NCBI GenBank assembly: GCA_965655095.1
Contig: OZ296655.1
Coordinates: 81,344,001 to 81,408,000, forward strand
Length of the DNA stretch: 64,000 nucleotides
Direction of reading: 5' to 3'
From: Haplodiscus bocki
Taxonomy: Eukaryota
Positions within the stretch are counted from its first letter, which is position 1; each line of letters opens with the position of its first letter. Below the pieces are notes generated by a model. The model saw only the letters and a program-made list of their open reading frames with translations, did not search any database and had not been told where the DNA came from. Position numbers and translations under genes: made by a program. Shown piece after piece: positions 1-64,000 of this stretch.

Positions 1-748
1 ACAAGGCCAAAAATTGAAGGTAATATATTGAATGTTATGGATAAATCTACAGAAGAAGAAAACTTGGATCAAGCACTACAGACCAAAACAAAACAAAACA
101 AGTTAAAATAGCTGTCACATTTCTAACCGGTTATAACGGCACCTTTAATGTTACCAACAAAAATAATAAATTCTACTTCGCATAATCATTTACTGATTCA
201 GATGGTTTTATCCAAATAACTATTCCGGCGGGTGCTCAGAAACTCTAAATCTTGATTAATGAAACTAAGAGGAATATTTTTGAAGAAGTATATGTTACTG
301 AAGTAGAATATCTTTTTACAATTAAACCAGTTTTTGTAACAATTGGATCTATTAAAGAAATTTCCAGACAAAAGCCCTTGAATAGTTTTACTCCTGAAGA
401 TAGTATACGAGATCTATTAGGTGTTAATGGAGGCACAAAATATGAAGAATACATTTTATCAGATAATCCAGTTGAGTGTTATTCTTCGATATTATTTTCC
501 TCGAAACTAATATAGAGCAGGGAATGATTTACAAACGTAGAGGAACACGAATATTTCATAATTTTACAATGGATGTAGCTCCCGCGTATAAGTACATTGA
601 AGCATTTAGGGAAGGAGTGCAGTGGTATATTATGGAGTATAAAATTTTTTTTCCAAATATCAGATTCAAATTACAAAGAGAAAATGGAAATATAGTATTT
701 CTTAATGGTCATTGACTTACTTGCCGACTACCATTTGAAGAAGTTTGA
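1..748 (+). pseudogene. Penton / minor capsid protein (frameshifted)
   Basis: ORF pieces 252-515 (SIRDLLG...SDNPV) and 476-715 (IFLETNIEQGMIY...IFHNFTMDVAPAYKYIE...FKLQRENGNIVFLNG) resemble the C-terminal half of Polinton/adintovirus penton; lies directly upstream of the hexon. Confidence 0.7.
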
Positions 749-969
749 TTGTTTTAAATGCCTATGATAAGAATAAAAACCGGTTACCAAACAAAACTCA
801 AACCTAAAACACAAAATAAAAAAACTGAACCGCAAATAAAATGTCTTCGTTACCCCAAAATCTAGAAACATTTAAAAAAATATTTTTTCAGGAAATGGTT
901 TTAGAGTTTGACCAGTTTCTTTAACATTTTTAACGGTTCTTATACTATAAAAGAGTGCGGAAGATTTTC

Positions 970-2170
970 AATGAATAGATGAAGCAATATTTGACAATTC
1001 GATTTTAAAAGAGGATTTTAGTAAGTTATAGCAAGAGGGAGCTAATTTAAATGATTCTGATAAAACTTCGATTCCTTTTTTGGGCAAAGTATTAAGTATC
1101 GTCAGTTAGGTAACGCATATTTTCAATTTGTTTTGACTCTCTAGCAAGACGGTGATAGTTTTGTAAATGATACTAGATGTCGTTAGCTTGGTAGATAATG
1201 CATTTGCACATCCTTTCAAAGAATCTACCAGGGCAACTACTAGAGGCTCTGATATTGAGGTGAACAAAAATGTTAGAGAGTTTTCTACTATTATGAGTGT
1301 TTTAACGAGTAAAAACGGAGATTTTTCATCACGTTTCGACAAAACTAGTGACATAACATTAATAATACAACATTGAAAGGAACACTGATTGATAACCAAA
1401 CAATTCAAGCAAATAAAGGGAAAATATTCTTTCAATTAGCATTAGAACACATTTTTGGATTTTGCAAAACATTTTAAAAAGTAACAAGAAATTTAGGTTC
1501 GCATATAACTTCGAAAACAAAAGATTTGCAAGATTTTGTTTATATTACTCTTTCACAGGCTACAATCATTTATGTAACATTAGACAAATTACATCTCTTT
1601 GTACCAAATTTTATACCAAGTCCGGACACACAAGTAACTTTCAAAGCATCAAAAAAACCTTTTTGTCCTACCATTCGATTCTTGGACTACCGATGGAAAG
1701 GTAATTAGGACATCAGAATATCAACTCCATGTAGGATCAACCGTGAAAATTAACCGTCCAAAATTTTTAATAGGTGCACATCAGACTCTAGTTAGTACTA
1801 GGTTCGCCAACAAAGCAATTAATGTATTAGGTTTCGATCAGGATGATATTAGAAAATACTTTGTAGAAATATATAGAATAAGATATCCTGAAGATTCTAT
1901 TTATCTCAATTACGCTACCAATGGTTATCTCGACCAATACAGAGATCTCAATTTTTTTTCTGAAGAATATGCTAAAGAACCACTATTGACACCACCTATA
2001 ACATATACTGATTTGAAAAAAGCTATTCAACTCAAGTCATTGATTTAAGATATCAAGTAGATCATGTGAACCATAAGAAACTTCAACTATTCGAACAATA
2101 GAGAGATGATACTGATAATGTTCATTCCGATGCAGGATTCTTTACTAATTTAATAAGACGTTCACCCTAA
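970..2170 (+). pseudogene. Hexon / double jelly-roll major capsid protein (frameshifted)
   Basis: Fragments LVDNAFAHPFKE...GSDIEVNK...STIMSVLTSK (1167-1376), LHLFVPNFIPSPDTQ (1526-1708) and RPKFLIGAHQ...YFVEIYRIRYP...YLDQYRDL (1743-2048) match my recollection of adintovirus-type MCP motifs. Confidence 0.75.
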
Positions 2171-2199
2171 AAGATTTCACGCAAAAATAAATTTTCAAG

Positions 2200-2545
2200 G
2201 ATAACATCAGGAGTGAAAGTGATTTGCAAAAAGCTTATAACGATCATATATATTCCGGAGATTCCCCAATAATAAAGGATTCGTAAATGATCACAATTGA
2301 GAACAAGGGGGTACCCATTGGACTTGTTTTTACAAAAGATACTAAATCGTTTTACTTTGACTCATTTGTTGGACAACCTGATAACGTTTTACTTCAACAA
2401 AAACCACAGTCAATCATTTTTCATATTTAATAAAATCAAGATATCAATAGTAGACTATGTGGGTTTATTTTGTTTATACTTTTCTTACCTATCAGAAAAA
2501 ATGGATTATTACAACGCTGTTTTGAAAATTTTTTTAGTTAAATGA
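2200..2545 (+). pseudogene. Adenain-type cysteine maturation protease (frameshifted)
   Basis: Read across frameshifts: QGGTHWTC (catalytic His), YFDSF (Asp), QDINSRLCGLFCLYF (oxyanion Gln, catalytic Cys), in the order typical of adenoviral/Polinton proteases. Confidence 0.8.
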
Positions 2546-3830
2546 AGGCCTAGGAAGGTATTTGGTAGTACCTCACCGGTTATTACAAAAATTTAAAGTG
2601 AAACATCTTTTTTGTGCAAAAAACAAACTTAAGACCTAACTACTTCGATAGTAAAATGGAATAAAATATTGACATGAAAAGTCAATTTAGAATCAGAAAT
2701 ATACCTTGTCTTGTAGAAAATAGAGACGCTGTTTGTAACTCATATGTTGAAAGTAATGTTTATCATCCAAGCTCATAAAGAAACTCAGCACAAGTTGACT
2801 TCAACGACAAAAATCTCGATAATGTACGTTTTGTCAAAATAAATTGCCTACCAGCCGGTCGAGAGCATTTAGAACCTAAGTTGTATGTTGATAGTGCAAT
2901 TTCTAATAGCGTAGGTGAATCATCTTTCATAAGAACAGACCTTGATGAAAATTTGAAACTAGATAAACACGAGTCTATAACAATTAACTCTACTTTAACA
3001 TGACCAAAACCAAAAATAGAATTACCTGCCAAAGCTTATGTTGATTCCTTATCTCAAAACGATAGAAAAAGAAGAAACATGTCTACAAGTTTCAGTTATC
3101 ACGATATTCAATCTGCTAATAAGGAGTTAACAAAGTTAGATATTATTAGTGTTAATGGAAGCCCTACTCCAGATGGCGAACCCTCAACTAAAAAATATAT
3201 TGATGATGATTTATTTAAAAATACTTCTCTCAGATTTATTGAAACAATACAGAACTGTCTCAAGAAATCAACCGGAATAGATATTTATAAACTCACTTAA
3301 TATGATTGATTGCAAATTGTAGAAACAACATTTATTAAAAACCCAAACCAAGGAGGACATCTCTTACAACAATGCAACAAAAAAGTAATGATAAAAAAAA
3401 TAATGAAAAAACACAAAAAATTTAATAGCATCCAAATCATTTTCTACTAATAGTAAGTGGGCCTCACAACGTTTCCTCCATTCGGCGATAGTTTTATGTA
3501 TATCGAAACACCAGTTTGGGTAATTCGGCTGATGAAAAAGTTTTAGTTAGTTTTGAAAGAACATATAATATTCAAAGTAGTAATGTTACTTAATATTAGG
3601 ATCGATTCTCAAATTTAACTAATGATTCTGTGTAATCGATGGGCCGCTCTAGATTTCGACTGCTATTAATTGATAATACGCGGAGTACACGATATCATAT
3701 ACCAAAAAGTATAGATACAGTAGTTCATCAACACAAGGGACTTTAGTTTTTAATATAGAATTATATGGTATTAAATTAATTTATGACCGAATAGATACAT
3801 CTCATGCAGACATGTGCATTAGTATGTTTC
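2542..3830 (+). pseudogene. Fibre-like repeat protein
   Basis: Four roughly 35-aa units ending in (K/S)xY(V/I)(D/E): DAVCNSYVE, LEPKLYVD, LPAKAYVD, PSTKKYIDD; N-terminal VFG motif. Confidence 0.5.
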
Positions 3831-4328
3831 TTTCCATTAATTTTTTTCTGTTTGTTGATAGTAAGTGAATCATCTAATGTTTTTAAAAAGTTTGTTTGGA
3901 TCAAAAACAGATTCTAAAAATTTAGTATTACTATTGTTTATAATTAAAATTGATGTGGATTTATTAAAAAAAGTGGTTTTTATGGAAATGATATTATGCG
4001 TCTTTGTGTAGAGTTTACAAAAATTTTGAATGAACAAAATGAAGACTATGTTGAATATATAAAGGACGAAGAAGAGTCAATTTTTGAAAATAATTTTAAA
4101 AAGTAAATGGAGGTTCATTATGCTACGATATTTGAAGATGTTAGACATGAAAGGTTGTTAATGGTTTTACTATCATCAAGGAATCGTTATGTATTGAAAC
4201 AAAGCAAATTTATGGATCATGAAAAAATTATGAAAAAAATCTTGCTTTAGAAAGTTACATGGACGGAAAGTATTGAAAAAATACATTGCTGTACATTTAT
4301 TAGAAAGGTATTTTCTGGTCAATAATTC

Positions 4329-4860
4329 ATGCCCCATCCAAAATTGAAAATTGAAGATCAACATTTATTGAAATTGACAACCAATCATAATGAATTTGAG
4401 GAATTGAAAAAGAAAACAGAAAAACACGCTTTTGAAAATATTTCGAAAACTCTTAAAATTGACAATCATTATTATAGAGAGAGATATATAACTTTTACAA
4501 AAAGAAAATATTCCTATTTTTTCTTGATTTCCAATAGAATCAGGTTCTACTAAAGTATTTTCTACAGTATCAGTCGTTAATCCTAGTATTGCTATTCCTA
4601 TAGCTAGTAGTTCTACGTTAATTACATCAATAGCTATTTTAATCACAAATGAGTATACTTCAGAATGAAGAATACAATATACCAAATACGAGAATTGATA
4701 ACCAATTGGTCCACTATAAGAAAACAATCGATGATAGATGAAGAACTTGATGAAGAAGAAGCACAGAAATTAGAAAAGAAACAATTATTATCTCGATATT
4801 CGAGCTGAAATAATGAAGAAAACTCAGTTCAAAGTTTTAGACGTTTTTAAAATTATAAAT
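4329..4860 (+). pseudogene. Small membrane-associated virion protein (coiled coil plus hydrophobic segment)
   Basis: Charged N-terminus (ORF 4329-4553), then hydrophobic STVSVVNPSIAIPIASSSTLITSIAILITNEY in a shifted frame. Confidence 0.5.
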
Positions 4861-5289
4861 AAATGTTTACTTGTAAAAAAGTAACTAGTTAAAGGATTTG
4901 TTAGCCAATATGATGTGATTTTTATTATTAGTAAAAAACTGAATTTGTTTAGGCCTAGAAAAAAATTTATACAGATTTTATGGCGAGTGCACCTCCTGGC
5001 TACGAAAACAATTTTGTTAATTTGAACGGACTCAAACCAAACTTATTGTTTGGGAGGGCGACACATTGCTAATATGGTCAACGTAATCGAAAATGAAAAA
5101 ATTAACGAAAACAAAGATATTCGTTAAATTTCGAAAAGGAAAATGTGTAATTTGTGATTGAAATAAATCTCGGATCTTTACTAAGTGAAAAACTATAGGA
5201 GAAGATTTTCAGAACAAAGTGAAATGTAAATTGAGCATTGTAGCTTTATGTCGATTCTAGCATTGTGTGATTTGATTAGCAATTGCAGC

Positions 5290-5622
5290 GTTTGGAAGAT
5301 GTACGTTATGCGTCGTAAGAGTGGATGTAATTGTCAAAAACAATCAACATTTTCTCCAGAACGAAACCAGCCTGAAGGAGTTGGACTTCAAAATAATTTA
5401 CAGAATTATTTAGAAAACCCAAACAGCTCAGAACTATTTTCAAAGCTTGTGGTTAAGGTAGCGGCTCCATTTATTGGACAGGCTGTTGATGCTAAAACAA
5501 AAAATCCGCAGGTTGGGCTAGCTAAGATTAAAAGTTTGAGATCAATCAATGGAAGAAAGCTATTCAGCTTTATCGAAATGCACAGTATCGGTTCAAGAGC
5601 GAAACTTTGTAATTTTAGTTGA
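5290..5622 (+). pseudogene. Putative basic core protein precursor
   Basis: N-terminal Cys pairs, EGVG (protease-site-like) and AAPFIGQAVDAKTKNPQVG segment in ORF 5248-5622. Confidence 0.4.
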
Positions 5623-5639
5623 AATTGTCTTTCATAAAA

Positions 5640-6265
5640 AAATTGGGCAGGTGCATTAAAGATTTCTTTGATTATAATTTATTGAAAGGATGTCGATGTA
5701 AAACGGTTTGTTTGAAATTGAACTTTCTTAAAGATTCAAAATTTATGGATGGATTACAGTCTAAATGTAAATCTGGTGCCAATGATTGCAACAAAAATTT
5801 TTGAAACAAAAATCCTTGTTTACTACTGATTCTTCGGAAAAAATTTAAAGTTGAAAATTGGGAAAAAATGAACGAATTTATCAAAAACAAAATGAAAACA
5901 GATTTACACTTTGAATTAGCCGGGTATATGAGAAATCTGATTAAAAAAAGCTTACAAATCTTAGATTTTTACAAAGCGAAAAAAATTTTTGATTCAGTTG
6001 GATGTTCTCATTCATTTTTCGAAAATTGGATTACTCATCAAATATTGGTAATTTGAGTTTAGATAATTTTGGTTCTGTTTGGTGTATCGATCATTGCTTC
6101 TCAGTAGCAGCTACCAATAATTTAAATCAAAAAGAAATGAAGAAATCTTTCAATTGTACCATTTTACGACTTATGTATACAAGTGATAACAACTCGGAAA
6201 AAACCAAATTTAATCTCCAGCTAAATCTGCTACAAGAAATAAAGCCAAATGTTTTTCGACACTAA
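5640..6265 (+). pseudogene. HNH / endonuclease VII-like nuclease (prasinovirus type), frameshifted
   Basis: N-terminal CRC...DGLQSKCK, then VGCSHSFFENWI and NFGSVWCIDHCF...FNCTILRLMY..DN..K (WxIDH...N motif). Confidence 0.65.
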
Positions 6266-6269
6266 TTGA

Positions 6270-7100
6270 AGAGGGACCTAACTAAGATCTTCATTAAGGA
6301 AATACATAGTAAACCAATCAGAAAAACTATCCTACATTTAGAACATTATACAATCATATCGATGAAACCAAGAGAGTTCACTTGTTGGATTTGAACAACT
6401 ATAAACCATCACAAAAGAGAAGATATGTTTATAATCTGGTAGTGACTGATATTTTGAGAAACAAATAAAGTCAAAAATTATTAGATCAATTTTCAAAAGT
6501 AGTTACTATTTCAGGACGAAAACCTAATACAATAGAATCTGGTAGAGGAACAATGTTATATATAATTTGACAATATTTTTCAAAACTTCTTAAAATTCAA
6601 AAAAATACTAATCTTTTTCTCGTTATTCCGATAAAACGCCTTCGATAGCAACCAATTCAATAGAATTTTCAGGAGTTCACTAAAAAAATCCAGTCTTGCA
6701 AGCAGGAAACGCTTCATGGATAACCGAATTACCAACATTCATAGAGAAATATAACAAAACTATTCACAGCTCAACAAAAAAGACGACAATCTATGGATCT
6801 AAAACATTAAATGAAAATTTCTTTTTGAATCTACAAGATAAAAGACACAGAAAGTAAACTGAAATATAATCTTGGAGTTTCAGTTGGAAATGCGGATATT
6901 GAAAAAACTTTTTCGAAATGAGATAGATGAAATTGGTCATAAAAATTATATACAATCACCGAAGGCAAACACGATACAATTCCATCATATAGAATCAACT
7001 ATATTCCCGGAGGACACATTGAAAACCTTTCAAAACCAACAAAAATCAACTTTAGAAGAAAATATTCCAGTCATGAAAAAACTAATTTTTTTGATTTAAA
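6270..7100 (+). pseudogene. Polinton-type retroviral-like (rve) integrase, degenerate
   Basis: Reconstructed EIHSKPIRK.YPT...YNHIDE...LLDL...LVVTD...RKPNTIESGRG...WITELP..IEKYNKTIHSSTK; catalytic motifs damaged. Confidence 0.7.
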
Positions 7101-7109
7101 GTAGAAGTT

Positions 7110-8310
7110 TTAGATGATGATTGCCGAAGACAAAAATTTTCAGCGATATGTCAAACAATGCGTGCATTGTATGCGTAGCACACTTCTACCCTATCAATAA
7201 GAGTGGACGTGGTTTTTACGTGGTTATAACATCACTAAGAAGGAAAGTGAACTAACAAAAAGACAACGAAAAATAGGAACTTTTATCAATCGCCTAAAAC
7301 ATGCTGGAGAAAAGATATTATGGAAAGATATAGATGTGTAAAAACTTTTACGAAAGCACAAAATTTCAATGTTTTTGTCAACAATGAAATTAAATGGTTA
7401 AAATGAAATAATTGAAAAATATAATAATATGAAAGATGATTTGAATGAAAATGTTCTTCTTGTACAGCAAGAGTTAAGTTTAGAATCAGATCTGGTAGTA
7501 TCAGATCACTTAAATAAAAGGCACTTTCTGATGGAAAGCATGAAAACATGAATTATTTCGACTGAATAACATCTGTTTTGTACGCTTTGAAAGAAATATC
7601 TGAAAAACGGAATACTGCGTAGAGGTAAAAGACAAACAATGTTTTCTTCATCCCACCAAAAACATTTCATTAGGAGAAGGTACAGATCTAAAAAGTTTAA
7701 GAACTCAAAATCGAGGGATTAACGACACAAAAAGAGGAAAAACGACAGAAGTTGCTAAAGTTGAAAATATTGGAAGTCGAAAAAAAAGTTAAAAAGCCAA
7801 AAATTTATGTGGAATGTCCGCGATGTAAAAATCGAAGTTGGATTCACTTTGATGAAGGAATAATTTCTCAGAAATTTGAGTTTAAAGTTTTTAAGCAAAA
7901 ACATCAGATAGATAAAAAAGTACTTGGACGAGATAAATAATTTTCTATTAGACTACCGTATGCAAACAAAAAGAATAAGAAAAAAAATTCTCTATCATGA
8001 ATACAAAGTATAGAACCATAAAAGAATTGACTATAAAACTGCAGAATTTAAAAGGAAAGTTAAAATTAAAAATTCAGAAAAATATAAGCGATTATTATTA
8101 ACAATTGTATCATATGAGGCAAAGTTATACTCTTTTTTCTATAGAAGAGCCTTTCAGTAGAAATGCTCACGGTAGAGCTTTTGCAATGCATGAAGCTTTG
8201 TTTTTAATATACTTTCTGCAGACAAATCGTCAGATTAGAGAGAAAAATATTTAAATTTTTATGATTCGTATTATACTATCAATAAAAACTTATCAGATCA
8301 GGAATGAGCA
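7110..8310 (+). pseudogene. Several small accessory ORFs with CxxC zinc-ribbon motifs
   Basis: CVHC near 7160 and ECPRCKNRSW in ORF 7752-7940; otherwise unrecognised. Confidence 0.3.
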
Positions 8311-8319
8311 AGTTGAGAT

Positions 8320-9474
8320 GTCAGCTAAAAATCAATTCAACCAAATAGATGGAGACGCAAAAAGAAAAAGCCACAGATGTAAAGTTTGTATTTTGATACT
8401 CTTAGAGATTCATATGTAAAACATTTGAAAAGTGAAAGATTTTTAGAAAATTGAAGAAATAATTCCTCTAACTTTTTGAACAAAACTACAACAATCAATA
8501 TAACTAAACAAAGTATATATAACCTTAAATATTGAAGAGGAATAGCAAAAAAAGCACTTGAAATAGATGAAGAACAACTGAATTAGGAAATTGCTAAAAA
8601 AGAATAATCCTTATTAGTTTGCTCACAGAGTATTGAAAGCTGAATAAAATAATAATTTAGTTAGTCATCATCATATTCATATAAGTTCTGCATCATCCAT
8701 TTCATATTAATCGTATAAATTCTGATTTATCCATTTCATCAAAACAAGTCGAAATTGAACAAATACATGTCAATTATATAGTGGAGGAAATGTCTAATAC
8801 ATATGCCAGGTTAACAAATCAATATAATATAAATATCAAACAGTGTTTTCGGCAAGATTCGATAAACAGGTTGGAGATGATCGAGTAATGGATCAGATTG
8901 ACTTATATAGTATTTTTTGATCAATAATAAAAATCTAACAGAGTACAATAAGGATGTTATTGATGTTAGATTGCATCTAGAACAACAGATTTAGAATCAA
9001 GAGATAAAAGATATTGGTTAAGAAATTGATGAAACTATTTCAATGGAATCAATATTCCTTAAAACTACTGAATTGAATGTATCAAACTAGGTAAAATTCC
9101 AAGAGGAACTTCACCTATCTCAAGTTTCAAGGAAAATGATAAGTATTGTTTCCTTTGATTTTTATCAGCTCTTCTTTATCCTTGTGAAAAGATTTATTCT
9201 AATGGAATACCGAAATATAGACAAACTTTTGATGATCTAAACAATGTTGGACTGGATTTTTGGATTTATATGTAGTGCTACTCATATATTTGAGGGACTA
9301 AAAAATTCACCTTTAAACGTATTTGAATTAAACGTTTAACAAGTTGAGAATGAAAGAAACAAAAATTAATCGCTATTGAAACCACTAAGAACAAATCAGA
9401 TAAAGTTTTTGATTTATTGATGAATTAAAAATCAATATGTTCTCTTTAAAAACTAATACGTATTTTAGGTATAT
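8320..9474 (+). pseudogene. N-terminal part of protein-primed DNA polymerase B (pPolB), cut by gap
   Basis: N-terminal C2H2-like finger, KYQTVFSARFDKQ, IDVRLHLEQQI, NDKYCFL(W)..SA.LYP and LNVFELN blocks typical of the Polinton/adintovirus PolB N-terminal region; the polymerase core is not visible. Confidence 0.6.
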
Positions 9475-9674
9475 NNNNNNNNNNNNNNNNNNNNNNNNNN
9501 NNNNNNNNNNNNNNNNNNNNNNNNNNNNNNNNNNNNNNNNNNNNNNNNNNNNNNNNNNNNNNNNNNNNNNNNNNNNNNNNNNNNNNNNNNNNNNNNNNNN
9601 NNNNNNNNNNNNNNNNNNNNNNNNNNNNNNNNNNNNNNNNNNNNNNNNNNNNNNNNNNNNNNNNNNNNNNNNNN
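9475..9674. other. Assembly gap (200 N)
   Basis: Run of N. Confidence 1.
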
Positions 9675-11229
9675 CACCTTGGTAAATAATAAAAATGGGA
9701 GTTTTCAATTTTCCGAAAAAACCGTTGAACGGTATTCTTTAGAAAAAAATATGGTCGATCGAAACTTTCATAGAAGAAACGGAAGGTTGATCTGACTGGT
9801 ATCAAGAGCGTTTATTAGAAAGAACATTTCAAACAAACAGGCACTTTTTGAAACTTACCGTTCTGAGGATCTAAAAACAATCTTGAAAAATTGAGTAGCA
9901 AAATACAAGTACATAAACGTCGACTGAGACAATGATTGAAGAAACGTAGCCTGTAGTTTTCGCAAACTTTTGATTTGAAAAGCGAAAAATATTAACCCTA
10001 TTTGCACTTTTCGGTTAAATCTAGCCATGATGGTTCCATTACAGAAATCGGTATGGAAGTTTTTCTACCCAAGGATGTTTTGCTGAGTTAAAAACTGTCG
10101 ATTGAGACCTTGCTGGGAAAAATTTAGCTGGTAGTTTTGCGAGAAAAATGTCTTCACTATCAAGGTTGACCATACCTAAGGACAATTCCAAGGTCAGAGT
10201 CGTTCTATTTCAAAAGTCATATAGCAAAAAGAATTTTAACACCTTTTTACAAGGTTAAAATAGAGGTTTGAAAAAGTTTAGCGTTGAATTTCGTTTTAAA
10301 AAACAAATGTCTATTTTTTTGGCGTTGTTGTTCCTTGTCTCGAATGCTACAGTCCTTGGATAACGTGGAAAAATGTTGATTTGTGCTACCATGGAAAAAG
10401 TTCATAGGTTTGTCTGGAGAAAATGATTTTGAGTATTGAGAATAACAATTACCATACGTTCTTCAAACCATGTCTTAATCTAAGGATTTTGAATCCTACG
10501 CAACGACGTGTTCCAAAAAGTTTAACCAATTGCTTTTTTTAATTTTTGAGACCCAGACAGGGAAACAGTACACAGGTATTCCGGGAAAATTTCTAAGGAA
10601 AACAACTCAAAATTTCAAAGAGGATATCATTTTTTAGAGGGACAATATATTTTCCTGATAGGTGAAAAGTGTTGAAAGTTTAAAATTTTTTGCTAATTTT
10701 TCTATAATCTGGAACACAATTACTTGATTCAGTTGTCTGGGAAAACGGAATTTTTTCGGTAAACAAAAAAATCCCGAAATTTAAAAAAAATTGGGAAAAG
10801 GGAATTCAAAATGTACAAAAGGTTCAAGAAACCTAAAAGCAGGTGGTGAATCAATCAGCGAGTTTCAAGTTAGGTTTACTTATGTGTACAATAGAAGAAA
10901 CTAATGATAGTGCAACACGAAGTCTGCATGAGATTTGCAAACTTCTCGAAATAGCAAGAAACTGCACTATAGAAATGACTATTTTCTTTTCAAAAAATTA
11001 TACACGGAAACTAAATACCGGTGAGAACCTATCAGAGTCGACCTTGTTTACCTGCTTGACGCAAACAAAATTAGTAAAGAATAGGAGGGTGCCACAAAAA
11101 TCTCAAAAACTTTTTGTATCATGTTATCACAGTACGGAGAAAGAAAAGATGGAGCCCTTTTGTCACTAATGGAATTTTCGAGTCTTTTTGCCCTGTCTAC
11201 TTAACCCGTGCGAAATAATTGGTGTACCA

Positions 11230-11560
11230 TAGAAAAACGATATCACGAAGACATGTCCAAAACTCCTAGTCTCCCTGAAAAAAGTTCAAGAAGTGGCTCT
11301 TTTGGTGTTTTCGAATGTTTCTGATACGAAAAACGTATGCGAAACTGCGCTAACACCCTTTTTACCAGAATTTTTTTCTCTGACGGTACCGAATTTTTCT
11401 GTAGTGGAACCTTTATGTGTTTATGAAATTCCTCGGTATCGGACAACAATGTGCATAATATGATGTTTCACAAATTTATGTAGAAAAAAAATTGTCTCAC
11501 AGCGTGAAAAGTCTGCGTAAGAGGGATTTTTTTGTGCTCCTGAGTGCCTGCCTCTGATTG
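11230..11560. repeat. Degenerate tandem/satellite-like repeat
   Basis: Recurring tctcacag/tctgacggtaccgaa...ctt...gtgttt...ttc.ggtatcg blocks at roughly 100-130 bp spacing. Confidence 0.35.
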
Positions 11561-11821
11561 GAACAGATTGTACTGGCTTGTTTCGAAATTTCACGTCAAG
11601 GGAAGCACTTGGTAAAAAATGTAGAAAAAGATGTTGTAATTTTGGACTTGATCAGAAGAAAAAGAATAGTTTTAGAAAGCAAAGTAGCTAAAAAGTCAGC
11701 AGTTTAATTCAAGGAGCACCGACTGAAAACTGGCAAAAATTATTACTTTGTTAGAAGTAGAAAGGAAATATTCCTCACAAATTGAAATCGCAAAATAGAA
11801 GTTAAAAAAACATAGGTATAT

Positions 11822-12000
11822 GCTAGAAATCGACGCCATATCTTGCGCTTCAGAACGCCAATGACCTACCCACTGTGCCAGGAGACTCATTAGAAATTTT
11901 GACAAATGTGAGTAAAAATTCAAAAGGTATTTGTCACAACAGAGCCTCGAACACTAATCCACTGCTTGAGAAACTTTTGTCCTAACCTAACTGCTGATGT
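11822..12000 (-). pseudogene. tRNA-derived (SINE-head-like) relic, possibly dimeric
   Basis: Minus strand TGGCACAGTGG (A-box), TTCTGAA loop and a decayed B-box; a second GTTCGA B-box-like motif near 11945. Confidence 0.35.
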
Positions 12001-14399
12001 ACATCTTTGATTCAAAAGACTAAGCAAAAACCGACTGAAATCTTTGACCTTACTGAATCATTACTTTTTCTTACATAATTAAAAATTTGTGGCGAAAATT
12101 TTTAATTTTTACAGTGACGCCAGTCTATGTCTTCCAGCCGACACCACGTGATTCTTGGCTTGGACCGAAATTTTGGTATTTCTCAGCAATTCTCCATTAC
12201 CAATGAAGGTAGCATTCGGGCTGTGCATGCGTTGTCAAATCTTTTGGTCGGATTTTGGTGGCGCCTGGGATCGCGGTTCAAATGTCTCGAGATGTGTAGT
12301 AAAAGTGGGTTGTGAGAGTTGTCCCTCGATCACCTTGTGTCCTTGAACCACTAGCTTTTTGTCTTGAACGACTTTCACGGCGGCTTAACGAGGGCTCAAG
12401 CATCGTTTTTATCCGAAAACTGGACTTGGGGTTCGACCACAATTGAAGGAGGCAATGCTCTTGCTGCGTTAATCTTTTTCATTTGACTAGAAATATGGGG
12501 GAAGGAGAAGTGGTTTGGTCATTTACTGGTGGACGTTCATTCACTGGAACGTCATGATGGTCTTCAAGTCCTGCAAGCAGTGCCGAGTCAATCTTGCACC
12601 GATTTCATAGTATTACGCTAAGTAGAGCTCTATGGTCAAAAATTCTTTGAAAATGAGCTCCCAAAGTCTTCATTTTTCCATACAATGGCAATCAAAACCA
12701 ACTCCTTTTTGAACGTCAAATTTCTGATAATGTGGGAAGTCGTGATCTTGAGTAGATTTATCTTTGGTCCCCGACTCGCTTTTTTGTTGCAAGACGGTCG
12801 CCAGTTCCCTTTCCCAGACGTTCAGAAAAAATGAACTGGAGCTAAACGTTTGAAATTAGTTACGTTGACTACCCTTTTTACTTTTTCGTTCGATCGTAGA
12901 ACGCCGGCGACTGATGGTGCTGTAAAATCCAATTGAAATTTGGAAATTGAATATGTGGTAGGAAAAGATAACACAGTTTTGCTAGATGCGTGATAAATTT
13001 GGTGATTTGAGAAAGAGCACCCGGATGTGATTTCTACTCTGTCATGATTTCTTTTTGCGTTTCAGTCTATCACTGTTCGCTGGAACTCTCGCATTCAACA
13101 GCTCTAAACTGGAGCACCACAACCAAAACCAAACCAATTTTTTTCTTCTTTCTTTTTGTTTTTTGAACCTGAATCGGATATTTGACTCATTTAACATGTT
13201 CAGGACGATTCGCATGCTATTTATTTTTTCCTCTCACAATTTTTTTGTTACCACAAATATGTCATCAATGAACTCGTGCGTATTAAAGATGCTTTTAAAT
13301 TAATTATCCACAGTTTTTGAAACCCCATTATCAGAGTGATTGGGCCGTTAAATCCCGTTCTGAGCCCATATGTTCTCGTTGCCTCACGGACAATTCATGG
13401 AAAGTTGCATTGTTTGGAAGTCTTGGTAACAAGGGCAACCTGACTCTACTCATTAAGCATATTTTCTCCTCCAAAAATTCAAACAAACAGTTGAAAAAGG
13501 AATTTAAAAATTTTCTTCAGCTGTAACCGTCTTTAACGCTCGAGCATTCTTGGCATTGTGACGCTTTTGTCATCTGATGCTGTTATGACTGTTGGGTGAA
13601 TAAAAACTGAGTGAATAACTCCAATGATTTGTTCTATGCAAGTTTTCTTCAAAACAATCGGGCACTTTCGTTTTTGACGGACTCCTGTAAACATAATGAT
13701 ACGCAGCCTCTTTTTTGTATAATTTTTGCTTTTTGATGATTTTAATTTGATTTCGTTAGTTTTTAGTACGACTGCGTCACCTAAACCGCTTGCAAAGATC
13801 AAACTTTAACCGTCCGCTAATTAACTTTTTGTCTTCCTTCGACATGGATATTTCACGTTACTTGGACTAAGGTGAGAAACGGACTCACATGTAATGAATC
13901 AATTCGTTGATGTGAATTAATTTTTTAGGGCTGTCATCCAATGATGTCTACAAGGAAATGTTCTTGGTACAGAGACATTTCTTGTTACTAACAATTTAGC
14001 GCGTTGAACTCTTTCTTCTCCAACTGTTAAAGCCCACCTTTGAAAAGTCGGAGACGGACGCCAGTGTCTCCAATGTGTTGTGGCTTATATCTAATTTTTT
14101 TTAATATGCAAAGGTTTGTCAAACAAAAATTTCAATTGGAGAATCAATTTAGTGTCAGAAATGATAAAAAATCATAGGACAGCCAGAATCAATGCTTACC
14201 TGCAATTCTGCCCCCATCAGTTCTGCCTTTTAATATCCACGCCCCCATCATGGTTACAATTTTACTCTTGCCATTATTGGCACTGCTATGACCGGAGTCC
14301 TCCTTCTCGTCAATGCTATTATCTCGTCGGAAAGATGTCAAAAACTTGTGGGGATTATTGACAAATTTAAAGCAAAAAATTGCAAAGTGTCTCAGCATG

Positions 14400-14990
14400 C
14401 AACATTTATTACAGCGTTTTACCGTAGGCTTGGACTAAGGAAATTGCTTTGGTGTAAAATAGGTCGACCACAGTGAAAGCCCATGTTCGCCTCATTGGAG
14501 ATAGCACACAGAAAAGCAGGTTCAACTTTGACCTTAAACTGAAGTCAGTCGTCTTGCAGATCATACGAAACATGCCTCTTGATGCTTTTTTCGACTGCAA
14601 CGACAAAACTCATTGAACATTTGAGGGAGTCATTAGGCTCGGTACACAAACAATTCTGAACTGACTTGTTATACATATCCAAGAGAAAGATGTCAAACAC
14701 CAAGCCTTCAGTCAATCCGCCAAAACAAGATTTTGCTGGAATCCCAATTGAGGAATTGTAAACTTGCTGTAGATCCTCTGTGATTTCTTGTTTTCGAAAA
14801 GATTCTTGAAAATATCAAGGGTTTGTTACGTTTAACAATGAAAATTTGCCCAATTTTATCGAATTTTTCATTGAAGGGTACCATTAAAACTAAAATTGTC
14901 TCAAGTTTGTCCAATTTATCGTTTCCAACCGCTTGTGCCAAGGATATGAATAGAACGCTTCCGAGAGACAGTGCCCTCAGTAAGACCACC
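14400..14990 (-). pseudogene. A32-like DNA packaging ATPase (frameshifted)
   Basis: FIS/ILGTSG.GK (Walker A across a frameshift), NGT..EKFDKI, LVFD (Walker B-like), downstream VVDL block. Confidence 0.55.
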
Positions 14991-15799
14991 CATGAACGCT
15001 ACCACGCGTGCACAGTCAGTTGTGGGGGTAAGTTCGTTTACGGTGATATAATGTTTGGCCATCATAGCCACAGCGAACAAGTCAAACCCTTTTCCCCATT
15101 CGCAGGCCGGATTTTCGGTAGCCTCACTCCAAAAGATAGATATTGGTAAACTCACAAAAGGTTAGCACCATGTTCTAATGTTATGATCAGTATTGATGAA
15201 AAAAAAATTCGCATCGAACGTTTATTCTGATTGCTTTTCATTTTTTGCACGGGTAACTAACGAGTGTGAAATTCACACTTGAAACAAACTCACACTTGAA
15301 GAGACAGTTAGGTTTGTAGCAGTTTACCGCACCTTCTCGAATCTTCGGGAACCACCGCTAGTTTGTAACTAATTAACGAGCATTTTCTTTTTTTTGTTAT
15401 ACATGGTTGTTTTGCGTCTTTATCGTACAAAAACATTAGAAATTTTGAGCTCCAAATTTAATTTTCTACCTTCCTGGTGTCTCCTTCATTCGTGGGCAAT
15501 TTCACTTTTGCTACTTTCGTCAATGTAGTTGGCATGGATGCAAATCCTGGATCAAATCTGTGGATCTCTCTTTCGACTATCGGATAAACCCTTGCAGTTT
15601 GAGACCCATTAGAATGTCTGTAAAAAGGGGAGTTGAATTTGCCAGGGGGAATTTCATCAGGGAGGTAATGCAGCTTCCACCACGACGGCATTTCGTTTAA
15701 GGAAATTTCCATTTCAGTATATTTAGGAGAAGCTTGGATAATGTAGAAATAAATAATGTGCAATGCAATGAATAGATGTATTTAACACTGAGTTGTTTT

Positions 15800-16800
15800 T
15801 AACTAATGTTTGAAAAATATTTCGTAGATTATTAAAAAACAATTAGTAGATTGCTTGATTAATATTTGGTAATCGTTGGCGAGCAGATGTTGAGTAATAA
15901 TTTGGAGACGCTTGTGAAACTTTGACATAATTAATGCGAAAACTACACATTACAATTTTTAATGATTATCCATGTTTTCATTCCTCGGATTGAATGAGAC
16001 TATGATATTTCAAAAACTGTCATTCAGATTTAAAATGGTCGTTGTAATTAATGAATTGTAAATCTCTAACGAACAAATTTTATAAAGCCACAAACGCTTT
16101 GTGCAGCGTAGAAGTAAATGTTTCCAGTCACGTACACGTTCTTATTCTAGTTTCGAATGCAAAAATTTTCGTGATGAGCTTCAAACTTTCACAATCGAAT
16201 TTCTAACAGAAGACTAAAAAACCAGTGAGTTTCAAATTATTTCTCCAACTTCATTTTTTAAATATTTTTAATTTGGAAAAAAAAGATAAAATTTTGGAAA
16301 ATTAAGCTTAAAATATGCTTTCAGCGACCTTCTCTGTTCAATTTACTTTCACCTTCTGTCCAAAGTTTCTAGCTGCGATGACCTGTATCCAATAGCAACA
16401 GGAAGAAACTGCTTCATTATCAGAAAAAGCTATCCTGACAGGAATACTCTTACGAATTGTCAGACCTTGATAAAATAGGTACTATCCCCAGCCCTGTTTC
16501 TACCTGTTCTGTCTTTTTTTGAAGAAGTTGATTTCTTCCAGCAGATGAAATGATACTTTTTTGGCTCGTTTCTTCACTTTGTTTACCACTGCTCGTCAGT
16601 ATCAACTGTTTAGAACAAAGCACACTTTTCAATAAAAACTCTTGAGATGATGGCGCATGTTTGCCAGTCTAAGTTTGTTTTTACTTCAGGTAATTGTACT
16701 TCCGAGTAATTGCATACTGTTTCGAGTACTATCAAATATTTTTATTATTTCTATATTATTAGATAGTACATTTGCACGCAATTCATCAACTGTAGAATCT
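15800..16800 (-). pseudogene. Possible Polinton major capsid (PY) relic
   Basis: Position after the PZ-like gene and weak motif echoes only. Confidence 0.2.
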
Positions 16801-16853
16801 ATTTGAGTTTCGTGAGCATTAACACCTATGGCGAAATCTCCAACTCTTCCATA

Positions 16854-17720
16854 TTATCGTCTAAGTACTCTTCTGTTTGTTTCGTTGTCTTTCCCATTGA
16901 GTAGAAACAATGATTGTTTTAACATATCAAATGATTCAGAGATCGGGTCTTTTTTTTTGTCAACGAGATCAACTACAAATAAAATAAAAAAAACTGTCAG
17001 TAGAAGTGGTTTCAGAGTTCTGAAATTTTTATCTGATTCCACTGTCGTATATCGATGTAACTGCTTCAATATTAAATTGTAAAGGTCAACTTCGTGTCGC
17101 GTCTGCTATTGAGATCCTTTCGTCATCCTTTAAAAACAAGTCATAAAAACACCAATATGAGTACCTGTGACTATAACTCTAACGAAGGTCTCAGTGGTTC
17201 GCCGATTTTCCGTCAAAGGGGCTCATAATAAATTAACCGGAAAAGCAACGAATAGTTATGGAAAAGTGACGACACAAGTTTCCTGATAATGAAGAATTAA
17301 CCATGCTGATAGCGTTTTAAACTTTTCCAGCAAATCAAGATGCCCCCCTGACGGTGTTTTTGGGGTCGTTCTGGGCTATCAGAGTTTCAATGCAGGGCAC
17401 AAAAAACGGCACTGTTCGCGACAAAAAGCTCTCCATTCGCATCTTGATAAGGGAAGCCTATGTGGTAGTGTTTGTAGTTAACCAAGAGCTTGAATTTCGA
17501 GAAGGATTAATACTAAAAGCACTCTTTGACTTTTTCGGCGGGTAGGATTCCAATGTGAAGAGCAAAATAGAAGAAATAATTGTTTTCAGCCATTTGGTAT
17601 GAAATAATCTTTCCCTTGATGAATTACTCAATTCACTCGTTTATAACAGGGAGAATTTGACCCTGGTTATTGGGAAAAGTGAAGTAACTGCAGTTTTTCG
17701 CCCTTCAGCCTTTCGAAATT
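16854..17720 (-). pseudogene. Polinton minor capsid (PZ)-like relic
   Basis: N-terminal FPNN motif near 17675, AFPVNL near 17240, C-terminal FRTLKPLL...VDLVDKKKDPI (ORF 16854-17069). Confidence 0.4.
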
Positions 17721-18689
17721 CTGACGCGATAAAGTCAACCGATACCAACGATCCAAAACTTGGACGACAATCAAAAAGTTAAACAATGAAGACTGACTTT
17801 TGATAGAAGAAAGCAAGTCGGCAGTTTTGGAGAAACCTAAATTTGAATGTCAAAGGGAAATGTCAAAAACAATAGCCCCAGAACCTGATACGTGGAAGAG
17901 AAGTGATAATAAAATTAATGCTTGCCTATTTTTGAGTACAAAACTTTAGATTGAGACTTTATGAGAGCAATCAAGCATCTAATCCTGGAGAAAAATGAGG
18001 TTAAATATGGACAAACATTTTAAATAAATACAGTTCTTAAACTTTTGCGCACTATTGGGATTTCAGATGTTCCAGCAAAAGCAACTTTGACATAAACTTT
18101 CCGTGTTTTTACGGTTCGCCAAAACTAGGATGTCAACGAAAGCGGATACCGATATTTATAAAAAGTAGTTCACATTTTGACAATCGTAAACAATAGCGGT
18201 ATTGAAGATATAAATTCTTCTTCTTTTCAAGAACATTGGCATTTTTCAACAGTTTTCCCAAAAACTTATTCGACAAATTGGTTCAGGCAATTTTAAAACT
18301 GGAGAGATTTTGGGAAATTAGTATACCACTCATCAAAAAATCCTTAAAACTATCAAAAAAATTCGCTTCCTTTTTGCTGTAAAAAAATTGAAATATTTAT
18401 GGAAGTATCTTAATAACAAAAAAAATGACTAGTAGGCAAACTCAAACGCCCTATATGTTGGCCAAGTTAACACCTCATTGAAGTAAGAAAAGCTCCAAGT
18501 AATCATTGAACTTTGTGTGTCTTGGGTACTTCTGGAAAAAAGTGTCTGATATTGAATTGAAATTTTCTTTCAAACTTAAAACTTCAAAAGAAGGTAACGA
18601 ACTATTTCAGCGAATTTACATCATCAACTGACGTCTTTAAGTAGCAATAATTCCATTGCTCCAATCTTAAATTTAGCCCAAAATTCCAT

Positions 18690-20178
18690 CCGTACTGGCC
18701 AGGTTAATTCCATAGAACCCACCGATGGCCATGAATGTTCAATACGTGGCCACCGGTGGGAAAAGTCAGGAGGCAAATTATTTGGAATTCCAATCATGGC
18801 CATTGGTAGTCCACCGGTGAAACAAACCTGGAAATTTTCGAAAAAAAATAGATTAAGTCACATGACATTCCCGTTTGTCTAATTTTTCATCAAAGTAATG
18901 TACTCCCCAATCCCGAAACTGGAATATTATCTAAAATTCCGGTTATTAACCACAAAACATATCACAAAACAGAAATAAAATCGTAAAACTGTAGATATTA
19001 TTCGCCAGAAATGTTTCTCCCGGAACTGATTTCGAACTTTTTCCTTAGTTGTTTTCTGGCCTCAAAGTATCTAGCATACCTAGAATGCAACAATTTAAAG
19101 AGCCTGTTTATGCACCTGCCAGTGTCGACTCTTTTTGAATCGTCCTGCAAAAACTGCCTAAAATTTAGGTCCAATATTCAACATGATTGACATCTTATTG
19201 TATATAAAAAACTCTGTAATTTTTGTAATTTTTGTTCGGTGCTCGTTCGGTTTTGCTAGGATGTACGGGGATATTCTCATCTTCGTGCCCGTCAGTAACC
19301 CCACCCGCGTCACCTGTTTCGCAGTCGATGGACAAAGACTACAAAAAAACAGTTTTTGGTGTCCTCAAATAGTCCGTTCGGTCGATATCGAAGACGCTTT
19401 AATCTTGTTTTTTGTTGCTTGCCAGTTTATGGCTTTTTTCTATTCTTTTTTGCTAAACTTCACCGGAAGTGTATTCACCTGTTCATTGGTAGCTATTCAG
19501 GTCTCGGTTGGTTTTTAGTCGGCCAGAAAAGACTATGTAAACTGAGTTTTATCGGTCTTGGAATTTTTTCTGATGGAGCTTGAGAGTGACTTATTTGTCT
19601 TTTTTGCTAATTTTTAGGGTCCTATTTATGCACCTGCTCGTTGGTGGTCCTGTCAGTGTCTGCTGTTTTTCAGTCAAAGGACAAAACTACAGATGGAGTT
19701 TTTTTCTGCCCTAAAAGAATCGACCTATCAACATCAACCATTTGAAGTTATTCTTTCCATTTCGATGGAAAATCAGGGTCTGTTTCCGTCTCTACAGTCT
19801 TTTCTGGCAAAAATTTTGAGTTTTTTCATGATTGCAAGATCAAATATGAGGTGCTTTTATTAGTTTTTTTTTCAGTAAAATCAATAAATTACATTTTTGT
19901 TCAAAAACGACATTTTTTTCCAGATCTGGTAGATGCTTCCGTTTCCTATCGGTGGTCCATGGAGGTTTTTATTCCGAGGTAAATGGATTTTTTAGGGCAA
20001 AGGCCGTTTTTGAGAGTGTACAATTCCATTGATGGCCACCGAAGGTCCATCGATGGCCATGACGAAGAGTGGCGCCGGGGCATCGGTGGATCTCCGGTGG
20101 TCCACCGATGGTCCATCAGTGGGAGTGCCCTGGACCACCGATGGCCACCAGTGGGATTCCATGGAGTCTCAGAACAGG
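18690..20178. mobile_element. Non-autonomous TIR element (MITE) with CCACCGATGG subterminal repeats
   Basis: 18708-18732 TTCCATAGAACCCACCGATGGCCAT is an imperfect inverted match to 20141-20166; CCA(C/T)CG(A/G)TGG is repeated at both ends; internal degenerate direct repeats (19310-19390 vs 19657-19737). Confidence 0.65.
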
Positions 20179-20457
20179 CAGTTGTACTTATCTCGAATAT
20201 ATCTTGGAAACTAATGTTTTCATGCTCTTGGTTAAGAAAATCCTTTCAATCAGCGGTTTCATGTCTTGATCTGTTCACAGCTCAACATCCATCCTAGTTA
20301 TGAGCGATTTTTAGCACTTACATTTAACTATAGCACTTCAAAATATTGTCTATTGCAAAATTTAGTGCATAAAATTTCACATGCGATTTTCACCGATTGT
20401 CAGCAAAAGTTGATCAAATAACTACTTGAAGTGACTATTGTTAAAAAGTTCAAGCCA

Positions 20458-20621
20458 NNNNNNNNNNNNNNNNNNNNNNNNNNNNNNNNNNNNNNNNNNN
20501 NNNNNNNNNNNNNNNNNNNNNNNNNNNNNNNNNNNNNNNNNNNNNNNNNNNNNNNNNNNNNNNNNNNNNNNNNNNNNNNNNNNNNNNNNNNNNNNNNNNN
20601 NNNNNNNNNNNNNNNNNNNNN
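20458..20621. other. Assembly gap (164 N)
   Basis: Run of N. Confidence 1.
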
Positions 20622-21298
20622 ACTACCACTGAAATTTGATCTTTGTGACATTGAAATTTCACTGCATAAATGTGACACATGGCATGCAAAAGTTCTGCCA
20701 GGATGATGAGTCAAGATTTATGCTGAGCTGACCCTTGGCATAACGAAGAAATCTACCATTCGCATAACGGGAATAATATAGTACCAGCAAAACGTGTTCA
20801 AATCAGAAATTTCATCTTACAATCATTGCCACGTTCACCATTTATTTGTTACCCATGTAAAGCGATGAAAATAGTACGTTAAACTTGAATCACATATGAA
20901 TCATAAGAAAAATACTTTCTACCTTCTTTCTTTAATGAAACAAAACCTAGCAGCCAGTAGAGGTTGATAAAAATTCGGCGCTAAATGTGTTGAAAAACTA
21001 TCAATCAAAGGATTAGTACGCATTGGGGTTGGTAAATAAATGGTCTAATACTATTAATTTACCAAAAGCGTTGGAGCAGTGCTTTCAATCAAATATTAAT
21101 TTGATGTGTTGCACAGAAAACGTTTTTGTCGATGTTTTAAATTTTTTTTATATAACATGAAGGATCTAATTACAATAAATAACATTATGTTAACATCACA
21201 AGAAAAGAAAAGGTGCTGAGTTCCATCCAAGTGGTTCTCCACCCTAGAAAAATTGTAGATATTTCTGCCAGTTTCTTTGACAATAGCTGCATATTAAA

Positions 21299-21516
21299 CC
21301 CCGGGTTGACGTCCTTACTACTTTCGGCGATAATTATTGAAACTATAGGTTGATTCAACGATTCAGATAGATTCTTCAGAAGGTTTTGGAACTAATAAAT
21401 GATGCAAATTGCATTGACTTCAATGAAGTTCGCTAACTCAGAGCTAAACAGCAATGATCAGTGTTATTACAGAATAAAAATTCAGCTATTATCGGAGCTG
21501 AAACAGCTATTATCGG
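21299..21516. mobile_element. Left part of a CCCGGG-ended, CAGCGCTG-type MITE split by the Gypsy insertion
   Basis: Begins CCCCGGGTTGAC; the ATCGGA(G/A)CTGAA repeat unit resumes at 37028 after the 3' LTR. Confidence 0.55.
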
Positions 21517-23627
21517 TGTCATGCCCTCGCATAATGCAAGTAGGAATTAAATAATATGAATGTGAGAAGACTATGTTCTATGTATGAAGCCTTTATGCAA
21601 TTTATAATCACCTATTACATAGGCCTTCTATGCAGGTTTATAACCAACCGGGTTGAAGTCCCAGAGATAATCAGCGTTGTTTCAGAGTTTTGACGTTTTT
21701 CAGCGTTCATTCAGAGAACATGAAAAACATCAGCCCTGATCAGTGCTGTTCAGAACTGAAAATTTTAGCGCTGTTTCAGAGAGAAACAGCTCTGAATCAG
21801 CGCTCTTTTCTTAGCTCTGAAACAAAGAGTTTTCAGCGCTGAACAGTGCTGATTTATTCGGAATTAGCTTTGATATTAAAACATGCAGATGGGAATATCA
21901 AAATGTGATAACGTTGTCACAGGTGATGAAAGCGCTTGAAGTGGTCATTAAAAGGCATTCCTCGTTTTCAGAAAAAATAAATTCCCACATTATTCTGTAA
22001 AATAACAGCAAAAACATGAAGTACTTGAAATATTCTTCAAAATTCATCCGACTAAACAAGAGAATGCTTTTGAAAAAATGAACCAAATCAGTTTTTTTAC
22101 TTGAGCAGTAACAAAAAACCCAAATTTTCGGGTAATTGTTATAGCTTTTGCCAGCAAAAAAATTGTACAACTAAATTTCTGTTGCCCACTTCGTTTCGCA
22201 AATAGGGCGGAAAATTTGCTTTATGTGCCTCAAAACAGAGGTAATTCCAAAAATTTCGAGAAACATGCAAAATAAACCAAAAATTGTCAATCTCAATCCG
22301 TCAAAAAACAGCGCTCTTTCAGAGGAAACCAGCGCTGTTCAGGTCGGTATCCGCGCTGTTTCAAAAGAAAAAACAGCACTGAAACAGCTCTGTTCCGCGC
22401 TGATTTTAAGCATTGAAAATTTTCATTTTGACCGCTGTTCGGATTTTTTTAGGTAATGAAGAGCACTGAAACAGACCTGAAATCATTCTGAATGAGAATT
22501 GATCATTCTGAATGTCTTTGAGACATTAAACCGGGCACAACACGATATGAAGGCCTCTCTGTACTATTTTTTCTATGCAATCAGTTATGAACGTGATAAT
22601 GCATTTTATGTAATCTAAAGAGCTACATTGACATTATGGTGCACTGTTATACGCTATTGTCACGTTGCTTGTCAAAAACCTTGTGAAACGTTACAGCCAC
22701 ATCGTTAAACACCATCCATTCACTGCAGTATACTTCAGTAGTTAACGAGTTTTCATTCTGCTGCTAGGAGAAATTCTTTCACCCCTAAGCGCTGCTTCAT
22801 TGCTCTCGCAGTGCTCTCTAGCGAGGTGCGCTGTTCTTTCCATACAGCCATAAATTCGAATCAGTTTTAGAGCGCTATATTGAGCTGTGAAAATTGAGCT
22901 GGAATTTATTCATTTTTAAGCATAGCAATATCAAACAATTATGGCCACCACAAACAAGAGACGTCGGTTTGAGGGTAATCAAAGTGCAATTTGTGATGGA
23001 GGCCATAGTAATGGACATGAGACTAGTTTAGCGTTGTCATTTCAGCGTTAACGAAAGTGCTAAAACGAGTAATCAAAGGCTGTTCAGAATAGTGTCACGT
23101 GACCAATTACATCAGTTCACCGCTCAGCACAGGAAGCTCGAGTTTTTAGACCCGCAATACCGCCAAGATACAGCTAGTATGACACAGCTAGTTACCATTG
23201 AATCTCTACTCAGTTATCGTTTATAACGATTAACAGATCTCACTACACGCTAAAATCATCGGAAAAAATTTTAACCCGATTTTGTAAACTCAGCATGCTA
23301 TTTCAAAATACTAACATGGTACTAAAAGATGCGAGCCGAAGGGGTACACCAATTGTTAAAGGAGTAAACACTAACGAAACAGCTGACGAGATTCACAGTT
23401 CGAGTGGTCATGAAACAAAGGATATAAACAGCTCTACCATTAACTTAAGTCTTAACATTACTTACGAGGAGCTAGCAAGACTAATCGAAGCAGCTACTGA
23501 TTCGCTCACTAAACAGTTAGAATTACTCTGCGACTTGATGAAAGATCTCTGTCAAGCACCTCCGAAAATTTTTAAGAAACCACTGGCCTAATAAAAGTCC
23601 GTCGTTGTCCCACAGCAGTAGTTTGCA
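21517..23627 (+). repeat. 5' LTR of element A (interrupted by a MITE)
   Basis: Aligns with 35847-37027 at roughly 70-75% by eye once 21647-22537 is removed. Confidence 0.85.
21647..22535. mobile_element. MITE (889 bp) inserted in the 5' LTR
   Basis: TIRs CCGGGTTGAAGTCCCAGAGATAATCAG and CCGGTTTAATGTCTCAAAGACATTCAG (20/27); CAGCGCTG repeats at both ends; CA duplicated at both flanks; absent from the 3' LTR, which has a single CA. Confidence 0.85.
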
Positions 23628-24720
23628 TTTTTGACAGGTGCCTCAATGAGTCCGCGTTCCGTCATGATGAGAATAAGAATGAGTCCGATGTCGAGACAGA
23701 ACAAACAGATGACATCATCATCCCAAAAGACAACGACGACTTCTCATATTGGAAGTCCCAGAAGATAAATTCCACCCAAATGACTAGTTTAACCAAGCAT
23801 CATGTTGTCACAGCGATCAACAAATTGCCTCACAACCCTCTTTACGACGCATCACTGAGGACCAAAAACTCCACTAGTTCCAGGATCTCATACGTTACGA
23901 AGCAATCACTTTTTGACAAACGCTCCGCATCACTCCCAAAATGACCCTCAAAGATGTACCGGATAAGTACCGAAAAAATTTTGCTAAGGACGATTTAAAC
24001 GAAGTATCTCAAAGTAAAACGCGACCGACTAGTCTATGATTCCTTAAGAGAAAAATTTTCAGAATTCCTGAAAACCCTAAAAAGGACAGCCACAAAAGCG
24101 TTTGGTGACAAATCCACCAGATTCTTGGAAACATTTTTTTTGCAAGAATTTCCCAGTCCAGAAAAAATATGAACTCTCAACTTCAGGCATCATGCAACTC
24201 AGAGGCTTGCTCGGAAGAAACTAAAACCTTCATCTAGAGGCGATTTCAATTCCAACAACTCATCCTGCAAGCAACGGCTTACCATCCATTCAACGAAATG
24301 TCCTTTAACCAGCAACCACGCCAACGATACAAACAAAAAGGGCATCGAATCAGAGATGAACCAAAATTCAACAGATTTTGTCATTAGTGTGGCAAAAGAC
24401 GACACCGTGAACGGAATTTCGCTCGAAAAAATGAAATCAAGCTCAGAAAAAGACACCACAGAAGGAACGGCAGGACCTATGAGAACGACCAAAGTACAAC
24501 GCCCAACGAGTTTGTCAAAACCGTGCTTAAAAAGGCACACATCCACTGATTGCCACCACGAGAGAAAAGGACATTCTGCGTAACGGATGTTACGAAACAC
24601 ACACCAAGTCACGGAAGATGACAAAAATTTTCCAAAGGTTTCCAAAAGAACCCAAAAAACTGGCCAAATTCGTGAAGGTTCCAAATAATCAGCTTATTTG
24701 GCCTAGCCAGAAAGGGAAGA
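23295..24720 (+). pseudogene. gag: gag of element A (starts inside the LTR)
   Basis: ORF 23295-23591 in the LTR, followed by fragments with a decayed zinc knuckle CH*CGKRRHRERNF at about 24380. Confidence 0.65.
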
Positions 24721-25189
24721 CAAAAAGTTTTTAAACTAGATTCGCCACTACATCTACAGCAAAAATCATAAAAAAGTGCGCTTATAGAAACTCATGTAGA
24801 AAGTGTTTTTACCCAAAAATAGAAGAAACGATAAAATTACAAAATCAAAAAACGAAGTCAGTATACAGGAAGAGTGCCGGTACCCTCCGAGGTGAACCCG
24901 TACTGCACTCAAAAAGTACATAATTACACCAAAGACTGAAATCAGTTATCACTTCACCAAAACCTGAATTCATGTCCCCAAGTTGGAAAGCAGAAACACC
25001 GAAGAAATTTTCAGAGGCACACAAGAAGAAAAATATGCTGCACTAGCTGACAATCATCCGACTGACCCAAGTGATCTCAGAACTAACAACGGAGAAGAAG
25101 CATCACGTGAAGACCAATACAACGACAACTGAGGTGCGATTTCTAGCCGCCACGCTAAGACTGAACACCAATAATCGAATAATGTCCAT

Positions 25190-28100
25190 AGCTTTACAAT
25201 TTCAAAAAAAGTAAAATTTTGCCCCTCTGGACACACCGGCGCCATTCAGCGTGTCGTGTCTGGAATTGAACATCGCCGCATTCTCGCAGCCAACCCCTCC
25301 GTTTAGTTCAATAAGTTTCCAGCAGACTACAGCATTCAGACTGCAAACGGTAACATTATACCAGTCCGTAAAAAGGAACTCTTCGTTTTCTTCGGGCAAG
25401 ACAAATTTTAAGGAAACTTTCATGGTAATACCAACGATGGGCAACATACCCATTGGAATATCAATATTTGGAAAATACTCAGCTACGCTAGATTTAAAAG
25501 ACAAACTAGTCCATTTCGCAGATCTCTGAGTGAAAAATTGATTGAAACATGTCGAGCGCTTGAACTAATAGCCACACAGAATGTAGTTGTATGTCCATTG
25601 CAGAAAGTACTTGTTCCAACAGTAGCAGCCACCCAACTCCAGATCTCAACAGGCGTCGCCGCAGCTTCACCATCTTTTTCGAGAAAATCTGATCTCATCG
25701 TGACACTGACACTAAACTAACTACAAGATGACTGCGCAACAAGCCAAGTGACGGAACCCAGAGCCGATACATTCACCATCAGCCAAAGGGACCATAGTTG
25801 CAAAGTTCAAAATCCTCACGACGGGGCAAGCTGACTACAATCACTTGATGTCACTAGAACAACTTACCCTTGTTTTCTCATACCCAGATGAAGCCACAAA
25901 TGTCATCTACTGGCTGCCTCAACCTCTTAAAGCACCAACATTAGACAAAAGATGGTAACTTTCGCCTCAGACGTGTGAGCACCCCAATCGTGCCAACTCC
26001 ATCACCAAACTCATCTACGAGGAGATTCTCAAATTGCGCGTTATCAAGAAATTGGACCGTACACTGGATGATAACCAACAGAAAGCATTCCTGAACCTTT
26101 CAGTTGCGAAGACTCTCTACTAACGCACGAAGAACACGCTGTGATAGAACAGTTGTTGACAACGTATCAACATATTTTTGCACACCATAGACTTGGTATA
26201 GGAATTAACAACGAGTTCAAGGATTAGTCAACTCCTACTCATAATGAATCAGTCCATGCGCAAAATCCACCAACATCGACGAACCTGAACAAGGATCACC
26301 GATGCCGCGCAACAAATGGTGGCAAACGTAAGTTTGTAAGCTTAATTGATCTCAATCCTATCACTGCCTACAAATGGGAGACGAGCAGTCTATCCAGTTT
26401 TTGTCATTCAACTTCGTTGCTGCGACCTTTGCTTACAGCAGAATCGTTCAGGGCTTGATTAGGTCGTTATCCACTTTTGACAGTGTTGTCCGAGATCACC
26501 ATTACTTGTTAGTGAAAATATATGGATGTGGCTACTACAAAGACAATCTGGACATAGCTGCCCAAACTGCGGAAGAATTACTTACCAACACTGAGTTTGT
26601 TTTCCTGCTCCTTAATATTGCCATTTTCAAACTATCAATGAAAAAATGTACGTCTAGTCAAGGTAAAATTGATTATTCATGTAAGTTGATGAGAAAACGA
26701 GGAAAAAAATTAGTTTTTTTTGGCAACCTCAAATTTCCCGCGTTGGTGAAACCACTGCCATGGTTTACAGGGTTTATTAACTTTTACAGGCAATATTTAT
26801 TTGGAGTAGCCAAACAATTGATACCACTGTATCAATCTGTACAGACGGACATCAAATTTCATTTAGGCCAAGGACATAAAGACGCCATTTTCGACAACAA
26901 CGAGAACCTAGCTAGAGCAGCCAAACTGACCCTACGACTGCCACTGCCTGACCAGTAGGCTATCAGCATATGCGCTGTGAGCCAGCACGCAGAAGGCTAT
27001 GTTGTGCTCAGCGAAAACTGTACAACGGAGAGTGAAGAGCAACCCAAGGCTTACGGACCGGTAGGTTTTGGTTTTAGGAGAGTAACCAGGGGACAGATGC
27101 CACTCACTATCGATGCGAAGAAACTTCTAGCCTTGCTTTTTGCCTTCAACGAGCTTGGCGACATGTTATGGGGATATAAAGAGTCCGTAATGGCAATGAC
27201 AGATAACGCAGCACTAACTCGATGTTTTCAGACGAAGCAAATCACTCGGAAGTTAGGGAATTTCTCTAGTTCAACTTCAATTTAGCTCATGCATTTAGCA
27301 TCGAAAATCCAAATGATAATTACCTGTCTCGCTTAGATATAGTAGCTACAGATTGGGTACACCTGATGTCGACAGAGTCAATGCCAGTCCACTGCATCGA
27401 GATTGAAATGGCTTCCAAGACGCCTAAAGAAGATGGGGACGAAGATGATTTCAGCACAACTAAAGTGAACTTGCTAGACCATAGGTTGCCTACAGGTCTA
27501 CCTGAGAAGCAAGTTGACGTAATTCTAACGATGGTCACCAGACTTGATGGAGTGTACGATGACGAACTCCGATGCAGACAAGCATTCATCAAACAGCAGC
27601 TCGAACGTCACGAAACTGGCACAGCATCTGACACAGATTACTTCATACAGTTTGTTACGAAGAGTTCGCACTATCTCACGATATTGAACCAAGTTAGCCG
27701 GCACAGGGATTTTACAGTAATCCTCGCTCAACCTAAGGACTTTGACATTCAGAGGTGAACCACATCGTCGACGTCATCCACATCCTCCGCGACGGCAAAC
27801 TCCCGCCTAACCATGTGAACTTGGAAGGCAGTTTTTTCCAAAAACTGCTTGAAACCCATAACAGACTTGAAGTAATCAACAATTTTCTCCACAGAAAGTA
27901 CTTTGATCACACAGGTAAAGTCAAAGGCAAACAAGTTATAGTGTCGGACAAAACAGTTGATGACATAATCAAGACACTGCATGATAACCCCATGCAGGAC
28001 ACCCTGACTAATCAAAAATGCTGCAAGAACTTCAGAAGAAGTTTTTACACCCTCAATAGATCTCCTAAGGTTCAGTGATACGTTGACAACTACCAAATGT

Positions 28101-29620
28101 GTTTTGTGACTAACCCTTGTAGGAATAGATGCATCTGCCTACCTCCAGAGCGAACTTGTGCGATGACATCATGGAGATCGATGTGGTAGGTGAAATGCCA
28201 CGAACTGACCGCTTATGATGTCTTTTCCCGACACTTGTTTCCCTTACCATTTTGTAAACCAGACAGTACATTGGTAGTTCACGTTCTGTTACACATTTTT
28301 TGAGCCACACGCTTACAATCTATTTTTCACGGATGAAGGAATCGCTTTTACCTTACCGGTCAAAACGCAGTTGATGCAAGCATCTGAAAACAAAATCAAC
28401 CGCGCCATTCCGACACATCCGCAAACTATTGTCATGGTCGAGTGGACTCATCAAAACCTGAAGAAGTTTTTGAAAACCAACGTCACCGCTGACACATCTT
28501 ACTGGGACCGATATGTCAAATTAACAATCATGGCTCATAACACCACATACCATTGAATCTTTAATTTGCACTTCGACTGAATTTTTGTATGGATGCGTTC
28601 CACACAACTCGCTAGACATCAGGGTCAGCCACCCAATGGAACCTCGTTGTAACAAAACTGACCTGAAAACATTGGTCGACGACGTCAATTAGAGTTACAA
28701 AGAAATCAATCCAAAAATTCCGAAGTTTTCTCAAAAAACAAGAAGTGTTAGAACGAGAGAGTTCAAATTCAGCCCTTGAAAGTAGGAGATGACACGTTCT
28801 TACTCAGACTCAAGTAAAACACACAATTAGACAAAACACAGTTTAGGACTTTCCTCTGGATTAGCCCAATTGAAGTGATGAAAATTTTCTCTTTCAAACT
28901 TCTTAGTTGGCAAAAGCGCATACTTTTCCGCGGTTTCATTCCATAAGAGAATGTCCCAGATAGTCAATTGAAATAATCACGGCTCTACAGCGATCCCGAA
29001 GTGCTCGACAAGCCGGAACTACTTAACAATTAAAAATTCCAGCTCAAAGTACAATCAGCAGTCGGTACTTGCGACAATGAGGCTTTTGATCACGAAAAAC
29101 CATGTAAAGTCAGAAATCCCCGCGATCCAGAGAAATCTCAGTCACCAGAAGTTGAGAACTCACTCTGATGTCACGGCAGCTATTCCTCATCAGGATTTTT
29201 ACCATGACCCCGTTGTGCAACCCCACCTGGAGTCTAAGTAGTGCGACAACAGGAACTCCGGCCATCAGCAGCTGGACAGATTCACTAGGATGTCCCAATT
29301 CCTGCAGTCACATCACGAGAAGAGTGCCTTTGTAACAGTGACGTAGAAATTGAACCACTTGATTCGATGATTGACTCTCAAACAGCTAATGAACCAATCG
29401 TCAGATAACCAAGCTTTAATGCAATCTACGTCACAACTTGACGCCACGCATTTATCAAATCTACTTAAAGCTCGACCTGTGCAAAGAGCCTGAGCTGCAG
29501 TTTTTGATGATAAGCAAAACTGAAAAACACGAGACCCCCTGTTCAACTGTTTGCAAAACATATTGGTAATGATACCAGGCACCCACGTTACGCGTTGATT
29601 GGTCCTACCAGTCTTCGCAT
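25190..29620 (+). pseudogene. pol: pol of element A: protease, RT (partly deleted), RNase H, integrase
   Basis: LDT(G)A at about 25227 (with an AC duplication); RT remnant FAYSRIVQGL...CGYYKDNLDIAA (YVDD destroyed); RNase H SQHAEGYVV...MTDNAAL; integrase MEIDVVG / TDEG / MVEWTH / HNTTYH. Confidence 0.85.
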
Positions 29621-29679
29621 AAGGAGCATGCCCTCGTCCGTATTTTTCACCTCCATTTATTTTGTAAAATCGACAATCC

Positions 29680-32600
29680 GACTATAGGTTTTTCGAAAAA
29701 CAAAGTGTTTCTACTACATTTTTCGGCTGATAGTCTCCCAAAGAGCACGATATCCAAATCCTGCTAGTATTTTGGGCAGATGATAAACGCTTCAACGTAA
29801 ACGCAACATTAGGCACCTCACACAACACTTATGTCTTCATGCAATCTTTCAATATAACTTTACACACCTTAGGTTAACCCCAAAAATTCATATCCATAAA
29901 ATGCAACTTAGCACGCTTCTTACCCTTCCTTATGCGAATGGTACCGCTTGCATTGTCAGGTTCAGCTAAAACTTTGACTTATCAAAAAAGCAATTCTTGA
30001 ACGGCTACACGCAACCGGAACATGCCAGCGAGTACTCACAATGCCCAAACACACAAAGTCTGTGCTACCACACACTCCACTCTCCCTAAAAGTACATAAC
30101 TTCCCAAACCACATCTACTACCAAAAAAATACCATAATTTAATCGCAAAGAGAAAAACTCAGTTTTTGACACACCGATTCTTCCGCTAGCCTACAACTTA
30201 AATGGCAATTAATTCATCTAAGGGCTCTACAACCTTGGCAACTTCTTCAGAAAACAAACACAGTATAATTAATATTCGTACATAGCTCAGCAACCCACTC
30301 TTCATCACTCACCATACCTATTATCTCTTCCACCACCCAAATTGAACGGTTCTCGAAAAATTTGATATCATGCAAGAAATCATGAAACTATGTCGTTTTT
30401 AACACAAAGTGATGTTGATAAAGCGTTCATATCACTTTTCAGGGAGCAATGAGCTATCCGATACTAACCACTATAAGTCAAAACTAAGGCGTCACTGGAA
30501 GTAGCCAAAAAACAACTTAGTTTTTTGCTAAACCAAACCACAACGACAAACAAAAAAGCTTTTTTTGTCCTTGCCTCAGGATCTCGAACCACCTCAGCTT
30601 AGATTTTTTAAAAACTGAGTCCACAACTCAAAAAAAATCAAGTTAGGCAGCAAAAATTGAATTTCTGTACCAAACAAAAACGACTTCATCTAAAATAGTC
30701 TAATTCTTCTCGCAATGCTTTCTCTTTCAACGTTTCGTCTCTTTTTCTCTGTGTTCTTCCATTTTTATTTTTTCGGTTTGACGCAACCTCAAAACAACTA
30801 ATTTGACTACAGACGTCCGACTAAATTTTGACAAAGTCCTGGATTACAGCCCGAAAACAACACATCAGTTTCACTTTAAGAAAGTTCGCGGGTCTTCAAT
30901 AGCAAAATTCACATATTTCGCATTTTTTTACGTCTGCAAATCAACCAGAACAAGGGAACAACCACTCTTGCCCTAAGCTCCACAACGCCAGCTTCTTCTT
31001 GCAACGACGGCCGCGACGAACGACGAAGAAGTACCAGCAACAACCATGATAGGTGACGCCCATTTCCGTTGTGCAGGCCCACCTTGTACCTCGAAGTTGA
31101 CTCGTCCATGCTAGCTTCAGAATATCCACTCCTCCAGCACGCAAGGTGACAATAATTTCCCATGCAAGAGCTCTTGACTACGTACGTAGACTCAACACAA
31201 TGAACTCACATATTCCGGTTCCTCAAGACGCTTGAGATTCTGCGCCACCTTCACACAACTCGGCACCACCTTGTTTTCAATGACGCGACATCACGGTGGC
31301 CATAAAAGTTTCAGGCACTGTTCACCGCACTTGGAATTTCATTGAAACTCAAAGAAACGATTATAACCTCTTCGGAACCCGCAATATGCCCTCCAACACT
31401 CGCCTCGACGATCACGACTTGCACCATTTTATGCACTAGTTGGAACAACTTCCACCCATCCCAGCCCGATCAGAAGCGATATGAATCAGGGGAAATGAGT
31501 TCCGTCAATTCCTCCCGCTACCAATTCTTCTGCAGCTCAGACAATTCCAAGTACTGAAGACCCAATTTCTCTAGCTCACTATCAAAATCGGGTGCATTGG
31601 AGCCATCGACATCTACTGCTCCATTCAACCAGACATCGCCCTCCCGAATTGGCGCACCACAGCACGAATCACCTTCCTCGATGTCACATGCAACTGCTGT
31701 GCATCCTGTTCATTCTCAGTACAGAACTAACAGCCGAATTCCTCCAAGAACTTGCACTGCGTTGCGGTCTTCAAAGGTAGGTCCTGATCATGCCACTCAC
31801 GTAGCAGTCCACGCACATCCTCCTTGACTGGGACCAAATCACTGCGGTCACAAGCTCCATGAGACATAGTGCAATACCCGAGAACCCGAGACCTCCTACT
31901 TCACAAAAGAGCACTGGTCCAAAGCATTCAATTATAGAGATATGGACAGTTCTCCGCATTTAAAACAGGACACAGCATGTCAACTCATGAAACCAAAGCG
32001 CTCGAAGTTGGTCCCCCACTTCACCCAAAACAACAAGATCCTGCAGCAAATAGGACTAGGACGAGTTCAACACTTCAGTTGTGACACACTTTTTTGATAA
32101 ACCACCCAACAACACTATGCACGTCACCCTGTAACATACTTAATGATCTTGACTATGGGAACCATAAGTGCAAACTGAGCTCGCAAAGTTCTGTCTGCCG
32201 CCAGATCACGCTCAACTATGACTGCATTGGAGCAGATGACATCATTCCCTTTTCTGTTCTCCACGAGTTAAGCCAACAAGTCGTTCCGGTGCTCAACTAT
32301 TTCCGTCAGAAATCCACGCATCTGTCGGAATGGTATTTTAATCGCCAAGAAGGGCTAAAAAAACAACGAACATCAGTTAGCGCGATTCACAAACCTCGGT
32401 AGACCTCAATTTCCGAAACTTTATACCCTCATTGTTCTGAGACTGGCTACCCGAGACATACACTTCAGTACCAACCTTTTGTTTCCATTTCGTAATTCAC
32501 TACAATTTTCAACCAGACCTTCAGAACACACCAAAAATTACTAACCGCATTTAAGCATGGGAAAATTTCCAGCTCTTAGAGAGTTCGGCACGACTGTAGG

Positions 32601-35600
32601 CGAATCCACAAGCAGTCGACCACCCCAGTTGGATCCACCCCAAGGAAGTGGATATAGCTTACCCCAGGGACCCCATTTTCTGCCAATATCTATCAACTCC
32701 AGGCACGCCTACTTTTTCTGAAACAAAACCACAGAAATGGGCCCAGCTTTATGAAAAACAAGCACACGAGGTCCATTGACTGTGTTAGAGCAGGAGTTCC
32801 AATTCGCAAGCGCCTAAGCACCTGATACACGTCCTCCTCCCACGACGTCTTCACTACGGCAGTACCCTTAACAATGTTTTAATCTGTCCGTCATCAATGC
32901 AGCTCTGAAATGTTCGTGTTGCACCCCCGCTGGGCCAAGTGAAGTGCATAGATGACAGGACTCCCAAAACAAACACCCGCACTCTCCAAAACGAGAGGGA
33001 ACTGTCGGTAAAAGATGACACTCTAAAACGGACAATAACACGATTACACGGAACTGACTCAGCCAGGTTATCTTGCACGGCTTCTTTTCATAGAACAAGT
33101 ACCACAAAAAACCCTAACGAAAATCCATTTCTAGATGCCAATCCTCTGTCTTTCTTTTTTTCGTTTCCTGTCTCTTTAACCTTTTTGCTCTTTTCTTTGT
33201 TTTCGTCTACCTTACAGACTAAATTCAGCAAAAAACCACCGCTAACACGAAAAACATGAGTACTTGACACGCCTGCCAATGCAAGGTCCACTCCTGCAAC
33301 TGTTTGACACGGATGAAGTGGACGGTCAAATTCTCCAATTATCGCATCAAAACATGGAAGCCAAGTCCTTTCACCTGCGCGTCAATGAGGTGACAAATCT
33401 AGAATTTGTCAAGCCTGCTCTGCATCGGGTTTTTCGGCCGCTCCGGCAGCTTGCTACAACTCAACCTCCGCGTCTGGCACATCGTTGACGCTCAGCGCAT
33501 AGGCCGAATCCAAATGCACGTTGGCTGACTTGAAGACTTTCGCTCGCTGGCGCTTCCGCTTTGTAGGAGACAATACTTTTCAGTGGTGCATACCCAGCTG
33601 CAGATGGTGCCTCTTCTCCCGCACTTGGAGCCCCTCAGTGTTACAGTGCTCCGGACTGCCGTAAGTCCTCGTCGTCCTATTGAAAGATACATCTTACTGA
33701 TTCTGCAATGAGCAAATTTATCCTTGACACCCTGTCAACAAAGGAACCGCACCAACAACAAAAATCACGCCCGTCATGAAATATTGTGGTTCAAACAATT
33801 GAATTGGTTTCTCTCATACGCACAACCAGAAAGTAACACCTCAAAAGCATACCTATGTCCGTTCTGGAACCTAACACAGTTTTAGCCTCTGAAAAATCAC
33901 ATTTTTGTTTTTCCAGCCGACTAGGTCTCACACAAAACGTCTAAGTAACGTCGTTGAGCAACATATACCACGATCTTACTAGTGTCTTACCAGATGTGGC
34001 TCCTGTCTATTGCCTCGGGAGAAAGAAACAACAGTTGGCTCAGTGATGACAAGCGACCTAACCACAGCTCCTCCGGGAAGTGAAGACTCAACAAAAACAG
34101 GGACATCAGCAATAGACTACCCAGGTATTGGACACTCACACACATCACAGGAGAAAAGAGATAGCATTCTCGGCGCCCTTTGTGACGAAGCAGGGACATG
34201 GGGACAACAGCCACCACAGCAATGGCATACTGGCTGACCCCATCTTGCATAAAACTAGAGTGAAGACGTTCTAATCCAGGTACACTGATACTAGACAGCG
34301 GGAGAGTGCCATCAATGCGAACTCGAACATAAAGAGGACGATCATGGAAATGGAGACTTCCGAGCCGACAGACCTACAGCACAAAAGGGACACCTAATCA
34401 GATCAAACGAGGAGAATACATCCGTTACAAAGCACAAGATTACCAACCAAATGATCCTCGAAGTGTCTGGCGAAGCTCCGAAACAATAGTTTTGTTGATT
34501 CCGCTGATATCCTGAAAATATTGATCCTCTTGGGTTAATTTTTCCAACTGACGAAAATTGCTGTCAGTCAATATTGAATCTAGAAGAGCAGTTACCTTAA
34601 ACAATAAAATAAAACAACCAAACACCTAGAGAGCAAAACCCGTACCCACCTTCGCTGACAGGTCAAAAATTAATACTTACTGTATGGAGGTCTATGTAGC
34701 AACCTAACATTTTCGGGTTCAGCCACGAAGTCATCCTCAGTATCATCAACTTGAGAAGATCGGGGCTAAAAGTGCTCTTTTCTACCGATCTCTGTCGTTG
34801 TCCCGATGAAACGCAATTGGGATGAACATCATTAAAAATCTCATCAACCACCGCGTTAATCAAGGGACTCGACAGATCATTAGGTTCAGATTTAGCTAGA
34901 TGGTCTGAAAAAATGGAAAAGAAAACGTACAACGAAAGGACACAGAGAAAACTCTACGGAAATCCCAAGGACCACGAACAACACACCGCGAGGCTGATCA
35001 ACTCGTACTGTTGCAAATTTGGAAGATGAAGCGTTCCAATTGAATAGCTAATCAGCCATGAATGAAACCAATTCCGCACGTTTTTCTAAGCTGATTTTCA
35101 ATTGAATATTTTTTGAATAGGAATCCAATGAAGTGATTTGAACGAGTTTGAAGATGAGAAATCCACGACGAAAGCAGGACGGCAGAGAAAGTCAAATCAA
35201 AGATGTGGAACAAGCCAGAATCAGTGAGTGAATTCAGTTTGAGCTTATTTGCTTTTGCTGAGGCCAAGTTGTTTGTAACCTTAGTATTTTTTCAGTGATG
35301 AAACAAAGACTGAAAAGAAGGAGAGAAAAAGAAATTCACTTCGCACAAAAAGATGGCGTGGCTATCATCCATGAAATAGGAGGTCCAAGATGCAGGACAG
35401 AAATTTATGTTTTCCCTGGTTCCCGCACTTTCAACTTTACCGCAAAAGAACATCCCCGAAGGATTTTTAAATACCGGACAAGTGGATGTTGTCACCAGGA
35501 GGGCGCCACGAGACCAACTAGACAAACTGATTGAAAAGTCTACTGACGGCCCGAGATGATACTGCTGAAAGTTGCAAGTTAATGTTGCTTGATTGATAAT

Positions 35601-35820
35601 TTAGAACCAAGGTTACCAGCCAATCAAAATACAATCAACTGACAAAAACAAGACCTTATCGCGATGAAATGTGCCCACTGTGCTACACCTGCCATTCTCC
35701 CAATATAGCGAAGAACTAGAACCAATTCCCAAGAAAACCAACGGGGGAACGATTTAGCTGGTGCCAGCAAAGGAAGGAAGCCGTTCCTGGCCGATCAATA
35801 ACATCTGCACAATAGGGTGA
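29680..35820 (+). pseudogene. About 6 kb accessory coding-like region downstream of pol (unknown products)
   Basis: GC-richer coding-like blocks (e.g. ORFs 32094-32402, 33264-33488, 35295-35534) separated by pyrimidine tracts, all inside the LTR pair. Confidence 0.5.
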
Positions 35821-35828
35821 CTCCCTTC

Positions 35829-35846
35829 AAAAAGCGGGAGCAGGAG
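35829..35846 (+). other. Polypurine tract of element A
   Basis: AAAAAGCGGGAGCAGGAG immediately before the TG of the 3' LTR. Confidence 0.75.
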
Positions 35847-37027
35847 TGGTATGCTCTTGCATGATTGGAATATGAACTGCATAAAATGATTATGCGAGTA
35901 CCTTCCGTTATATGTATGAAGCCCTTATACCTTTCACATACGCATTTTATGCAGTTTTATACCCACAACACAATGTGAATGTCTTCATTTACTATTCTTT
36001 TCTTCCAATCGGTTATGAACGTGACTATGCATTACATGTATGAAAAACGACTACAATAAACTCACTGTGTACTATCATACGCTATCATTCCATTGCTTGT
36101 CAAGACACCTGTGAAACGTTACAGTCACATCGTCGAGCACTATGCGTTTGTTGCAATATACTTGAGTTATTTAACGAGTTTTCATTTTCGTGCTGGGAGT
36201 AATTCATCGAACCCTAAACTGAGGTTCATTGCTGAGCGATGTCTGGCGAGCCCTGTTGCTCGTACCATACGGCCATAATTACGAATCAATTTTAGGGCGA
36301 TTTATTGAGCCGCCATATATGCGCTGGAAGCTATCAATTCTTAGGCATTTCCATATCAAACAATTATCGCCACCAAAAACAACAGACTTTGGCGTGAGGC
36401 CAATGAGGTGAAATTTGTATTTGTGGCCATAGTAATAGATTTGAGGCTTGTTTAGCGTTGTCACCTAGCCAATGGCAGTGCAAGATAGTGCAGGCTAGTG
36501 ACCACTTAATATCAATTGACCGCCCAGCACGGAAAACTCGAGTCTTTAGACTCGCAGTAACTATCAAGTGACGAAACAACTCTCTTTGTTTGAATTTCTA
36601 CTCAGCAACCGTTTATCACGAATAACAGATCTCATTATAGTAATAAATTCATCTTGTTAAAATTCTAACCCGATTTTGTAACCTCATCAAAGTAATTCAA
36701 AGATTTAAGCTAGTGCTAACGGTTTGCGAACCGAAGTGAGTACCCCCATTATGAAAAGATTAAACACTAGCAAAACTACTGATGAGAGTCATAGTTTGAG
36801 TGGTCATGAACCAGAGGTTGTCAACAGTGCTACCAGTAGCGTAGGTACCCCCTTTACATTCGAGGAGGTAGCCAGGCAGATCAGAGCAGCTGCTGATCCG
36901 CTAACTAAACAGTTAGAACGACTCAGCTATTTAATGAAGGAGCTCAGTCAAGCCCTTCCGAAACGTAATAAAGAAACCACTGGCTTGGTTCAAGTTCCAT
37001 CAAGGCCCCACAGCAGTAGGTTTAACA
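35847..37027 (+). repeat. 3' LTR of element A (1181 bp)
   Basis: TG...AACA followed by TSD ATCGG; contains ORF 36724-37038, paralogous to 23295-23591. Confidence 0.88.
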
Positions 37028-37032
37028 ATCGG

Positions 37033-37810
37033 AACTGAATTTTTCTGGTCCATACTGAAATTTACTACAGATCACCATTGTCTCTTGCAAGTCTGTTAAC
37101 GTTCATGAAGATGTCTAAGAGCCACTTAACATCTATAAAACTCACTGATCGTCTCTCAGGGTCTCTGAATAGAACTTTTTCCGGTAGTTCTTCATAATTT
37201 CGTGGATTGTTTCCAGGTACGTCAATTGCGGAACGAAACTCCGATTCACCGTCCAATTGCCTCAAAGAAGCGATGAACAAAATTGTAGATTTTACTTGCA
37301 TCACTCACCTAAGATACAGCAAAAACTTGATTTTTTGGGTTTTTTAGTCAACGCAAGTAACAAACCTGGCATGGGTCATTTTTTCAAAAACAATTCCCGT
37401 TTACTGGGATCAGTTTTCAAGAAAATTTCTGAAAATTTGAGGTTTTGCTGTCATTTTTCACACTATTGAGGAAATTCAGATTTTCTTCAATACCAGGAAA
37501 GCCATTTTAGTGACCACTTCATGCATTCTCATCCTCTCTGACTGCGTTATCATGATCTGATCTCCATGAGCTAACATCAGAGTTGATTCAGAGTAAATCA
37601 CCACTGAACCAGCACTGTTCAGCGCTGAAAGGCAAATGTTTCAGAGCTCAGAAAACCAGCGCTAAACAGCGCTGATTCAGAATTGATTCTCTCTGAAACA
37701 ACGCTTTTGAGCGCTGATCAGCGTTGAATTTTTTATTTTTGAAAAGTGCTGCTTTAGAGAATATCGGACGTGATTAACTATGAAGTAGCGCTGATATCCG
37801 TCGCCGGTCA
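37033..37810. mobile_element. Right part of the CAGCGCTG-type MITE split by element A
   Basis: Dense CAGCGCTG/TCAGAG repeats at 37570-37800; the right terminus is decayed. Confidence 0.5.
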
Positions 37811-38457
37811 AGTATTTGCTTTCAAAGTGATTTTCAGTGCTTTTTTACATGTCCCTTACGGGCCTGAAACTCTTCATTAGGGTTCAATCCAGTCCCTCAT
37901 GTCGTGCTCGCCGCTTCAATTTTTTTAGTTGCTTATTGTGTTGGAATGTCTTGGTGAGAGACCTCCCCATTGCTAGCCGAGCCTATTTAATGGCCTTTTT
38001 ATTATTGAGAATGCTCCACGATTGTTGAGAATGAGTTACTAAACTTTCTGCAATCCTAGTGTCGAGTTTTTGTGTTAATTGGTCCTTCCTGTGTAATAAG
38101 CCTTCTCTAGTCGAAAAAACATTGAAATTTTCCATGTTGGATCGATGCATGCAGGCGAAATTATTGAAAAAAAACCTGGAAAATTCAGAGAGCATGCATT
38201 TAAAGTTTTTACATAACATCCATCCAATTTTTCATGCCTAAATTTTGTCTGCTGCTGTGATGACTTTCAAGTTTTTTCAAAGAATTTCATAAAATTAAGC
38301 AAGGTTTTGTAGTTTGCTTTCAAAAAATTGGCAGACGAAAAATAAATGAAGTTTTGCAAGTTTTCAGAAGCAGCCTAATTAATTTTACAAGTGACAGACA
38401 AACTTACAAATTAGTTGCGCATTACAATAGAAATAACAAAGATTAGGTTTATATCTA

Positions 38458-40016
38458 CCCAGTGATCGAAGCCATGCTAGGCTTGCCATGGTGTAGAAAA
38501 ATCATGGCAGGCTTTCCATGATCCATGGAACAATGCAGCCTTTCCATGATCTTGGCATGATCATGGAGAGCTCTCTATTGGTCATCATGTTCCATGACAC
38601 GCATTCCATGACTTGTAATGGGGCGTGAAAAAGCTGCCATGTCAAAACTTTTCGAAGTGTATCAACAAAATTTAGGTCTTTTTAACGAAAATTAGGAATA
38701 CTTATTTAGGAGTTTATGGTGCTTGTTCACCGATGTAACTCTCTTGATAAAAAGTTCCATTCGACCTGTTTTCCTATAAAAAAAAGTGTCCTTGTCGGAT
38801 GTCGGTCAGAATTGTAATTATTGATGAGGGAATCCAAACGAGGTCCTATTACTCAATGTTACTTCAAATTTCAAATGGGAACAACACTTTCAATGGCTTT
38901 ATTTGTTTGCAAATTTTGTAATATTGGAGCAGGAAAGTTCAAATACTCCTGCGGAAGAGTGACCGTGGTACAACGAATGTGGTTCGGAAGCTTTTTGTTA
39001 CGGTTCGCTAGAAAATACTTGATCTGTTTGGAGAAGCCGCACAAGTGTATGTATGTGTTCACTCCTTTAGGCATATTCCAGAACAGGTCAATTTTTGTCT
39101 GCAAGACTTCAATTGATTATGTTTTTTGAGTTAGATAGTTCTGCTTCAAGTATATCGAACCAGATCACTGTCTATTATGTCAGCTAGCCCTTCGAACGTG
39201 CGTATTGCTATCCACTGTGACCTTCTTGTTCCTCATTGTCTCGCTTTTTTGGTGCAAAATGTTTTTTTCTGCTGTGATCTTGTAGTCAATTTTGAGCATC
39301 ATTAGGCTTCTTGGGATGACGGAGTTTTCTATGATAATATTTTTGGTGGAGTTAGTTTACCATAGTTTAAACCCTCCATGCTGCTGAATTCGTTCAGAGG
39401 GCAGAACAAAACGTCATTTCATCGTTTTGAGTTAAACCGTTCTACATTTCTCTGCGTAGTTAACCTCTTATGATTTGAATAGCATGGAATTTTTCCTTTC
39501 TTGTTGCACTTTCTTCTGAGTCTGAATTGCAATTCAGTTCCATTTTCAAATGTGAACGATATTTTAGTTGACTTTGTTGTTTTGCAAGTTTTGAATTATT
39601 TGATAATGTTGACAGTTGTATGAAAGTGTGGGGAAAAGGAAGAAACTGCGTTTTTATGCTTCATTGAAATTTTTGGTGCAAAAGGTTGTAATGATTGTCT
39701 TTATGTATAAAACTTATTTTAGTTCTTTTAGTGTCTTTTTAATTAACTCCTTGCATTTCCAGGTTTCTGAGCCCCAAGTTAGTAAGTTAAAGAAATGAGA
39801 ACTTAGGTCACGAAAAGCGCGAAAATTTTACTTAAACCATTGGTGTTATCATTGATTCCTTGCCATGATCATGATTTTCTATAGCAGGGTTGCCATGGTC
39901 CATGGCATGCTCGCCATGGAACATGCCAGCCTTGGCATGGCTGTGCATGATCATGGCTAGCCTTGTCATGATCTTGCCAAGATCATGGCAAGCCTGGCAT
40001 GGCTTCGATCTCCGGG
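38458..40016. mobile_element. TIR element (1559 bp), CCC...GGG termini, TA TSD, CATG-rich subterminal repeats
   Basis: CCCAGTGATCGAAGCCATGCTAGGCTTGCCATG vs reverse complement CCCGGAGATCGAAGCCATGCCAGGCTTGCCATG; TA on both flanks. Confidence 0.9.
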
Positions 40017-41859
40017 TACCCACGCCGAATCAATTGTTAGCAAATAATAGTTAAACGGTCAAAGCGTCTAGAAAATATCAAATATGAACACCCCTTTGCA
40101 ATAGCAGTGATGGAGTCAATAAAGGTGCGAGATTTTTTACGTTTTCTATATTCCCTTGACATCTTGAACAAACTTCTGCTGCAGCAGTGAAAACATTCAA
40201 AATACATGTATGCTAGATGTCGGATTTTTTCACGTTTTTTTAAAAAATAAATTAGCTACATGCATGCATGCATTTTGCATGCTTTGCCTGCAGGTTTGAC
40301 TAGGGTACTTGCAAAAATTTCCGAAACTTGAAAAAAGTGAAAAATTTTTGTAAAACATTTTTAAAATTTTTAGAAAAACCTGTAAAAATCTTGAAAACTT
40401 TCACAAAAAAACTAACGAATTTGGTTGAAAATTGCTTCAAAAGACAGTAACTGTTTTTGTCACTTTGTGCTGCTAAAACATAGGGTGGGACCTTGCACGT
40501 TTTGTTATACTTGAAAACTTTGCTAAGTCTGTAGGTTTAAGCTATATCAGTATTTTGTATATTTCGTAGAGCAGTTTTTTACAGCCACCAAAAAATTTTC
40601 TGACTTTCAGCAAAAACTGTTAGTTAAAAGTAATTACAAAAACTTATGAGAAGTTTTCTACGTTGCATAGAAAATGCATATTTTTTTCGCAAACTGAATC
40701 GAAAATTTCTCTAGAAACTTTATTGTTGCAGTCATTCTGCAGTGCTTGTAAAATTTTAGATGTATTTTCTAAAATTTTGAAAAAAGCATGCCACATCAAA
40801 AATCTTCCACAACCTGCAAGCAGCTTCAATGACAGTTGCCTCAGTGCGTGCAGCGAAACTCCTGTTACTTGAGGAAAGTTACTGCTACTCCTTCTCTGCT
40901 AGGCGCAGTTTTGACTTTAAGCCTGTTTTTATGTTGTCCATTTCTAATCTCCCATTCTATGTTATAATAAAACAGTTATTTTTGATGCAAATCTCAACAA
41001 AAAGAATTAGAGGAGTATAAAAACAAGTTGAGTTTATAATGAAGGACGTTCAGGAACTTACAAAAATTGTAAATTGTGCTTCAATTGTTAAAATTTACGG
41101 AACTTTGGGTCCTTCTGTTTCCATGTGTGGGGTATTTTTAACCATCTTCCGTCTTCTTCGCGTAGTTTTCGAAAGGTGGATGAGCCAATCTTTATAACAG
41201 CTTTTACAGTAATCAACAAAAGGTATGCAATTACTTACTTCTTACTAAATTGTAAGTACCTGTCTAGATTAATCACTAGATGTCTGAATTGTCTATGTTT
41301 CATGAATTATTTGCCTGCGCTAATTAATGCACCATGCAAAATTTTCATGCAAGATCAAGTAGGGTAACTGAGCCTGGCATGAGTGGAAAATGTTGGTTTG
41401 AAGTTAAGCAACAACTCTGCTGCCTCGCTGAAAGTTTTGAAAAAGCTGATTGCCTTTAGGGAGAAGTTTCTGAAACATTCTTGAGTTTTTGAATGGAGCT
41501 TCGTGCAAAAATTGAAAAAATGAAATCTTTCAAGAAAAAAAGCGTGTAGTATTAAATGGTACCTGTTTGAATCATTTTCAAAAAGTATACACAGTAAACC
41601 CAGAAGGTATCTTTCAAAGATTGGATGAAACTTCCGAAAGATGCCAAATTTGTAATTTTTGAAGGAATACTGTTGTTATAAACATTGGATTGCCTCAAGA
41701 ATTACTTGTTTTTGCATCTTTTTGGATCTTTCTAACTAATTTTTTGTCGAACTTTTGCATAATCGTTTTCGAGCAAACACTGCGTTGATTTCTAACCTTA
41801 ACCCTAACCCCAAAAATCCTTTTTTTTCCACGAAAAATTTATATGCCTTCAATTACCTA

Positions 41860-42623
41860 CCCGGGTTGACAGCCATGGTCGAACATGACGATCATGTTAT
41901 GATATGGTATGATCATGGTGATTCATACTCGCCATGGTATGATCATGGTAAAATCAGGGCATGGTCATCATGAAATATAGCATGATCATGGCATGGCGGT
42001 TATGGAAAATAGCATGATCATGCCATGGTGACCATGGTCATTATTATAACGTAGTCAGGACTCTGATTATCCAACCAACTTTGCTAAATAGTAAGCCGGT
42101 GGTAGTCCGTTTCTTTTTAAAATGGAAGATGTTGGACGCACCCATTAGAAACTACCTGAAAGACGTTTAATAATATGGATTTCTCTCCCAAAATGTCGAA
42201 ATTACCAAAAATAACAAGAAGCTGTGATATGTATGTTATATTGAAACTGTATTTTAATAAGAACTTGATGCTTGGTGATTACTGGAGAAAATACAAGTCT
42301 TTCTGGAGTACTCTTCGTATAATTTTGCTGACTCGCCATTTTGCAGGAGTAGATGCCTCTAAAGTCCGTCAAGTGAGCCATATAATGGTATTGCAGGAAC
42401 AATCCATTTTTTTTCAGAAAAAAAATGGAAAGCATGATGATCATACCATCATCATGTTATGAACCGTGGAAAACATGGTAATCATGCCATGATCATGCCA
42501 TGAACCATGACGACCATTCCAAGAAACATGGACGCCATGCCGTCATCATGGCATGATCATGACCACGTTTTGCCATGATCATGGTATGATCATGGCATGG
42601 CAGTCATGTTTTTCCAGCCCGGG
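41860..42623. mobile_element. MITE (764 bp), CCCGGG termini, TA TSD, CATG/ATCATG subterminal arrays
   Basis: TA-CCCGGGTTG ... CAGCCCGGG-TA; ATCATGG/CCATGAT arrays at 41870-42045 and 42430-42610. Confidence 0.85.
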
Positions 42624-44491
42624 TAGTTTCAAAACCTTTTCGAAATGGACGGAAAATAACATCTGAATACAAACATTAACTAATTTTTATTGCAGCTATT
42701 CTGTCGTTATTAACGGTAGTGCTCTCAATAAGAGGCATAAAGTGCCGAGTCTTGAATAGAGTCCGAACTCAGCCTCCGCTGTCGAGTTTCTTTTCTCTGT
42801 CTGTCTCGTTCGACCAATTGCAAGAAAGCTTCACTTCGGTGGTTATTTTTGTTGTGAGTTGTGATTTGCTGGTTTGTGTTTGTCGGGTTTCGCTTCGAAG
42901 TTGTTTGAATAGACGGATGTGATAATGAATGAGTTAGTACTTGTTGACCCGAACTCCCCATCTGTTCATCCGCTCCTCGTGTTTTCTGGAAAAAAAGAAA
43001 AAGTGATAATTTTTTCTCAGAAAAAAAGGGAAAGACGATAAACTATTATTACAAATGACGGGGCAGTTCGACCAAGCTCAGAAAATTTTCCGAGTCGAGA
43101 ACCATACAAAAAACAGGACAAAAATAGTGAGTCATTTATGGTAATGACAAGTTACATGAATATCATAAACTGGTGTAACGTTTCAAAGCATTTTAAAAGC
43201 ATTTTATGAACCTATTCGGTGGCCGAGATTTACTTCAAAATCGAAACACGTAAATATTCAACACTAATTGCTCACAAACAAGGTAAGACAATTGATGGTC
43301 AATTGACATCAATCAAACCTAGTTGTGCAAAACACATTGATTCAATTGATATCTTTTGATATCAGTCGTCATTTGATTTGATTCCATTTTCTTCCATTTG
43401 ATTTGAGTTGTCACTTGGAATGAGTTATCGACTGAAATCATTTGTCTCAGTAGGGAGCCAGGATCTTTACCCTCGGCCAATTCAACCAAACAGCCCAATT
43501 TAAATACAACTGGTTAAACCATGAGAAGCCAGAGCCCTCAGAGAAACTTTTTCCGCGTGTCGAATAAAGCAAGAATGTCAGATATATAAAAATGATTTCA
43601 GACATAGAACTTTAAGGAATGAAGAAATTGGATAAAACGAAAATATAAAATATGATGTGATAGTTTTACAAATTTAAAATAATTTTTGTTCACTAAAATA
43701 TCAGTATTTCCCTGACACCCAGAAAACTTGCGTTCGCCACTATACTTCAAAATAAAGAAGTTTTTTTCCGGCGTTGAAATGATTTTCGGAAATTGAAAAA
43801 GTCGAACGATTTTTTATTGACTTCAAAGTTTTGCAAGTATGCAAAGGCGTAACAAGACGACCCAATAACACCACCCAATTATTAAGATGTTTCGCCTGTC
43901 ATGCTTGATGATGAACTTCTGTGAAAAAATTTTTTAAAATGAATGCCACAAAGTTTCTTGAATCTAGTTTTCAGACAAATTCCTCAAATAGAATATCCGC
44001 TAAAACTTCATGCAGTTCCTGGAATCATCGAGTTATCAGCACTCCTAGGCAAAATGAAAACCCCGGTGTCTTTTTCTGATTAAACTCCAAAAACAAAAAA
44101 AAACTGTCCGTTTAGACATTCATTCTGGAAAGGCAGCCGTTGGTTTTGGATAATGTTTGGTTTGAGAATACAAAAAAAAACACGACAAATTAGGCCCTTT
44201 GCCACTTTCGGTCTAAGCTATTCACCATGCAAGCAACGTATTTTGTAAAATATTTACCGAGTAACACTTTACATAAAATTGGTTTTTGAGTCTCCGATGA
44301 AAGTAATCCACCCATTAGCTTTGGAAAAATCTAAGTTGGAATTTCGATAAAAGTCAATACTTTTTTGCTTTCCAGCAATTTTAGTTCATCAGCTTTCCAA
44401 TGCATAGAAACAAATTCTGATTTTTTTGTAAACATCCAATAGTAGAAAAATTTTCGTTAAAGAACTGGGTGAAATGATTTTGTTGTGTCGT

Positions 44492-46168
44492 TGTGATGAG
44501 TGTTCGCTTGCCGGTCATAATTGGGTCCTAACGCCTGAAAGTCGCCATCCTCGAAGTTTTCAATATCACGAGTATCAATAATTCTGTCCTGATCATTGTT
44601 TAGATCTAATCGACTATAGGCCGACTTCAGTGGAGCGTTTTCTGTGTTCCCTAAGAAAAACCTTTTATCGGAGCTTTAGACTGCAGTATTCGTACCACAT
44701 CCTGATGAATCAGTGATTGATCTCACGGCCATCTCATCTAGTGGATTAAGTACAATGTACATTGTTGTCAAAATTGCTTCATGAATGCAATTTTCGACAG
44801 TCTTCACTGCATTGTCTACCACTTGTAATACATTTGTCATCAATAGTGTTTCCTATGACCTGATTTTGACATTCACTTATGTTAGCATCAACAACTTTCT
44901 CCTTCTCTCTCTTTGTCTATATATATATATATATTTTCATACCGACCATTAGTTTGGCGTTCCAAAGTTTCATTTTCTAAAACACCTACGCTGGTTTTGC
45001 TACCAATGAGAAGATCGTTCAAAGTCCAATTTGATTGATAATGCTGCCGTTTCTATTGGTTTCTTTTTTGCTTGTGGAGAACAATTCTTGTGTGAATACT
45101 TAATTTGGGTTCAGAACGTAAATCAAAATGTGGGGTCAACACTTGTATTAAAAAACCAAAGGTACTGGTATTAATTAAATGAGAAGGTGTTTTTGCAATC
45201 GTACAAAAAGATTTTTTCAACGAATTAGCGGTAACTATAGGCTGAAAATGTTTTCTCAACTGGTCGGTGGAAAAGTTTTCTTAATTGTGTCTCCCAATTA
45301 TCCATCTGGTCAGGTTTCCCTGTGGAAAAAATGATTATCTTCATTTTCATCCGTTGTCCAATTAGATTTTCTTTGAGTAGTCGTAATTTGCCGGGTTCGA
45401 GACTGAAATGATAACATCAAAAAGGAAATTACCGCTTTATCATGACGTCACCTTTACGCAGTTCTAATATTTCCGGTAATATTCTAAATAAAAATAACGA
45501 AAGAATAAAAATACCGCTATTGCATGACTATCAAAATAAACGAATAAAAGTAACTGCCATGTTGATAAAATATCTGGATAAAAGAGTTTCATGTGATTTT
45601 ACTTTCTTGCAGAGGTGAAATGAGTAAATGAAAAAGTGTCACAGTATATTTCATTTGACATACTTACGACATACCACTAATTCAACTTGAGTGGACGCGG
45701 TAATGATTTATGTCAGAAAAAGGAGTTAGACGTACATTTGACGTTAGTCGTCAAGGACTTTTTATTAATTCTCAATTTCAATAGATATAAAGGGAAACAC
45801 TTTTACATAGGTTAAACAGTTAAAAAAATGAAAACTATTCTATTGTTGAAATTATTATGTAAACAAAGCTTGTTTTTTTAAATGTACTGGAATCATCTTT
45901 TTCGCTGCCACTTCTTCGCGTCAGTTTCTTGGTTATTGACGCGCTTTTGACACAAATTCCGAGTGGCAGTGCGGCGAAGAGAGTAAAACCTTGGCTGCCG
46001 TCAGCTACGTCGAAATCACGTGAAAAACACTTTTTTGATGCAAAAATTCAAAACGCTCGTTTTCCCGTCAATGGCTGGTCACAGTAGCGTTAGTCAAACA
46101 GAATTTGACAAAGCAAGACTCAAAATGGCAAATTATTGTCACACTAATTTCGTTCCCTTCTTTGTGAT
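44492..46168 (-). repeat. 3' LTR of element B (may extend to about 46370)
   Basis: Ends ...CTCATCACA on the minus strand; aligns with 57795-59488. Confidence 0.8.
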
Positions 46169-46305
46169 AAAGTGCGCTTCTTTTTTTTTGATGTTTGTAT
46201 GGATTTACATCAGAAATAAATCATAGCATATAAAAATCATAGCCTCGTAAATTATTAAACATTCGTATAAGTACATAAGGGGATAAAAAAATAATTGTAA
46301 AAGTA

Positions 46306-46313
<8 letters not shown>

Positions 46314-46355
<42 letters not shown>
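46314..46355. repeat. (TA)n microsatellite
   Basis: Uninterrupted TA run. Confidence 0.95.
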
Positions 46356-46359
<4 letters not shown>

Positions 46360-46399
46360 ATAAATAATTATATACATATGAAATTGTCTTCTTTACTAT

Positions 46400-47990
46400 A
46401 CCTTACTTCTAGTGTTGGAAGCGTAGTAAAATTTTTCTTTGTGGATCCTGGGCTGATTTTCTGTTGCTGGTATGGTACATGACGCCGTCAAAAGCGGCAG
46501 CTTGTGACATTCCCAATGGTATGATAGTTATTGCGCCGCTCTGTAGGCCAGCCAGGTAAGCTTACGTTTTCATTTGTCTTTGCCGACTTGTTTATCACGA
46601 CTCGGCCGTGCGTTTTAGACTACCAGCAGTCGTTTCCTCAAGGATCTGTTAGTGGCACTCGCCACATACAATGCATCCTGAGGTTCACGTGTCCTTTCCA
46701 TAATGAGCATGTAGTGACAATACTTCGTTTTCCCGCATAACTGAAATGATATGGAGTAGTTCAGGATTGTTGGGCGTGGGTGTGTATCAGAAAGGTCAAC
46801 CGGCTTGAATATTTTTGTTGGCCCTTTGATGGATGGCGTCGGAGATTGTGGTGAATCTCTAGTTGGCAATGACGATCGGAGTTCAAAAGGCTGGGCCCGG
46901 ATTGGAAGTAGTAATTCGTTGATGCCGATGAGACATTATGTGTTTGTTTGCTCAGTTGCGAATCGGTTGCGGCTGATGGGGATAATGTGGGCATGTTGAA
47001 TTCATAAGTAGGGATTGTGACGTGAGCTACGTCGGCCGAGTCATTCGGGTGGATCACAAATTGGTTTAGCCATTGAGGATCAACGTCTTTTGTCACCTCT
47101 TGGTCGGACAATGGATATTGTTTTTCGATGTCTTCGTTGGTTGATTGATAGATCGGTTCTGTTTGCATCAAGTTGTCTTCGTGCATCAAAAACTGGCTTG
47201 TAGTTTATTCAACTGCTTTCAATTTCAATTGTTTGGGAGCCGTTTTCGAAATTTATTAAGTTTTCGTGAAAGGGTTGGAAGAATATTATCGAGTTTGATG
47301 TGAGCAGGAAAGAAGTTGACTGAAAAGCGTTTGGAAAGGGTGGGAAAAAGGTTGGACGACGCCGAACTTCTGTCCCTTTCCAGAAAAGCGGCATATGCTT
47401 TTGATATGATTCGCGAGTATTAAAAATCAATGGTAAAGATTGATGAGAGGATGAATGTGGGTGGCGTTGTGAGCGTTGTTTTTTAATATGAAGTAATCGT
47501 GGAGATTGTTATCTAGTTTTTTTGATGAGTAATGTAACTAAAAGGGAGCAGTTTTGAGTGATCCTAATGGTGTTGATAGGTAATTGAGATTTATCCAATC
47601 AGATGGTTGGTATGTCTTCCGTTTTAAATCAAGGTTCAATAAAGCAGGAAAAATGAGTGAAAAGAATATTGTAGTTCAATGAATGAGCAATGTGACATGA
47701 TAATGCTTTAGATGTAGGTGATTGATGGGGAAATTTAAGTCAGTTCCGGCAGAAGTTTACATTACTTGATGTAGATAAGTATGTACTTGTATGTTTAGGT
47801 CGGAGAACAGGAATACCACTTAGTTTGGACGTGAATTCATTTTGTACAGCCACGAAATCCACATTTTGTACATTTATTTGTCTCAATTTTTAATTCTAAC
47901 ATGCTTTTGGAAAAAAGCATCAAGAACTACTCTATCAGTGAAGTTCTTCCATTTTTTCTTTCACTTTGTAAACCCCACGTTTCACATTCA
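46400..47990 (-). pseudogene. Accessory ORF region of element B downstream of pol
   Basis: ORFs 47209-47430, 46761-47189 and 46615-46869 (Ser/Thr/Pro/Gln-rich) lie between pol and the 3' LTR. Confidence 0.4.
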
Positions 47991-47999
47991 TCTGATTAT

Positions 48000-50900
48000 A
48001 AACTTATTTCTGAAATGAGATTTCTATGAGAATGAGCGAATTTGCAGGTAACTTACCACAAACTTTCATAGGTTTTCGCTGTTTAGAGAAGATTTCCATT
48101 ACGCAAGAGAAGAATCAAACTAAAGAGGATCAGCAACTAGTATTTTCTCTTGCAAGTGCAGTTTCTGAAATGATCGAGATCCCGGAGTGTGATAAATTAC
48201 CTGTTGAGACTATGCCAGTATTACGAAGTGCTCAGCCTGGAAATACCATTGGCAAAACATTGCGTAACACGAAGGTTGATCGAGTGGGTTCTGCGCAAAG
48301 TAGTGGGTATTCTGATGTGAATGCCTACTGTGAGGACAAGTTGTGGTCTCTGAGTGAGGGTGAGTTGCAAATTATAGTCGAAGTGGGTGGAGAGTCTATC
48401 GCACAATTTCTTTGTGGGCAGATTAGTAGTAGTGGAGCTGCGATGGTTGTCCAGGGTTGAAGTGAGGAAGTTTTTGGAATGAGGAGCTCGTGTGCAATTC
48501 AGTTCGACAACAGTGAGAACTTTGATTGAAACTAGTAATGCAATTTCTGTCGGCATAGGCCCTAGTGAATCCCCCGGGAAACGTTTTGCTGTTGTGACTA
48601 TTAGAACTGTTGAAGAAGAGGAAGTTCTTTCTGGAGAACCGTTGTGTGAGGAGAGTAGGAAATCCAAAAATGATGAATATAGTAGTTTAGCAACCTCGAC
48701 TGGAGGCCTGACGACTGAAATTGAACTTTCTTTTTTGCCTATGGTATGGCAAGGTACATTTACTTGTCGTGTTGGCAAGTCTTTAAGGAGTGGTGCATCT
48801 TTGGATTGCGAATGACCTCCGAGGGAATAGCTGAGTGTTCACGGTATTTTGCCACAGCGAAGCTAGTTTTATCCGAGCCAGTCCACCAAAACAATTCTGA
48901 AAGACTTCTTTGGTTTAAATCCTGTCACAGTAATTGAAAATGGCCACACAACAAAGCCTCAGTGTGGATCAGGTGTTTCAGTTTCCTCGAGTCGTTGGAT
49001 CGGAATTTACTTTGGCTTCGTTTGGATTTCTTGATGATTTTTTGTCTCGTGCTCGTGGGAGTGGTTCTGTTGACTTTGGTTGACTTTTCAGAAAATCACC
49101 TTCTTCCAGTGTGATAGGCACGGCTGTTGGGGATAGTGTTCGGTCTCAGTCACGGTAATCCTTGCATACTGTGACTAGTTTGACGGTAACTTCTGGTAGT
49201 GAGATCTACGCCAATTCTCGTCAAAAGATTGTCAATGAGTCAAATTTTTCTTCATTATCTGGAATTGCTGAAGAGGTCGACCCAGAAGACATGCCACCCG
49301 CTGTTTTGTCTAAGCAGGAATGTTTGAGGAATGCTACAGGGAAAAAGAAGGCGGTTGATCAGTGTAGGTTATCTCGTGAGGGGAGACTGAACCCGATGTC
49401 TAGATGTGGTGGTGATGAGGAGGGGAAGGTTTGGGTCTCCGCCGAGGAAAACGTGCAAAGAGTTCAAAGGACAAAGGTGTTTGCAACGGGGCCAGAAGAT
49501 CCAATGCACAACCGACACAAGTTTCATTGCATGTTTCGCCGTGTCAATGTGTCGATGAGAGCCCGTGGCAATTATGAGATTAAACATCCCTACGAGAGTC
49601 TTAACCATTTGCTCCAATATCAGCGTTACAGAGAGAATATACTGTACGCTTGCTGTGAGGGGGAAGGACGCCAAAGATTTACATGGAGTACGGTCTATTG
49701 CAGAGAGTGAGCTTTCTGTGGACTGTGAGATCCTCAAAAGGAACATAAATGGCTTTTTCATTATGATGGGATAGAGTGGAAGCCGTTTCTGTTCACTAGC
49801 AATGACGACCGTGTTCGCAGCCAGAATGAGCTGCTGACAACATTTCTGAAGGTTGGAGGCCAATGGTGTAGAAGATTTTTGGAATGAAGTCGGGATACTG
49901 ACTGGCAATTCAGCTGAGACGTCTGAAATCAATTGGAGTCACAAACATATCAGTATAAGCAGTTGGATATTGGATTATACTGTGACATTTTTTTGACATG
50001 CTAGCTATAATAGGCGCGTTAGTTTGAGCGTGTCTGTCATGAAATAGTTTTTAAGTGGCTTCGAAAAATTGCCATATTATGAGAACATAGGCATTGTTGA
50101 TCTGATATCAATTGTAAATCGTAATTATACGTTTTGACCGTGTTGTTGTATTGCAGTAATCAGTTTTTTGTGCGATTGCTGGGGCATTTGAAAGTAATGA
50201 TGAATAAATTTTGTTTTACATCACTGGAGTTTCAGACAGAAAGGAGAAACCGAAAAGTGAGCGTTGGTTTGTGGAAGGGAAACTGACTGTTGGAAGTGTG
50301 CTTGACGCGTTGCGGGCGGGATATTCCTGAAGTCAGTTGACTACGTTTGGCAATGATCTGCGAGCTGTGTCGGAAAAACCCCAGAGTGTGTGCTGTGGCA
50401 GCGTTACTGATGATGTCTTAAAAACGCTATACAGAGAGCCTGCCAGTGAAATTCGGTTACACTATCCTTTTGCCATACATGTTCTGCAGCTTGAGAAACT
50501 GTTTAGGAAAACTAGTTAAAGCGTTAAAGCTCGGATCGACATGATTGCTCCGGTGAAATCATTGTTACCCCGATTAGTGGATTTTCTGTATCCGAAGTGG
50601 TTGCAAATACTCGTTATCTGCACACAGTTCGTAAATTTGTTGTCAGAAGTGTGAAGTGTGACGTGAGTTTGGTATTGAGTGAATTGTGTTGAAAAGCTGT
50701 TGAAGCTGAACGTTAGGATCCTAGCAATATACATTTGCTCGTGGAAGAGTTCAGTCAGCAGTGGGCGGCTGAAGGTTTGTAGCTACATCGAGGCGACGAG
50801 TCACAGACAAGATTTCCAGAACATGAAAGGCCATTTCAGTCGATATCGAGAGAAAATTCTTTCGGAAAGTCTAGGTTTCCTAAGTATTTGATGACTTGGT

Positions 50901-52330
50901 TTGTTTTAGCTTCAAGGATTTGATTCACATGTCACTTGTAATTCTTTCTTCCTGTCGCTGGTAGAAGTGTTCAATGCAAGTCTACTATCAATCCTTTGGC
51001 ACGTATGATGTGCAGCGACGAGATCAAAAGTTTTTTCTGTTTGGGCAACTATTGAGCTTTTTGTACCGTTTGTTGAGACAAATGGTCACTAAATCCATAT
51101 TACCTCGTGAGGATAAATGGCACGCCATCCATAATTTTGTTTCTGGTGGAAAATTTTTTCTTGCTGTTAGTGCCTTCATGCAAAACTGACTTTTTGGTTC
51201 TGCTGCGTTGCCTCTCGTGAGGAGTAGCGTGGATGTTGAGGATGTCGAGGAAGAAAAGTCGAACACACGTGTTGACGTCTAACATAGTAAACGAATCTCT
51301 GACGCCCTATATTAAACCTGCCAGAAGTAGTTTGAAATGAATCTGTGACGGCCTGTTGTCTCATAATTTGTGGATATCCGATCTTGTGGATGGCCTGCAA
51401 GTTTTTGACTACCTTTGAATTGTCAACAGATCAGGCTGCGTTGTGCTTTGGTTGATTGTACAACAAATTTAGCTTTCGGGGATTGGTGCCTAAAGGGACA
51501 AGTACTATCCTCGTAGAAGAGTTTATAGACTTGGTGCTTGATTTGCCGTAGAGCTATGTGAGTGATGACGTTAGTGGCTAGAGAATGAGGACTTGATTAC
51601 GTTTTTGTGAAAATGTCCCGAGTTTTGGCGGAAAACCAATTTATAAACGACGTTCCGCCTTAGTTGTCTTCGTGTAAAACCTTTCCCGCCTGTGTTTTCT
51701 GCTGTACAGGTTGGTTCAACCGCTTCTAAATCCAGGGGTCCCAAATTGGCCTGAAAAATTTGAGCCGGTAGAGAGTTGCTTGTTGTGTTATGTTGCTTGA
51801 ACCGTTATTAAGACTGACGTTGATTCAATTATCTCATTTGTAGAGCTGTTGCACACCTTCGCTGGTACCGCACTGCAGATTTGTTGTGGTGCGTGGTCCT
51901 ATGTACATATTCATGTAAAGTAACAAAATATTAAAGTCCTTGATGAATGGAATTCGAGGAGTTCGTTCTCTGTCAAGAGGTGATGACGCCAACTTGAGTT
52001 TCGTTACACCTGATACATGATGCCGTCAGAATCTTGTTCATAGTCAGCCCCAAAAATTGATGAAGCGAACGCCCGTTCTCTATTGAAATGTTGTGATTGT
52101 ATTTCCTTCTTTGCTCCATATTCGGGGGCTTTGTCAAACTGGACTTCTGTTTGTAAACTTTGAGTTTTGTGTGCTGAAGCATATATTGTAGTTTTAATTA
52201 GGTAAGTCACGAATGGATGGGACTGAAGGGCGAGAGCCTGCAAACCCTCCGGGGGGTCCTACTCCTTGGGAGGTCAGAGATAGTGAGCTTGTATTGGACT
52301 TGCTTCACTAATCCTCCTTACCTGAAAAAA
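48000..52330 (+). mobile_element. Inserted cassette encoding a decayed zinc-finger / hAT-like protein, ending in a hairpin and A-run
   Basis: Opposite strand to the host Gypsy; KFHCM.RVNVSMRARGNYEIKH.Y finger (about 49520-49600); GT-AG intron candidates (49953-50156); C-terminal CPEFWRK...FRLSCL block. Left boundary approximate. Confidence 0.45.
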
Positions 52331-52444
52331 TTTTTTGTTATGAGCCGATGGCGGTTACAAGAAAAAAAACGAAAAACAAAAGAAAAAAAAAGAAAAAAAT
52401 GGCTCTGTGGGCCATAATACTGATCAAATTTTTGCACCTTTTAT

Positions 52445-55400
52445 ATATCTGTATGAGTCTAAGAAGTTTGGGTTAAGGTTAGGTCGTAGACATTGTTTAC
52501 CACCACGCGAAAACTTTTCGTTTTGAATAGCTGTATCTGTTTTTGCGGTACGAAGAATCATTTTCGTAGTTGCTCTTGAACCTGGATTGAGTCGACTTTT
52601 TGAACTGTTACGTGATTGTAACAAAACATCTTTTTCAAAAGGGGCATCGGTAACTTTGCGTGTGTCAATTTTGGAGCATTGACGCATTCTTCAAATAAAT
52701 GTGTATCAGAGTGTGAAGCTTCAACATCTGAGTCGGACGCAATATTGTGCTTGCGCGGAAATCTAACGTCAACGCTGTGTTGAGTGAAAGAATCTCGACT
52801 GTCTGTGTGTTCAATCTTTACAGGATCATGGTACTATTCGGGGTGATCCCAGACGATCTAAGAGTCAGAGAATAAATTGTTTTTACAAGGCTATACTGTA
52901 CAAGTCATCCCGACGAATGACAATCCTTGGCGTAACAGTAACCTTCTAAGGGCGTATCGGTAGTGAAATATTCGAAGTCTGATACGATGTACAACTTGAG
53001 TTTTGATGGTGTTTCTTTTGCGGACTATGTAGTTTTCATCGGGTAGTACCTTTTGTACTACATGAGAGCCGATTCATCGAATTTTCCGAATACTTTTTTT
53101 GGAGCATTGGTGATCCACTTTAGGTTGTAATATTTAGCAGTTGTCTTTTTCTTGCAATGGGGAAGCGTTTCTGTTTTGTCGTAAAACTTTTGTATCTGGT
53201 ATATGACTGCATCACATTTTTTTTTTGCTTTTATCCTAAAAAATTTGTGTTCTTTGTCACAATTCATCTGCTAAATCTGTAGTTGGGACTTGACCAATTT
53301 TAGGTTTTGATCCGAGTTTTTGATCTAAAATGTTGTAAGGTACTCCTCTGTAAAATATTCGGCAACTTTCACATGTGATACTCATGTGATACGTTGTTTT
53401 GTAATTTGAAGTGGGTAGTGATAAGTATTTGTTCCATTGTTTGCCAAATTCCTATGAGGAGATTTTCAGTGACGTCTTCATTGTGGCATGCGTTGAGTCT
53501 AAGACTGCGGTGGTTTGTGCACGGTTAGAGATGGCATGACGGAGTGTGCCACTTTGGACGTCAACTATTTCCTGTAATACATATTAGACAAAAGTTGAGC
53601 CTCTGTCTGTTGTCGTTAAAGTAGGTAGATAAGCGTGTCCTGCCTGAATGTCAATGATAACTTTTTGTGTGTTAACAGATGTGGTACTGGATACCGGGTA
53701 TGCAAAGGCGTATCTTGAGAATAAATCGATTGCTGTGTTGATTTTCTCGTAAATTCCACCCTGCACTTGGTCGAAGTTATTGTAGCATCTCTATCTGAAT
53801 GCAGTTCTCTACACCTCATTCCCATTCAGGTATACTGACGAGTTCGATTGTAATTTGTGAGTTGCCAAAACATTAGTTTTGGACGCAGGTCTGACATTCG
53901 TTTACCCAATTATAGACGTGGTTTGCAAATTATGGTAATTATTCCTTTTGTCTGATTTATTGTAATATTTCAGAGATACCTGGGTGTTTGCCTGCCTTAC
54001 CGTGTAATGAGTTCAAAATTGTGTCTTTTCATTGCACTGGAAGTAACACTGGTAGATGGTAGTGTCGCCGACATCGTTGTAGTATTGTGTGTACAAGATA
54101 TCGTCTTTGTTTTCGACGCGTGTTGTTGTTTCGGCAGTAGCGAGTTTATCTGATAATTTTTGTTGAGATTTGTTCGTGGAAAGGTAATCCAAGCATTTGT
54201 CTTCTGAATTTAGGAAACACAAGATCTGCATTTGTTTCGATTATTATGCGTGGCACTTTGTTGATTGATTTGATGTTGTGCATTAGTGTGTATGTGCATT
54301 TGTCAGTTACATGCTTTTGTGACACAGTTATGACGGATTTTGCTTTACAGCTTTGCGATTTTCTTGTTTGCGTTGCCATAGCGTTTCTTCGAATGGCATT
54401 TCAAAATCGTCTGTGTGAAAAAAGACTTGATCGTTTGTGTTCTTCCAGTTGATTCAATGTTGACTTCAATTGGTTGTGTAAGAAGGTCTTTTCTGATTTC
54501 AAGGATAGTTTTAATAACCAAATTGGACTCCAAACGCGATAAAAAAATAGCAGTGTTCATTTTTCCGGTAATGTGTGCCATAGTAAGTTATATTGTAGGG
54601 CAAAATCGGAAGCATTCTTAAACGGTGATGAATTCGTTTTGGTTTGGAAACATCGTGTTACTGAATTACTGTCGGTCATGATGATGACTGGTTTTAGTTT
54701 TCTCCAAAAAAATGTCCAAGTTCATTAAACGCTAATTGCCTCGTTCAGAATTCTTTGGCGTAAATAGATGTTTTTTGTGAGGCAGTGAACTATTTGGAAC
54801 CAAATGCCTTTGTGGCATAAGTTTTGCGTGTTGACGTAAGTTTTCGGTTGGGATCAATTTCCATCAAAACTGCATATCCTGAAAACTTGCTTCAGTCAAT
54901 AGAATTAGTTGTTTGCCAGGTATTGGCTGTCTTACTGCTAGGTGACAGCATTTATCCAGGAGATCATTATTCTCACTGAATTCGTTCAAGAGCTCCGATT
55001 TGAAGATGATCTTGTCTTCGTTTTTTGTTGTTTTATGGAGCGGGAACAAAAAGCTTAGTCTTTCTGCTAAACGTGGTATGTATTTGTGCTAGTAATTTAG
55101 CAAGCCAATGGATCACCGTAATGCCTTTTTAGAGCGAGGATAGTTGGCTGTTTTCAAAAATTTCGTGATTTTTCTCTTCCTGTGGGGAGACGCCGTTCGG
55201 TATAATGGTTCGTCCAAAGAAATCAACTTTTTTTTCCACAGTTACTTTTTAGCATGGGGAGTTTCAATCCTGCATTTTGAATGGTAAGTTGGTGATCAGC
55301 TGTTCAAGCGTATTTGCGGCAACTCCGATGTCACCCGAGTTGATCAAATTGTCCGAATTGATCAGCTTTGATGAATGGGTCTAAATATTTACGCATAAAA

Positions 55401-56420
55401 TTTGAGAAGGCTGACAGGGATCTGTTCAGATCTTGTGTTAGTCATCGACATGCAAAAACGTTTTGCTGGCAAAGTAAATGCGAGCACTTTTATTGATCCT
55501 TGGTCTGACGTTTTTGAGCAGTGATAAGCCTGGGAACGGTCAAGTTTACGAAATACTGTTTTCCATGCGGTATTTTGTGCAGCGGCTGTTATTGTGCTGA
55601 CTGGGTGATAGTTGTTTATGTAGTTGTCTGACATCAGCTTATTGATTTTTCTTAAATCTACAAGTAGGCGTAGTTTAAAGTTTGGTTTTCTTTGCCCGAA
55701 AATGAAACTGGCATCTTTACTGAATGGCAAAGTGGTAATAATGCCGCCCTATTCATGTAATAGGGTAAGTCCACTGTGATTACTTGTTTCAGATTACTTG
55801 GTGTTTTTAGGTTTTGACTAAAAGCGGGACTTTCGTCGATTGGAGCCATTTTTAGTTTGAAGCCATAATTGAGACCAATGTCGAATCTGCGCCTTGCCAA
55901 TATGTCCTGGAGTTCAACAAGTGTCTATTCAATGGCTTCACGTGCCATTGTTGCCTCAGTACAATCGGACTCGGATAAAAATGGGTCCAAGGGTTCTTGG
56001 TTGTCTTGTGGTTCATTTGTTCAAGCTTCTTTAAAACTATCAATTCTTGAAGTAAACGCATCTGTGTTGGTGTAGTTTGAGGTTTTGTGAAAATAAGTCT
56101 AGGTCTGAAAAGCGATTTTGTTGAAGTTTAAGACAGTTGTGGGTTTACTGTCCATAAACCAACCAACGCAGCGTCAGAGTTTATCTGATACGTGTGAGTC
56201 TGTGTTTATATCATCGTCTTCAGTTTGCTCTGGTGGCCAGTTAAAACTTTGTTTGAACTCAAGTTTTTTCTTTATCGTAAAAATCATCAACCCAGTAAGT
56301 ATCTCGTCGATACTGTGGGTCAATATACTGCGGCTTCTAATCTGGTTTTTCCGGTAAAGATCGAAACGTCCTAAGAATTCCTTGTTTGGGTATATTTTCG
56401 TGAGTATAAACTTCATTTAT
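52445..56420 (-). pseudogene. pol: pol of element B: RT, RNase H, integrase (protease region deleted or unrecognisable)
   Basis: RKPNFKLRLLVDLRKIN...KLDRSQAYH (55389-55730); LILLTEAS (RNase H); AIDLFSRYAFAYP...TDRGSTF (53584-53766); C-terminal RGGK..LRPNLNP. Confidence 0.88.
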
Positions 56421-57784
56421 CATTTACTGCTTTTTTGCATCGTTTTATGTAAGTTGTTTCTATGTGTTGCTCCCACACAACTGATGGGAAACCCTTAGTT
56501 TTTGTTCCATAGGCGTGGTAAAGTATAGTTGGTGGGACGGATATTACTAATTGAGTTGCATGTTCTATAGGCGGCTTATGGAATTATACGTATTGATATG
56601 AGAGTCCAATAGGTGACCAGTGGAGTTTTAGCTTTTTCGGCTTAAAGGATTCTTGAGGACAGAGGTCGGGGAATTTTGTGTACACAAACTTGGTGTATTA
56701 CTATCGTCTGTTGAGTCATGAGGATTATAGGTTTTGTAAATTTGGGTCTATTAGGCTCGTTTGGGCCTTTCCAGCACATATTTGTTGTGTGGCTATATCT
56801 TTCGCAAAGTGGCCAAGGTGGGTGTGTCTTCACAATTAGTCGTCAGTAGTTGTTTTCCACCTTGTCGTTCCTGCTCTTTACGAATGCGTTGCCAATATTC
56901 TTGAATGACATGTACTGAATTTTTGCAAAAACGGCATAATAATTGATGCTGTTCGGCGTTTTGTGATTGAACTTGTTTGTTTACTATCGTTGTTATGGTT
57001 GCCATCGTGGTAAGAGATAATCCTAAGTCTGATTCCAACACATTCAATTCGAGTTATCTTTCTAAATGTGCGACTTTACTTTTTGAGCGTGTATGACATT
57101 TTCTAATTTGTCCAAATTCATTGACTTTTTTAGGTATGGGGGTAATTTTACATTTAGTAAATTGTCTGTCATTTGCTGTACAAGAGGACCGAAAGCTCCC
57201 TCGTCTCATTCATTTGATTTTTCAAGCATATCTCAGAGTGATTACGACAGAGTGCGAGTTTAGGCCATTTGTGTTTTGCTGTGGCTTCTGACGGTGGTCT
57301 TACGTACTTTCCTCTGAAAATGATGAAATTTTCTTCGACTGTTCGTTTTTTGTTGGGATACTTCTTCCCAAAAGTTTTTAGTGCTTCTTTTCGAAGATGT
57401 GAACGAAAACGATTAATTTTAAACGCTTCCGTCATTTCAGGTTGCTTTTTGAACATCGTTTGAAAAAGGTCTTTCAACAGTTCAAATTCCTTATTCCTGC
57501 CGTCTAAGATTAGTGTGTTCGTTGATTTTGGTTTGAAGAGTGCTGGCGGCGTTTGGGGACGTTGTTGAGCTGCAATACCTGCAAATGCCTCGACAAGTCT
57601 GTTGATGGTGTTGCTTCAGTCTGAGATTTATCTCTGCGGTTTTTGCAAAATTATTGGCAATTTGTTGTTGTGTGAAATGTGTGTTGCAATGTTTTGCGGG
57701 TGAGTGAGTTGCTGTCAAAAATGATTGTTTTGAGTTGGACACCATGTGAAAAATGAGTGATGGCTTTTTTGTGCGGCCTTAGGT

Positions 57785-57794
57785 CCTGTCACTA
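57785..57794 (-). other. Primer-binding site relic of element B
   Basis: TAGTGACAGG (from TGGTGACAGG) abutting the LTR end; element A has ...TGACAGG at the same position (23632-23638). Confidence 0.55.
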
Positions 57795-58194
57795 AGTGAT
57801 GAGTGTGAGCTTGCCGGTCATGTTTGGGTACTAATGCCCGAAAGTTGCCATCCTCGAAATTTTCGAAATCAGGAGTCTCCGTAACTCTGTCTTCATCATT
57901 GTTTAGACGTAATCGGTTAGAAGTCGACTTCAGTGGAGTCATTACTGGGTTCCCTATCACAAACCTTCTATCGGGGATTTGGAGTGCAAAACTGGGCCCA
58001 CATCCTGTTGAATCGGTGACTGATCTCACGGCCATCTCAACTAGTGGATTAAGTACATTGTCCGTTGCTGCCAAATTTGTTTCGTGAAAGCTATTTCAGA
58101 CAGTCTTCACTGCACTGTCTACGAGTTTTCTTCTTTTCTCATCAATAATGTTTCCTTTGTTCTGATTTGGACATGAACTGATGTTAGCATCAAC

Positions 58195-58243
<49 letters not shown>

Positions 58244-59488
58244 GATTTTCATAACGACCAATAGTCTGGATTTCGGAAGTCTCAATTTCTATTGCACCTA
58301 CATTGATATAGCTACGAATGACAAAATCATTCAATGTTTCTTTTAACTTACTATGCATTTTTTTCCTCTGGTTCCTTCTTTTGCTTGTACAAAACTTTTT
58401 CGAGAAAATATTTAAGTTGGGGCTCAGAACGTAAATCAAAAAGTGGAATGAACAGTTGTTTCAAGATTTCAACGTGACTGGTTCTAGTCTCATGACAAAG
58501 TAAAGTGTTTTCGCAATCATACAAATTGATTTTTAACAATCTAGTGGTAACACTATGATGATAATGTTTTCTCAACTGGTCGATGGAAAAATTTTCTTAA
58601 TTTCTTCTCCCAATTTTCCATCTGGTCAGGTTTTGCTGTGGCAAAAATGATTGTCTTCATTTTCATTCTTTGTCCAATTAGATTTTCATTGAGTAGTCGT
58701 ATTTTGCCGGGTTCGAGACTGAAATGATAACATCAAAAAGGAAATTACCGGTTTATCATGACGTCACCTTTACGCAGTTCTAATATTTCCGGTAAAATTC
58801 TAAAAAAAAATAACGAAAGAATATGAAAAAACCGCTATTGCATGACTATCAAAATAAATGAATAAAAGTAACTGCCATATTGATAAAATTTCTGGATAAA
58901 AGAGTTTCATGTGATTTTACTTTATTGCAGAGGTAAAATGAGTAAATGAAAAAGTGTCATAGTATATTTCATTTGACATACTTACGACATACCACTAATT
59001 CAACTTGATTGGACGCGGTAATGATTTATGTCAGAAAAAGGAGTTAGAAGTACATTTGACGCTAGTCGTCAAGGACTTTATATTAATTCTCAATTTCAAT
59101 AGAAATAAAGGGAAACACTTTTACTTAGGTTAAACAGTTAAAAAAATGTAAACTATTCTATTGTTGAATTTATTATGTAAACAAAGCTTGTTTTTGTAAA
59201 TGTACTGCAATCATCTTTTTTGCGGCCACTTCTTTGCGTCAGTTTCCTGGTTATTGATATGCTTTTGACACAAATTTTAAATGGTGTTAGTCAAAGGAAG
59301 TAAAAGCTTGGCTATCGTCGGCAACGTCAAAATCACGTCTATAGCACTTTTTTCGAGGTTGAAACTTTCAAGTTGCTAGTTTTCCAATCAATGGCTGGTT
59401 ACGCTAGAGTTAGCCAATCGGAATTTGACAGAGCTATGCACAATTTGAAAAAATAGTACTACATTGAACTCGCTTCTTTCTCTGTGAT
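57795..59488 (-). repeat. 5' LTR of element B
   Basis: Direct repeat of 44492-46168. Confidence 0.8.
58201..58240. repeat. (CT)20 microsatellite
   Basis: Perfect CT run. Confidence 0.95.
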
Positions 59489-62400
59489 CCATATGGTGAT
59501 TTCGGAAGAATGTCGATAGTTTTCAATACCAGATTTGTTTTGGCCTTAAAATAGAACAGAGTTAACAAAACGACTTCCTTCAATGAAAAATTTTCGAATG
59601 GCTTCAGTTTCTTTTTTGATCGCCAAAACAGATATCAGAAGAGGCTTTTCAAGGGAGTTCTTCGGCAGTGAAAATGTAATTTTCGAAATTTTGAGATTTA
59701 TGGGACGAATATTTCTTTTATACTTTTTTTTGCGCGAAAACTCTGAAAATGTTGAATTGCTTCATGGCAGCAGAAAAGGGGAGAAATTTTGGGAGACCGG
59801 ATTAATTTGTCAAAACCCTTAAAAATATCAAACAAAAACCTTTCCTTTGCTGAAAAAGTCCAATGTGTTAAAACATTCAAAAAGTTTCGTAATTTTTGCG
59901 TTACGGCTAACGCTCAAAGTTAACAAAAGCAGTTCAATAGGTTTAAATCCACGGAAAATTGAAACTAACCTCAAGAGATTTCAGCCCAACATGGGGGCTC
60001 GAATTCTGTCGGATTGTAGATAAGTACCCAAACTATTCTGTGCAGTTTGTTTATTTGACAATTAAAGTTGTCCTGCAAGCTACTAAAGATGATAAAGGAA
60101 GTAAAGTTTTCTCAACGAGTAAGGGTTTCGAGCACTCTGGTGATAATTGGTTGGGGAAGAATGGATGCCCTTGGCAACCCAGGAATAGGAGAGAATAATT
60201 CTTAGAAAATTTTAAAAAAATATGCCAACTAAATTGAAGTTCTCCATTTCGGATAACTTTTCGCTGCCACTGCGGCAACTTGACAAGGTTTGCATATTAT
60301 TCGATTGGAATTGAAGAAAGTGATGACAAAATTGAAGAAAAGTTAAAAATTCATTTGTACCCAATTTCTACTATCAGCCCATTAGTCAGTAGGTCTGACA
60401 GAACTGACATGCGCTGTTGTCCTACTGGTGGCGCTAGAAACAGCTTGATGCCATTTTTGAGCCATTTCGCGCGACTGAAGAAATCGTAATTTCACTCACT
60501 CGCTTAACGAAAACAACTTACTCTCGCCTTCCCTCTACTCTCTCCCACTCTTCAAGTTTTGAACTTTCCTCCTATCTTTGCCATTCTCAATCATTCAAAA
60601 TCTTCCCAGTCAAAGTCCTAATTAGCTGCAAAAGTGGCATCATCGAAAATTTATTCGGTCAGACTTCAACTTGGCTGCGAAGCGCTCATCCTGGAAAACA
60701 GTCTGAGTCAGACCTTGACTCAGCTGCAAAACCTCCAAAATTCTGAAAAAGCAGCCATTCTTCACCTCTCAATACCGACAAAAGTATCCTAAAGTAAAGA
60801 TTGCTATCTGCGGCGCTTTCCCATTTGACGATTACTCGTTGACGCCATAAAGATGTATAAATACTCTGTGCACTCTCATATTATTCATCCGCCTTCTACA
60901 GTTTACTAGACTACCTCCCCGAGGAGAAACTCTCTTCCACTTCATCGAAACTTTAGCCAAATGATCCTATTGGCTCTCGTCCAGAATTGAAACGATACCT
61001 GAAGAAACATGTATAATTACCCAGTACGTACACTTCGATAATATTCATTCGCTCGCTACAATTCACCTCCTCATTTCCACGAGGCGAAACTTTTTCGACC
61101 ACCTCCTCAACTGTTAACTTCTCTGACATGGATCTTCTCCTATCAACCCTCAGCCAGCAAAACCAAAGCTGTACGATCAACTAACACCCAGTTAAAGTAC
61201 TCGAACTTCAACTCAGCTCTTCAACTCCAATGATGGTATCAGTGAGTCTTTCCTTTTGGTTACAAGCAGAGCAAATCTCGGTACAATGTTTTCACAGTTT
61301 TTTTGTACTTCAAACCCAGTGAGATATTAATGTACTAGTTGTTCGCAATTTGTAAAAATAAAAGATAAACCTCATCAATATTTTCACGAGTGAAATATCG
61401 CGTTTGAGAAAAAGGGAGATAGGAGAAATGGCTCAGTAACTGCGAAACTATGGGGAAACAGTATCTTTGATGAAAACTGAAAAATTTAAAATATATAAAC
61501 CCCTCCAATGAATCCGAAGAATGCGTTACTGTATGGGACAAAACAGGAACTAAGTTCATTCGACCAGTTACTAGATTATACAAGTACTGAGTTCTTAAAA
61601 AACGCTAAAATACATGAAAGTGCCTGGTCATTGGATTAACGCTTGACTGAAGGAGGACTGTTAGAGACTTGACTTGGATGATTGCTTTTGCGCATGTTAA
61701 CACAATCTCAGATAAAAAATGATTTCCCGTGCATTAACACCGTTCGACTTATGTTACGGCCTGAACATAAGGGACTTATAGAAAATGACTCCGGTGACTG
61801 CTTTTATGACATGTTACCAAAGTTTTAGCTAAAGTGATAATATATAAAAAAACGGTAAAACAAAAAACAAAAAGAAACAAAAAACAGGCGCAAAAGCGAA
61901 ACAACGAGTGTAATCAATTGTCCGAGCCAGAAGGAAAACAGCTAAAAAACATACCTCAACATAGTTCTTGAAAGGGATAAAGACTTCCAGTTTTTTTTGG
62001 AAAACTTGTAGAACCTACCGTTGTCGATTGCTGTTTTTTCACATGTTCGAATTATCCAAATAAAATATTTGCTACTTTTGATTTGATATGTTACTTTTAA
62101 TTAAATGCTGCAATGCGTTAAACTTCGACTTTTTATATACATATATTCATTCGTTGTCTTGGATTATTCAAAAAAAATAATTTTGATTCTGTGATGTCGG
62201 CGAAATTTCTGTGGATATCTTGTACTCGGGGATAATAAATTTGTGGATAATGTTTTCTTTTGATTTTCAGGAGAAAATTGATTGCTCTATATCATAGTTG
62301 ATGATGTGCAGTACGTTTTCAATACAGCTGTTTCGTTGGCGTCCTTAGGTTCTATAGATTCGATTCAAGAAGGTTGGAGGACAGCTGCTGAAGTTTTTAG

Positions 62401-62899
62401 TTTGGATATCTCAAATGCCACCCGTAATAGTCTCACGCTTCCGAAATTTCACCTTATCTTATGCTCATTTACTTTGTCCCAGTTGGTTGTCGTTTCCGTG
62501 TTTTCATCAATTATTTCATCTCTTAACTAGTATTTTTTTGCTCACCAAGTTCTTGCTAGTAGAACCTACTCAATTTTGATTGCGCGGTTTAGCAAAGTGA
62601 AATTACACAGATAAGAACATCGTAAGCTTCTGAGTCTTTCTTAGAAAAAAGCCAAGATGTATAACCGCACCCGCCGTTTAGCAAAATTAGCTAAAGCGAA
62701 ACAAGAGCATTTATAATTGCTCATTAGTTGAACAACTACGCATCTGTACGTGCAACAAATTGAATCGACCAATGAGGTTCTTCCGTGAGCTTTTTTTCTA
62801 CTTATTTTGAGTAATGGGTGCAGTTTTCTTCGGAAGTCTTTTTGTATGAAAGAAAGCGCTGACTATCTTGCTGAAGCTATCCATATTCTTCCATTCCTT

Positions 62900-64000
62900 T
62901 TGGTGTTCTTTTTAGTCAGCCTATTTTTTTTTGAATTTTGTGTGTCTGTTGTATTTCGCTCCCATTTGTTATTGACACTAAACTCCAAAAGACAAGGCAG
63001 AAATCCACCCGGTCATACCTTGGCTCAAGGAAGTTTTTCCGGAAAAAAAGACAAAGCAATTATGACGCTTTACTTCTTCATCGTAGCAGTCAGAACTCTC
63101 CTCCTAATACCTCTTTACCTCTTGGCTGCTACCAAAATACGCAGAATCATTTTTTTAGCCCATTGGAAACCTGAACGCTGGTTTTCTCAATTTTCCTTGT
63201 TTTTGTGCTTTCCCGTATCCGCCTTTTTTAACATTTGGGCTCGTTCCTGTGCATTTTTTGCCCCGCTCCTCTCCACACCTAATACACACGCAAGGTTTTC
63301 GACGCCTAGTTGCTATTTTTCCTGATTTTTTTCCGCGCTTTTGTCAAAAACTGGAAAAGGTGCTCTCCAATAAGGAAGGTTACTGTTCTGTTGTTCATTC
63401 ATCAGAAACTAATTGTTACTATTCAATTTGTCGTCAATCTGGCAAAAACGTTGCTACCCCTTCTTTTTACATAACCTCATCCTAATGAGACACGACGTGT
63501 TTTTGAGCCGATATTTCCCCCTCCTTGCTGCACTGGTGAAGCTCCTGGGATCAAGCTATTTGCCGGCTATCGTCAACCAGGTAGAAGTTTTACGAAAATC
63601 CGCTAACAACAAATAGATCTCACAGAAGTTGGAAACTCCTGCAGTGAGTTGGGACAATATACCTGAAGACGAGTGCAAGCACGTACCGTTAAAATGCCCC
63701 TGAATTGTAACTGCTGAACATGAAACTCTAATGGTGATAATTACCTGTTTGAAGTGAAGTTTCAACTTCGGTTTTTGGATTCGGGTCAGAGTACGTCCGG
63801 AGGGAAATTCATAACTTTGGCGCCGAATAGAACTAGATGATCATCACCTTTTGCTTACGTCTTCTTCTGATTCACTTATTTTATACGAAATTTTACCCAC
63901 TTAAACTCCTATTAACTTGAAGTTCTGGAAGAGCTAACAGAATGTCTGGGTCTCAAGTCTGAGTGAAACATTATGGCTTCAACTCACCTAGCCCACCCTG
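62900..64000 (-). pseudogene. Possible Mutator/MULE transposase C-terminal relic (SWIM plus zinc knuckle)
   Basis: VSCS....FNGTCLH (SWIM-like, ORF 63556-63765) followed by CIRCGE.G..NA.T.P, resembling the CxxC...GHNxRTCP knuckle, near 63240-63290. Confidence 0.35.

Follow-up and report, generated by a model that had tools for sequence, protein, structure and literature searches.

An intron-rich antisense gene, predicted from coding signal, behind pol in a Ty3/Gypsy family of Haplodiscus bocki

The window analysed here, a stretch of 64,000 nucleotides from the genome of Haplodiscus bocki, contains a Ty3/Gypsy element (element A) that holds a 6 kb region at 29680-35820, and a second, minus-strand element (element B). 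Element A is an old, dead copy whose LTRs are 71% alike; its features are listed in Table 1. The order of its tblastx blocks is the same as the PR-RT-RNase H-integrase order of Pfam domains in intact relatives, which is the arrangement of Ty3/Gypsy elements, and an LTR pair and a polypurine tract in A are complemented by TG..CA termini and a TGG-starting primer binding site (PBS) in young relatives. Target-site duplications measure 5 bp in three of three insertions, while in A itself decay is too deep for the PBS and the duplication to be read.

Table 1. Features of element A and the antisense homolog in element B, in window coordinates.
Feature	Position	Strand	Basis and state
5' LTR, element A	22536..23624	+	71% identity to 35964-37022 over 1099 nt; first part not alignable
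Decayed pol (PR-RT-RNase H-integrase)	25200..29523	+	Start approximate; RT_RNaseH E=3.7e-6 at 26959-27282; tblastx to intact relatives
Spacer, family-wide, without coding signal	29690..30700	no strand	Codon periodicity absent; omega 0.84-0.96 across the six frames
U-rich tract	30716..30775	+	A/G-rich on antisense strand; ~110 nt behind antisense stop; no conserved acceptor
Last predicted exon	30886..31953	-	Stop fraction 0.015, omega 0.40; acceptor AG 14/20, stop 11/16; helical region (homology to young relative's model), basic tail; in A 9 stops, 10 frameshifting indels, acceptor lost
Predicted exon	32144..32354	-	Stop fraction 0.009, omega 0.42; AG 17/22, GT 19/21; two plus frames also stop-poor (0.014-0.016); in A 1 stop, donor lost
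Predicted exon	32546..33022	-	Stop fraction 0.009, omega 0.44; AG 16/21, GT 15/22; corresponds to RNase H-like domain of young relatives; in A 2 stops, 5 frameshifts
Predicted phase-0 intron	33023..33263	-	Donor GT 17/19, acceptor 16/21; column identity 0.57-0.58, no periodicity
Predicted exon, C2H2/BED-like zinc finger	33264..33812	-	Stop fraction 0.013, omega 0.32, AG 14/22; finger match at 33493-33714, E=2.7e-4; hhalign to young finger E=4.5e-5; in A 5 stops, 3 frameshifts
Predicted upstream exon, weaker signal	33991..34321	-	Stop fraction 0.007-0.012, omega 0.67; GT 18/21, AG 17/22
Predicted upstream exon	34448..34579	-	Omega 0.32; GT 18/22, AG 17/22
Predicted upstream exon	34681..34904	-	Stop fraction 0.013-0.017; GT 18/22, AG 12/22; 5' border uncertain, start codon not located
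Polypurine tract	35829..35846	+	Purine run before TG in aligned copies
3' LTR, element A	35847..37022	+	Alignment to 5' LTR; aligned copies
Decayed homolog of antisense gene, element B	48032..51920	+	Young antisense ORFs as tblastn queries (lowest E 5e-37); profile matches

The 6 kb region belongs to the family and not to this copy alone. In six of 20 fetched copies the alignment runs without a break from pol across the region, for 8.5 kb or more, and 5 kb or more is covered at 22 of 49 loci; the preliminary description had treated the region as an accessory one behind pol. It travels with pol, and a nested insertion is ruled out. None of the candidates that were scored (40 of 154; 107 of 8318; 150 of 417) proved to be a young copy of family A itself. 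The region of A has no conserved sense ORF of errantivirus-type env (furin site, fusion peptide, transmembrane anchor), and the earlier statement that env is lacking thus holds; env-like ORFs are present in this genome, but in a separate clade.

Conserved coding in 30886-34904 lies on the minus strand. In 23 aligned copies of family A, this strand is indicated both by which codon position varies and by which frame lacks stops, and at least seven exons display codon periodicity and stop depletion. Stop fractions are 0.007-0.017 in the antisense exons and 0.008 in a pol-end control, compared with 0.039-0.079 in the spacer. Within pol, the plus frame of 28920-29523 carries no shared stops. Omega is 0.32-0.67 in the claimed antisense frames; the in-register plus frame gives 0.45-0.72, which we read as a shadow, and the pol-end control itself only 0.72. 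The six gaps between the exons carry GT/AG in 14-19 of 19-22 copies, to be read against the 21% of non-coding positions at which single dinucleotides reach 70% sharing. The phases are compatible in all six, a count that overstates the odds because the splice sites were chosen with the frames already known. Judged from these alignments, the region is likely the decayed copy of one antisense-strand gene, spliced from at least seven exons.

The preliminary description had read the same region on the sense strand, as several accessory ORFs behind splice-acceptor-like pyrimidine tracts. The letters it pointed to are present in A, namely a U-rich tract at 33136-33216 ending in TTACAG, with CTAAC at 33114 and an ATG at 33256, and a tract at 30716-30775 with CTACAG behind it (30807-30812); the corresponding tract of element B is found at 52345-52411 on the minus strand. 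The two long tracts of A recur across the family, where 18 of 20 and 15 of 21 further copies have 80% pyrimidine or more in them; the one at 29640-29670 does not (0/21; median 0.57). As splice acceptors, however, the long tracts fail, since neither has a conserved AG. The AG at 33216-33217 occurs in none of 20 other copies and is private to A, the AG at 30811-30812 occurs in two of 21, the CTAAC branch motif in none of 18 and the ATG in one of 18. The position of this ATG overlaps that of a donor on the minus strand (GT at 33263, 17/19), and the predicted intron of Table 1 encloses it together with the tract at 33136-33216. Sense acceptors at 30812, 33217 and 29670 were rejected, as the AG or the tract is not common to other copies.

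The ORF at 33264-33488, which had been assigned to the sense strand, is open there in at most four of 20 copies, compared with nine of 20 in the minus frame, and 29680-35820 holds no family-wide sense ORF, its sense frames carrying shared stops. Several sense proteins translated from LTR-driven mRNAs spliced to 30812 and 33217 are on these grounds highly improbable, despite the two family-wide tracts and despite one sense ORF near the 3' LTR of young relatives (ORF4) that is under selection (dN/dS 0.18-0.50). In family A, the stretch 35000-35840 showed no sense ORF resembling ORF4. From the proposal of a complex Gypsy lineage with several accessory proteins, the lineage and an integral, formerly coding accessory region are retained; the strand, the gene number and the role of the tracts have to be revised in favor of one multi-exon antisense gene.

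Young relatives, with LTRs that are 98.6-100% alike, carry a homologous antisense gene. Between the products of family A and of the young elements, hhalign gives a 638-column alignment with a probability of 98% (E=1.8e-13, against E=0.38 for a reversed control). By the measure of substitution ratios, the young gene is under purifying selection: dN/dS is 0.16, 0.08 and 0.085, where pol has 0.09 and the other strand 1.1-1.3. Among the young copies, splice sites are retained while introns have diverged, and removal of the 3-5 predicted introns yields an open frame of 870-1293 aa in five of nine; the last exon is stop-free in 86 of the 99 best-scoring copies. In the young copy L051 the predicted GT-AG gaps measure 180, 72 and 63 nt. 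The gene is broken in the other four of the nine, one of these with LTRs 99.9% alike, so that an individual insertion may not need it or may be supplied in trans. Of 98 joints in contigs from four runs of unspecified kind, on part of one young copy, the 15 listed include none at a predicted intron, which is uninformative either way.

Within this one genome, the antisense gene was found in three divergent Gypsy lineages, between which the positions of the predicted introns differ, and pol lies on the strand opposite to the finger in 16 of 20 finger loci. The element tree is unrooted and comprises only elements of this genome, and a single origin of the gene is not readable from it. A homolog search returned 1336 nameless proteins at E <=0.001, from which the host range is likewise not readable, and a phage search gave no match. 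The one metagenome locus tested of eight (L145) is 88-93% identical to copies of this genome and hence provides no evidence for other hosts.

The predicted product has a zinc finger, weakly of BED type, ahead of a putative RNase H-like domain and a helical tail. BED and Spin-doc fingers are the main Pfam signal, with zf-BED weakly matched by 13 of the 33 members (E=0.0083 at best) and the Spin-doc finger by six of 33, and CxxC..H is conserved in all three lineages. Single antisense ORFs gave best Pfam matches of only E 0.03 or weaker, the 89 last-exon homologs gave nothing coherent, including no member with PF05699 (C-terminal dimerisation domain) at E <=1, and PDB sequence searches gave no match. 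The structure model shows a beta1-beta2-beta3-alpha-beta4-alpha order (pLDDT 61-85 over residues 1-90). Its top fold rows are RNase H-like and include integrases, Mos1 and Hermes (Hermes at E=0.047, with a Foldseek probability of 0.95 and an rmsd of 4.5 across 96 columns); the best Foldseek E is 0.015, with none reaching 0.001, and the best structural Z of 6.8 (rmsd 2.7, 79 aligned) ties with actin-like folds. Catalytic aspartates are kept neither at the end of strand 1, which is variable, nor at that of strand 4, which reads S-G-G-S (39 sequences), and none there is common to all three lineages; the third residue of the DDE triad was not placed. The last exon was modelled poorly (mean pLDDT 52) and matched no fold.

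We posit that the antisense gene probably gives rise to a BED-finger/RNase H-like protein of ~1,050 residues, which would be a disarmed DNA transposase serving as a nuclear DNA-binding helper of the element. The parts of this account that rest on results are the family-wide presence, the antisense coding signal, GT/AG at the borders, frame compatibility, purifying selection and the homology to young elements. The product's succession of finger, core and helical part points to a disarmed DNA transposase and has the same order as in the hAT transposases of this genome, although profile comparison with these by hhalign aligned the finger only (E=0.03-0.07), which is not significant. That missing sequence link, the general frequency of RNase H-like folds at a Z under 8 and the last exon without a fold would equally suit a real spliced antisense gene taken from the host or from another virus, whose product exports or packages RNA in the manner of Rev/CERV or tethers the integrase; the C. 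elegans element Cer1 exports its genomic RNA with a spliced accessory protein, according to PMC10309623. We regard such an origin as unlikely in view of the shared layout, the BED/Spin-doc signal and the rank of Hermes. A still active transposase that moves the unit or part of it as DNA would agree with the fold, the finger and the strong purifying selection, yet it is very unlikely, as the aspartates at strands 1 and 4 are not kept, the TG..CA ends with 5-bp duplications are typical of integrase, and the finger adjoins pol in the 16 loci mentioned above.

For the disarmed transposase, we propose the following course. The gene would very likely be transcribed in antisense from an internal or 3' LTR promoter and then spliced. 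Retrotransposition quite likely leaves its introns in place: since it is the opposite strand that is packaged as genomic RNA, the antisense orientation would hide them from the spliceosome, and they would survive reverse transcription. The gene could quite possibly have originated from an inverted insertion of a hAT-like transposon, whose ends and catalytic residues were lost later. As for its function, we tentatively favor a predicted regulator or anti-silencing factor on the element's own DNA over an RNA exporter or integrase tether. In a similarly tentative overall scenario, an ancient Gypsy clade would have acquired a DNA transposon in reverse orientation and, with the transposase disarmed, kept the intron-rich antisense gene, the product of which might bind the element's own DNA against host silencing or steer its expression, with introns immune to loss in normal replication.

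Retroelements are expected to lose introns, and extra genes of theirs mostly consist of one ORF. An antisense gene of ~1,000 codons that has several introns and is under selection would represent a route by which an LTR element carries an intron-containing gene through reverse transcription. This route may be widely missed, since ORF-based annotation cuts such genes into unrelated pieces. If our interpretation is true, a class II transposase would have been domesticated here by a retroelement for its own use. The many young natural copies provide material for asking what antisense accessory genes do, a question also raised in plant work, and for following intron gain and loss inside a retroelement.

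Antisense ORFs in plant Gypsy elements are already known, while the open literature searched yielded no LTR retrotransposon with an antisense gene rich in introns, of the animal type seen here; subscription papers, Repbase/Dfam entries or supplements could contain one. Plant Retand/Tat elements carry antisense ORFs (TRP28, PF04195) with a predicted DNA-binding or nuclear role in a pol-3'LTR region of 2.9-6.6 kb, and maize Grande gene23 has its own antisense promoter (PMC11963269; PMC7264820). They resemble the A family in an extended pol-3'LTR stretch with conserved antisense coding, but are described as ORFs, the word "intron" appearing nowhere in the main text of either paper, whereas here 900-1300 codons are distributed over a gene with at least 3-6 predicted introns. 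Further differences are the BED-like finger, the RNase H-like predicted fold and the animal genome. TRP28 (PF04195) had no match in the antisense products at E <=1. HBZ of HTLV-1 is made from a spliced mRNA. It and other retroviral antisense genes are driven from the 3' end of the provirus and are regulatory, as cited in PMC7264820. The likeness lies in the antisense gene; here it is carried by a retrotransposon without env and is much longer and intron-rich. The hAT transposases (Hermes, PDB 4d1q; the ZBED/DUF4371 group and domesticated derivatives) share the order of BED-like finger (a weak match here), RNase H-like core (predicted here) and helical region. They differ in that the catalytic aspartates are not kept here and no profile match beyond the finger is significant; Dimer_Tnp_hAT and DUF4371 had no match in the antisense products. 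In addition, hAT genes sit between inverted repeats, whereas the antisense gene is carried by an LTR element, with no inverted repeats of at least 40 nt around it and with duplications of 5 bp at the LTR ends, not of 8 bp. CERV of Cer1 provides the case of an accessory protein made from a spliced mRNA by an animal LTR retrotransposon; its splice sites lie, as PMC10309623 frames it, on the genomic RNA strand, whereas the introns predicted here lie on the opposite one.

The window contains two old LTR elements, A and B. Element A is a Ty3/Gypsy element whose pol is decayed (RT_RNaseH match, E=3.7e-6). In its intact relatives pol runs protease, RT, RNase H, integrase, and these relatives have TG..CA ends, a PBS starting TGG and 5 bp target duplications (3/3). 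Inverted repeat arms lie on both sides of element A, which is thus nested within an older inverted-repeat element. The gag ORF starts within the LTR; in the young relative L031, where gag likewise begins inside the LTR, the PBS therefore falls within gag coding sequence.

The region of about 6 kb behind pol belongs to element A. A DNA search of the 1.5 Gb genome gave at least 52 matches, 64-74% alike and self excepted, with 40 of 154 candidates scored. An unbroken alignment of at least 8.5 kb from pol through the region was present in 6 of 20 fetched loci, and at least 5 kb of the region without a large insertion in 22 of 49. These 22 loci were aligned with the window copy (23 copies), the other 27 being dropped as partial or too distant. 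All of these copies are old, and no young one of family A, as we call the relatives of element A, was found among the scored candidates of the genome searches. About 1 kb common to the family shows a coding signal in no frame.

According to our analysis, the region very likely carries an antisense gene with predicted splicing. Three-base-periodic blocks alternate with non-periodic blocks across the 23 copies, and the site that varies in each periodic block corresponds to codon position three in a minus-strand frame without a shared stop. Stop fractions are 0.009-0.017 in the claimed minus frames, 0.008 and 0.039-0.079 in the controls (sense pol end and spacer 29700-30700, respectively), and 0.024-0.10 in the remaining frames, except for two plus frames of the 32144-32354 block (0.014-0.016). 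Omega is 0.32-0.67 in the claimed frames, 0.45-0.72 in the in-register plus frame, which is a shadow of the claimed one, and 0.8-1.4 in the remaining frames; the pol-end control is weak (0.72). Minus-strand GT and AG stand at the block borders in 14-19 of 19-22 copies, and frames are joined correctly across 6/6 gaps. Both results are to be read with the caveat that at 21% of non-coding positions a dinucleotide is shared by 70% or more of the copies and that sites were picked with the frames already known. The window copy of the gene is a relic, broken throughout; its last four exons hold 17 stops and 18 frameshifting indels, and two splice sites are lost.

Coordinates of features in the window and, where a locus is named, in relatives elsewhere in the genome
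Feature	Position	Strand	Remark
Element A LTRs	22536-23624 and about 35847-37022	+	71% alike
Element B LTRs		minus	82% alike
Inverted repeat arms around A	21767-22124 and 37334-37705		71% over 382 nt
gag ORF start within LTR	23202-23591 and 36709-37038
Young relative, LTR and gag	L031:4-1778 and L031:1190-3007
Family-wide non-coding stretch	29690-30700
Predicted exons, from 3' LTR side	about 34904-34681, 34579-34448, 34321-33991, 33812-33264	minus
Predicted exons, continued	33022-32546, 32354-32144, 31953-30886	minus	seven exons, about 1,050 codons
Antisense gene of element B, decayed	48032-51920
U-rich tracts without conserved AG	30716-30775, 33136-33216, 52345-52411, L031:8235-8291	sense
Third tract	29640-29655		minus-strand donor-like
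Env-like or different antisense ORF families	L055:5862-7082, L058:4505-5581, L061:4479-5540
Proline/serine-rich sense ORF	L051:5742-6725
Proline/serine-rich sense ORF	46475-46753	minus
Polinton/Maverick-like genes	L068:3127-9998, L059:8186-9980

Ten loci were taken from an RT search, and eight of them are young elements with LTRs 98.6-100% alike. Long antisense ORFs are present behind pol in all eight. Between two young elements, dN/dS was 0.16, 0.08 and 0.085 for the three antisense ORFs, 0.09 for pol and 1.1-1.3 when the opposite strand is read. Comparison with a more distant copy shows the splice dinucleotides kept, with identities of 45-51% in introns and 57-68% in exons. Removal of the GT-AG gaps, three in family 1 and five in family 2, yields open frames of 1288, 1293, 1276, 870 and 944 codons in 5/9 copies, the remaining 4/9 being broken (672, 1016, 381 and 492 codons); family-2 frames reach at most 499 codons before intron removal. 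Of the 99 best-scoring copies, a sample skewed towards close ones, 86 have no stop in the last exon.

Element B carries a decayed version of the same antisense gene. An alignment of 638 columns joins the family A product to those of the young elements (E=1.8e-13 at 98% probability, against E=0.38 for a reversed control), and pol lies within 10 kb of the finger exon, on the opposite strand, in 16 of 20 loci. An unrooted tree, which left out element B and one other row for too little cover and does not address a single origin, places family A apart from the young families, and both apart from a clade that bears env. Intron positions vary among the three lineages (L051, L053/L054, window 30886-34904). 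A phase-0 intron after the finger exon is common to all three; others are shared pairwise, judging by exon lengths and phases, a pattern that hints at the loss of introns within a retroelement.

The preliminary description had instead proposed sense-strand accessory ORFs reached through splice acceptors at 30812 and 33217. Both of its long U-rich tracts exist and recur across the family, with 80% pyrimidine or more in 18/20 and 15/21 other copies; the tract at 29640-29670 does not recur (0/21). The acceptor AG at 33216-17 recurs in 0/20 other copies, that at 30811-12 in 2/21, the branch-like CTAAC in 0/18 and the ATG at 33256 in 1/18. At the ATG site most copies show a minus-strand donor, CAG/GTACGT, with GT in 17/19. 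As these signals are private to the window copy and the ATG site is donor-like, the proposed acceptors are fortuitous features of this one decayed copy. The tract at 33145 sits within an antisense intron and that at 30717 just past the antisense stop, and all four U-rich tracts of the table lie in places of these two kinds. The third tract, which falls beyond the antisense stop, reads on the minus strand as a donor-like GAG/GTGAG in 12 of 21 other copies.

The predicted protein has a CxxC..H..H finger in all three lineages; weak Pfam zf-BED matches (best E=0.0083) occur in 13 of 33 members, and matches to the Spin-doc finger in 6 of 33. The following exon is predicted to form a helix, then three strands, a second helix, a fourth strand and a final helix (pLDDT 61-85 for residues 1-90, poor past 90). 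Foldseek ranked UvrC RNase H, HIV integrase, Mos1 and Hermes highest, with no row at E<=0.001, and in a wide structure search visna integrase (Z 6.8, rmsd 2.7, 79 aligned) tied with actin-like folds. No aspartate is conserved at positions required in DDE enzymes. The last exon, predicted helical at low confidence and with no fold match found, terminates in a basic run that by eye resembles a nuclear signal. The product has the layout of a hAT transposase, although profile comparison with hAT proteins of the same genome aligns the finger only (E=0.03-0.07). We hold derivation of the antisense gene from a transposase to be a serious possibility, if slightly short of an even one.

We posit that an antisense promoter in or near the 3' LTR would give rise to a pre-mRNA spliced as host genes are. 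Since the genomic RNA is the opposite strand, the antisense introns would be no substrate for splicing and would hence be copied into each new insertion. Selection on the antisense gene equals that on pol, which argues that the protein is useful to the lineage, and the broken gene in some young insertions suggests that it can work in trans. If a transposase was disarmed but kept its predicted DNA-binding finger, it would most simply serve to regulate the element in the nucleus, for example against silencing, a role that we put forward tentatively and with some doubt.

Other genes were seen in relatives. Further Gypsy families of the genome have an env-like ORF (basic cleavage site and hydrophobic run), and also another kind of antisense ORF, 354-407 aa long, that has an H-x-E...H pattern, which we take to be cupin/JmjC-like; it has no JmjC match in Pfam. 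In young relatives and element B, a sense ORF rich in proline and serine (250-360 aa) reaches the 3' LTR; it is under selection (dN/dS 0.18-0.50), divergent from the antisense gene and without a Pfam match. Polinton/Maverick-like genes (by eye, pieces of ATPase, integrase, capsid-like and DNA polymerase genes) sit within or adjoin LTR elements at two loci.

For the terms sought, the main-text portions consulted on rotifer LTR extra ORFs (PMC5408684), metazoan env genes (PMC13524379), giant transposons (PMC6431247) and an acoel genome (PMC9911081) held nothing comparable, and the word 'intron' is absent from the main texts of PMC11963269 and PMC7264820; annotation is possible in supplements or repeat databases. 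As far as the consulted portions go, plant Retand has pol-3'LTR regions of 2.9-6.6 kb with antisense ORFs of unknown role, probably DNA-binding (PMC11963269), gene23 of maize Grande has an antisense promoter of its own, and its authors urge study of antisense and spliced transcripts (PMC7264820). CERV of Cer1 is described, in the portion consulted, as a spliced accessory protein (PMC10309623). The antisense gene described here would function much as antisense accessory genes do in plant elements and retroviruses, but it belongs to neither group; it is a predicted intron-rich, possibly transposase-derived gene common to three divergent Gypsy lineages.
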